Notes: generated by a model not told the origin, from the sequence alone. A stretch of 64,000 nt of DNA from Stegostoma tigrinum (GCF_030684315.1 NC_081376.1:18953018-19017017), one strand, 5' to 3'. Numbered from the stretch's first letter, positions 1 to 64,000 are shown. A program made the numbers and translations.

Positions 1-433
1 AGTTACGGTATTGTTAATAAATTTCTAAGTCATTTTTTAAGCTGCAAATGCAGTGTCTAGGATTGATTGTTCATAGCTTCTGGGAGTAGTTATTTTAAAG
101 GTCTGTTTTGGAACCATTCGGGTCAATTTTGAATGCCTTTGAAGGTTTTAAATTTACTGTGTTGTGAATACAGAGGTAAGAAGGCTGATTTGATTTAACT
201 GTCTACCTTCATGTCATAACATTCCCCAGATGCTGCAAGACCTTTTGAGTATTTCCAACATTTATTTCACTTTGGGCTATATGTAGTCTTAACCATCCTT
301 CAGCAAAATTCCATATTCTTTTCCAAACAAACTGCAATATAATTTCAGATCTAAATTTATATTATTATTATTTGATTGCTAAAAATACTACTTCTGGAAT
401 GTATTTTTTTAAAGCTGTTCATCTGCTGAGCTG

Positions 434-507
434 ATGAGGTTAGCTTGGGTAATTAGCGCAAGACACAACTAATACCAAGTTTATGGGTTCAATCTATGCA
501 TTGGCTA
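434..507 (+). pseudogene. Degenerate tRNA-Ile-like sequence or tRNA-derived SINE head
   Basis: GGTTAGC..GGT.ATTAG.GC...AATACCAAG...GGGTTCAATC...GGCTA follows the tRNA-Ile(AAT) layout with A-box and B-box remnants, but has many mismatches. Confidence 0.35.
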
Positions 508-1039
508 GTAAATCATTTTAATCTCAAGCCATGATCAAACATATTGTCCCACTTTAAGGAGTTTGAGCAGTGCAGTGGTAATGGTCCTACCTCTGGAGAC
601 GTACAAGTCCCACCTTTGTAATGGGGCTGTGTCATAACCTGTCCAAACAAGTTCATTTTTATTTATAACATACATATTCAGCCATTCAGTCTGTGATGCA
701 GATGGAATGAGTACACTGACCACAGTATGTATTCAGGACAAAATAAAATATAATCCCTACACAATGATTTCAAATTAGTTTTGATGGTTTTTCATCCATT
801 TCTCTGCACTAAATTTCAATCTGAATGTCTTGCACAGAACTGTAGGATCATAGTTATAGAAATGTCACTAAGTTTCCTGGGGCCTCACAGTCATCAGTGT
901 GTGAAATAGGTATAAAGTACTGAGTGACCTCTTCCTGTTTCTATATACATCCATTCACATCTAGCTCTGTAAAAAGTACTGCTCCTTTGCGTGAGAGAGT
1001 ATTGTAGGTAGGATGAATCCACAAACTGATCAGGCTTGA

Positions 1040-1440
1040 TATTTTGCTCAATGCTTTTATATTACAATGATTCCCAATGCAGCATTAAAGGAATGCTGCA
1101 TTGTTGATTCTGTTTTTCAGATGAAACGGCAAACCAAGGCTAATCTGCCCTCTCAAGGCAATGCAACAGATCCCATGACACTATTTCAAAGATGAACAAG
1201 GAAGTCATCCCCAGCGTCCCTGCCAATATTTAGCCCTCAATCAATATTACCTAAAACAGCAGATTACCTGGTCAGTATCACATTGTTGTTTATGGGACCC
1301 TGTGGTGTTAAAATTGACCACTTCTTCCAGTAATGTAGTAACTATACTTCAGCAAAAATTCCTTATTTGTTGTAGCAGTGCTTCAGATTCAACAATGTTG
1401 TGAAAGATGTTGATAGAAATGTAAGTATTCCTTTTGCATT
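1040..1440 (+). mobile_element. Deu-domain SINE (SacSINE/AmnSINE-like), degraded
   Basis: GCTGCATTGT...TTTCAGATGAAACG..AAACCAAGG...AGATCCCATGACACTATTTCAAAGA...CCCCAGCGTCCCTGCCAATATTT core. Related copies lie at about 13140-13420 (+) and 17165-17700 (-). Confidence 0.6.
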
Positions 1441-2239
1441 CAGAGATTGCACAAGATGGAAAAGGGTCATTTGTTCCAGTGAGCATGCTTCCTCTGGAAC
1501 TCGTGTACACTTACCCAACCATTTCATAAATTCAGGAAATGCCCAACATTAGCATTCCCTGATTGCCTGGAGTAATTAGGCACAATCTGTAGTAATTTAT
1601 CAATCCTAGCATTTCCACTATTCCACCTGCTCTGTCAGCCTGAAAGGACAACCCTTCTCTAGCCAACAAACACAGGAATCATTACAAGCCATAATGGGCC
1701 TGGTGTTCACAAAAAGGACGTGGGAAGCCTGGAACTCTTTCCCCTGGAATGCTGTGAATGCTGAGTGATTGGAGACCTGGTGGTTCGAAGAGAGTGGTAT
1801 TAGTATAACAGTGCATTAGAATGTTCCAGAATCGTGATGTGAGACAGCCCTTGCCGGAACAGCTAGCTTTCGCCTTCTCATCAATTTTTGAATGTCAATA
1901 TGTTAGAGGCACACACCATCAGCAGGAAAGCTGTCACTGAGTGAGGTTAAGGGTGACTAAATGAAGCACTGACTATCTGAATGTTTCCCATGTTGTAAAG
2001 ACAATGACAGACGGCCACTGGTAATCCTTCTATAATAGAGACACAAACCAAAACACAATCCCTCAAACATCACAGATATTTAGCTTAACTCCTCAAATTC
2101 CAATTTTCCACTTAACTGACTATTCAGATTAGCATGCAAAAGCACAGAGTGAAATTAAAAGCAACAGATTTTCAGTAAAAGATTTTGCACATCAACCAGA
2201 GAGCATGATCAGAAAAAGAATATCCTCAGGGGCTTTTTT

Positions 2240-2680
2240 TGATCAATAATTCATTGCCCATATCTCCTCCAACCCTATTGACATCATTCCGTCTACATAA
2301 TCTTCATGCCTCTAGCACACCTGCCCTCCCTAACTCTCTAAAATACCTCACCCACCCAATCCCCTCAAAAACCTTACCCATCATCAATCGCCTCACTCCC
2401 TCTAAAACAGTCCACCAACTCCACCCTCCCTCAAACCTCTGGTCTCTCAGCAACCATGCCCATACCACCCTCAACCACCTCCACTCCTTCTTCAGTTCAT
2501 TAACCACCCCACTCGACATTTCCCACCCTCAACTTCTACCTTCCACACTGATCTCACTTACACTATCACTCCACCCTCATCTACATTCTCTCAACTCCCT
2601 TTTATCTCACATCCTCATCTACCCCACTCACTCATATCTTCTAATGGGCCCAGGTTTACTCTCACCCACAATTCCCTAAT
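2240..2680. repeat. C/A/T-rich low-complexity tract
   Basis: Very G-poor on the + strand (CCCTCA/CTCAC-like motifs); produces spurious Pro/Ser/Leu/His-rich ORFs. Confidence 0.6.
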
Positions 2681-4039
2681 CAGCTGGAGGTACTCAATTT
2701 TGTATTTAAAAAGCTGAAGGGATGAAGACGATTTCACAGACAACAGCAATGATGTACATTTATGTGGCATCTTTAACATTGTAAAATGCCCCAAAGAGCA
2801 TCACAAGAATGTAGTCAAATTAAATTTGTCTAAGCCATGTAAGATATTGTAAGGTTGAATGTCCAAAGAGCAATTAAGAGGAAAAGGACACAGATGTAGA
2901 AAGGTGAATTGTCCACCTATGGTGGGCAGTTAAATTTAACACTCTATGTGGAAGAGGCGAGAATTTAAGGAGCACATAAATCATGAAGTATTACAGGGAC
3001 ATTAACGGGTTTGAAAACAAAGTTAAGAATTTTAAACATGATGCTTTGCTTGATTAGAAGTGAACACAGGTCAGTGACTGGAGCAGGTGATGGGTAACTA
3101 GACTTACTATAAGTTACATAACAAACAACAGCATTTTGAATAAGCTCATGTTTACTGAAGGCTCATTAAATACATTGATAGACAAAAAGAAATTGTGGAG
3201 GGAGTCCAGAACAAGAGAGCATAGGCTTGAAATTCATGTTGAAGGGTTGAAATGAAAATGGCCTGTGTCTGAACTACAAATTCTATGTGATTGCTAAATT
3301 CTATTTCTTGTTGTTTTGTAACTAACATGGAGCTGTTTTATTTCTAAGTTGATATGAAAATAGATGCTCTTCTCCCCGGCTTGCCCCAGATTAGACCTCC
3401 AGTTCAAAAGTAGGACAATTAAAAAAACAGTCAAATTATTTGTCATCTGATATTCTTGTGATGCCTAGTTTGATTCACCACTGCTTTCAGATACAAGCTA
3501 AAGGCAATTAGTTCTCTGTGTAATGGCAGGATCTGAATGTTGTGATCTGCTGTCATTGAATCGCTTAGTAAGCACAGCCAATTTATTCTGGGCAGCTTTT
3601 AATGAGTAACAATGATTTAAGACAACCGTGAGCCCAATAAAATCTGGTCCTGTAAGTTTAAATGTCTCTTCTCTAGCTAGCTCTGAAATCCTGCTAACGT
3701 TAGGAATCTGTCCCACTGCATCTTATACCAGATTCTGAGTCATTAGATTGTCCCAGGTAGAATTTCAATGAGGAAATCCCCAGCCCTCTTTACAGTTGAG
3801 TTTAATCCCCATTCTGTACTCTTCTGACAGTCTTAACCTCTTGCCACACTTTAGTCTTGCCGTATCATCAAATTCCCTGTAAATGTTGATAATGTCAGCA
3901 TTGTAGATCTGTTGGTAGCACGCTCATCTTTGATTTAGACGAACATAGGTTCAAATCCACTCCACTACAGAACGTAAGTTTGTGCTCCAGTACAGTACTG
4001 CAGGTGCATTGAAGACATCACCTTCTGGATGTCATTCTA

Positions 4040-4790
4040 AGCCAGTGTGGAGCTGAATGTTAACCAAACATTTACTCCAAAAGTAGCTACTGAGCATGTA
4101 CATAAGAAGTTATGTGATAGTGATGTCAACCTGGGATCCTGAGACTGTTGGAATCTGGAAATCTCCACTTTTACGATCCCTTACATGTATGTTCAAAAAA
4201 CGGTGACTCACCTGATCACAGACATGAGCACTAAATAATTGTGATGGTGACCAGGCTCGTAGGATTGAAGATAAACAGCAAAGTAAGGCCTAAAGTGAAG
4301 CCCAGCAGTACCTTAATGCTGCAAGTGAAGGATGGGGCCAGCCCAGCAGTCAGACTGTAAAAGAGGGGCAACACCTGAAAACCAAGCCCGTACCAGTGTA
4401 GTGCAGTGCCAACCTTATCATTGGACCTGTTTTCCAACCAATATTGACAGTATTGCAGGAAATTGTCTTCAATTTGGATGAGTCATGATTTCTGTGCTAA
4501 TCCATCAAAAACCCTCTGGATGAAGAGGAGTTGAGGCGAGCTGAACAAGGGTGGAACAACCATAAAGGGTGCATAACAAAATGTGCATTATGGCAATGAC
4601 AGAGGGGAAGTGCAGAAAAGCATCAACCACCATTTTACTTCCTGAGAGAGTGTAAAGGAGAACCACAGTTGGGAAGAAGGCCAGTCCACACCACAGAAAG
4701 TTCTTATCCCGCATAATCCATGTTAATGAGCCAGGCAATGTTTGAAGCAGGATGGAGTGTTGTGTTTGACTGAGAATCAACAGCACTCAT
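4040..4790 (-). mobile_element. Highly decayed gypsy-type pol fragment (RNase H end to integrase)
   Basis: Minus-strand WCGLAFFPTVVLLYTLSGSKMVVDAF resembles the RNase H C-terminal motif RWalff...y.pGSKN.vADALSR. DPRLTS resembles integrase DPRFTS. Confidence 0.35.
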
Positions 4791-6929
4791 GGGGGTATGC
4801 TCATTTGGTCAAGGGTCTTTGTAAATTATGATTCTCATCTTCTGGCTATCATAGCAACAGATGCATCATCTACATGTCTGGAAGTAATATGAGCCATTGG
4901 TGGAATGGTATTAGAATTAGAAGAAAGGGGTCACCACTGGGGAGAGGTATGTAGTTAATGACGTGGCTTTAGTCAGATGCAGTGAAAAAGCCCGCTAGGG
5001 ATCTTGACAATAAAATGGACACTTAGCCAAAAATACATAAGAATCAGCATAGAGTTAACTTCAACAGAGTTCAGATGACTGGTCATTGTCAGGAAATGTC
5101 AACCCAGTTTCTCCCTTCCCAGATGCTACCAGATCATTCCCGAGTTTCCTACATCTCCGGCTGAAGCCCCAATCAATGGAGCTTTCAAGACATGGCTTAT
5201 GACTGCTCTACCATGCTGTGTTCAACGAGGTACTGATGGGCGCTGGTCTTGGGGAAGTAATGAGAATCTTAGGGAAGAAAATGAAGATGATTTTGGGTGG
5301 TTGGGCAACAGGATGAGTGATAAATTGCAATGGCACATTGATCACCTCATAACTATTCTTGAGTTAATTTCACATTTATTTTAGTACTCACTCCAATTGC
5401 ATTCCTGTGTGTTTCAAATTGCAAATAAACTATGCTTGAATCCAAAGAATGTGAAAGTAATTCGGTCTGGTCCAAGAGAAGTAGGATGAAGATCCCTCCA
5501 GCATAGGCCAGAAATCTCCAAAATTAAAGCTGAAATTTTTGGGCCCTGATGTGAAGGACACTGGAAAGAAAACAAAAAATCATTCGTGGATTTTTCATTT
5601 TCTCTCCACACTGTGGCAGGTTGGGGGAGAAAGAAACATTATTTGACTGGGGTGTGGGTGTGGGGTAGAGGGGTGCAGTTTGGGCCCAGATGACAAAACC
5701 TGCAAAATATAAAACCCGAGTGGGAAGTGTTGTTCACACATGAAAGATGTCAAGTTCCTGTTACTTGATTAATGGGACTGGTTTATAATTTCAGGACACA
5801 GGATGTACTGAACTGCAGATGGGGATGATTAATCATGCTTCTCATATCCTATCATCACATTGTATTGTTTTTTTCCCTGTGTTATCTACACCCTGGTGAG
5901 TGAAATATACTCAGAATCTGTCAGAGGACGTAGACAGATGAGGAAGTCAGTGAAGAGATTTAGAGAGTTGTGACTCAATTAAACTCATTTTGCTGCATCA
6001 CAGATCTGCTTCTCCCTACGCAGCTTGTGAAATGAGAGAGGGGTTGGTCGATTCTGCCTGAGTTGGAATTTAATATTCCAAAAGCAGAGTGGCAGAGTTT
6101 GCCTCCCTCATCATTAGCAGAGAGCACCAGGCAAACTATTGACCTTCCTGGAAGCTTTCAGAGCCCAAAGTGCCCCTGAAGAAGATCAGAACAGGCCCAC
6201 TTGGAAGAAGCCACCAAATTTGCAAGGATTTTCTTCCATTTTAAAACCATACCAAAAGACTTTTACCTATGTAGTAAAATTATTTGGTTTCTCCAAGCAA
6301 ATTACAGAAATGCCACAAAACTAGCCTATGGCAACAATAACTTGGTTTAATACATTGATTTTAAAGTCAGGAAAATATTCCAAGGCTTTTCACAGAGGAA
6401 AATCACAAAAATAAAATTGCACTGAGCCGTAGAAGTAGGGAGGACTCAAACCTTATTTGAAGAGAGAATTTTTTTAGCAGGAGCGAGAGAAAATTGTTTG
6501 GTTCCTGGTGTAAACTTAAGTGCTTGAAGCATGTGAATGCTATGATACACTCTGTTAGAAATGCCATGCTGAAAAGCTTATTGCTGTATTACATTTCAAA
6601 GTTAGTCTGTTAGTACGCCTTTAAGAGCCACACGCATTATAGTATCACTGGATCGTAACATGTGACCTGGGGACATAAAAGTCTCAGATTCCATCTTAAA
6701 ATTGGTCACTTGAAGTCAGACACACTGATTGAAGTGAACCATATTTACACATTTTCCCTAACAGCCTTCTGCCTGTTGCCTTTTTCGTCTGTTTTCAGCC
6801 TTTTTGTTACAGATGATGTAGAATGCTACTTTTCTCAGTCCTCCAGACGAGAAATTCTACCTTCCTTGACCAACATCCAACGCTTCATCTACATGACGTG
6901 AATATCTTCATTGGGGATCTTCTCCTCCT

Positions 6930-7200
6930 GCAAATAAGAGGTCTCCTGTTTAACAGCGATGCAGAGTATTTTTTTCTCTCAGGATTGTTGGTCCATGGAA
7001 TTCTCTTCCTAAGAGACCTGTGGAGGCAGGATCATTGAATGTGTTTAATGCTGAGTTAGATAAATTTTAATTGCCAAGGGAGTCAAAGGTTATTGATGGT
7101 GGATGGGATAGTGGAGTTCAGTCCACAATCAGATTAGGCAATGTTCTAATTGAATGGCAGAGAAGGCTCAAGGCACCAAATCACTTACTCCTGCTTTTAA
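6930..7200 (+). mobile_element. CR1 LINE 3' end fragment
   Basis: CAAATAAGAGGTCTCC...TTTTTCTCTCAGG...GGAATTCTCTTCC...GCTGAGTTAGATA...ACTCCTGCT matches the 3' ends of other CR1 copies in the window. Confidence 0.6.
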
Positions 7201-9024
7201 TGTAAGTTTGTATGTATCACTATCACTGGCCCTTTATGGTAGGTTGTTTACAGTCTACATCTTGCCCCTTTGCGCTTTGGCAGAGCTATCCATCACTTTG
7301 TTTCTACTGTTACATCCAAATAGTAAGTTTTTCCCTTATATCTGATGGTCATAAATAATCAACTTTACTCACTGAGGAACATCTAAGTGAAGTCTTTTGC
7401 GCCAAGCCCAAGGCCATGTAGAATCAGATCAGATTGAAAATGCTCAAAGCCACCTCATAAATGACCTAAACAGCCAGGAGATGGGAAGTGTTCCATCTAT
7501 TATATTCCTCAGATTTGACCCCATGTCCAGTATCTGAGCAAATATATAGCCTTTGCACTAGCAGATCACTATCAGTAAAGGTATGGGCACTGTTTTGTTC
7601 AAATTATTATTTTATGGGATGTGGGCATCACTGGCTAGGCTCACATTTTGTTACCCATCCCCAATGGATAATGAAACAAGTGACAAAGGACAGTCAAGAG
7701 TCTATCATGTTGTTGCAAATCCAGAGACATTTTATTTTGGCAGAATTCATTCCATAAAGGACAGTAGTGAATCAGACAGATTTTTACAACAATTGATGAT
7801 AGTTATCTGGTCATTTCTGCAACTAGATTTAAATTGTCATTATAATGCTATTAATTGAATTTCAATTCCACGCCTACCCTAAAATTTGTTGGGTTAGCTG
7901 AAGTTATCTTGAATGAAATCAAGTGAAGTGAGGAAAATGCATATGAAGCCTGGTGATGACCTAATGATCGGAAAGTTCACTAGTTTTAATGTATTTCTGT
8001 GTTTTTGTTCAAGGGATATATATGCGTTTACACCATCATTGTAACTCAACAATAATGAGCTGAACTGTCAGTAACTCATAAGAGTGGTGAACAGCAAGAG
8101 TTAACTAAATTGGAGGTCAAAGTGAAATAGTTCCACAGAGGCCTACTAGGCCCAAAACATCAGCCTTCCTGCTCTTCTGATGCTGCTTGACCTGCTGTAT
8201 TCATCCAGATCTACACCCCGTTATCTCGGATCACTGATTGGACCAGGTTAACTACCCCAGTGAGGGAACTCATTTTCTATGAAGTCCACCTGGCTGACCT
8301 CATTACAATCGCTACAAATTTTTTTTTTTAAGAGCAAGAAATAAGCCTCTTTCCAGAAAGACACAAGGAAGTCCTAATGAATTCATTCATCAAACCAACA
8401 TGGAAAACATGCCATGTTTGTAATATTTGTAATATTCAAAATGATCACTTTCTGGAGACCGAGCAGTCTAAACATTTGAATTCACAGCTTCTTTGAAATG
8501 AAAAGAGCATAGAAAAGCTTGCCTCACAGCGCAGTTAATTAACTCAGGAAACAAGAGGTCAACTGATCAATTGTTGGAAATTGGAACAGAATAGGATGAT
8601 CAGCTACTCTGGTCTGATCTTCAGACAAGTCCATGTAAATGAATTCAATTGTAATTGTAACAAGTGTATAGGTAAGATCATTGTAACTTTTTGTCTGGTG
8701 TACTTTGCTTTAATAAAGAGCATTGGGTATATTCTGTTTGTAGAACTGCCTTGAATTTTTGATAGGCAGAGTGAAACAGACAGATCAGAAAAAATGGGAA
8801 TAAAAACCTACACTTATTGGAATAAGTAGTACTATCCTGTCTTGAAAAATGATGTTGATAGTGACGCTGGCAAGATTACATTTATTGCTCTTCTGAAGAG
8901 TCAACCATGTTGTGTTGTTTGATGATCAATCTGCGTAAGGATCTTGGGTTTCCTCCCCTAAAGGACATTAGTGAACCTATTTGGATATTATGATAACCAC
9001 TTGATTTTCACTATCCCATATTGT

Positions 9025-10260
9025 TGCTCTGGTGCTCCCCTAAGTGTCTGTCCTTAGCCATTCCTCTATTTCTCATTGACATGTTGCATCTTGGTGACAT
9101 CACCCAGTATATTCCAGTATATACTGACAATATCTGGTTCAGCCTTGTGACTCCTCCACTATTATTATATTATCAGACTGTTTATCCAACATCCAGTACT
9201 CAACAAACAGAGATTTCCTCCAATTAATTATTAGAAAGACTAAAACCACTGTGTTTGGTCCCCCATCTAAACTTTGTTCCCCAGGCACCAATGCCACCTC
9301 TTCCTGGCAACAAACTGAAATTAACACATTCTATTTACAACTTTGGTGTCACATTGGACCCCCAGGGTAAGCTCCTGGCTTCATAGTCATGCTGTTCTTG
9401 AGAGTGCCTATTTCCACCTCCACATCAGCTTATCTGCCACCGAAACCCACAGGTATGCTTTCATTGTCTCCAGGCTCGACTATTGTAACAGTGGCCTCAT
9501 GGTATTATCATTGGACTGTTAATCCAGAGACCCAGATAATATTCTGGGAACCTGGGTTCAAATCAGATGGAGCAGATGGTGGAATTTGAATTCAATCTAA
9601 AAAAAACTGAAATTTAGAGTCTAAAGGTGACCATGAATCCATTGACAATTGTAAGAAAAGCCCATCTGGTTCACTAATGCCCTTTAGGGAAGGAAACTGT
9701 CACCTTTACATGGTCTGGGCTATATGTGACTCCAGACCCACAGCAATGTTGTTGACTCTTAATGGCCCTCTGGGCAATTAGGGATGGGCAATAAAGGCTG
9801 ACTAGCCAGTGACACCCTCATCCCATGAATGAATGTAAAAAAACACACCTGGTTGGTCTTCTTTATTCTACCTTCTGTAAATGTGAAGCCTTCCAAAATT
9901 CTACTACCCAACGTACTCTCAAACTTAGTGTCACCCCACTATCACTTCTGTGCTCAGAAATACTGGCTGGCCAAATTTTAATTTCATTTTAAAATTCTTG
10001 TTTGTGTTCTCAAACTCCCCAATGGCCTCAACTCTCTCTAGCTTTCCAATCTCCTCCAGATCCACTACCCTCTAAGATATGTGCATTACTCTCATTCTGG
10101 TATCTTGAGTGTCTCCAATTTTAAATACTCCCCCATTGGTGTTGACGTCTTCAATTTTCAAGTTCCAAATCTTTGAACTATGTTCCCTATTCTGTTCCTG
10201 TCTCATTCTCTCAGTTTCCGCTTTCAATCTTCTGTTCATCTAACTTAATATCTCCTTATG
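9025..10260 (+). mobile_element. L2-type LINE RT and 3' fragments, interrupted by a SINE
   Basis: Decayed GVPQGS.LGP.LF.I.ML.LGDI and YADD-like (TATACTGACAAT) motifs; pyrimidine-rich L2-like 3' region. Confidence 0.5.
9490..9842 (+). mobile_element. tRNA-derived SINE
   Basis: A box (TGGCCTCATGGT) and B box (GGTTCAAATC), body GGTTCACTAATGCCCTTTAGGGAAGGAAA, and ATGAATGAAT..A tail. Reverse copies lie at about 20490-20730 and 21660-22010. Confidence 0.7.
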
Positions 10261-12639
10261 TGACATGCTTTCATGAAGGAGCACATATATAGCCCTTAAA
10301 TCACCCAGAGGATGCTGCAGGGGTTGAAAAAGTAGTGTGGAGCTGGAGAAATCATCCCATTTCCATATTCCCACTTAGAAAATAACATCCATTGAAGTCT
10401 CAAGCTTTAGAACCAGAGCTAGCATTCCACAGAGGGGACGGATATGGGCTATATAGCAAAAAGAAAGCTTTTAGTCAAAATAAATAATAAATGTAGAGGG
10501 GAGAATAGGAAATAAACTCTAAGAGTAAAAAAAACTGACACGTAAATAGATTTTGTATATATATCCAATTTGCATATAAATAGGTTTGACTGCATGCCTT
10601 TGATTGAGAATGTAACTTTGTAAATTGCTGCTCATCTATCACAGCCACACTTAACTGATACAAATAAACAGCAAAGACAGAAGCACGTCAGTCACAAGCA
10701 GACATTGCGCTTTATTTTCCAGCAAAGTATTGCTTGTTTTTCTCTCATACAATTTTGAAAGTACCTTAAGCATTTGATTCACAAGATGAAGAAGGCACTT
10801 CGGCTGACTCTCAATCTTGTCCTTTTTTGGTTCCAAGCCCTTACCAAAGTGCCGTTTAGGCTTCTTAATGCTTACTGTCAACTCTGTCTGACTTCTTGTA
10901 CAGGAGCCAGTCCCTCAGGCAATACAGCACTCCCACGCTGAAGCATTCAACCTGAATAAAGCATCCACATTCAGCTGTGAGGATGGGGCACTCAGTCTCC
11001 TGACAAATTGGACAAAGTGGAACTCTTTATGTTAGCTTGACTCCAAGGCATCACAACGAAAGAGAAAAGCAAAACAACGCAGAGGCTGAAAATCTGAAAT
11101 AAAAACAGGAAGTGCTAGAAATGCTCAGCATGTTAGGAAGCATCTGTGGAGAAAGAAGAGTGAACATTTCAAGTCAAAGTCCTTTCTTCAGAATTGAAGG
11201 GAAGTGGAAATGTAACAGATCTTAAGGAACTAAAATGTGTGGGGGTTGGAGAACAAACATGGATTATCAGGGATAGGGTAGCAGATAAGAAAGAGTTGAC
11301 AAACAAATCTGTAATTACAAAGGGAGTTAGAATGCTTGCAGGAAAGAAAAAGCTTACTTGTCTGAAATGGATTCAATGGTAGATCAATTTACAGCTTAGT
11401 TCAACAACAAAACCATTAGACATAAGACAATGAGACAGAACCTACAATCCAAAATTGTTGAATTTCAGGTTGAGTCCACATCACTGTAAAATGCCTATTT
11501 TAGGTGCAGTCCCTTGAGCTTGCATTGGGCTTCGTGGAAACACTGTAGCAGACCCTGGACTGGGGTGTCCACTTCAGAACAAGACAGGGAATTAAAATGC
11601 CAAGTGATGAGAAAGTTGAGTCATACTTGCAGACTGATCAGAAGTGTTCCTTCCTTAAAACTGCCATTCAGGCTATATTTAATCTCCCCAGTGTAGACGA
11701 CACCACATCGTGAGCAAGAAAAATAGCAGACTAGATTGAATGAAATACATGGAAATCATTGAGTGTTTAAGACATAGAATGGTGAGGAGAGAGGAGGTTA
11801 ACAAGCTGGTGTTACATCTGCATTTGCAAGACATTGCTGTGGGTGGGGGATTAGATGTTGGCATGATTGAGGAATAAATTACAATGTTGGAGTAGAAAGT
11901 TAATCAGAAGGAAGAGGAAGACATGTTTGGTATTGGAATCGCACAGGAGGTGGAGAGAATGATAGAGGATGGATTGTTGGATGTGCAGTCTCAGGGAGTG
12001 GAAAGTAAGGTCAAGGAAATGTGAGTTGGGGTGGGAGAAGAGCTGGAAGCAGAATCACAGGAAATGAGTTGGACATAGTTGAGGGCTTTGACAATGATCA
12101 TGAGAAGGAAAAGAAAGAGTTGTATTTATGTAGTGCCTTTTACATCCTTAGCATTTTACATTCAGTGAAGCACTTTTTGAAGTTATTTATTGTTGCGGCA
12201 AGCAATGGCAAAATCTCACACAGCAAAGTGAATGACCTGACAATCTAAATTTAGTGACGTTATTTGGAAGTTAATCTTACTTTTATTTGTTGATGGAATG
12301 TGGGTATCACTGGCTAGGTCAGCATTTATTGGCTTTCCCTAATAACCCTTGAGCCACCGTAGTCCTTGATGTATAGGGTTATGTACAATGCTGTTAGGAA
12401 GGGAGTTTCAGGATTTCGACCCAATAAAAGTGAAGAAATAGAACGGTCTATGACTTGGAAGTGGCAGTATTCTCATGCATTTGCTGTCTTTGTCCTTTGA
12501 GGTGATAGGTAGCGCAGGTTTAAAAGGTGCTGTTGGAGGTAGCTTGTTCAGTTACTGCAGCTCATCAATGATGAAGGGAGTGGACAGGAGCCAATTGAAA
12601 GCACTGTTTTGTGATAGATGGTGTAAAGCTTCCTAAGTG

Positions 12640-12956
12640 TTAGAATCATAGATCATAGAATCCTGACAGTGTGGAAAAAGGCCATTTGGCCCAACAAGTC
12701 TACTCCAATCCTCAGAGCATCCCACCCAGGCACATTCCCCTATAACTCACCTAATCTATACATCCCTGAACACTACAGACAATTTAGCATGGCCAACCCA
12801 CCTAGACTGCGCATCTTTGGACTGTGGGAGGAAACTGGAGTACCTGAAGGAAACCCACACAGGCACGAGAGGATGTACATACTCCACACGGACAGTTGCC
12901 TCAGTCTCTGGCACTGCAAGGCAGCAGTGCTAACCAATGAGCCACCGTGCTGCCCC
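12640..12956 (-). mobile_element. HE1-type SINE
   Basis: Minus strand starts GGGCAGCACGGTGGCTCATTGGTTAGCACTGCTGCC, contains the core GGTTGGCCATGCTAAATTG, and ends in a CR1-like (TCTATGA)n tail. Confidence 0.85.
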
Positions 12957-12971
12957 AAGATACTTGGTCTT

Positions 12972-13043
12972 TTCGCCAATGGGGAATTGAACCCCAGTCT
13001 CCTGCATGACAAGCAGGGACATTAGCCACTATATGAAGGAGGA
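12972..13043 (-). pseudogene. tRNA-Asp(GTC) pseudogene
   Basis: 72 nt TCCTCCTTCATATAGTGGCTAATGTCCCTGCTTGTCATGCAGGAGACTGGGGTTCAATTCCCCATTGGCGAA, colinear with vertebrate tRNA-Asp. The GTC anticodon is retained. Several differences are CpG decay, and the acceptor stem is disrupted. Confidence 0.8.
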
Positions 13044-13497
13044 CATCTTGTAGGAGCTGCACTAGCCAGCTGCAAAGTAGTACTCCTGCGAGAGCTACCC
13101 TGCTCTTTTTGAAACAGTACCATTACGTCCACCTTAGCAGACAAGCTGAACCTGCTGATAATCCAGTGCTTCACTGTCAGAGATGTTTTATTTTAAATCA
13201 TGACACCATGTGTGATCTTTAAATAATCTTGTTCTACTGTTTCAAGGAAGAGCAAGAGACTGTCTTTGGTTCTTATCACATTGCTATTTGTGGGAACCTT
13301 CTGTGAGAAATTAGCTCCAGCTTTTCCTATATTGCAATATTGAATATACTTCAATAAATACTTCATTGCCTAAATGCTTGGGACACTTTGAAGTATTGAA
13401 AGTAGTTACAGAAATTAAAATTCTTTATTTGAAGGTTGCTGGCCTCGCAATAATCAAGTTCACACGTAACAAGTCACCAGGATGTGGGCTTTCAGAA

Positions 13498-13995
13498 TGA
13501 GGGAGAGGCAGGTGAGGGAGGGATGGGTGAGAGAGAAAGGTGAGGGAGAGGCAGGTGAGGGAGGGATGGGTGAGAGAGAAAGGTGAGGGATAGGCAGGTG
13601 AGGGAGGGACGGGTGAGAGAGAAAGGTGAGGGATAGGCAGGTGAGAGAGGGATGGGTGAGAGAGAAAGGTGAGGGAGAGGCAGGTGAGGGAGGGATGGGT
13701 GAGAGAGAAAGGTGAGGGAGAGGCAGGTGAGGGAGGGATGGGTGAGAGAGAAAGGTGAGGGAGAGGCAGGTGAGGGAGGGATGGGTGAGAGAGAAAGGTG
13801 AGGGAGAGGCAGGTGAGGGAGGGACGGGTGAGAGAGAAAGGTGAGGGAGAGGCAGGTGAGAGAGGGACAGGTGAGAGAGAAAGGTGAGGGAGAGGCAGGT
13901 GAGGGAGGGACGGGTGAGAGAGAAAGGTGAGGGAGAGGCAGGTGAGGGAGGGATGGGTGAAGGAAAGGCAGGTGAGGGAGAGACGGGTGAAGGAA
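13498..13995. repeat. 43-bp purine-rich minisatellite, about 11 copies
   Basis: Unit GGGAGAGGCAGGTGAGGGAGGGATGGGTGAGAGAGAAAGGTGA recurs at 13501, 13544 and onward with few variants. Confidence 0.95.
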
Positions 13996-15619
13996 GACCA
14001 GATGAAAGGGACTTGCCTGGAAGAGTGGAGGAAGCTATTCACCAAAAGAACAATATATTTAAACAATTAAATTGGGAAATTTTGAAAGCAGCATTTTAAG
14101 TAGAATGCTGCCTTGCCACAAAAGTGTTTTTCCATGTAAGTAAATAGGAATTCTATCATGGTCTGATCCTTATGCATGGCAGTGAGATTGTTAATGCCAA
14201 TGCAAACTGCCCGGCTCTCAGTGGATTGGTGATTTTAATGAGCGTATTGGCGCTGGGACCGGTCACAGAGGCAGTGATTAATGGCTCTACCAACACACAC
14301 AATCTACAGCGCTCTTCATGCATAACACTCAGGATTTTTGCATCAAGAATACACAAACTGCTTCACAGAAACATTTTGCTCGGGTACAACACTGAAATCT
14401 CAACAGCTTCCCTTCCTGGAGCACAACCTATCAAAGTTACCAGCCTTTGAAGCTTTGGTAAACTACTCATCAATGGCATGAAATAACAATTTGGGAAATT
14501 GCTTCTCTATGTTGTGATCTTTTTGCACACTTTGTGCACTGCCAGTGGTGGCAGTAGAGTCAGATATATTAGGAACATTTAAGTAACTCTTGGTGGGCAC
14601 ACGGATGATGGTAACATGCAGGGTATGATAATAGGTCAGCACAACATTGTGGGCTGAAGGACCTGTACTATGCTGTTCTGTTCTATGTTTTATGTTCTTA
14701 TTTCTCTCCTTCTATCACAAAAGTGCTACTACATGCAATGGTGCATCTCCTCATTCACCTCCCACACTTGAATGGTTTTCCCATGTAACTATTCTTCATG
14801 GGCAGGTTTTTCATTTCAGAAATGGAGGTGGGTGGGTGCATTACTTCAGCACGGCAGTTAACAGCCAGTTTTCCGCAAGTGGCATGTAACATATGTTAAT
14901 TAGGTCAATTAAAGCAAGTGACCAGATGCAATGATCAGTGGAATCTGTGGGCCCTTCTGCAGCATTGGCAGCAACCCAGAAGTTGGGTCTGAGTATCAGT
15001 TGCTGACAGGATGCACCACTGACCACGCAAATGAGTAACGTGGTACATGAGCTTCTGAACTGATATGATGCTTGATGCAGGATGCATATCCCAAAAGCTG
15101 GCAGATTTATAAAGTAACCTGTCCCTTTGGCTGTATAGACCGAACAGCGTGCCAATTGTCAACCAGCCCATGCTTGCTAAACTCAGAACCTAGTGTCTAT
15201 CATTAGATGCAACCCTGCTATTGGAAAAAAAATTATTAGGTAACCCTGACTGTGCTAAGAATTGCACAGCAATTAATTGAAGGTCATGAGTTGAGCTTGC
15301 AGTGTGAATCATTTGCACACGCTAGAAGCTGTTATTCACATACTGGACCTTGATCTTTGTAAGCAACATAACATGTCCATGCATAACCTTTCTCTTAATG
15401 AAGAATGTGCAATGGAAACAAAGTTCCATGTTGCATCCCCAAGGCAACAATCTGATCAATCAGTGTTAACTTGCCTGATTTGAATTTGATAAGTTAATTA
15501 AGATTGATATTTAGCAGTTCTTATGCAACTCCATGTTAACTATAGTCAAATCAATCAGCACTTACAGCTCCTGCTGCATAAATTGCTGTTTCCTTTCAAA
15601 GTTGTGTTTCTTGCATTTC

Positions 15620-16860
15620 ATAAGAACATAAGAACTTGGAGCAGAAGCAGGCAATTCAGCCCCTTGAACCTGCTCTACTATTCAGTACGTGGCTGATCTC
15701 ATCTCAGCCTCAACTCCACCTTTCTGCCCACACTCCTTTACTGCTGTGCTTACATTCTAGTTTTCTGCAATTCATGCACAAGGACACCCAGATCCCTCTG
15801 CACTGAAGTACTCTGAAGTTCGTCTCCATTTAGATAATATGTTGCCTTTCTATTCTTCCAATCAAAATAGACAACTTTGTATTCTTCCATATTAAATTCT
15901 ATCTGCTAAATTTTGGTCCATTCACTAAACTTATCCATTTGCACATATAGATATATTATTTCTTCCTTGCAACAAACTTTCCAACCTATTTTAGGGCCAT
16001 TTGAAAATGTGGCTGCAGTATCTTCAATCCCTGTATCCAGATTAATATCAATTGTAAATAGTTAAGGCAGGAGGATCTAACACTGTGGTGCCCTACTAGT
16101 TACATAGAACATAGAACATAGAACATAGAACAGTACAGCACAGAACAGGCCCTTCAGCCCACAATGTTGTGCCGACCATTGATCCTCATGTATGCACCCT
16201 CAAATTTCTGTGACCATATACATGTCCAGCAGTCTCTTAAATGACCCCAATGACCTTGCTTCCACAACTGCTGCTGGCAACGCATTCCATGCTCTCACAA
16301 CTCTCTGCGTAAAGAACCTGCCTCTGACATCCCCTCTATACTTTCCACCAACCAGCTTAAAACTATGACCCCTCGTGCTAGCCATTTCTGCCCTGGGAAA
16401 TAGTCTCTGGCTATCAACTCTATCTATGCCTCTCATTATCTTGTATACCTCAATTAGGTCCCCTCTCCTCCTCCTTTTCTCCAATGAAAAGAGACCGAGC
16501 TCAGTCAACCTCTCTTCATAAGATAAGCCCTCCAGTCCAGGCAGCATCCTGGTAAACCTCCTCTGAACCCTCTCCAAAGCATCCACATCTTTCCTACAAT
16601 AGGGCGCCCAGAACTGGACGCAGTATTCCAAGTGCGGTCTAACCAAAGTTTTATAGAGCTGCAACAAGATCTCACGACTCTTAAACTCAATCCCCCTGTT
16701 AATGAAAGCCAAAACACCATATGCTTTCTTAACAACCCTGTCCCACCCAAGTGGACTCTTGCCAATCAGAAAAAGACTCAGCTATCTTGACTGTCTGCTT
16801 TCTGTTGGTTGGCTAATTTTCTATCTAAGCAAATATATTACCCCTAACCCCATGTGATCT
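15620..16860 (-). mobile_element. Older CR1 3' fragment hosting a younger CR1 insertion
   Basis: CATAAGAACATAAGAA tail at about 15620 and decayed RT sequence that resumes after 16755. Confidence 0.6.
16103..16742 (-). mobile_element. Young 5'-truncated CR1 (HER1-like) LINE
   Basis: Open ORF 16200-16712 (LYKTLVRPHLEYCVQFW...LERVQRRFTRMLPG...FFTQRVV.AWNALP) and a (CATAGAA)n tail. Confidence 0.92.
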
Positions 16861-18851
16861 TAATTTCAGTCCTAATGAGTGCAAGATGAAAAACTTGAAC
16901 ATCATATCTCTTTTTTGCAATGTTTAAATTCAATAAGTTCATGACTGATCTAATTGAGCCTTAGCTCCATTTACGCACCTGATCTATGACCTTTGACACC
17001 ACTGTAGATCATAAACCTGTCCAACTCAAGTGATAGCTCCCCTTTAGTGCAGGGGCCAGCTCTCAATTTGACTCTGATGTTGAGGTCTTGATCTAGAATG
17101 GAAACTCCTACTCCATATGTGAACATTTTGGCCATCATACAGGATAATGAGAAGGAGGAAGGAAAATGAAATTACGCAATTCTCTATCACCTTTCATAGT
17201 CTCAAGATATCATAAAGCACTTTACAACTAATTAAATATTTGGTAGCAGCCATTGTAATGAAGGAAACCTGGTAGCTGGCCTACATACAGCAAAATTCTG
17301 TATCTAACAACAAAATAAACCAGCAGGTAAAGATAACAAAGTGTGGAGCTGGAGGAGCACAGCAGGCCAGGCAGCTTCAGAGGAGCAGGAAAGTTGACGC
17401 ATCAGGTTGGGACCGTTCTTCAGAAATAAACTATTTTTGGTAGTGTTGGATTATATTTAAGTTATCATCAGGGTCCCAGGGATGTTCTTCTGTTCTTTGC
17501 CAAAATAGTGCTCTGGAAGCTTTCACTTGAAAGGGTAGACTGGGCATTGGTTTCACATCTCACCTGAAAATCAACAACGCTGATAGTGCAGCACCTCCTC
17601 ACTATGCACTGACCAGTCTGTCTACATTCTATCCTCAAGTCCCTGGAGTGGGGTTTAAACCCACACTTTTCTGGCTCAAAGACAAGAGAGGCATCTCTTT
17701 ATCAATAGTTGATTGGAGGTCAACTGATTTAGTCAACAGATTATTCTACAAAGTAGCTGTCCAGTACAAATGTGCCAAATGATATTTCTTAATACTATAG
17801 CTTTCTACAAGGCTGTGCTATTCAACAATAACTAGGCTGTATTGTTGTCTCATGTGAAGATGCCTTTGAATTGTGATCAGGAATTCCAGCTGATCTTTTG
17901 CCTCTCTCCAGTATGATAGAATGGAGCTCTCTTCTGTCTTCTGGCAGGCTGTGCCTGAGGTGAATCCCTCATGGATCCAAAGCAGGAAGTCTCCTTCAGA
18001 ATATTGCTGGAGAGTGAAATTGATTACTTATATTTTTCAAATCTAAGAAGGAAAATTAATGATCTGGTTGTTACAGAAGGAAAGTATAGGCAGGCCCCAA
18101 CAAGTCCATAGGGCCATCGTTATGGCAGCTTCACATAAACAGTCAATGATAGAGATAAGGAGAATGTTACTCACCATTTCTAATAATTCAAGTCATGTGC
18201 CTAAAGAGTTGGTCTGGAAGCCAGAATTTCTGGTGAGAATCACTGAGTCGAACTGTATCAATGTACAGCTTCTCACGCTGAGATCTGCAAATGCAGCACA
18301 ACACCAAACCTGGCAGCTTACAACATCAGACAGTAATAACAGCTTGTGTTACAGTTACCTAGCTAACTTTGAGGACCATATTCTGAGCCGGCAATATTGA
18401 AGCTTTTTCTTTTTCTTTTGCAGGAATATTTTTCCCAGTTACTTTTGGATTCAAAAAGGGGGAGTTAGGGTTAATGCAATAGGGGAGGCATGAAACTTGG
18501 GGATGAGCCTAGAAGAGGTCAGATATCTTGGATGGTTGTGGGGCTGAAGGAGATTACAGAGTACAGAGATAGCAAGCAGAAAGGACAGAGGTAAGGATTT
18601 GAAAACAAAGTATGCATTTCAAAACTAAGGAAGGTCAGCTTCAGCCTAACTTCTCACTATTGAGATTAAACCAATAGTAAAGGCATTATGTTACTCCAAT
18701 ACAGAGGGATCTTTCCTGTGTAACTGTTTTAATGCACTCTCTTGTTGTGAATAGCAAGGCGGGTGTTTCACTCTGTGTCAATCCTTAATAGCTGACACTA
18801 TGGAATCTCTCAGAGGGAAGCTCTCTAATCCCTAATCTCCTTCCTTGACGT

Positions 18852-18854
<3 letters not shown>

Positions 18855-18934
<80 letters not shown>
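18855..18934. repeat. (CA)40 microsatellite
   Basis: Perfect CA run. Confidence 0.98.
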
Positions 18935-18936
<2 letters not shown>

Positions 18937-19999
18937 TTTGCTAATGACTTAAAAATTATCAACTGAAGTTTCACAGCAGGAGTTGCAGCCTTGTCAAATG
19001 AATAATTCAGGCTCCTAGAGGGATTCTGTTCTACATGACATTACTTCATCTTTCCATTTGGTCTTGTCTTTAACTGTTGTCATATTACTGGTTACTATAC
19101 AAACTCTGTTAGGCAGTTCTTCATTTGTTTAGCTAGTATATCACCTCTATTCTTCCATTTTCCCTTCCTTTCCTTCAGCTGCCAAGAATCTGGTTTCCTC
19201 CCTAATCCCACAAACACTTGAATTAGAAACGAGAGTAAGCCACTTAGCCCTTCAAGCCCTTCAAGCCTGCATCTCCTTCCACCCCTCTTCTGATCTCTTT
19301 GACCAAGCTTTGACCAAACTTTAGCCACTTACCTCACTTACCTTTCTAATAAAGATAGGAAATATTGTAAGTACTCAGCAGGTCACACAGCACTATTGAG
19401 AGAGAAGAAACAAAGCCAATGTTTCAAATGGAAGACCACTGTTTCAGAACAGGTGAGTCTAATGTTTCCAAAGTTATTGTTTCCACAGTTTCTGTTCCAA
19501 TTTATCAGGCAATCAATAGGAAATACATTATCATGCTCATGTTAAGAAAGAAGGATCATACAGAATGATAGTGACAGTAGTGTTGTAGCTCAGGCACATT
19601 GCACCAATTTAACTTGATTTCTGGAGATTAAAAGATAAACTGGATGCATTGCTGCTAAATCATCAAACTTTGTCACCGAATCTTTCATTACAAATCCCTC
19701 CTGAGCAGCTTTCTATTGCCATGTTTCTTCTATGATGGGGACAAATAAAAAAAAACTCTTTGATAACGTGAGCAAGAAGCTGTCAACAACTGCTGCGTGG
19801 CAGGGTCTGATTTTTCAGAATGCCAGAAATCATCAGAAAGATAGCCTTTTATAGAAGGAAGTACACAAGAGGAAAATGAAAGATTATGCCTTTTTGTTGA
19901 AGAACCTGAGCTCTAAGTTGATGAGGTGGAGTCCACAGTTTGAATGCTATGATGCATCTGATGGTAGTGGGGCGGGGGGGAGATTTTAGGACATTTTGG

Positions 20000-22900
20000 T
20001 TCAGGAGGCAGTAACGCAGCTCAGATATTTCTGATTTGGTTTGTTGTCAGGAATAGAAAGGTGTGACAGGGAGATAGTCATGTGCAGTGATGCAAAGCTT
20101 AGCAATGGACTTAGCCTTGGTCCTTGCTATTGTCTGACAGGTTTGATGTTTTTGCTGGTCATGTGGACGCGAGCGGGGGGAGGAGAAAATTGACCACAGC
20201 GAGGGGTAATTCAAATGTGGGAATAAAAAGGAATATTGTTTTAGGACATGGAATATCTAGGGGTATAGACACAATGCTCTATAAAAAGGAGCAACAGTCC
20301 AACAAGCTGTACTTCCTGCCTGATTGAGGACATTCCCTCAGGGATGAAAAGTAACTTAGAGTGGGCGGGAAAGTATTCAGTTATCATGGCCCACATGAGT
20401 TCCAAGCACTAGACTAGGAAGGAGGTCTTTCTGAGTGATGATGAGGTGGTAAACGTTCAATTAAAGGTACAGCTGTTAGGGTATTCTTTCAAAATTCATT
20501 CACAGAACATGGATATCACTGCCTAGGCCAGTATTTATTGACCATCCCTAATTGCCCAGAGGGCAGTTAAGGGTCAATCACATCGCTGTGAGCCTGGAGT
20601 CACATGCAGGCCAGGCCAGGTAAGGATGGCAGTTTCCTTCCCTGAAGGACATTAGTGAACCAGCTTGTTTTTTTTCTGACAATTGGCAATGGATTCATGG
20701 TTATTATAAGACTCTTAATTCTGGAGAACTACCTGAGTTATGATCAAATTGATGTAAGGTAGTTGAGATCAGTGAGTTGAATGCATGGCTGAAAGAGTGG
20801 CATGGCTTTGATTCATGTGGCACTAGCATCAGTATTGGGTAAAGAAAACTGTATCATTGGAATGGCCATCATCTGAACTGTACTCGGATGAGAATAATGG
20901 TGAGTCATGTATCTAGGCCTGTAAAGAGGATTTTAAACTAAATAGTGTTGGGTTAAGAACTCATATCAGGGGAGATTGGAAATGTTGAAAAGAAAGAACA
21001 AAACAACAGACAAGACAATGTTATAAGTAATGATAACTAACATATGGCAGGAAGGGAGACAGCTAAAAGCATAAGAATACACTATCAGATAAGCTCAGGA
21101 CCAGAGAAAGAAAATAGATAAAAATACAGAATTAAAGCCACCTTTCTTGAGTGCTTGTTACATTTGTAACAAGGTGAGTGAATTGATAGCACAAATAGGT
21201 GTAAATATGACTTCTGTATAAAGACATGTTGCAATGTAATCATGATTAGAATTTGTATATTCAAGGTATGTGACACTTTGGAAAGCTAGGAAAAAAGGAA
21301 AAGCAAGTGGAGTAGCTATGTTAATGAAACATGAGATCAGTCCAGAAGTTGGAATTATCATGATTCAGATTATCAAAATGTAGAATCAGTTAGGGTGGAA
21401 ATAAGAAATAGTAAAAGAAAGAATATACCAGGGGTTTGTTTATAAGTCCCCTGAGTACCTACGCTGTTGGATGGAGAAAGAAAATCAAGAAATAATAGGG
21501 GTTTGTAATAAGGGTACTAAAATAATTAGGAGAGATTTTAATTTTCATATACATTGGACAAATCAAATTGTCAATGAAGGATGAGTTTATAAATTATATT
21601 CGTCCTAGTTCCTTACAACAATATCTTTTAGAACAAATAGGAAAACAGGCAATTCTTTTAAAATTCGCAAGCTGTGGGCATCACTGGCTCGACCAACATT
21701 TATTGCCCATTCCTAATATCCCACAGGACAGTTAGGAGTCAATCATATTGCTGTGGAATGGGAGTCGCCTTTAGGCCAGGCCAGTTAAGGACAGCACAAT
21801 TCCTTCTCTAAAGGACATTAGTGAACCAGGTGAGTTATTATGATAGTGATTATATGGTCACAGTTAGCCTTGTCTATTTTAAGTTCCGGATTTTCTACTG
21901 AATTCAAGTTTTACCATCTATGAAGATAAGATTCGAACCTATGTCACCAGAACATTAGCTTGAGGTTCTGGATAACTCATGCAGAGGCATTACTTCTACA
22001 CCACCACCTTCCTTGGAAATGTGAAATGATACAAGATTATTATAGCAAGAGACCCACTAAGTAAGAGCCATCATAACATGGTAGCATTTCTCATTCTGCT
22101 GGTGGATATGAAATTTTGGTCAATACTAATGAATTGAACTTAAAGGCTGCTTTAAGGCTATGAAGACAGACTTGGCTAAAGTAGACAGAGAAAATGGATT
22201 AAAAAGTAAGAAAGAACAGCCTGTACAATGTTTCAGAATATCATGATCTTTTTTTTTTGTACAAGTACTTCAGTTTATCAATAGAATAACCCTCACAGAA
22301 ATAACATCACATTAAAGATTTGAGTTTTTCAATCGTTATTCAGGGAAGCTGCTAGCATTTTAATGCGGTAAGTGAGCCATCAGTTTTAGCAGTCATTTTC
22401 ATAAGACTTGTCTACCGAGGGAGCTGATAGGATTTGTAATTTGTGCACAGTGAGACAGTGGAATTAATAATGGGGGACAAACAAATGGCAGAGTCTTTGC
22501 ACACAAAAAAAACTAAAGAACTGCCAGTGCTAGAGACAGAAATTGCTGGAAAAACTCAGCAGGTCTGGCTTCATCTGTGGAGAGAAAGCAGGGTTAACAT
22601 TTTGGGCCCCGTGACACTTCTCTTGCAGTATTTCCAGACAATTTGTACAAGTATTTTCAGTCTGTCTGCAGAGTGGAAGACGTAAAAAAATCTCAAGAAT
22701 AAGAAAAAAATGCAGAAGGCTAAAGGGAGGGAGAAATTTAAAACAATCACAATCTCTAGAGAAAATGTATCAGGAAAACTAAAGGAAATAAAAGGCCGAG
22801 AAATCCCTGAACCTGAAGGCCCACATCTGAGAGCATTAGGAAAATGGCTGCAGATAGTGATGAGTTGGCTGTAATCTCCCAAAATTCTTTTGATCCTGAA

Positions 22901-24420
22901 AAGATTCCAGCAGATTGGAAAACTGCAAATGTAATACCACACTTCAAGAATGGAGGGAAGGCAGATGGCAGGAAACTGTCAGCTACTTAGTCTAACATCT
23001 GTCATTAAGAAAATGCTAGAATCCATTATTAAAGAGGTAGGAGAAGGATATGGAGCAAATCACAAGACAACTGCCCACATGGTTTTGCGAAAGGAAAAGT
23101 GCATTTGACAAATTTATTTGAGTTGTTTGAGGTTATAGTGAGCAGAGTGGAAAAAAAAGTCAGTGGATAATTTTTGGATTTCAAAAATACATTTGGTGAT
23201 TTGCGATATAAATGCTTACTACGCAACATAAGAGCTCATGACAATAGGGATGATTTATTAGCACTAATAACAAACAGAGAGTCAGAATTAATGGGTTCAT
23301 TTCAGGTTGGCGAAATGTGACCAGTGAAGTATTGCAAGGATCAGCGCTGGGTCTTCAATATCCATGATCTACAATAATGACTTGCATAAAGGGACAACTG
23401 TATTGTAGCCAAATTAGCAGTGATATAAAGATAGGTAGGAAGGCAAGTTTGATGAAGATAAAAAGAGACAGCAAAAAGATGCAGATGAGTTAAATGAGTA
23501 GGCAATAAACTGGCAGATGGAGTAACAACTGGAGAAATGTAAGGCTCTCTGATGAAGGGTCTAGGCCCGAAACGTCAGCTTTTGTGCTCCTGAGATGCTG
23601 CTGGGCCTGCTGTGTTCATCCAGCTCCACACTTTGTTATCTTGAAATGTAAGGCTGTCCACTTTGGTTGGAAAAGTAAAAAAGTAGGTATTAAGCAGAAC
23701 AAGACTGTAGAAAGCTGCAATATGCAACATATACACACATGGCATTCACACACAAGTGCCATACATGATTAGGAAGGCAAATAGAATGACATAGTTTATT
23801 GCATTGGAGATGGAGCATCAAAATATGGAAGTCTTGCTCCAAGTGTAGTGAGCATAGCTGAAACAGCACCAAAACAGTACAGTTTTGGCCTCCTTATTTA
23901 TGGAGGGACAGAGTTACATTGAAAGTAGTTTGGAGAGATTCATTTGGTTGATTCCTTAGATAAAACGTTGAGGAAATTTTGAGCATGCTTAGACTATGCT
24001 CATTGGAGTTTAGAGGAATGTAGAGATGATCTTATTGAAACATTTAAGATTCTGAGTGGACGATAGGGATGATAATTCTTCTTGGAGAAGAATCTAGAGC
24101 TAAGTGACACTGTTTAAAGATAAGGGGTCTCCTATTTAATATGGAGATAAGGAACAATTTATCCTTTCAGGGCATCATTAGTTTTTTTGAAATCTCTTCC
24201 ACAGTGTAGTGTAGGGGTGTAGTGGAGGCTGGATGATCGGCTATATTTAAGGCTGAGTTATAGTGATTTTTGATTGACAGCAAAGTCTACAGTTAAGTGA
24301 AAGGAGGATGCTGACAGCTAAATGGAATTTAGGCCACAATCTAATCTACTACAATCGTAGTGAATGATGGAACAGGCTCGATGGGCCAAACAGCCTACTC
24401 CTGTTGTTAATTTCTTATCA
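20000..24420 (+). mobile_element. Long decayed CR1 LINE (ORF1 esterase remnant, endonuclease, RT, 3' UTR) with nested SINEs and PLE ends
   Basis: IVLGHGISRGIDT..LYFLP matches the CR1 ORF1 SGNH-esterase motif (VGDS..RG.D...CLPG). Endonuclease remnants at 21120-22100, RT remnants (DWKTANV.P.FK, HGF.KG) at 22900-23500, and a 3' end at about 24400. Confidence 0.8.
23547..23642 (+). mobile_element. 96-bp Penelope-terminus element with hammerhead core and 13-bp TSD
   Basis: CTGATGA-AGGGTCTAGGCCC-GAAA-CGTC at 23549-23576, flanked by GAAATGTAAGGCT at 23534-23546 and 23643-23655. Confidence 0.85.
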
Positions 24421-26269
24421 CCTTGTAAAAATCAACAAGCACAGACAAAAGAAAAACATTTTGTAATCAGTGCAGATATTGAACGTGTGATTCTTAGTCA
24501 GTAGTTCAATGTGAACAACAGACTCTAGAAGATAACACCACATATATTGAACAGCAGGCTCTGAGGTAAGGCATCATAATGAGGCCATCGGACTAGATCC
24601 AGCAAAAAAACAAGGAGATAATAGAGGGGAAAACACATTTTGAAGATGTTGCAGTGATCATCGTGTTGAGTAAATGTGATTGAATTTTCCTAATGTTGTG
24701 ATTCCACCAGCAACAAGGTGCTGAAACCCAGCAAATAATTGAGTGCAACTGCATTGCTGTGACACCAAGAATTGATCAAATGATTATAGAGTGAAAATTA
24801 TTGTAGCAAAACCCACAGACATTTTAATGTGAAATTCCCACACAGTCTGTGCATTGAATCAACCTTGTTAGTGAGAAATAGAACGCTGATTCATGACCAT
24901 TGTTATTATCAAACTCCAGGATGTCACATTGAAAGTGCTTAGCCCAGTATGGACGCACATGAGGTGGAACTTTGATGGTGCTCTTGTACATCTTTGAGTT
25001 AGTTACTGAGGTCAGCAGGGTCCTAAGGAATGAGGTTGCTGGCTAAGAGAATAAAATCAGTCAAAAAGACACCAAAAGACATGAAAGATCTTGCGTCTAT
25101 GTAGTGCCTTTCATAATTTCAGGACTGCACAAAGTGCTTTACAAGGAACAAAATGCTTCCTGTAGCAGCATTGCTGCTGTAATCTGGATAAAACAGGGGA
25201 AGATTTGCATAATAAGTCATCGAGAGCTTAAATTGTTTCCTCTTTAAGTTCTCCATTTTCCTCTCTGCAGGAAATTGCAGTCTGTTTTACATAATCATTT
25301 TGGAACACTTTACCATGTTAAGTACTATACATGGGAACATTACAGTGGGAGCAGGACATTCACGTGTTACATCATTCAATTAGATCATGGCTGATCCACA
25401 ACTTAATTTCATCCAATTGCCTTTGTCCCATACCATTTACATGTTGAATTCTTGCTTTTCTTTGCTGGAGAGCCTGGAGCTGAGGTCATTGCATGCGGCT
25501 AAAGGGTCAACAATTTAGGACGATGCTGGGGAGATAATTCTTCATTGTCCAAGTTGACATTCTCTAGCTGAGAGGCCTGCGGTTGCTCAGTTAATGAGTA
25601 TATGGATGATTGAGTTGGATAGATGTTTGGGCACTAACTGAATCAAGGGATTTGGGGTTAGGATAGGAAAGTTGTGTTGATAAAGAAGTTCAACCATGAT
25701 CCTACTGAAAGAACCGAACAGGCTCAATGAGCTGGATTGCCCACCCTTACTCCTATTTCTGACATTACATGCATGATTCCTAACAAAAATAGATTGATCT
25801 CGGTGTTTGAATTCACAGTTGGCTCCAGCCTCAATAGCTTTTTGTGAGAACATTCTACATTTCCCACTAATGAAAAAGCAAAATGCTGTGAATGTTGGAA
25901 ATCTGAAGTGAGAAGAGAAAATAATAGCAATGTCTGGCAACATCCATTAATGCTCCAGGTCAATAACTTTAGTCAAATGTTTTGATGCTGCTGAACCAGC
26001 TGAGTATTTCCAGCATTTTCTGTTTTTAAACCAGATTTTCATACTCTTTGTATGTAGAAGTGCTTCCTGATATCACCTGTGAGTGGCCTAGCTCTAATTT
26101 TAAGGCTAACCCACAGATCTGGATGTTCCTCACCAAAGAAATAATTTCTCTCTACCTAACAAATTACTAAGTGTTCTATCTATTTTCACACAGTGAGTAG
26201 CTACAGTATAGAATGGCCTGCCAGCAAATGTGGTGGAACCAGGCTCAGTTAACGGATTCAAAAGGGCAT

Positions 26270-26492
26270 CCCACCCAGATTCGCATCCCTCCTGCCCTGC
26301 AACCCCTGTAACCCTGCATTTCCCAAGTCTAATCCACCTTACCTACACATCTTTTGGACTCTGGAAAGAAACCAGAGCATCTAGACAAAACCCACAGGGA
26401 GAGTGTGCAAACTCCACACAGACAGTCATCCAAGGGACCTGGGCCCCTGGAACTGGGAGTAGTAGCACTAACCACTGTCCCACTATGCCACC
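26270..26492 (-). mobile_element. HE1-type SINE, degraded
   Basis: GGGTGGCATAGTGGGACAGTGGTTAGTGCTAC head and TGTGTGGAGTTTGCACACTCTCCC core. Confidence 0.75.
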
Positions 26493-27204
26493 CTTTGTCT
26501 TCTCTTTAACTGGAGTTTCTGTTCAGTACAGAGGATCCAGAAGTTTCTGAAAATGCAGTCATGCAAACATCGTTGGCGATTGCATAAGTCCAACTAAGCT
26601 GAATATGTTTAAAAGGAACAGAATTTAAACCTGAAAATCTAGATGAGAATACAATTTTTACCTTTGGGATTTCTCCTCATGTCCTCTGGCCAGCACACAT
26701 TTACATCTAAGCCATAAAATATGTTAATCTTATCTTTTTAAACAGGTTCAAGGAGAAGGGAGAAAAAAATGAGTTCAGTAGGTATACAGTCATTTTTTTT
26801 CATTGAAAAGAAACGGACGAAAAGGCTACAAATGCACTTGGGCAGAGAGGGCAATTGTAATCCCCTCTTGGCTTTTGTTTTGAGAGTTCAGTGTTATTGC
26901 TGTAGTATTCCTGGATTTTTAATTATTGGTGGAGATATCCCACAAACACATTATGGAATATTAGTGGAGTATTCTCTGATGGGTCCTTTTGTATTTATTT
27001 AGGTTTCCTGAGCAGGGTGGGCAAACCCCTCATTGCTCCTTGGTCAGGGCTGTTCACAGACTCCAATGTTGCTCAGGCTGGCTTCCATTGGAGCATCCTA
27101 CAGTCTCTCCTCCTCAACACAGTCCCCCTGGCTACCCTCAAATGTAACCATGCTTTATTTGAAATCACAAGCTTTCACAGCATTGCCCCTTTGTCAGGTT
27201 CCTT

Positions 27205-27320
27205 CATGGGGCAGCGCTTTGAAAGCCTGTGATTTCAAATAAACCTGTTGGACTATAACCTGGTGTCATGTGACTTCTGACTTTGTCCATCCCAGTCCGA
27301 AGCCGGCACCTCCACATCAC
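27205..27320 (+). mobile_element. Terminus of a second Penelope-like family
   Basis: GCAGCGCTTTGAAAGC..TGATTTCAAATAAACCTGTTGGACTATAACCTGGTGTC...; partial hammerhead stem II/GAAA followed by AATAAA. Confidence 0.5.
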
Positions 27321-28284
27321 AGTATCCACACTTTGGCAAGCACTCACAAGGTCTGTTGGATTCTGTTCTATTCTGTTCTCTCTAATTTCTCTTGCAGAAC
27401 TTCAGGAGCATTGATTTTCTCTGTTCTGTTACTGTAGAGAGGGTTTGGCCCCATTCCTGTCCCATATCCTTTGAGACACTACTACCCTCGAGTGGCTGCC
27501 CAGCTCCTGATAATCTGCCCAGTGGCCATTCCCCTAGGTGAAGCATCTCCATCACCACCTGGCAAAAATAGAAATTGCTGGAAACGCTCAGCAGGCCTGG
27601 CAGCAGAAATCAGAGTGAACATTTCGGGTTGAATGACCCTTTCTCAGAACTGCTTGCCTTTCTGGGAAATTCACCATAGTCTCTTGCTAAATTCAGAAAA
27701 TGACATTGGCCATTTCTGCTTATCCAGCAGGATGTGAGCTTCTTTTCCTGTAGATTGTTTTGCCTGGTTTAGGGCCTTTCAGTCTCCCCATTCTGTCCCA
27801 TATCCTGGCTCACAGGGGGCTGAATAGATTCTGCTGCTCTGGTCCATTGTTGTTTCAGTCTGAGGAAGGCAGTATCTTCACCAGTTGTGTCACAACTTAA
27901 GAACTTCCCTGGCCTCCATCTAAGTGAGGGTATGGATGCTCTTGTTTTAAATCAGAATATAGCAGCTCCCTCAGCAGATGGAGGTCTATTTGGAAACCTG
28001 TCTGGTCTCCCTCTAGTTTCTAAACACTTACAAACTCTCTGATGCCATTCAGGATGTGTGAGATCTCTTCAAGTCTTTATGGCTGAACAGAATCTTTCTG
28101 GCTCCTTTCTAATTTTTCAGTCTCCTTGATCTACTCTAGATTATCTGGACACATGGTTTGGGAATGTCCCACATCCTTTCCCAGTAATGCAGTTAATTCC
28201 CTCTCACTCATTTTGACCTCTGGTTGGGCTTATAAGTTCATAACCCTCACCTTTTACTGAAGAGCTAGTTCCAGCTTTAGACAC

Positions 28285-29400
28285 ACAAGGGAGTGCAGAT
28301 GCTGGATGCCAGAATCTATAAGCGTGAGACTGGAAAAGCACAGCAGGTCAGACAGCATCCCGAGGAGCAGGTAAATCAACATTTCGGGATGCACATTAGA
28401 CATCAGGACTGTTAGGAGGTGCAGAAATAAATAAAGGGAGGAAGTTGGGGTTGGGCATGGGTAGGACAGATGGTGATTGGTGGATGCAGGTGGGGTTTAT
28501 TGTGATTAGTCCATGGGAAGGATGGAGTGGATTGGTGAGTGGGAAGCTGGACAGGTTAGGTCAGGTCAGGAGGAGGAGGACTCAACATGGGATAAGGCTG
28601 GGGTGAAGAGATTTTGAAGCTGGTGAAGTCCATATTCAGGCCATTGGTCTGTAAGCTTCCAAGACAAAATAACAGGTGTTGTTCCTCTAGTTTACATTTG
28701 GCTTCACTCTGACAGTGGAGGAGGCCAAGGATGGACGTGTTACCAGGGGAGTGGGAGGGGGACTTAAAGTGGATGGCAACTGTAAGATTGGGTTCGTTGG
28801 TGGGTGCAGATCGTGGGTGCTCCACGAACTGGTCTGCATTTGGTCTCCCCTATATACAGGAGACCACATCGGGAGCATCAATTGCGATTGACAAGGTTAG
28901 ATGGAGTGTAGGAGAATATCTGCTAGATGTGAAGTTCATGATGGTGAGGCCACACCAATGCGGTCACCAATGTAACGGAGGAAGAGGTGAGGGATGGTGC
29001 CGGTGTAGTTGCAGAAGAGTGAATGCTCCATAAATCCCACAAAGAGGCAGGTATAGCTCATGCAACTTTAGATTGTAGGAAGTGGGAGGAATCAAGGGGG
29101 AAATTATTGAGAGTGAGGACCAGTTCAGCCCAGCAAATGAGAGTATCAGTGGCGGGGGACTGGTTGGGCCTACGGGAGCAGAAGAAGCAGAGAGTTAGGC
29201 TATCCATGTTGGGGATTTAGGTGCACGGGGACTGTACGTCCATGGTGAAAAAGAGATATTGGGGGCTGGGAAATTGAAAGTTTTGGAAAAGATGGAGGAT
29301 GTGAGTTGTGTCACTCCCCTGTAATTAAGGATCCCATCAATTGCATCTCCTCCCTGCTCCTCGGATGCTGTCAGACCTGCTGTATTATTCCAGCTTTATC
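28285..29400 (-). mobile_element. Internally deleted Penelope-like element (RT and GIY-YIG fragments) with inverted terminal piece
   Basis: HFKSPSHS..SILGLLHCQSEAKCKLEEQHLLFCLGSLQTNGLNMDF matches the element at 63211+. RT fragment at 29000-29310. Terminal repeat at 28285-28400 (-) and an inverted copy at 29340-29400 (+). Confidence 0.85.
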
Positions 29401-30879
29401 TGAGTGATAAAGTTTTAGGCTTTAACCTGACATCAAACCGTTCCAATTATGGACTAAGGATGATTTCTCAAACAGGATCTTGAGCATTTCAGACCTTTTG
29501 GCTTTATTAGTTAATTTTGTCTTGAGCCTCCTAGCTCCTATTTTTTGCTAGTTTGTTTTCAGAAATGTTCATGTTTCACTCACCAGATATCCTTGTCATG
29601 TTCAGAATGCAGGACCTGCCTTCATCTGATCAGACCCTCAACCTTGGGCGAAAGTATCTCCTGGCCAGAATTTCATGTGAGACATTGATTTTCAAGTAAA
29701 AACACTGTCAAAGATACCCAAAGAGACAAAGAAAATCAGTCTTTCATTCAATTTAATCATATTATTGCCAAGTATGTGATTTAGATCTCTTTTGTTATTT
29801 TAGATATTCAAAATTTCAGTTCCTGAGTTTCTTTCCTCCAGCAGTGCTATGAATGATTAGGTTGATGTGTTTTTGCCTTGCCCTTGTGGTTGTCCAGGAT
29901 TGATTATTTTCACATCTTTGGTAGTTTATCGTTCTGACAGTTCCCTTTACATTTGAATTGCTTCTATTTTTACTTGGAGCCACTCACCTAGTGTGAGGAC
30001 TAAAGTGTGACTTATGCCTAGTAGAGATATCATATTCCTAAATTTCAAGGTGTAGAGTTTAGTCAATGTAGGCATTTTCTGAAATTGACTTTGAGAATGG
30101 ACAATGTGCTCCAATGAGAGCCACAGAGCATCAGGTGACCTTGTCTGATTTCTGTGCAGATGAAGAATTAGTTTAGGTCTCGGGAAAGTTCTTAAAATAT
30201 ATGTGATTAGAGGTGAGGTGCCTTCCCTTGAAATAGGTGCCCTGGAGACAATATTGCTGGTGCATTTACAGCAATTCATAAGCTCGAAATGTTTTACAGA
30301 GAGGTGCAGAGAAATCAATTTATCATAAGCAAATGTGAACAATCAGCATACATTCCCCAATTGTGTAACAATGGTCTCTAAATCAGAATCATCCACGTGG
30401 ATAATAAAAGTTTTGATCTTCTGGCCACATGATCAAAAATGGCTTCAGACAACGTTCAGTCTCGTTAGTCCAAAACTCAGCTCGCAGCAAGGCTTTCTGA
30501 AATGGAACAATGGATAGAAGCCTTCCTAAACAACCAGTCAACCCAGACAGAGGGGAGGAGGGTAGCTTGTCTTCATCTGCAATGGCTCAGCTCTACAGAA
30601 GCATGGATTCATCTGGAAATGCAAGGTTTCTAGCTTCCATTCATCTAAAGAGTCATGAGAGAGCATTTAGGCCTGCATCACATGAATCTTAAAGGACTGA
30701 AATTTAAACATGTGACTTATTTCTTATTTCTGTGCAAATGATTTGATGTTCTCCTGACCTCTTTGTCTGCTCCTGGATGGGTAGGAGGTGTGGGGGCAGG
30801 ATTTTTGGTGATAAACCTTTGTAACTTAATATCTGCACTCTGAGGCAGACGCCTTAAATTCTCTTTCAATTGTTCATAG

Positions 30880-31830
30880 GTTGGGGATGCTCCTGGCTAG
30901 TCCAGCAGTTTTTGCCCATTCCGAATTGCCCTGGAGAAGGTGGCAGTGAGCTGCCTTCTTAAAGCTTTGCAACCCTTGGGGTGTGGGGACACTGACAGTG
31001 CCATTAGAAAGGGATATTTATGATTTTGATCCAGTGACAGCAAAGAATTGGAGATACTGTTCCAGGTCAGGGCAGTGTATGGCTTGGAGGGGAAGTGGCT
31101 GGTGGTGTTCAGATGCATCTGCTGCCCTTGTCCTAGAGAGTAGAGGTCACAGGCTAGGAAGATACTGTTGGAAGAGCTTTAATTAATTACGTCAGCGTTG
31201 CTGCTGGGTATCGGCGACAGAGAAAATAAATGTTCAAGATGGTGGACAGGATGCTAATCAAGCAGGGTCACTGTCCTGGGCAGTGTCACGTTTTTAAGTA
31301 TTTTTGGATCTGCACCCCACCAGGTAAGTGGAAGCTCATGCCTTATGGAGATGTAATATTGTCCACTGGGTGAGGTGATTTATTTGTCACAGGATGCCAA
31401 ATTTTGATCTGCACCTGTACCACAAAATATCACACAACTGGTCCTGTTCAGTCTCTGCTCATAGGTAAACCCTGGTATGTTGATACTTGGGGATTCACAA
31501 TGGTAATTTCATTTAGCATGATGGGGGTTGGTTAGATCCTATCTTTCTGGAGATGGTCATTACCTGGCATTTGTATAGTGTGAATGTTTCTTCCTACTTA
31601 TCATCCCATACCCGTGTAACATCCAGATTTTGGTATGTACAGAAAGTGCTTCAATATCTATGGACTAGACTCAGTATCATGCATGTGGTGCAGAATGTCG
31701 TGCAATCATCAGTGAACAACTCCACTGCTGAACTTGTGATAGGTTGAAGATCATTGATGTCATTGCAGAGGACTGTTGGGGCTTAGACACTACTTTGAGG
31801 AATGCCTGCAGAGAAATCCTGTAGTTGCTG
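30880..31830 (-). mobile_element. Decayed LINE 3' region (CR1/L2 group)
   Basis: Same tail family as 12290-12640 and 33280-33815 (GCCCATTCC.AATTGCCCT.GAGAAGGTGG) with decayed RT upstream. Confidence 0.55.
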
Positions 31831-34669
31831 CTACTAAAATTGTAAATATCTCAGTTCAGTCACAGTCCAATTCTAGTTCAATTTTAGATGGAGGTTAATA
31901 ACTGGCTTTCTTCCTTTGTTTTGGATTATAAGAAAATGTGACATTTACAGGTATGGCAGATCTCTTAATTATACAGACAGTTGACATTAAAATCTAATTG
32001 GTTTTGTCTATCTGTTCAAGAAGTGGTTACAGATCACTGTTTTTTGATTGAAGCAGTACAGAAATGGGAATTAGTTCCTTTAGCATCATTGTCTCAACCC
32101 AACTACCTCACAGTCGAGATTTTCATCTGGGTGAATTAAAGGAAATTCAATTTGAAACAAATAAAATTATAATTCTGACAGTAATGGCCCAAGTTTCAGC
32201 CAAAATGTCCCTTGTTCAATTAAAGGACCTGAAAGTAACATTGTTGCCAACCCTTAGGATATCTGAATTATCAGTGTACAATTACTTTAGTGCACTAGTT
32301 TCATGTAGGCAGAAGAGAATTTATTTTTCTGTCTCTTCCATTTAAGTCAATTTGTGAGCACTTAAACGTTCACTCAAAAGCTAATCAATTCTCATGAGTG
32401 TTGACACACATCATAAGATGTGTGCATTTATCTGCTTGGATACATTATGGGTTAGGATTTACATTACTTCATTCTCACATTACTGTCTGTCGGAGCTTGC
32501 TGTGCACAAATTGGCTGGCATGCTTCTTCCTTCATGATAACCATAACTGCACCCCCCGACAAAATTAATTCATTAGCATCTAGGCAGAGCTGTGAAATAA
32601 AGGTTATTGGGAGTGGATGATAATATAGAATTCAAAACACAACAGACTAATCACGATCTTATTGAATGTCAGAAAAGGTTCAAGGGCTGAATGGCCCACT
32701 TCTTCATTGATATGCTTCTGTTTAAATGAAAGGTAGTATTTTGAGGTGTTTGTGACTTCCTGATAAAATTTTTAGTGGTGTTCAGGGCTTTTGTTGGGAT
32801 CCATTCATTAGACATCTACATAGAGGAGCTAGCTGTACAGCATAATAATATCAGACAAATGTATAGTTGGTTGATTTTACTTCTATTTGTGAGTTGAGAG
32901 GCCATAAGAGCATTAAATTACGTGACATGATTGGTGATTCATACCCATTGCCTACCTGTCACTTTTTAGGATCTAACCGAAGTCAGGGGAAATATTGGGT
33001 AACCCACCCACAATTGGATCAATTGAGGACTCCTCCCATCAAAGTTGGTATTCCACAAGTGGCAGGGGTTGCCATGCCACATGGTGAGGCTACCGGGTGA
33101 ACCCCAAAGGCCTTGTTGTTGGTTTGGAGGTTGGCAGTGGGAAGTTGTCCCTCTTCTTCGGCCACCTTGAGCCTAGCAGAGGCCCTCTCACATGGTACGA
33201 ACGACACATCTCTAATTTATGCTGCAGCCCCCTCCCCACACCCCCACAGCCCTCACCAGGGTAAACAAGATTAGTTCCCTTTGCATTGCTTGTCCATCTC
33301 TAATTGCCTTTCAGAAGGTCGTGGTGAGATGCCTGTTCACATGGTGACAGTGCTACTAGGGACAATATTCCAGAATCTTGACACAGTGATTGTAAAGAGA
33401 CAGCAAGATAGCTCCAAGTCAAGCTGATGTGAAAAATGGAAGGAGAAACATGAAGGTGGTGATGCTCCTATGGATCTGCTACTCTTACCCTTCTGCATGG
33501 TAACAGTAATGTTTTTGAAAGAAGATGTTAAATGTAGCTTGGTGACTTGCTACAGTGCATTCATGGATGTCAAACACTGCTGTAACTGTGTGCTGCAATG
33601 GACAGAGTGAATGTCTAAGTTGATTAGTGGGGTGATTGCCAAATGGGTTGTTATATCTTGAATAATGTCAAATTTCTTGAGGATTATTGAAACTGCATTT
33701 ATCTGGGCAAGTGGAAAATATTATACCACACTCCTAGCTTGTGCCTTGTAGATGGTAGACAGGATTTGAAGAGTCAGGCTTGAGTTATTTGCAACATAAT
33801 TCCAGCCTCTAATCTACTCTGAAGAAGGGTCACTGGACTCAAATTACTCACTCTGCTTTCTCTCCATATATGCAGCCAGACCAACTGAGTTTATACAACA
33901 ATTTCTGTTTTTGTTCCTGACTGTAAGTGATTCCTCCAACTTTTCTCATTTCTTCCACAAACAGTATGATACCTGGTGAGTGCTGAAGTGGGAAAAGCAA
34001 TGTACATAAATGTACAATGTACGAATAAATGAGACAAAGCACCAAGAAACAGAGGAGTGGGGGTGGAACTTGCTGAATCTGTAATGCGAAGATCAACTGA
34101 TTCTAATAAGAACTGGTATAAAATTGTTTGCAGTCATCAATGTTTAAAGTGACCTTTAACTCCAATCTCAATTTCAAGCCTGAAATGTGATTAATGTGGT
34201 ATAACTGTGCCATTGTTAAAGGAACTGAATGGACGAAAACATACAAGATGATGCCATAAATCAGATTAAATATTAAATTATAAGGTTAAAGCTTTATTAA
34301 ATTAGTAACAAATGTGCCATATGGACTTGTTGCTTGGAAACTGAGAAATTGGCAGAATGAAATGATTGTCTTGGTAATCATGCAAGGGCTAGAGAACAGA
34401 GGAGGAATGATGCAAGAAAATCAAAAACTTGAAAAGGCACCAAGCGGCAATGGCCAATTGCTGAGCCAAAGAAAGCAGGTTTGGCCTACCCAGAGCCAAT
34501 TATATGGCTAGCAAGCTCTGAGTGGGGTATAAGGAACTGTGATACAACATGATAGCTAACTCAGGGCAAAGTAGAGTTGTTGATATCCAGAATAAATTTC
34601 CAAACTATGAAGGCAATATTCACTCACAGTATTTGCCTACAAGTTACTGCACTGCAACTTTGCAATGAA

Positions 34670-36370
34670 GCTCATCCCATTTGCCCACCTAACTGCTTGT
34701 TGCACTTGTATGCTTGCTTTCGGTGACCTACGTACAAGGAAACCCAGGTCCCTTTATACATCAATTTTCCCAATCCATCACTGTTTAAATAACACTCTGC
34801 TATTCTGTTTTTCATACTGAAATGGGCAGCTTCACACTTGTCAATGTTACACTGCATTTGTCATACTTTTGCTCACTTACTCTGGATCAGCTTGAAGCCT
34901 CTTTACATCTTCCTCACCACACAATCCCATCTCATTTTATATTGTCAGCAAACCTGAAAATATTACCTTTGGCTCAGTGATCCAAACTGTTGATATATAT
35001 TGTGAATAGCTGGGCACTGATCCCTGTGATACATCACTATAGACCGCCTCCAACTCCAACATAGATGCATTTATTCCTAGACTGTTTCCTGTCTGCTAAC
35101 CAATTCTCAACCCATGCCAGTACATTACCCCAAATCCCATGAGTTTTACTTTTGCATAATTACCTCTCACGTGGGTCTGTATAAAAAGCATCCTCAAAAT
35201 CCAAATACATCACATCGATTGGATCGCTTTCATGTTTTCTACTAATCACATCCTCAGAAAAACTCCATTAAGTTTGGCATGATTTCTTTTACATAAATCC
35301 ACTTTTAATTTGTATTCCTACTGTTATTTTCTCAGTATCCTGTTATCACATCCTTTATACAAGACTCCAGTATTCTCCTGACTACTAACTGGTCTGTAAT
35401 TTGTTTTTTCTTCTTCCTCTCTTTTTTACACAATGGTGTTTTGTTTGCCACTCTCCAGAGTGCTGGGACTGTTCCAGATTCAACAGAATCTTGGAAGATA
35501 ACAACCAATGTGTCCATTATTTCCTGGTCTTCTCTTTAGTACCATGGGATGTAGAATATCAGGCTCTGGACCTTTATACCCTTTTAGTTCTATGATTTTT
35601 TCAAAACTAATATTCATCTTCTTCAGTTTGTGCTTTCTGATAGAGCCTTACTTCCCCTTGCATTACTGGAGTTATTATTGTCTTCTGTGAAGACTGAACT
35701 AACGTAGCTGTTTATTTTTTCTGCCATTTACTTACTATCAAGTCTCCCCTTTCTGACTGTGAGGGGCCTAATTTATTTCCACTAATCTTATTTTTTACAT
35801 GCTTATATAATGTAAGTTGATTCCTCAATGTACTGGCCAAGGAAAACATCTTGTACACACTCCAGGAATTCATTTGCCGCGTGATTGTCACTCATGTGGT
35901 TTGCCCAATCTGTATGTAGATTAAAAGCTATCCATGATGACTTTCGCATCCTTGTTACATGCATCTTATTATTGCAACCATACAGCTTACCAACACTGTG
36001 TGGAGATCAATAAACAACTCCAACTAATGTTTTCTGCATATTATTTGCTTCTTAATTTCATTCAGAGCAAATCCACATCCAGATTTTTTGCTTCAAAATT
36101 CTTTCTCACTATTGCACTGATTTAGTCTCTCAGTAAAGTACTTTCTTTTCATTTTTACCTGCCCTTCCTAAAGACTGAATACCCTCAGATGTTCAGTTCC
36201 CAGCCTTGGTCACCCTGAAGCCATGTCTCTGTAATCTGTAATACCTATTTACAGCTATTTACATTATTGATTCGACTACCTTATTGCAAATGAACCGTGC
36301 ATTTAGATATAATACCTTTAGACTTGTCTTTTGGATATTCTGACGCATATGTTTTGTACTATAGCCCTAT
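34670..36370 (-). mobile_element. Decayed CR1 LINE ORF2
   Basis: ORF fragments IFQDSVESGTVPALWRVANKTPL and MQCNIDKCEAAHF; endonuclease remnants toward 35800-36300. Confidence 0.8.
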
Positions 36371-38364
36371 GTGCTCCGAATCCATGTTTCCTCGCCCTTC
36401 TGTTTTTGCTTTCTACCTTTTTTATCTTTCGTTTCTATTTTTGACTCCCTCACACTTGCCTCCCTGCTCAGATTCCAATCCCCGGCCACTCTTACAGTAT
36501 TTATGTGGCTGGTCCAGTTAAATTTCTGTTCAATAATAATCCCCAGAATATTGATGGTAGGTTAAGTCAGAGATAGACTCAAGAGGAGATGGTTAAATTG
36601 TCCTGCACCAGAGTTGGTCATTGCTCAGCAGTGTATAGTTTCGATATTACTTGTCATTTATGAATGTTGTTCAAGTTTACGGCATGCAGACACAATTGTC
36701 CTAATCTCTGAGAAGTCATGGCTGGTGGTGAGCACTTTGCAATTATCAGTACTCCACTTTTATTGATGAAGAGAAAGTTATTGATGAAGCTGATGAAGAT
36801 AGTTGGACCTAGGTCATAGTCCTGAGGCAGTTCTGCAGCAATGTCCTGGGGTTAAATGGTTAGTCTCACTCCTTATTGCCATGCTTGGTCAAATGTTGCC
36901 TTGAAGTCAACAGCAGTTGCTTACCTCAGCTTTTAAATTTAGCTTTTGCCCATCCTTGGACTGAGATTATAATGAAATCCACAGACGAGTGGCCCTGACA
37001 GAACTCAAACTGAGAACCAATGAATTTGAGGTCAATTGTCATCACTTGATTAAATCCAGTCTGGGAGGTTATCAATATGGAGAGGATAATTTATTAGGGG
37101 GAAAGAATGTTCATGTAGCAATAGCTGTTGGACAGGCACACACACATTATGGCACCCCTCAGGGTAAAGTGCTAGGACAACATCATCACATGCTTTGCTC
37201 AAGGTAGTGGAGTGAGGCTTGCTGGAGAGTTTTAAGTCCCATCAAGACTGCTCAGCTATTAGGTTGCCAATCAAGTGTAAAAAGCTGCTGCTATTTCCTT
37301 TTACACCTTTAAATTTTCCACTTATTCTGATCTCAATTTATAGCTGTCTTAAACCTCAGAATGAAGAAAATCTCAACTGTCCACTGATTCCTTTTGGAAA
37401 AGTCTGCTTGTTAATGTTGGCAAAGTATAAGATCTACTTAAAGTTAGGAAATGGATCTGCAAGCTTTCATAAAAGTGGCCTGAACCGAAAGCCTTCGAAC
37501 CATGTCTTAAACCTTCAGCTGCCAGAGTGCCTAAGGTTTGGAATCATCTCTTGAAGTCTCACTGCATCGTTCTCCACTTTTAAGACACTCCTTAAAACCT
37601 ATCTATGTATGAATTGCTTTGGGACCTTTTACACTGAAGGAGCTATATAATTGCAGACTGGTTTTGTTAACTACAGCATTTCCAGAAGACTCGGTATATA
37701 CTATCTAGGCTCATGTATAGAGACATGGCATGAGAGAATGAGAGATCAATACAAAAGCTCTCCAATGAGGTGATCAAATGCAGTTTGTGTGATTGCTTTG
37801 TAGAACACCTCCATTGACTTTCCAAGCACGATCCTGAGCTCCCAATCATTGGTTATTTGAATTCTCACAGCCCCATTCCTGGGCTCATTTCTTTAATTTT
37901 GGCCTCCTACACTGTTGGAATGAATCTCAATCAATTCACACTTGAACAGTTTTATTATCTTCCAGTGTGTGTTCTCTGTGCTTTGATACAAACTCAGCCC
38001 AGACTTCTTAGTAACTGTTAAACTCTGTTTACTATTACATTGTTCGTGATGGTAAGGCCACAGAGTAGCATGCTCTGGGTTTAAGAGGGTCAAACTCCCC
38101 AGCTGAACACTAATTAGTGATTCTGGAAATTGCAATCACGTACAACTTATTGCAAAAGCTCAATTACATATTCATTAAACCATATCTCTACAAAGTCACC
38201 GCTTTATACTTAGATTAGTCACTTTATAACCAATTAAGCTCAACAATTTCATATCATGATCAGTGTTCCCACTTTTTCAGTTGCCAGCACTGACTGGTAG
38301 GGCATATTAGTTTCTGTACTGTGTCTTCCACATAATTTACATCTCCTCTGAATGTATGTCTTCT

Positions 38365-38690
38365 TAGGCATAGACATGAATCCCTCCAGTGTGGAAGGAA
38401 GCCATTCAGTCCATTGAGTTCACATTGACCCTCCAAAGAGCATCACACTCAGACCCACTCCCCCTATATATGTAACCTTGCATTTCCGAGCATGCACATT
38501 GCTGAACACTATGGGCAATTTAGCATGGCCAATCCACCTAGCCTGCACATTTTGGACTGTGGGTGGAATCTGGAGCACCCGGAGGTTACGCACGCAGACA
38601 CAGGGAGAATGTGCAAACTCCACACAGACAGTCGCCCGAGGGTGGTGCTGCGGGGCAGAAGTGCTAGCCATTGAGCCACTGAGTCACCTT
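38365..38690 (-). mobile_element. HE1-type SINE
   Basis: CTCAGTGGCTCAATGGCTAGCAC head, GTGGAGTTTGCACATTCTCCC and GGATTGGCCATGCTAAATTGCCC. Confidence 0.85.
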
Positions 38691-39795
38691 TTATCCCTTC
38701 ACTACTCTGTCAAGACTTCCACTGTCATTTTTTGTCACTTTATCTCTTCTGCCTTCTGTCATTTACCTTCCCTTTTGTAATTTCTTCCCTCTCCTCTTTT
38801 CCTGTCTCAGTAATTGCTTAAAATCTGTTACATTTCTATCATTTTCCAGCTCTGATGAAAAGTCCTCAGCCTGAAATGTTGTCTTTGTTTTTATCTGCAC
38901 GGATGTTGACCTTCTCCCTATTTCAGGCAATTTAGTTCTTTATTTCAGATCACCAGTAGCCACAGTATTTTGCTTACAATACTAGAGAGGAAGGCCCATG
39001 AATTATTCTGACAGTTATAATTGGGGACATTTACCAAGGAAACATAAATATTTCTGTTATTCCTTGGAGTTGTAAAATGATGCCATGTATCATTTGACTT
39101 TCTTGAATGATCTTTATTTATTCATTTGCCTTCATGGACAGCTGAGGAGATTTAACAGAAGGCAATGATTACATTATTTCTGTTGTGCCTCGGTTCATGC
39201 AGGTTTTTCGAGCCAAATTGAACCAGGTGTCTGAAACACCCCGCCATGGAGGCTGTCAATGAATCTTTTTCATCTAAGTGTCTTATTGTGGAACTAGCTC
39301 CTGTCTTTAGGAGCTACAAAATGTGACTGACATTGGCCATATTTTCAGATGTGGCTCAAACAGAAAATGATACAGTGAGAATAGGCATTGAGCTAATTAT
39401 AAAGGCAAAATAGTGTGGATGCTAGGAACTGAAATTAAAAATAAATGCTGGAGAAAGTCAGCAGTGTCTATGGAGAGAGAGATGAAGCTAATGTGTCCAC
39501 TCCAATGTCGCTCTTCCTTGGAACAGTTCGACATGAAGTTCTTCCTACTCCCTGTATCTGTACTCTTTTAAAATTAATTACTTGGTTTGCCTTTCAAGCT
39601 ATTTTGTTCAGTAACTCAGACAGTGGAATCAGTATCCGGCCTCAACCTTTCATTCATTTTATAGCCTACAAGTTTTTAGAATCCACTTCATGTTCACCTG
39701 ATCACTGTTTTGTGACTTTCATCTGTTGTCTGTGCCGCTCTGTACATCTCTCAATGTGTCAAACCTTCAGCTGTGTATCTCAATAACACTGAGGC

Positions 39796-41154
39796 AGTGC
39801 TTCAGAACAAACAGAGTGTCTCTAAGACCTTGCAGACTCCTCAATCAATGCACACAGTGGTTAATTTACCCAGGCGCTTACTGTGTATGAGGAAAGGGCA
39901 ATACAGCACGAGTCTGCCGTCAGTGAACCAGGTCCTGATTTTATTTGAAGGTAACAAAAGTAAGAATTGAACTTTACAATTTCAACAACTGTTATGTAAC
40001 TATATGATTCTCTGGAAACTTAAAGTACTTCCCAGGTACTTGTAATTTGTGCTCGTTTGTCAAATTGTTCAGTCTGTTCCTCCCTTCATGGGCTGAGTGT
40101 CTTTGACATTGGAGGGTGAGCTGTATCCCAATGTTCCTCAAGGCCAGGGTTCAGTCAGGGCCATTGAATCCATACAGTATGGGAACAGGCCATTCAGCCC
40201 CATTAGTTCACACTGACTCTCCGAACAACATCCCATCCAGACCCACTCCCCACCCTATCCCTGCATTTCCCATGGGTAACACACCTAAGCCACAAATCCT
40301 TGAACACTTTGGGCAATTTAGCATAGCCAATCCACCTAACTGGCACATCTTTGGAGTATGGAAGGAAACTGGAGCAACCTGTAGACACAGGGAGAACGTG
40401 CAAACTCCACACAGACAGTTGCCCCAGGGTGAAATTGAACCTTAGGTCCCTGGTGCTAAGAGGCAACAGTGCTAACCATTGAGCCACTATGCTGCACCAG
40501 TCCTGCCAGGCTGGCCTCTTATACTTTCCTGGTTATTTTCTGGAACTTTCCAAGGTCTTGACTAATCAGAGGTCTCGAATGAATTGGTTTTATCAACTTG
40601 AAGTGGTGCCAATAGCTCTCAATGGTTCACTTAACAGTGAACTCTTTTGAACCTTATAAACTGATGTTTTCCCAGCCACCATCAGTTCTAAGGAAGGGTC
40701 ACCGGACCCGAAATGTTTACTGTGTTTTCTCCTCCACAGATGCTGCCAGACCTGCTGTGCTTTTCCAGCAACTTTGTTTTTGTTTCCTTTGATGAGCCTG
40801 CTCTTAGGTCTGGAAGTCTGATTTTGTCCCAGCATATACACCTGGTCTTTTGTCTTACTGAGGCACACCTGATCTAATGTTGTTTTTTGTCAGTAAGGGT
40901 TGAATTACCCATTCACATTTCCTAATGTGCTCTGAGGCCTCTCTAGTTTTCAATTACCTGATCAATTAGATGTTGCAAGGACATGTCTTTAGGAAGAATT
41001 GTTTCTTGTGTGTCAGTCTTGGCTCAGGCATTCCCAGCATACTTTACTTTTTGGCCAGTTTTTAATTCCCTGTCTATTTCAGTAGCTGTGTTTTTATTTC
41101 TGGCCGCCCTTCTCAATGGTTTCTATTTCACTTACACAGTCACAGACTGCTACA
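39796..41154 (-). repeat. 3' LTR (contains an HE1 SINE at about 40165-40497 and a PLE end at about 40665-40790)
   Basis: Colinear with 43808-44667 (about 84% over the last 184 bp by hand count). Begins TGTAGCAG on the minus strand; AATAAA on minus at 39940-39945. Confidence 0.85.
40165..40497 (-). mobile_element. HE1-type SINE inserted in the 3' LTR
   Basis: GCAGCATAGTGGCTCAATGGTTAGCACTG head; absent from the sister LTR. Confidence 0.85.
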
Positions 41155-41165
41155 TCACTTCTCTT
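41155..41165 (-). promoter_or_regulatory. Polypurine tract (PPT)
   Basis: AAGAGAAGTGA immediately precedes TGTAGCAG of the 3' LTR on the minus strand. Confidence 0.6.
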
Positions 41166-41540
41166 GAAGGAAAGGAGCATTAGTGAATATTGTTCACTGT
41201 AAAGGTACTAAGCTGAGATCGGTTTGTCATGGAGTAGATGTGTTGTAAAGGAAACCTATAGGATAAGCCATCGTGAATATGGATCAGGTATTTAAACAGG
41301 CATGTAATTAAAATGGTAAAGTGTGGCTTGTCATAATCACACTATGTTTACACACTTGCATACAGCTGTAAATTGTTGCAACATTGCATGTTACCATATC
41401 ACAGTATCCATAAGGGAAGTCACTCAATGGTTATACACAATGTAGAACTAAAAATTCTTAGCAATACAGGAATTAATGCATATGTATGTAAAAGAAAACT
41501 GAAAATAGCCAAGGAGTTCCATGTTCTATGGTTCTCTAAC

Positions 41541-42570
41541 TCAGGCATGTTCATTACTCATGGTGACTGTGTCATGCTGTTGGGATATCTGTTTTTTCCA
41601 TTTACTGATCTTAAGGGTTATAACTGTGACATTCGTTAGAGTAAATACAATTATGATGACATCTAGATCAGAGAGGAGATGGATCCGTGGATGGATCTGA
41701 ATATTTGTGCCCTAGTTCCGAAAGTCATCCCACCAATTAGTAAGCATAATCTTGTCGATTTCATACTGTAGTTTTTTTGGTACGCTGTACCACACAACGG
41801 AAAGTTTGGTGAGTGCTTGTTAATTGTATTAGAACCTCACAGGCTTTTTATCCCCATACCATACTTCTCAAAGAATTTCCAGACAGAATCTCTCAGTTCG
41901 TCAGTAATATTGATGAATGTCACTGGTCTTTGATGTATGTCAGTAAACTCTCTTAAGCCTACATATGAAGAATGTTAGGTTGAAATAAAAGGTGGTGTTT
42001 ATGATATTGCAGATGGAATTCCTATACTGATAGCTAACAAGTGAGGTTGTTACACAACATTCTTCCTGGCCCCATCCCCCATTGAATGAGACCGGTGTGA
42101 CACCAGTTTGCAGACTTCTATCACTGAGAGTGCGGTTTAAGTCACTGTTCATTAGGATATACAGGATAGGAGCAAACAATGGCATGTTCTGTTTGTTTGC
42201 ATTTACTCAGAATGGTGCCTATCAATGTCCCCTGTCTCTCCATAGCAAATGCAACAGTGTCATGGTAGCCCAGTCGAATATTTTTGTTAGAATTCCAATA
42301 TTTTCGACTTCAAAGGTCCTCAACCCAACTTTGCCACTAGGAATAATCGGAATCCCGAGTACTAAGCCCAGCAGCTCACTCAATGGTATCCTTGCAGTTG
42401 TTGTGATGCCACACATTGGTGAGCTGCTGTAACTGACAGCAGGAGATGTTGATGTGGGTTCTCTCCTGGAACAAATGTTTGAGGTGTTCATCACTAATCC
42501 AGGATGGTACCTTCCCTTGCCTAGCCTGCCAGAGGCCCTCTCTGCCCTGGGTGATCTGGTTCATTGTCTG
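41541..42570 (-). pseudogene. env: Frameshifted envelope glycoprotein, C-terminal half (class I/F-like)
   Basis: Stitched minus-strand frames: LWQARQGKVPSWISDEHLKHLF / LLGLVLGIPIIPSGKVGLRTFEVENIGI / TLIGTILSKCKQTEHAIVCSYPVY / CCVTTSLVSYQYRNSICNIINTTFYFNLT / FINITDELR / LQYEIDKIMLTNWWDDFRN*GTNIQIHPRIHLLSDLDVIIIVFTLTNVTVITLKISKWKK...stop. Has Cys pairs, N-glycosylation sequons, a Trp-rich juxtamembrane region, a hydrophobic segment with basic tail, and sits just upstream of PPT/LTR. Confidence 0.65.
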
Positions 42571-42849
42571 GGCGTGACCCTTAAGTCTCCTGAACTCGAT
42601 CTGTCAAACTTACCTGGTATCTTGCACATTCAGCCTGAGCTGGGTGTTGAGAGGATGGCTGCCCCACACAAATGCCAAGGTATAAATTGAGCATGCAAGA
42701 CCTTGGCACAGACCACAATGGAGCCTTATACCTGAAACTGTGACAAACAATGCACAAGCTAGGGAACTACACAAGATGCTGAGTTATCTCTTAAACAGAT
42801 TAACGGATCATGTAAACCTTTTAACATGATGGAGCAATCCCGAGCGAAA

Positions 42850-43775
42850 ACATGATATTATACCCTGAAACAAAATCTGTTTAAGAAATTGTCCAAATAG
42901 GCAAAATTTTGCAGCCAGTGTGGCATCAGGGTGAAAGTTCCCCAGTGCAGGACCTGTGGCAAGAAGCCCATAAAGAACTGGGAAAGAAAGCAGGAAATCT
43001 TACCCCAGTGATTGTTGCTGCCTGGAAGATTCTTGGGGTGAGGCAGCTGAGATCTGGTCATTCCGGAAAAAACCTACAAACGATGACAGAGAAGAATGCA
43101 AGGCTAGACCTCTTAAACTAAGATCAAAACAGAAAGTTGCAGGAAAACCCAATCCATATGGAACAGTTCCAGTCACAATTTGAAAGAGCCTATGGTAGCA
43201 AGAGGAGGGCTGTGGGGGATTGGGAAGCAGCCTTACTTTACGTTGACAGACAGAAACGAGAGTGTGGTGAGCTCCAAATGGCCATATTGGTCCTCAATGC
43301 CTGAAACACAGAGCAATTGGCATCAGGCCTCCACACAGAGCTTTGAAGTGCCAGGAACCAATGCAGATCCTCAAGAATTGGCACAGTGTGGAGCTGGAGG
43401 AACACAGCAGCTCAGACTGCATCAAAGGAGCAGGAAAGACAATGTTTCAGGTCGGGACCCTTCATCATAAGTCCTGAAAAAGGGTCCCAACCCAAAACAT
43501 TGACTTTCCTGCTCCTTTGGCACTGCCTGACCTGCTGCTTTCCTCCAGCCCTACACTGTACCGACCCTGGCTTTCGGCATCTGCAGTTCTTACAATCTCA
43601 CAGTCCCTCAAGAAACAGATAACCCGGAATGGGATAATGTGTGCCTTAGAGGTAGCAAGAGGCCCTGCACTGGCCCATCCACACCCAGTCTGCCACATCT
43701 TGCCACCTTCCTCCCAGGTGACTGCGCCTTCAGCGCCCAACCCCAATCTCTCACCTGACCTATACCCCGACTCAC
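42850..43775 (+). pseudogene. gag: Gag-like N-terminal fragment, inverted relative to LTRs/env
   Basis: WHQGESSPVQDLWQEAHKELGKKAGNL..., coiled-coil-like LQTMTEKNARLDLLN, and KCQEPMQILK/KQITRNGIMCAL (joined after removing the 43378-43605 insertion), then TAPSAPNPNLSPDLYPD with PSAP and LYPD motifs. Confidence 0.5.
43378..43605. mobile_element. Inverted-dimer Penelope-terminus element inserted in the gag-like region
   Basis: A minus copy followed by a plus copy of the PLE end; flanked by CCTCAAGAA at 43369-43377 and 43606-43614. Confidence 0.75.
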
Positions 43776-43786
43776 AGCTAACAAGC

Positions 43787-43804
43787 CTCTTAACAGCGAC
43801 ACCA
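43787..43804 (-). promoter_or_regulatory. Primer-binding-site-like sequence
   Basis: On the minus strand the LTR ends ...GACAACA, followed by TTT and TGGTGTCGCTGTTAAGAG. The priming tRNA is not assignable by eye. Confidence 0.5.
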
Positions 43805-43807
43805 AAA

Positions 43808-44667
43808 TGTTGTCCAGAACTGAGTGTCTCTAAGACCCTGTGGACTCCTTGACCAGGGCACACAGTATTGATTTAATCAGGCACCTTAGTATGTATCAGG
43901 AAAGGACTACACAGCACGAGCCTGCAGTGAGTGAATCGGGTCGCAATTTCATTTGAAGACAACAAAAGAGTTAAACTTGACAATTTTAACAACTGTATTT
44001 GTAACTATCTGATTCTTTAGAAACATAAAATACTTCCCAGATACTTATAACTCTTGCTGGTCTGTCAAATTGTGCAGTCTGGTCCGAGGGTGAACTGCTC
44101 TGGTCATTACTGTATCCCAATGTACCTCCCGGTAGGCTGGAGAATAGTGTCTAATTGAATCATGCTGGGCTGGATTCTTCCCCCTTCCTGGTTACCTTCT
44201 GGGAACTTTCCACGATTTTCCCAATCAGAGATATTGAAGTAATTGGTTTTATCACACTGAAATGCTGCTAATGGCTCTCGGTGGATTGCTTAACAGTGAA
44301 TCCTATGATGTGGCTGTTCTTCAGCCTGAAAGCCTGGTTTTGTCCCAGCACACACACATGAGCTTTTGCCTTACTGAGCCATGCCTGTCCCATGTTGTTT
44401 GTTTGTCAGGAAGGGCTGGATTGCCTATTCACAGTTCCTAATGTGTTCTGGTGCCTCTCTGGTTTTCAATTGTCTGGGTTTAGATCTTGCAAGGACTTGT
44501 CTTTAGGCAGAATTATCTCTTGTGTATCAGTCTTGGCTCAGGCATTCCCAGTATACTTTGCTTTTTGGTCAATTTTTACACCCTGTTCATTTCAGTAGCT
44601 GTGCTTGTATTTCTGACCTCCCTTCCCAATTGTTTTTACTTCACTTGTGCAGTCATATGCTGCTACA
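43808..44667 (-). repeat. 5' LTR
   Basis: TG...CA termini (TGTTG at 43808, CTACA ending at 44667); direct repeat of 39796-41154. Confidence 0.85.
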
Positions 44668-45087
44668 AGGCCCTGCACTCTCTGTTGAATTAGCAGATAA
44701 TCCAGTTTCCCTTTTGAATGTTAACTGAGTGATTTGCATTCTGTGTGCAATCTGAAACTTAATGATGCAAAGCAATACGAGCAGGAGTATAAGAAGGTCA
44801 ATGACAACCTCCAGATTGCTTTGCCATTCAATAAGATCATGGTTGATTTGAATGTAGACTTAACTTTACTCTTCACCTGCCCGCCCATAACCCTCGACTC
44901 CCTTGCCAATCAAAAATCTGTTGGAAACAGTCTTAAATATACTCACTGAGCCAGCCTCCAGTGCTGTCCGTGATAAAGATTACCAGAGACTGATAACCCT
45001 CTGAGAGAAGAGATTCCTCTTTAATCAGTCTTAAATGTGAGACACATGATAAAGACCTTTTTATTTTCCTGTATTTTCAATTGTGAA

Positions 45088-45197
45088 CTGAAACAGAGAG
45101 AGGATTGCTTTAAAAGCAAAGTATGCTGGGAATGCCTGAGCCAAGACTGACACACAAGTGATAATTTTGCCAAAAGACAAGTCCTTGCAAGATTTGA
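45088..45197 (+). repeat. Inverted fragment of the same LTR family
   Basis: AAAAGCAAAGTATGCTGGGAATGCCTGAGCCAAGACTGACACACAAG...AAAGACAAGTCCTTGCAAGAT is the reverse complement of about 44483-44597. Confidence 0.8.
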
Positions 45198-45805
45198 ATA
45201 GGATTACAGCACTTCTTAAAAGCAGGTTACCTGCTATGTAAGCGTTGCTTACACTGCTGTTTGTTCAAGCAGTAGTGGAGCTTTCATCGCAGACAAACTG
45301 GAATCAGGGCATGCCTTTAAAATGAGATTTGATCAGCTACACTTAGCTGATTGGTTTGTGGAATCATGCTCAGTTATCAGTGGCAGAGGCTTTCTGCCTG
45401 GCTGAGGTTACCACAAAAGACTTTCCTTCTGAACCACTCCTCCTACCTAAGGTGTGATGACCCTCAGGTTAAACTCCCACCAGGCTGACTAATGAGACAG
45501 CAATCCGATGGTTTGGTAAGGCAATGGCAATTTTACCTTTGACTTGACAACAACAACCTGATAAGCTGCCGGGTGGCCGAACAGATGTTGGCCAAAAGTC
45601 ATTGGACCTCCAGAAAAGAAGATGCTATTCTTCCCTTTGCTGCAAGCAAAAAACACCACAAGCCTGAGGAAAGCCAGTTTATTTTCACTCATTGGTTGCT
45701 GTAATCTGTGGCTTTTAAGCAATAGGTCAGAGGCCTTATAAGTGTGGTCGAAGCCTTCTATGCCACTGGCAAGCAAACTGCATTTATTTCAATGCAAGAG
45801 GCCTA

Positions 45806-47950
45806 AAAGGTAAGGCAGATAAACTCAGGGCATGGTTGGGAACATTGGACTGAGCTATTGTAGCGCTTACAGAGATGTCGTCAAAATTGGCCTTCAGTCT
45901 ATCCTTTTGCATCACTAAAACTAATAGAATTATGGTCACTGGCCCCAAAGTGCTCCTGCAATGACACCTCAGTCACCAGCCCTGCCTTATGTCCCAAGAA
46001 CAGGTCATATTTTGCTCGTTCCTGGTAGGTACATCCACATACCAAATCAGAAAGTTTTCTTGTACATACTTTAACAAATTCTTCCCCATCCAAACCTTTA
46101 ACACTATGGCAGTCCCAGTCTATCTAAACATATAAAGGCAGTAGGAGTGTACTTAAGAGGGAAATCAGGAGACCAAAAAAGGGACATGAGATAGCTTTGG
46201 CAAATAGAGTTAATGAGAATCCACAAAAAGTCCTTTAAATACATTAAGGACAAAAGAATGACAATGGAGAGAATAGGGCCCCTTAAAGATCAGCAGGTCA
46301 TCTATGTGTGGAATGACAGGAGAGGAGGGAGATGCTAAATAAGTATTTTTAATCAGTGTTTACAATGAAAAAGGATGTGGAAGGTAGAGAATGTAGGGAA
46401 ATAAATAGTGACACCTTGAAAAATGTCCATGCTACAGAGAAGCAGGTCCTGGATGTCTTAAAACACATGAAGGTGGATAAATCCCTGGGGCCTGATCAGG
46501 TATACCCTAGAACTCTGTGGGAAGCGAGGGAAGTGATTGCTGGGCCCCCTTGCTGAGATATTTGTATCATCGATAGCCACAGGTGAGGTGGTGCCATTAT
46601 TTAAGAATAGCGATAAGGGAAAAGCCAGGGAATATGCACCAGTGAGCCTGAAATCAGGGGTGTGCAAATTGTTGGACATAATCCTGAGAGCCAGGATTTA
46701 CATGTATTTGGAAAGGTAAGGACTGATTAGAGTTTGTCAATGTGGCTTTGTGCGGGGGAAATCTTGTCTCGCTAAGTTGGTTGAGTTTGTTGAAGAAGTA
46801 ACGAAGAGGATTGATGAGGGCAGAGTGGTAGACATGATCTACATGGGCTTCAGTAAGGTGTTAGCATGGTTAGATCACATGACATACAGGGAGAACTACA
46901 TGAACTGGCTTGAAGGTAGAAGATAGATGGTGGTGGTACAGGGTTGCTTTTCAGTCTGGAAGCTTGTGACCAGCAGTGTGTCACAAGGATTGGCAATGGG
47001 TCCACTGCTTTTTGTCATTTATACAAATGATTTGTAATTGAACATAGGAGGTTTGCAGGTGACACCAAAATTGGGCATGCAGTGGACAGTGAAGAAGGTT
47101 ACCTCAGAGTACAATGGGACGTTGATCAGATTGGCCAATGGGCTGGAGAGTTGCCGATGGAGTTTAATTTAGATAAATATGAGGTGCCGCAATGTGAAAA
47201 GACAAGTCAAGGCAGGACTTATACACTCAATGGTAAGGTCCTGGGGGGTGTTGCTGAACAAAGAAACCTTGGCATGCAGGTTCACAATTTCTTGAAAGTG
47301 GAGTCACATGTGGATAGGATGGTGAAGAAGGTGTTTGGTATACTTGGCTTTAATGTTCAGTGCATTGAGTATAGGAGTTGAGAGCACGTGTTGTGGCTGT
47401 GCAGGACATTGGTTAGACCACTTTTGGAATACTGCATGCAGTTCTGGTTTCCCTCCTATAGGAAGGATGTTGTGAAACTTGAAAAAGTTCAGAAAAGATT
47501 AACAATGATGTTGCCAGGATTGGAGTGTTTAAATTATACGGAAGAACTTGAATAGGCTGGGGGCTATTTTCCCTGGAGCACAGGAGACTGAGGGGTGATC
47601 TTATAAAAGTTTATAAATCATGAGGGGCATGGATAGGATAATTAAGCAAGGTCTTTTCCCAGGGGTAGGGGAGCACAAAACTAAAGGGCATAGCTTTAAG
47701 GTGAGAAGGAAAATTTTAAAAGGGACCCAAGGGACAACGTTTTTACACAGAGGGTGGTGCACGTATGGAATGAGCTGCCAGAGGAAGTGGTGGATGCAGG
47801 TACAGTTACTGAGTATCTGGATGGGTATATGAATAGGAAGGGTTGAGAGAGATATGGGCCACATGCTGGCAAATGGGACTAGATTAATATCTAGTCAGCA
47901 TGGATGAGTCGGACTGAAGGATCTGTTTCTGTGCAGTATATACCTCTAAA
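45806..47950 (+). mobile_element. CR1 LINE ORF2 with an internally inverted endonuclease segment
   Basis: Plus-strand GKADKLRAWLGT (endonuclease start), minus-strand EHFGASDHNSISF at 45895-46125, then plus-strand RT (KSLGPDQVYPRTL, MEFNLDK) to the 3' UTR. Confidence 0.85.
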
Positions 47951-48986
47951 TCTATGGCAGTAAGTGAAAGAAGGAAGGTCATGCAGCAGTACTCCTGACA
48001 AGCCAAGGGATTATCTCAGTGAACCCCATGCCAGCAACTGTGTCTGTTTGTATGTATTACGGAGTGAAAGGTTAAATGAAATGATAGTCATTTTAGAAGT
48101 AGTTAATACTGCTTTTAAATTCTCAAATGCCTCCTTGCATTGTTCTGCCCACTGAAATCTCATGTTCTTCTTTAACAAATCCATCAGTAGTGCCACTACA
48201 CTACTAAAGTTTGGGTCAAACTTCCAGAAGGATCCACTCAGTCCCAAAAAGCATAACAGTTCCCTCTTCAAGGATGGTGTTGGAAATTCCTCGATGGCCT
48301 TCGTCTTCATGTTCCTTGGCGTCATCCTTCCATGTCTGATGTTGCGTCCTAAGAAGGTCACTTCCACTTTTGTAAGTTCAATTTTTGCTAAATTTAGGGC
48401 CAGTTTTGCCTTACATAGTCTTTCAAACAGCTCTGCCAAATGAGCCATGTGATCTTTCCACAAACGGTGAAAGATCTCTAAGTCATCTAAATAGACAACA
48501 CCACAAGTCAATCCTGCTACAATTCTGTTCATAAGGCTTTGAAAAGTGGCTGGTGTGTTGTTCATTCCAAAGGGTATTCCCTTAAATTGATATAGTCCAT
48601 TTGGGATTACAAATGCAGAAACGTCTTTCGCTGTCTCTGGCCAAGATACTTCCCAGTAACCACAAAGTAAGTCCAACTTTGGGATGTACACACGCTCTTC
48701 CAGTCTTGGAATTGGGTATGAGTCTGAGTTAGTCACTGTGTTGATCTTCCAATAAGCCATGTAGAAACATTGAGTATCTTTAGGTTTGGAACCAATATTT
48801 TCAGCAAACTTCACTCACTTTGACTCAACTTGATGATGTCTTCTTGCAGCATCGCTTCCACTTCCAACTATACCTGTGCTTCTTTGAGAGGATTAAGCTT
48901 GTAGGCGTTTTGTTTTATTGAAACAGCATTCCCTATATCAACCTCATGTACTATAGTATCAATTCCCCTCATTCTATTTCTACATA

Positions 48987-50130
48987 CAGTCGTTTCTGCT
49001 ATAATGTGTGTTCCGACAACGTGAATTGCCTATAACACGACTGACGAATGGGGAACGCTATTTCTAAAACGTGAACTTGTGTTGTCTCCATTGTGTGGTT
49101 CCATTGGTGCATGAAGGAGTACGCATCACATGATCATTTCATGCAATGAAAAAGCAATCTGGGACCACCTTTCTCACCATAAAAGAGAAAGCCTCATCAA
49201 TTTATGAAGATCTAACAATAAAAAGCTGAAAATCCTGCAGAAGTGCCTGTTTTTAATGCTAGCGGTGGCTGGTTTGTTGGTTTTAAGAACTGTTATGCTT
49301 TTTATAATGTAAAGTTATGTGGTGAATCTGCCACTGCAGGTGAGGACCATGAGATGGTATTTCCTCCCATAGTAAAAAAAATTAATTGACGAAGAAGGCT
49401 ACAACTTAGATCAATTGTTCAATTTGGATGAGACAAGTTTATATGGAAGTGAACGCCATCAAGAATATACATTTCTATGAATGAAGCACACACTCCAGAC
49501 TTTCAGGTGGCAAAGGATCGTACAGCTGCGCTGCTTGATGCCAATACCAGTGGAGACTTAAAGCTTAAGTCTGTGGTGGTGTATCATTCTATAAATTCCC
49601 ATGAACCTTGAAAGGTTATCTTAAGTGTACTCCAGGCATCTACTTTAGATCAAGCAAAAGAGGTTTTTTAAGGGAAGGTGTTAAATTTACTTTTATTTCA
49701 TTATTAGATATGAACTAAACATTTATTCAAATTGTGCTATCCTTTGTGTTAGGCTTTTGAGCGACCTTTGCGTGATTTTGAGTTTTTTTTTGGTGGCCTG
49801 CCCCTCGCACTGTTTTTCCTTTAGGTCTGTTATTTCAATGATAACAAGGTGTGGAGCTGGATGAACACAGCAGGCCAAGCAGCATCAGAGGAGCAGGAAG
49901 GCTGACATTTCAGCCTAGACCCTTTCTGAAGAAGGGTCTAGGCCCAAAACATCAGCTTTCCTGCTCCTCTGATGCTGCTTGGCCTGCTGGGTTCATCCAG
50001 CTCTACACCTTGTTATCTCAGATTCTCCAGCATCAGTAGTTCCTAGTATCTCTGTTATTTCTATTGCACGATTTTCTATGACACAATGTTGTACAGGAAT
50101 GTAACTATCACACTACAGCAGAACCAACTG
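48987..50130 (+). mobile_element. Tigger/pogo-type DNA transposon (internally deleted)
   Basis: TIRs CAGTCGTTTCTGCTATAATGTG / CACACTACAGCAGAACCAACTG, TA at 48985-86 and 50131-32, and transposase remnants FNASGGWFVGFK, GESA, LFNLDETSL and KDR...ANTSGDLKLK. Confidence 0.9.
49840..50050. mobile_element. Inverted-dimer Penelope-terminus element inside the Tigger
   Basis: Near-palindromic pair of PLE ends; flanked by TCTGTTATTTC at 49826 and 50051. Confidence 0.8.
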
Positions 50131-53100
50131 TACATCCTCATAGTGCTGCAACAAGCCTTTTAATTCAGTTATCTGCTCCTGAGACAGATAGCTTACTATC
50201 CTACCCCATTTTTTAAGGATTTCCTCATTATTTAATTTATTCTGAAGCACATCAAAATCCACATTATCTGGATTTGATTCCTCATTCTGAGTGGAAAATA
50301 TCTAATACCCATTTCTACAGTTCCCTTTCCCTGTCATAGTAAGTTTTCGGCATGTTCACATGACATACCTGATAAAAGATTTTTCCTAAGTGGCATCTTT
50401 ACCAGATAATTCACCTGACTTAACTTCTTTTCAATCTGTTAGGGACAACTAAACCTTGCTTTGAAGGGTTCTTCTACTTTATCCCCAGGGGCAAATGTAC
50501 AAATTTTAGAATTCTCATTTGCTTCTTGCTTCATTAGATGCTATCAAATGTTGTCTAGCTAATTCACCTGCTCTGTTTAATCTTTCCGTCACCTCAAACA
50601 CATAATCCTCACGGTCTCTGACTTCAGACCTGTCAACTTTTCCATAATTTTAAAGTCCCTCTTACTTCACGTCCGATTATCAGTTCAAATGGAGTAAACT
50701 GTGGTGATATATTTGTAGCATCTCTAACAGCAAGCAATATAAATGAGATACTTTTATCCCCATCATTTGGGTAATCCTGGCAAAAAGCCATCAGCATGGT
50801 CTTAAGGGTCCAATTCCACCTTTCCATTGCTCCCTGGGATTCAGGATGGTACACACTGAACTATCCATGACCTTGTTAAATAATTTGGCAGCAAAAATTG
50901 ACCCTTGGTCTGATTGAATCTCCCTGGGTTATCCATATGGATAAAGAAAGCAAGCAACTCCTCCATAACCCTTTTTACATTGACGTTCCAAAATGGAACT
51001 GGCTCTGGATATCTGATAGACACATCCATTGTGGTTAGCAAATACTGGCTCCCATGATTGGTTTCAGAGAGGAGGCCTATATATTCAACCATAACCCGCA
51101 TGAATGGTTCTTCAAATATGGGAATTGGCATCAAAGGCACTGGTTTTATTACTGCCTGTAGCTTTCCTACCATTTGACTAGTATGACAGGTACAGCAAAA
51201 TTCAATAACATCTTCATGTAGTCCAGGCCAATAGAAATGCTTCGGTATTTTAGTTTAAGTCTTCCACAGCCCTGAGTGACCTCCTACAGGTAATTTGCGT
51301 GCTACTCACAATGCGTCCTGTCTGTACACTACCAGCAACACAATCTGGTGAACTTCAGTCCACTTCTCCTCTGCACTAACCTGCAAAGGTCTCCATTTTT
51401 GCCTGAGGATTCTAACTTTAAGGTAATAACATTTCGGAATACATTCTGATTCCTTTTCAAAGTAAGCCTTATGATATAACTCTTTTATTGTCTCACCTTT
51501 TTGTTGTAAGCGCTGTCTGATCTTCTACCTATTTGTTTAGGGGTTTCCTTTGCTATTTCATCAAACAGGGTGTCAGATAACGGAACCTCAACTCCATCTT
51601 CATCTTTCTCTTTGATTTTCCTCTCTTGCTTTAACTATGACAGTGGGATCTTGTTACCACACAGTCTGAAAAAATTCCAAGGTAGTGTAACTCCTCAATT
51701 CCCTGGTTTTCCTCCAACTTTTCCACTCCAAGATGTATCACTCCCACCTTTGATCCTGCTAGGCTGTTGCCATGAAGAAACTGTATTCCTGGAATTGACA
51801 CTCTTTCAGTTACTCCCCCTGTCACTTCCTCAGTCTCGATTGAACTTTCTAGCCCTATTTTACACAGGGGAGCACTAAATCTCTCTCTATTTATTCCACA
51901 GACTATCACTCTCTCGGGTAACATTTCAAAAGGAGTGCAAATACTTTCATATCAGAGACTGACCAGCTCCCGTATCTCTCAATATTTTAACTTAATTACC
52001 TTCTCTTTGTGTTCTTCCTGCATAAACCTTACCTACAGAGGTGAAGCCTTTGAAGAGATTGGGCACTGTCTCACTACCCAACCCGTCACTAAGCTGTGCA
52101 CTCTCCTGCAGCTTCTCAATGTCTCTTGGGATTTCCTCCACAATCTCTACCAATCCCATTGGTTTAACCACTTTTACCACATCCTTTTCCCAATGCCTCT
52201 CTTAAACCACCAGCACCGTGACTTTGTGTCCCTCTCTATTACAGTGGAAACACCTGAGGCCTTTCATCTCATTTCAACCCTCTTGGATTTGTTTTTCACA
52301 CGTAGTAAATTGTTCCCAATGTGATCTACTTCTTGTTTCTCATTGAAGGATCTCCCTTTTTCCCAATTTCTATCCCTCACGGAATGGAATTGCTGTAAGA
52401 AGCTAAACTTCGATTTATGCGCTAATGCATATGCATCCACCATCTCCGCAGCTCTTCTTAATTTGGTTACTTTCTGTTCCTCAACATGAGTTCTTATTAT
52501 TTCTAGAGATTAATCCAGCAGAATAATTTCTCTAAGATCCTCGTATGTCTTTTCTATCATTAATGTTCTCACCCATCCATCCAAGTTGCTATGTTTAATC
52601 CTCTCAAACTCGACATAAATCTGACTTGATTCCTTCCTTATATTTATGAACCGTTATCTATAAGCTTCTGGTGCCAATTTGTAGGCAATCAAAATAGCCT
52701 GTTTTATTGCCTTATATTCTCTTGACACCTCATCTGACAGCACTGCAAACATCTCACTAGCCATGTCTACCAATATGTTCTGAATTATGCTTACCCACAT
52801 GTCTTCTGGCCACTTCAACCGTTTAGCCAATTTCTCAAAGGAAACGAAAAAGGCTTTGATATCTTTATCATCGAATTTTGATAGTGTTTTGACATATTTA
52901 TATCTATCCCTATCAGGTCTTTGTTACAATGGATCTGCTCATCATCACTCTCTTCCTCACTAACCATATCTTCTACCTTCATTTCCATCATTTTAAGTCA
53001 GCTAATCCACTAAATTTGCAACTTCTGAAGCCCAAAATCTCTCTCTTTCTCCCTTTCTTCTCTTTCATTTTCCCTTTCTTCTCTCTCTTTTTCTTTTTGT

Positions 53101-53245
53101 CCCTCCTCTTCTTGTAACCATAATGCAAACAATTCCCTCTCCTGTTCAAGCTAATTGCCAGGTCTGTTTAATTCTGCTGGGACCTTTTGTACTCCAAATC
53201 TGTTCAAATCGTTCTAGCCAGATCCTGGACCCACGGCCCCGAATC

Positions 53246-54047
53246 GGTTACAGAGAAGATGGTTAATTGAAATAAAATCCCTGGTACTCACTTTAGAAGT
53301 AACAAGTAATGATTTATTTATCTAACTCTAACAGTGATCAAATTAACCGAACTGTTAACATATAAAACAATTGCCGCCCCCCCCCCCCCAACTACTAACT
53401 ATTCCCAAATAAAACAAAATTCTAATGGTATGCAGTTCTCATTAACACAAGTCCCACTTATATAAACCAAAGTAATAAGAAAAATAAATTAAAACTTATA
53501 CTCTCAAACTATAGTCAGGATGCATCTTCCAGAATAGTCCATACATTTTTAGCAATTCTCAAGTCAGAAACGCTTTCTTCGTCGAATCCTTGCGTCAGGA
53601 ATATTAGCTAAGAGTGCGATGGGACCTTTTGGGTGGTGCTTAATCAGAGAGCTGAAAGACTTATGTGAGAGCCAGAGTTTTGCTCCTCTGATGGCAGTTA
53701 GCTCTCTCACTGATTTTCAAAAACCCACTTCTTATATACCCTAGATGATCTGTCAATTTTCTTACAATAGAATTGGTCCTAGATTGTCAACACCATCAGA
53801 ATTAAATTCAACTGATTTTTAGATTCTAAGTGCCTGGTTTAACTTAATCGGCTGATATTCAAGGTGGTTACCTAAACATTAAAACAAACCTCGGTGGTCA
53901 ACCACACAGCCAATTGATACATATATTTCAATTTCAGAGCTGTCTGTGCATCTGTAGCTGCTCGAAGACTTTTTTTTTATCTCTGAGCTTAGAAAAGCAC
54001 ATCACTTCTCAAACAGACCACGCACTTCGCCCCCTATCATTTTAACA
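53246..54047 (-). repeat. 5' LTR of the Gmr1-like element
   Basis: GTTAC...TAACA termini; a decayed tRNA-Pro-like PBS (GATCCTGGAC..GGCCCC on +) lies at about 53220-53242. No second LTR is visible. Confidence 0.55.
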
Positions 54048-54805
54048 AATAAATTCTGACATCCTGCCTTCCAATTCACAAGCACTCTACCCATGTGTGT
54101 AAAGCAGGAGTTTTCTAAGGGAGTTAGAGATTTAATTAGTATTATTAGTAATTGTTTATGTACAGCTAGAATCTATTTAATCACAATAGTCATCCTTGGT
54201 AAGTACAGAAACTTGATCAATGTTTCCTGTCAACCTTAGTGTAAAAGAAATGTATGTGTTGTGATAACTCTAGAAATAGTGGGCCTTGATCTCCACTTCC
54301 TACCCCATTCATGCCTAACGCACCTCATATTGAAATTATGTCCCTATTTCTAGATTTCCCATTTGTCTTACCCTAGAAACTATTGTAGTTGGGGTCCGTT
54401 CTGTCTAAATTGGCATTAATAATGGATGCAGAGCCAGGACAAATAGATAGCATTAAATTAAGATGATGGCATGATCTCATTGAATGGGCAAAAATTCTTG
54501 AATGGCTGGCCTTCTCCTATTCATGTGACTTATAAGCTTGTTAATGATGTTGCTTTTTAATTTGTGTTCCCAGTGCAGGAGATAGGACACCTCCATTAAT
54601 TACAGCTGCAGCATTGAACTGTAAATGTAACAGTACACTGTTATTCTAAAAGCTCCTGATGGTATTTGAAAACGTCCACAGTGGTAATTGCAGGCTTATT
54701 CCAATCAAATATGCAATGTTTGTCTCTAATCCACTGCGACTAGAGTTTCAAAGTTTCTACAAATAAAATATTTCTGATTTAAAACAAGCATAGTACTAAT
54801 TGCAG

Positions 54806-54925
54806 AGATAACAAAGTGTGGAGCTGGATGAACACAGCAGGCCAAGCAGCATCTTAGGAGCACAAAAGCTGACGTTTCGGGCCTAGAGCCTTCATCAGAA
54901 AAAGAAAAATCAGAGAATTATGTCT
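54806..54925 (-). mobile_element. Penelope-terminus element with hammerhead core and 17-bp TSD
   Basis: Minus CTGATGAAGGCTCTAGGCCCGAAACGTC at 54871-54898; CATAGTACTAATTGCAG at 54789-54805 and 54926-54942. Confidence 0.85.
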
Positions 54926-55689
54926 CATAGTACTAATTGCAGGTTGATTCAAACATGCAATAGTTTTCTTATATTAACTGTGGCCAAAATGTTGTGTGTT
55001 CACCAAAAAAAACATTGTCGCTCCCAAACTATTATTTTACTTACATTTGTTTACAGTACACAAGTATTTTGCTTTGGGTGTGAGTTTAAAAGCAATGCTC
55101 TGAGTGCGTTGCTCCACCTAGGGGTAATATTGGCCATGAGTGCTATCGTTAAATTGACATTTCGTCTGTGGAATCATGCTGTATGTGATTCCATATTTAA
55201 GAAGTGAAACTGCTCATCAGGAATGAGACTAAAGGAAGTCGTCTACCCATAACTTTACTTTAGAACTTCCACTTAATGATATGAGATCCATTAGCAGCAA
55301 AATGTAATCAACCACAGAATTACTCAACACAGGATGCCGCTGTGGGACTCATTGTGCCTGTGCCAGTTGTTTGTAAGAGCCTTCCAATTATTCACACTTC
55401 CCTCAGCAGTTTCCCCATAGCAATGTATTTTTTTCTTTTCAATTTTTAATTATTTTTGGAAATTTACAATTAACTTTGCTTCCACTGCCTTTTCAGGCAG
55501 TACATTTCTCATAAGACAGTGTGAAAAAAGGATCTCCTCCTTGATATGTATGGTAATTTTGTAAATCTCTGTCTTCTGGTCATCATAGTCTTGCTAATTA
55601 TTAGTTTCTCCTCATTTACTTCATGAAAGCCTCCATCAAATCTTGCTTCTTGCCAAGTACCAGATCGGCAGCAAAATTGAAGTACTGTG

Positions 55690-56640
55690 AACGTACAAAA
55701 TTGGTAAAGGTGACAGGAGGCATAAAGTTATAATGAACAGTTTTTTTTAGGAACAACAGGAAAGTATATAATGTGGCTCCCCCAGTGGTCAGTGCTAGGA
55801 CCTCAGTTTTTCTGTATATATATTAATGCTCTATACTTGACATACACACCCGAATTTCACAAAACTTCCACATGCATTTACATGCCAGGAGGATAGATTT
55901 CAAGAGGACAGACAGGTTGGAGAAATGGGTAGACAAATGGCAGGTGAAATCTAATGTGCAGAAGTATGAAGTGAGGTAGGAATTATACTAGAAGAGTCCG
56001 AAATATTGTGCCTAATGCTGAGTGCTGCACATTTTGTCTTTGGAGAGTGTACAGAAAAGTTGCATTAAGTGGTTCCAGGGATGAGGGACTTAAATGATGT
56101 AGATTGATTAGAGAGATTGTGGTTACTTTCCTTAGTGAGGATGTTGAGAGGAGAAGTGATAGAGGGGTCAAAATCATGAGTGAACTAGAGAATAGAGAGA
56201 AACATTTCCCATTAGAGGGTGTGTGAAGAACGGAGGACATAAAGTCAAGGGGACTGGTGAAAGATTAAAAGGTGGCAGGAGGATCAGCCTTTTTAGATAC
56301 AAAAACAGAAATTGCTGGAAAAACTCATTTGGTCTTGCAGCATCTGCAAGAAAAAAATGAGAGTTACTGTTTCAGGCCAAGTGACCCTTCCTCAGAACAC
56401 CCGCAGTTCTTGTGGTTTTTATTTAGCCTTTTTACACAAATCATTATGATATGGAATGCACTGCCTGGGACTGTGGTGCAGGAAAATTCAGCACGATTTA
56501 CAAAAAGACAAAACCTGAAAGGAAAAGCACAGAGAAAGATCAGGGACTACTAGGAGCTAGAGTGTTCCTGCAGAAAGCTGACATGGGCTTAATAAACCAA
56601 GTGGCCTCCTCCTTTCTGTTGCCATTTTAGGATTCTTCAG
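55690..56640 (+). mobile_element. Decayed CR1 RT and 3' end, with a PLE end inserted at about 56295-56430
   Basis: CCCCAGTGGTCAGTGCTAGGACC (PQGSVLGP) and ATGGAATGCACTGCCTG (WNALP). Confidence 0.6.
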
Positions 56641-56705
56641 TCTTTCTACATAACTGGCATTGCTTGATCCATTGTTATTCAAAAAGCTATAAATGCCATT
56701 TTAAA

Positions 56706-56919
56706 TCAGAGGTAATGGGAGCTGCAGATGCTGGAGAATCCGAGATAACAAAGTGCGGAGCTGGATGAACACCGCAGGCCAAGCAGCATCTTAGGAGCAC
56801 AAAAGCTGACGTTTCAGGCCTAGACCCTTCATCAGAGAACGGGTCTAGGCCCGAAACATCAGCTTGTGCGTTCTTTAGATGGCCTGCTGTGTTCATCCAG
56901 CTCCACACTTTGTGATCTC
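56706..56919. mobile_element. Inverted-dimer Penelope-terminus element with 15-bp TSD
   Basis: Minus copy with intact CTGATGA...GAAACGTC (56808-56835) plus a truncated plus copy; flanks AAATGCCATTTTAAA and AAATGCGATTTTAAA. Confidence 0.85.
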
Positions 56920-58344
56920 AAATGCGATTTTAAAGATGGGATTGCATTGTTTTGATCCTTTGGTAACAACATTGTTGAACATTGCCTCACATGAAAAGAA
57001 TAAGTAGACTTGAATTTAGTGACGGTCCTGTGAGTAAGCCACTGACAGAATCCTGTTAGATTTCATGATCAACTGACCAAATACAACTTGCAGGCAGCAA
57101 TATTGAGGCATAGGGGAATCAAATGCTCACAAAGGGCCCTCTGCACATGACATGAAAAGAACTATAGACTGTTTAGTGGCTTACAGGCAGTCCCCACAGA
57201 ATGTTGACTGCTATCATAGTTGCAGGTATTGTTTGATCCTGTGGACTATAAGCTCTCTCTGTCCCTCGCTCTCTCACTACAGCTTTCCTCTTCCAAGGCA
57301 GACATTGTAAATATTTCAGCATCTGTGCTGTGAAAAAGTAATCGATGCCTTTTTCTAAATTGTCATCGCCAAAGCAGATCTCTTTGTGTCTCTTGTGAAC
57401 ATGTTTCTCCCTCTCATTCACACACCAACAGACACACTAAGGTCAGAAAACCTAAAATCATCACAGCTAATTTTAAAATCTTAAACTAGAGTGGGATTAA
57501 CGGGAAGAGAAGAAATGAAGACAGTCTGCTACCCAGTACCTTATTAAGGCTTTCAGAAAATGCTGCTCATGAATTACTCTGAAGCGTAGTCACTGGTGAA
57601 TGATTGGTAATTCCAACAACTGAACATAACCATTAACATTTCTGATCTAATAAGATTTTCTACCAAATAACACACAAGCCTTTTTTAACTGTTCCTCTCG
57701 ATCATTTAAAAGATCTTATCACCACACCAGTACTGGACTGTATTCATTGATGCATGTCACTGGCAGTCAAGCCTTCAGCTGCTTTGGCATTAAGCTGTCT
57801 ATCTCTCTCTATCTACTTGAGGGGTGGCGATCTGATCAAGGTGCTTAAAATGTTCAAATGATTCTAAGGGTAGAGACAAAAGGACCATTTCCTTGTGTGT
57901 GTATGTGTGGAGGCGGTGGGGGGGGGGGGGGGGTGGGGGGTAGGTGGGCATATATCATGAACAGGGGGATATGGCCCTTAAATTAAATGTAGATTATCTA
58001 CGAAGGAAATTAGAAATCACATTTTCACACATAAGATAATATATTGAAATCTCTTCTGCAAAAATCGTGGCTTTTGTGATGATTAGCGATTTCACCATGG
58101 AGATCAAGACATTTTTGTTGGGTAAGGGAGCAAGAGATATGGAGGGAAGACTGACAAATAAAGTAAGAGTGAACGTCACCATAATCTAAGTGAATGGCAG
58201 AGCAGGATTGAAGGACTAATTGGCCAACTAGATGCTTGGCTTGTACTGAGTACTTGACTTGAATACTAATAGTACTCAGTCTCAGGGAGATAAAGTTATT
58301 GCTTGAAGGCCCATTCAAGGCAAAAACAATATAACCTTGTTCAA

Positions 58345-59740
58345 CTCTCTTGAGGGAAAGTCCTTTAAAAAAGGAGGGAGAGAACACAGGGAATTATACG
58401 CTGGCTAACCTGACATCAGTGGTGGGGAAAATGCTGGAGTCAGTAATTAAGGATGCAATAACTGATCATTCGGAAAGGGATAAGAATATCAGCCCAAGTT
58501 GGTATATGAATTCACTACTAAAGGGAAGTCATGCGTGACAAATCTTCCGGAATTTTTTGAGGATGTGGCCAGTAGAATGGACAAGGGTGAAGTAGTTGAT
58601 GTTGCCTGACCTTTCAAAAGTCAGGAAAATTAAAGCCCCTGGTGTTGGAGGCAACATATTGACACAGTTAGAGAACTTGGTTGGCAGACAGGAAGCAGAC
58701 AGTTGGAGTAAATGTGTCCTTTTCAGAGTGGCAAGCAATGACGAGTGAGGTACTGCAGAGTTCAGTGTTGGGACCCCAGCTGTTTACAATAGACATTAAT
58801 GATTTAGAGATAGGAATTGAATCCAATTTCTCCAAATTTCGAAATGACACTAAGCTGGGTGGCAGTGTATGCTGTAAGGAGGATACTCATAAGCTGCAGA
58901 GTGTCCTCAACAGTCTGGCCTAGTGGGCAAATATTTGGCAAATGCAACATAACATGGACAAATGTGAGGTTATCCTCTTTGGTGGCAAAAACAGGAATGC
59001 AGATTAGTACCTGAGGTGTGGCAGTTTAGGAAAAGATGAGGTGCAATGAGACTTGGGTGTCAAGATGAAATCGTCGTTGAAGGTTGGCAGCAGATAGTAA
59101 GGAAACCTAATGGCATGCTGACCTCCTTAGTGAGAGGATTTGAGTACAGGAGTAAGGATGTCTTACTGCAGTTATACAGGGCCTTGGAGAGGTTACACTT
59201 TGAGTATTGTGTGCAATTTTGGTCTCCTAGTCTGAGGAAGGACACTTGCTGTTGAGAGACCCCAGCGAAGGTTCACCAGACTGATTCCTGGGATGGCAGG
59301 ACTGGCATATAAGGAAAGGTCGGATCAATTGGGTTTGTACTCACTGGAATTTAGAAGGATGAGGGGGGATCTGAGAGAAACGTATAAAATCCCGATGGGA
59401 CTAGATGCGGGAAGGATGTTTCCAATGTTCGGGAAGTTCAGAACTAGGGATCACAGTCTAAGGATAAGGAATAAGCCATTCAGGGCTGAGATGGGAAAGA
59501 ATTTCTTCATCAGAGAGTTGTGAACTTGTACTATTCTCTCCCACAGGATGCTGTTGAGGCCAGGTCATTAGATATATTCTGGAGGAAGTTAGACATGGCT
59601 CTTGCTGCTGAAGGGCTCAAGGGGTACGGAGAGAAAGTGGGAATGGGATACTGAAATTGTATGATCAGCGATGATCATATTGAATGATGGTGCAAGTTCA
59701 AAGGACCAAATGGCCTACTCCTGCACTTATTTTCTATGTT
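58345..59740 (+). mobile_element. 5'-truncated CR1 LINE (RT and 3' UTR)
   Basis: NY.LANLTSVVGKMLES, QSSVLGPQLFTI.INDL, SKF.NDTKLG and LYRAL...EYCVQFWSP; TTTCTATGTTTC tail. Confidence 0.9.
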
Positions 59741-61923
59741 TCGAATACTGAGACAATGTTTCACAGGCAGAGGTGATGTCTTTTGGATGAGATACTAAAT
59801 ATTTGCATGCTTCAGTGATCCAGATGAATGCTTAAAGATCTCATTTGTAGGTCGTAACCGTAAATGTGCTGGGTCAGCCAAAATATGAAAAGAAACTTTT
59901 GAAGCTTGTTCTCGAGAAAGGTTAATCAGTTGAATGATGTCTTAAACTGTTTCTGCATTTTCTGAAGGGATATGTGTGTTTACAACTCAATAGGTGATGT
60001 GTTTAACTGGTGACACAGTACGTGTGTCTGAGTTCTGTTAAAATCATACACAGGACATTAGATATGAATTGCTGACCACTTGTCATCTATGTGGTTGATG
60101 ACATTGTGATTACATTACGCTATGTAAATATCATATGGCTGATTAGATCACGCAAAAGCTGCCTAGTAAGGCTTAAATGTGCAGCCAGAACCCCCAGCTG
60201 GCCTAAGGTCAAGGTTCATTAAAGGCAAAAGATAAGTCTCCTTCCATTTAAAACAAGCAGTACTCCTATTAAGAGGAAATATTAACTGGACCATGAAAAG
60301 AGTTACAACCTTGTGATCAATCTAATGGATCAGTCGCTGAAGACTGGACAATGTCAAGATTTGAACACACACGCTGCGGTAGGAGGAAATGTCGGAGAGT
60401 TAGCATCATGACCACACCCCCGAGCGCCAAACCATCATCTCCCAAGCCATCCACAACCTCATCACCTCAGGTGATCTCCCACCCGGCCTCCAACCTCGTT
60501 GTTCCCCAACCCCGCACCGCCCGCTTCTAAAATACACAAACCCACCTGCCCTGGTCGACCCATTGTCTCCGCCTGCTCCTGCCCCACCAAACTCATCTCC
60601 ACCTATCTGGACTCCATTTTCTCCCCCTACCTACCTACGTCCGAGACATCACCCACGCACTCCACCTCCTCCAGAACTTCGAATTCCCCAGTCCCCAACG
60701 CCTCATTTTCACAATGAATGCCCAGTCCCTACACACCTGCGTTCCCCATGCAGATGGCCTAACGGCCCTCCGTGTCTTCCTGTCCCGCAGGCCTGACCAG
60801 TCCCCCTCCACTGACACCCTCATCCGCCTAGCCGAACTCGTCCTCATCGTCAACAACTTCTCTTTTGATTCCTCCCATTTCCTACAGACAAAGGGGGTGG
60901 CGATGGGTACCCGCATGGGCCCCAGCTATGCCTGCTTCTTTGTAGGTTACGTGGAACAGTCCCTCTACCGCCCCTACACAGGCCCCAAACCCCACGTCTT
61001 CCTCCGTTACATTGATGACTGTAACGGCGCCACCTCACGCTCCCACGAGGAGCTCGAACAGTTCATTCACTTCACCAACGCCTTCCACCCCAACCTCAAG
61101 TTTACCTGGACCATCTCCAACACATTCCTCACCTTCCTGGGCCTCTCAGTCTGCATCTCCAGCAACCACTTAGAAACCTATCTCCATTTCAAGCCCACCG
61201 ACTGCCACAGCTACCAAGAATACGCCTCCTCCCACCCACCTTCATGCAAACATTCCATCCCCTATTCCCAATTCCTTTGCCTATGCCGCATCTGCTCCCA
61301 GGATGAGACAATCCACTCCTGTACATCTCAGATGACCTCGTTTTTCAAGGACTGCAACATCCCCCCCTGCAGTAGTCGAGAACGCCCTCAACCATGTTTC
61401 CCGTGTTTCTCGCAACTCATCCCTCACACCCCCTCCCCTCAATGACCGCCAAAAGAGAATCCTCCTCATCCTCACATACCACCCCACCAACCTCCGGATA
61501 CAACGCATCATCCTCCGACACTTCCGCCATCCGCAATCCGACCCCACCACCAAAGACATTTTTCCATCCCCAACCTTGTCTGCTTTCCAGAGGGACCACT
61601 CTCTCTGTGACTCCCTTGTCTGCTCCACACTCCCCTCCAACCTCACCACCCCTGGCAGTTTCCCCTGCAACTGCAGGAAGTGCTACACTTGCCCCCATAC
61701 CTCCTCCCTCATCCCCATTCTAGGCCCCAAGAAGACTTTGCACATCAAACAGATTTTCACCTGCACATCTGCCAATGTGGTATACTGCATCTGCTGTACC
61801 TGTTGTGGCCTCCTCTACATCGGGAAACCAAGTGGAGGCTTGGGGACCACTTTGCAGAACACCTATGCTTGGTTCGCAATAAACAAATGCACCTCCCAGT
61901 CGCGAACCATTTCAACTCCCCTC

Positions 61924-63210
61924 GAGGCAACATGGTTTTGTGCAGGGAAGGCCATGTCTTACCAACTTAATAGAATTCTTTGAGGACGTGACAAAGTTGA
62001 TTGATGAGGGAAAGGCTGTAGGTGTCATATACATGGACTTCAGTAAGGCGTTTGATAAGGTTCCCCATGGCAGGCTGATGGAGAAAGTGAAGTCTCATGG
62101 GGTCCAGGGTGTGCTACCTAGATGGATAAAAAACTGGCTAGTCTATAGGAGACAGAGAGTTGTAGTAGAAGGGAGTTTCTCAAATTGGAGACCTGTGACC
62201 AGTGGTGATCCACAGGGATCTGTTCTGGCACCACTGTTGTTTGTGATATATGTAAATGATTTGGAGGAAGGTGTAGGTGGTCTGATCAGCAAGTTTGCAG
62301 ATGACACTAAGATTGGTGGAGTAGCTGATAGTGAAGGGGACTGTCAGAGATTACAGCAGAATATAGATAGACTGGAGAGTTGGGCAGATAAATGGCAGAT
62401 GGAGTTCAATCCGGGCAAATGCGAGGTGATGCATTTTGAAAGATCAAATTCAAGGGCAAACTATACAGTAAATGGAAAAGTCCTAGGGAAAATTGATGAA
62501 CAGAGAGATCTGGGTGTTCAGGTCCGTTGTTCCCTGAAGGTGACAATGCAGGTCAATAGGGTGGTCAAGAAGGCATACGGCATGCTTTCCTTCATCGGAT
62601 GGGGTATTGAGTACGAGAGTTGGCAGGTCATGTTGCAGTTGTATAGGACTTTGGTTCAGCCACATTTGGAGTACTGTGCGCAGTTCTGGTCGCCACATTA
62701 CCAAAAGGATGTGGATGCTTTGGAGAGGGTGCAGAGGAGGTTCACCAGGATGTTGCCTGGTATGGAGGGTGCTAGTTATGAAGAGAGGTTGAGTAGATTA
62801 GGATTATTTTCATTAGAAAGATGGGGATTGAGGGGGGACCTGATTGGGGTCTACAAAATCATGAGGGGTATAGACAGGGTGGATAGCAAAAAGCATTTTC
62901 CCAGAGTGGGGGACGCAATTACTAGAGGTCATGAGTTCAAAGTGAGAGGAGGAAAGTTTAAGGGAGATATGCGTGGAAAGTTCTTTACAGAGGGTGGTGG
63001 GTGCCTGGAACGCGTTGCCAGCGGAGGTGGTAGGCACAGACACGTTAGCTTCTTTTAAGATATATTTGGACAGATACATGGATGGGCAGGGAGCAAATGG
63101 GCACAGACCATTAGAAAATACATGACAGATTAGACAGAGGATCTTGATCGGCGCAGGCTTGGAGGGCCGAAGGGCCTGTTCCTGTGCTGTAGGTTTCTTT
63201 GTTCTTTGTT
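61924..63210 (+). mobile_element. Young CR1 LINE inserted into the PLE endonuclease domain
   Basis: ORF 61940-63058 encodes an RT domain open for 372 codons (CLTNL, DFSKAFD, PQGSVL, KFADD); (TTCTTTG)n tail. The PLE sequence AACTCCCCTC|CCCATTCC is split at the junctions. Confidence 0.95.
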
Positions 63211-63682
63211 CCCATTCCTTAGATGACATGTCCATACTGGGCCTCCTGCAGTGCCACAATGATGTTACCCGAAGGTTGCAGGAACAGCAACTCATATTCT
63301 GCTTGGGAACCCTGCAGCCCAATGGTATCAATGTGGATTTCACAAGCTTCAAAATCTCCCCTCCCCCCACTGCATCCCAAAATCAGCCCAGCTCATCCCG
63401 GCCTCCCTAACCTGTTCTTCCTTTCACCTATCCCCTCCTCCCACCTCAAGCCCCACCTTCACTTCCGACCTACTAACCACATCCCGCCTCCTTGACCTGT
63501 CCGTCCTCCCTGGACTGACCTATCCCCTCCCTACCTCCCCACCTACACTCACCTCTACTGGCTCCAACCCCACCTCTTTAACTTGTCTGCCTCCTCTCCA
63601 CCTATCTTCTCCTCTATCCATCTTCGATCCGCCTCCACCTCTCTCCCTATTTATTTCAAAACACCCTCCCCCTCCCCCTTTT

Positions 63683-63710
63683 CTGATGAAGGGTCTAGGC
63701 CCGAAACGTC
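63683..63710 (+). ncRNA. Minimal hammerhead ribozyme core in the PLE terminal repeat
   Basis: CUGAUGA, stem II (GGG/CCC), GAAA, palindromic ACGU and a GUC cleavage triplet. Stem I is weak. Confidence 0.65.
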
Positions 63711-64000
63711 AGCTTTTGTGCTCCTTAAGATGCTGCTTGACCTGCTGTGTTCATCCAGCTCCACACTTTGTTATCTCGGATTCTCTAGCATCTGCAGTTC
63801 CCATTATCTCTGATCACCTGTTTCACTCTGGTCCTTAAACAAGTCCACATATACTTGGTCCCTTGTGATTGTAAGTATTGTGCAAGTAACCTTGTAATGT
63901 TGCTATTTTTGTAGTGTCTTGTGTACATTGCTTTAATAAAGAACATGTGGATATATCCCATTGTTGGAACTGACTTGGGTTATTGAGATCCAGAGCAAAC

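Follow-up and report, generated by a model that had tools for sequence, protein, structure and literature searches.

The locus at 39796–44667 of the window (the whole 64-kb stretch of DNA analysed, from a shark-like genome, that of Stegostoma tigrinum) holds a broken and very old retrovirus copy on the minus strand, and raises the question of which lineage the virus came from and what kind of envelope protein (Env) it used. Our answer, which we hold with reasonable confidence, is that the element is what remains of a dead provirus, with an internal inversion and deletions, from an old endogenous retrovirus (ERV) family, likely of the snakehead retrovirus (SnRV, clade Huo) group, whose Env is predicted to be an F-type class I fusogen, and that a distant, intact relative of its env gene, on contig C6, is likely domesticated.

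Structure and decay of the provirus

The element is flanked by a 4-bp target-site duplication, AGGC (44668–44671 on its 5′ side and 39792–39795 on its 3′ side), a length typical of the family. One of 20 further LTRs from this family was dropped, its 3′ end lying beyond the stretch, and the other 19 were scored. Eight had flanks with at most one mismatch over 4 nt (two exact; binomial P = 2e-6), so that a 4-bp duplication stands above chance, and none of the 19 matched over 5 or 6 nt.

The 5′ LTR (43808–44667, minus strand) is 860 nt long with TG..CA ends. The 3′ LTR (39796–41154, minus strand) has a mutated last base (TG..CT, or AG at the left end on the plus strand) and carries two later insertions, a 143-nt repeat at 40642–40784 and a SINE-like repeat at 40165–40500 (minus strand), another copy of which lies at 38377–38680. 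With both insertions set aside, 685 of 842 aligned non-gap columns are identical between the LTRs (81.4%; K2P 0.218). This divergence would translate to ~50 My at a mammalian rate and, with the shark rate that PMC4422223 assumes, to ~495 My; because the latter figure is implausible, we claim no insertion date.

A PBS-like site starting TGG (43787–43804, minus strand) begins at 43804, 4 nt past the 5′ LTR, and similar sites follow the LTR in relatives; no tRNA gene was found in the 64-kb window. The polypurine tract (41165–41155, minus strand) is worn, relatives having a cleaner one. A first-pass annotation of the same DNA had described paired LTRs of about 860 bp with TG..CA ends (the left one AG) and about 80–85% identity, an exact AGGC duplication, a PBS-like TGG and a polypurine tract, and had regarded the whole as an old, pol-deleted endogenous element in a shark-like genome. 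All of this was borne out; a tblastn search with an intact Pol found no pol in the element.

The env remnant (41541–42578, minus strand) consists of four profile-matched pieces in three frames, the best scoring 27.2 bits (E = 7.5e-10), and the reversed-window control of the same search gave no match. Two of the four pieces contain stop codons. What remains corresponds to about residues 361–743 of the intact C6 protein and comprises late HR1, Cys-rich beta domains, HR2, a WW motif, the transmembrane segment and the tail; SU, the furin site and the fusion peptide are missing, and relatives have a full env with both furin site and fusion peptide. The remnant stops 387 nt before the 3′ LTR, in agreement with the roughly 1 kb of frameshifted glycoprotein-like coding sequence that had been placed about 380 bp from it.

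One rearrangement had been overlooked. The segment from 42574 to ~43778 reads on the plus strand and represents the leader and the 5′ part of gag, flipped, with a 5-nt microhomology (42574–42578, minus strand; by comparison with L084) where it meets env. The gag part, a coiled-coil-like remnant, was assigned by position, and neither the minus-strand frames of the segment nor its natural stop-free fragments gave a Pfam match. Its counterpart in L071 (~70% nucleotide identity) continues into gag, protease and the start of RT. Within the segment lies a 183-nt palindromic short repeat (43380–43562) that is abundant genome-wide. Of the coding regions, pol is lost entirely, as are most of gag and the first half of env.

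Since gag, protease, RT, tether, RNase H, integrase and an env complete with its furin site and fusion peptide are present in relatives, the parent was a complete retrovirus. It integrated with a target-site duplication of 4 bp, its LTRs bounded by TG..CA, and would have entered cells by the F mechanism, through furin cleavage, a fusion peptide and an HR1/HR2 six-helix bundle. The flip and the losses may reflect a rearrangement through microhomology, which most likely followed integration. Given its stops, frameshifts and missing signal peptide, the copy probably yields no functional product today.

For the family there are at least 44 DNA matches to the env remnant, at least 144 protein matches and at least 49 LTR matches genome-wide; the window copy is one of more than 100 decayed copies. 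The layout LTR-gag-pro-pol-env-LTR is supported by L064, L068, L075, L071 and L031. A search for a full-length copy that combines the LTR of the window element with an RT came up empty: none of 20 env loci and none of 8 stretches next to an LTR contained pol, and the sole traces were an integrase in L031 and the RT start in L071. A related env, L021 (74% nucleotide identity to the remnant), has a frame scoring 149 bits on the profile; a word-based search for homologues of its 151-aa fragment returned none among 52 candidates.

The envelope and its intact relative on C6

By its profile, the window remnant is F-type, a call that rests on the link to intact relatives, one of which is predicted to fold like F. 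That fold was modelled on the C6 paralogue, P0001, rather than on the remnant, and is of moderate quality (mean pLDDT 57.9, pTM 0.40). Foldseek matched it to paramyxovirus and pneumovirus F (E = 2e-10; 259 PDB matches at E ≤ 0.001), and alignments to F gave Z 11.8 (rmsd 8.8, 295 aligned) and Z 11.6 (rmsd 5.4, 287 aligned). In the Atlas the first matches were Fusion_gly clusters at 0.94, and BFVD matches included the Envs of WEHV-1 and WDSV (E = 1e-9 and 4e-7). The best PDB sequence match of the env profile was the foamy virus Env TM subunit (E = 0.027).

Other searches were silent. Pfam Fusion_gly (PF00523) matched no family member, no fusion family was detected in P0001 and 24 relatives, and 14 natural stop-free fragments gave nothing relevant in Pfam; PF00523 also gave 0 matches against the shark's own genome, where the control was likewise silent, hence uninformative. 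A phmmer search of P0001 against the PDB returned just weak antibody V-domain matches (E = 0.17–0.5). Neither CKS-17 nor CX6CC was found in P0001 by regular expression. The lack of these gamma-type signatures and the likeness to paramyxovirus/baculovirus-F-like class I fusogens had both been anticipated by the first-pass annotation, and the structural similarity that it proposed to look for was found in the C6 paralogue.

For the SU front part, the predicted fold (pLDDT 37) is unusable. A UniRef label and a V-set match in P0007 (E = 0.045) hint at an Ig-like domain there.

A search for co-opted paralogues, also advised earlier, led to the C6 gene itself. It lies outside the window and encodes, in an open frame of 764 aa, an intact 754-aa protein of predicted F type that is a distant member of the window env family (~30% identity). 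It is single-copy, the one intact gene of two genome matches, and within 30 kb around it there is no window-family LTR, no gag or pol match and no flanking direct repeat pair. A splice acceptor is located 2 nt upstream of the ATG. Counterparts 84–92% identical occur in Chiloscyllium, Scyliorhinus and Heterodontus, that is, in three shark orders; the alignment of the four proteins has no internal gaps and keeps 19 of 21 cysteines, a degree of conservation that would fit purifying selection. The flanks of the gene match in two other organisms, in whose contigs the ORF-only pieces show 0 gaps and the flanks show some.

An intact reading frame, a single copy, the lack of proviral surroundings and conservation across three shark orders make the C6 env a likely domesticated (captured) host gene. 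As candidate roles, we would put cell-surface membrane fusion first, at a little under even chances, and receptor-blocking antiviral defence after it, at perhaps one chance in three. We found no description of the gene in the literature searched, which did not extend to the retroviral gene co-option survey of Wang and Han (2020) or to the bioRxiv preprint supplements, either of which may list it.

Retroviral lineage

Placement was made by eye and by hand counts on RT rather than by a formal tree; the window copy lacks RT, and all RT evidence comes from relatives. L075 and L068 are env-linked, at ~38% protein identity, L071 is leader-linked and supplies the RT start alone, and L077–L081 were used as RT loci. 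Judged from these sequences, the family likely falls in the SnRV group (clade Huo) and probably outside the lokiretroviruses.

The RT remnants of the env-linked and leader-linked relatives look like the SnRV row. L071 reads APTVAT, similar to the PTVAST block of SnRV, and over the N-terminal RT block KPDGSWRLTIDY P0061 is identical to SnRV and L078/L068 are nearly identical. Over a 50-column RT block, hand counts for L075 gave SnRV 29, WDSV 27 and Loki-Lch 21 of 49, and those for L079 gave SnRV 31, WDSV 27, Loki-Lch 23, FFV 23 and HERV-L 22 of 50, with SnRV ahead of WDSV by just 2–4 columns. No SnRV-like Pol was seen on a scan of viral contigs. SnRV-related ERVs are known in the elephant shark (PMC4422223).

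The first-pass annotation had instead taken the element for a pol-deleted lokiretrovirus, which would be the first in cartilaginous fish. The Env of the family is indeed F-type and has a furin site, a fusion peptide, a coiled coil and a TM, and relatives of the env occur in frogs and coelacanth, both hosts of lokiretroviruses. However, an F-like Env alone is no loki marker, because foamy virus Env is also F-like (subclass Ib; PMC11468914; PDB 8rm1) and walleye epsilonretrovirus Envs are among the fold matches; nor does PF00523 match. Dual RNase H, present in P0061 (tether plus RH) and in the env-bearing L075, whose Pol includes RT, tether plus RNase H and integrase (RT_RNaseH_2 at E = 1e-5, then RNase_H at E = 1e-3, both below curated cut-offs), is common to all retroviruses. 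The sole database Pol match is labelled NYNRIN-like, and its integrase looks by eye much like the Loki-Xla row in a comparison that left out the SnRV and CGIN1 rows; a CGIN1-like integrase is given as a loki trait by Wang and Han (2021; PMC7947760). Against this, the aligned RT site of six distinct shark loci shows a QG-type residue in five, E in the sixth and PFG in none, versus PFG in 24 of 24 published loki rows (Wang and Han Dataset S3); a Gypsy RT in the window itself also has PFG there. The VPLSRWPM/MSGWPV-type block is missing too, Loki-Lch falls below SnRV and WDSV in the hand counts, and none of 3 chondrichthyan genomes yielded lokiretroviruses (PMC7947760). The loki assignment thus was not upheld by these readings, made by eye, and we consider it quite unlikely.

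Some features would fit a fish retrovirus of epsilon-like type (class I, clade Mu) that carries an F-like Env. The duplication of 4 bp, a point against the SnRV placement, agrees with ERV1 and not with ERV3/ERV4 (4 bp versus 5 bp; PMC4299795), zinc-knuckle and GPY/F-like remnants occur in relatives (read-through; P0061), WDSV is a close second in the RT core count, and two walleye virus Envs are among the BFVD matches. Yet the KPDGSWRLTIDY block is unlike WDSV, the Env measures ~750 aa versus 1150–1300 in the walleye viruses, and a zinc knuckle with GPY/F is possible in SnRV/Ovex1-related ERVs too, so that this reading is unlikely.

We regard a foamy-like (spumaviral, clade Tu) element as very improbable. 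Foamy virus RT was the best PDB match (68.7 bits, then MLV at 58.4) in a database that contains neither SnRV nor loki sequences, the env profile points to foamy TM, and foamy viruses likewise make a 4-bp duplication. However, gag of relatives has a zinc-knuckle remnant, and foamy Gag is not known to have a zinc knuckle; the Env is 754 aa long with an N-terminal cleaved-type signal peptide, versus ~980 aa and a long leader peptide. Spumaretroviruses carry accessory genes between env and the 3′ LTR, and the 387 nt found here leave no space for them. The L079 count for FFV, 23 of 50 versus 31 for SnRV, also speaks against it.

The mixed signals of RT, integrase and Env could alternatively mean a separate deep lineage or mosaic outside the SnRV clade proper, combining an SnRV-like RT, a loki-like integrase and an F-type Env. 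Retroviral domain shuffling has been described (PMC7947760), and the one close Pol in the databases, at 36% identity, comes from a frog and is unclassified. But the likeness in integrase may be an ancestral one, common to SnRV too, and an SnRV-related lineage is known from a chimaera (PMC4422223); we give this reading very little weight, and membership of the SnRV group remains the preferred placement.

Significance and relation to known systems

An F-type envelope tied to an SnRV-like RT bears on the origin of retroviral Env, an open question for which Wang and Han outlined four scenarios (PMC7947760); F-type Envs in lokiretroviruses, foamy viruses and a basal orthoretroviral lineage would favour an F-type ancestor. 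The C6 env is an intact, conserved, unannotated shark gene of a sort that screens for gamma-type motifs would miss, and with it one can ask by experiment whether an F-fold fusogen serves in cell fusion or virus restriction in vertebrates. The question covers the egg-laying sharks sampled and, if the gene is present there, placental sharks, for which a 2026 screen reported no syncytin-like candidate (10.64898/2026.05.06.723177). We would give slightly less than even odds to the joint claim that an F-fold env was captured before the galeomorph orders split, is still a host membrane-fusion or antiviral protein, ranks among the oldest captured envs while not being gamma-type, and descends from an ancestral retroviral Env that was itself F-type. 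The galeomorph orders split ~200 million years ago.

Among known viruses, the SnRV clade (snakehead retrovirus and CmiERV lineage I of the elephant shark; PMC12193657, PMC6001957, PMC4422223) resembles the family in RT motifs and blocks, as judged by eye, in gag-pro-pol-env order and in tether plus RNase H, and hosts among cartilaginous fish are already reported. The likeness is one of RT and layout, and the accessible text of these papers does not state an F-fold Env for the clade. The window family differs in having no accessory-ORF space after env, and the window copy in being inverted and pol-less.

Lokiretroviruses (PMC7947760) share with the family an F-like Env with signal peptide, RXKR site, fusion peptide, coiled coil and TM, dual RNase H and, as judged by eye, a CGIN1-like integrase resemblance, whereas the family's RT is without PFG and the VPLSRWPM-type block and its Env without a PF00523 match. 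The foamy virus Env (PMC11468914; PDB 8rm1) has a similar F-like core and a weak sequence match in the TM subunit, but the family has a shorter Env with an N-terminal signal peptide, an RT nearer to SnRV and no accessory region.

The C6 gene, finally, is comparable to captured env genes (syncytins, percomORF, HEMO and the chondrichthyan syncytin-like Envs; 10.64898/2026.05.06.723177) as a single-copy intact env conserved across species without proviral context. Those genes are gamma-type, with ISD and CX6-7CC, whereas the C6 gene lacks both and is predicted to be F-type; as both motifs were required in the chondrichthyan screen, the C6 gene would have been excluded from it. Its conservation spans three orders, compared with the two Squalus species named in the abstract of the preprint.

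Structure of the window provirus and its family

The element runs on the minus strand from 44667 to 39796, bounded by paired LTRs, with AGGC at both flanks. Its 5' LTR (44667-43808, minus strand; 860 nt, TG..CA) and 3' LTR (41154-39796, minus strand; TG..CT), the latter holding a 143-nt repeat and a SINE-like repeat, are identical at 685 of 842 aligned columns (81.4%; K2P 0.218), within the 80-85% estimated in the first-pass annotation. Also on the minus strand, a PBS-like TGG starts at 43804, after the 5' LTR, and a worn purine tract stands directly ahead of the 3' LTR; an intact Pol used as query found no match in the element. LTR alignment, flanks and Pol search thus agree with the earlier description of paired LTRs of about 860 nt, an AGGC duplication, a PBS-like TGG, a purine tract and missing pol. 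Twenty further family LTRs were fetched, one of which was left out (3' end beyond the stretch). Flanks agreed over 4 nt with at most one mismatch in 8 of the 19 used (P 2e-6); when 5 or 6 nt were compared, none of the 19 did, and we therefore assign the family a 4-bp duplication. An 87-nt LTR piece in opposite orientation (45112-45198, plus strand; 92% identical to the 5' LTR) lies 445 nt beyond the element.

The segment from 42574 to about 43778 corresponds by homology to leader and 5' gag in related copies; it is inverted, a feature absent from the first-pass description. Leader/gag and env are co-oriented in 9 of 11 loci carrying both; they are opposed in the window, in L029, whose far breakpoint differs from the window's, and in L082/L083, whose pieces lie 14 kb apart and perhaps belong to two elements. 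One joint falls about 25-30 nt beyond the PBS start, and the other, from inverted leader to env, has a 5-nt microhomology (42574-42578). The gag part is assigned by position: Pfam gave no match on it, and the counterpart in locus L071 (70% identical to the window segment) extends through gag and protease as far as the RT start. L029, L031, L039 and L071, which have the window's LTR type, also carry internal inversions close to the 5' LTR, each family copy differing in its breakpoints.

Across the genome (3.2 Gb, 835 contigs) there were at least 44 DNA matches to the env remnant (identity 68-90%), at least 49 to the LTR, and at least 144 protein matches to a natural 151-aa fragment from L021, a close copy of the window env. 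One of its proteins is 92% identical to a bamboo-shark protein, which points to a shark as the source. About 15 LTR matches with near-identical scores, spaced 40-80 kb apart at G000:C4:12860046-13754389, would fit a large segmental duplication in tandem. Short env-bearing elements without pol (L084, L089, L090, L093, L095 and L100; 3.4-5.4 kb between LTR starts) were also noted; with a pol match in 0 of 20 such loci, they may represent gag-env families that are non-autonomous and copied in trans.

The envelope remnant

One of the 144 protein matches lies in a 764-aa open frame, the next longest frame being 261 aa. This frame, an intact env gene on contig C6, encodes the 754-aa protein P0001, which has an N-terminal hydrophobic segment, RKRR at 287-290, a fusion-peptide-like stretch and heptads, then a Cys-rich region and WW; its TM segment lies near 703. 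Searched with phmmer against 1.84 billion representatives, it gave 39 matches; the 10 looked up included proteins of frogs (Pelodytes, Xenopus, Bombina and, in multiple copies, Mantella), the coelacanth, Mustelus and Rhinoraja. Four pieces of the window remnant were matched by a profile built from 36 such proteins (best E 7.5e-10), with no match in the reversed-window control. Since these pieces span only residues 361-743 or so of P0001, the window copy is without signal peptide, SU, furin site and fusion peptide; one of four stretches examined, the family copy L027, keeps a furin-like site and fusion peptide.

The AlphaFold model of P0001 (pLDDT 57.9) matched the F proteins of RSV, hPIV3, henipavirus, NDV and hMPV (best E 2e-10), and superposed on paramyxo/pneumovirus F with Z 11.8 and rmsd 8.8 over 295 aligned residues. 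Its BFVD matches also include baculovirus F, walleye epsilonretrovirus Env and foamy Env, and Atlas returned Fusion_gly clusters at 0.94 (21% Fusion_gly in the first cluster, 88% in the second). The best PDB sequence match of the env profile was foamy Env TM (E 0.027). Pfam alone detected no fusion family in env fragments, P0001 or its relatives, and a motif search of P0001 found no gamma-type motifs. Profile, fold matches and motif search together bear out an F-type, non-gamma Env. The Env models of WEHV-1 and WDSV match that of P0001 in BFVD (E 1e-9 and 4e-7), suggesting that F-like cores may be wider among fish retroviruses.

The parent was a complete retrovirus that, judging from fold and motifs, would have entered cells by an F-type fusogen. 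It integrated with 4-bp duplications; the window copy is inverted, deleted and decayed, and presumably inert.

Lineage of the family

Pol remnants occur in the env-bearing loci L064, L068 and L075, the last with RT, tether, RNase H and integrase, and L031, which shares the window's LTR and has a 75% identical env, holds integrase. Of 1308 candidates, a single database Pol reached E<=1e-25, a frog protein labelled NYNRIN-like (P0061; 36% identical). The relatives' RT remnants were set by eye against the rows that Wang and Han give in Dataset S3 (PMC7947760). The first-pass annotation had coupled its F-type Env, which stands, to a lokiretrovirus lineage, which we now consider very improbable: PFG, present at the LPQG site in all 24 lokiretrovirus RT rows (PMC7947760), occurs in 0 of 6 distinct shark loci, where the aligned residue is Q in five and E in one. 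PFG was read in the window's unrelated Gypsy RT. By eye, the shark RT blocks (KPDGSWRLTIDY-like, APTVAT, LDISNGFW, CQYKF.FTF, KINPKK) agree with the SnRV row. Counted by hand over one 50-column RT block, identity was lower to Loki-Lch than to SnRV, with SnRV 29, WDSV 27 and Loki-Lch 21 of 49 for the env-bearing L075, and SnRV 31, WDSV 27, Loki-Lch 23, FFV 23 and HERV-L 22 of 50 for L079, compared as an RT-bearing locus.

Counting against a place near SnRV are WDSV, close behind in the core RT block, the best PDB RT match, which is foamy, the integrase, which resembles the Loki-Xla row by eye, and the 4-bp duplication, compared with the 5 bp of ERV3/ERV4 (PMC4299795). Weighing these points with RT motifs compared by eye and hand counts, we regard the env family as probably close to SnRV. 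Nothing in the literature searched describes an F fold for the Env of the SnRV clade.

A decayed Gypsy element (48095-51326, minus strand) has integrase ahead of RT, an order of the Gmr1 type, and its RT is like the Gmr1 row by eye.

A conserved env gene on contig C6

The search for intact or co-opted env paralogues proposed in the first-pass annotation led to the C6 gene (G000:C6:85878946-85881210, plus strand; L061:4946-7210), the single intact copy of two matches among 74 candidates. It is a distant paralogue of the window env (about 30% identity) and does not stem from the window insertion. The surrounding 30 kb held no window-family LTR, pol match or flanking direct-repeat pair; two tandem-like repeats lie 10 kb upstream, in L062. 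A pyrimidine tract and AG 2 nt ahead of the ATG would be the acceptor-like site expected of a spliced transcript.

Relatives from three shark orders, all named uncharacterized or hypothetical, are 92% (Chiloscyllium punctatum GCC29952.1), 84% (Scyliorhinus torazame XP_072333160.1) and 85% identical (Heterodontus francisci XP_067889054.1); the TM ectodomain agrees at 89-94%, and the proteins align without internal gaps and keep 19 of 21 Cys. Contigs of two other organisms span ORF and flanks. In organism A, ORF-only pieces differ at 9/313 and 21/776 positions with 0 gaps, and flank-only pieces at 23/329, 29/623 and 27/621, with gaps in two of the three; in organism B, the ORF differs at 179/2047 with 0 gaps, and mostly flanking pieces at 85/867 (28 gap letters) and 88/585 (8 gap letters). 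Purifying selection on an orthologous locus would give this pattern, and the gene is likely domesticated.

Its product may be a membrane-anchored fusogen, which we favour because furin site, fusion peptide, TM and all fusion parts are conserved; the main rival is that the protein acts by receptor interference. The front of SU may contain an IgV-like domain (L061:5200-5430; P0001 about 83-160), hinted at by weak antibody V matches, a UniRef label and a V-set match (E 0.045) in the database protein P0007. Other long, single-member F-type env proteins (P0011, Mustelus; P0015, Rhinoraja; P0033, Latimeria; P0005, Pelodytes) are possible further captures.

We found no description of the C6 gene in the literature searched, the key co-option survey from 2020 lying outside that coverage. 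A preprint on chondrichthyan env genes screened with syncytin queries and kept candidates bearing ISD and CX6-7CC; a term search in it gave no hit for the three shark genera, foamy or paramyx (10.64898/2026.05.06.723177). Most of the interest lies in the conserved, intact C6 paralogue. The co-opted endogenous foamy viruses described in geckos may predate any claim to a first F-type capture (PMC6669660).
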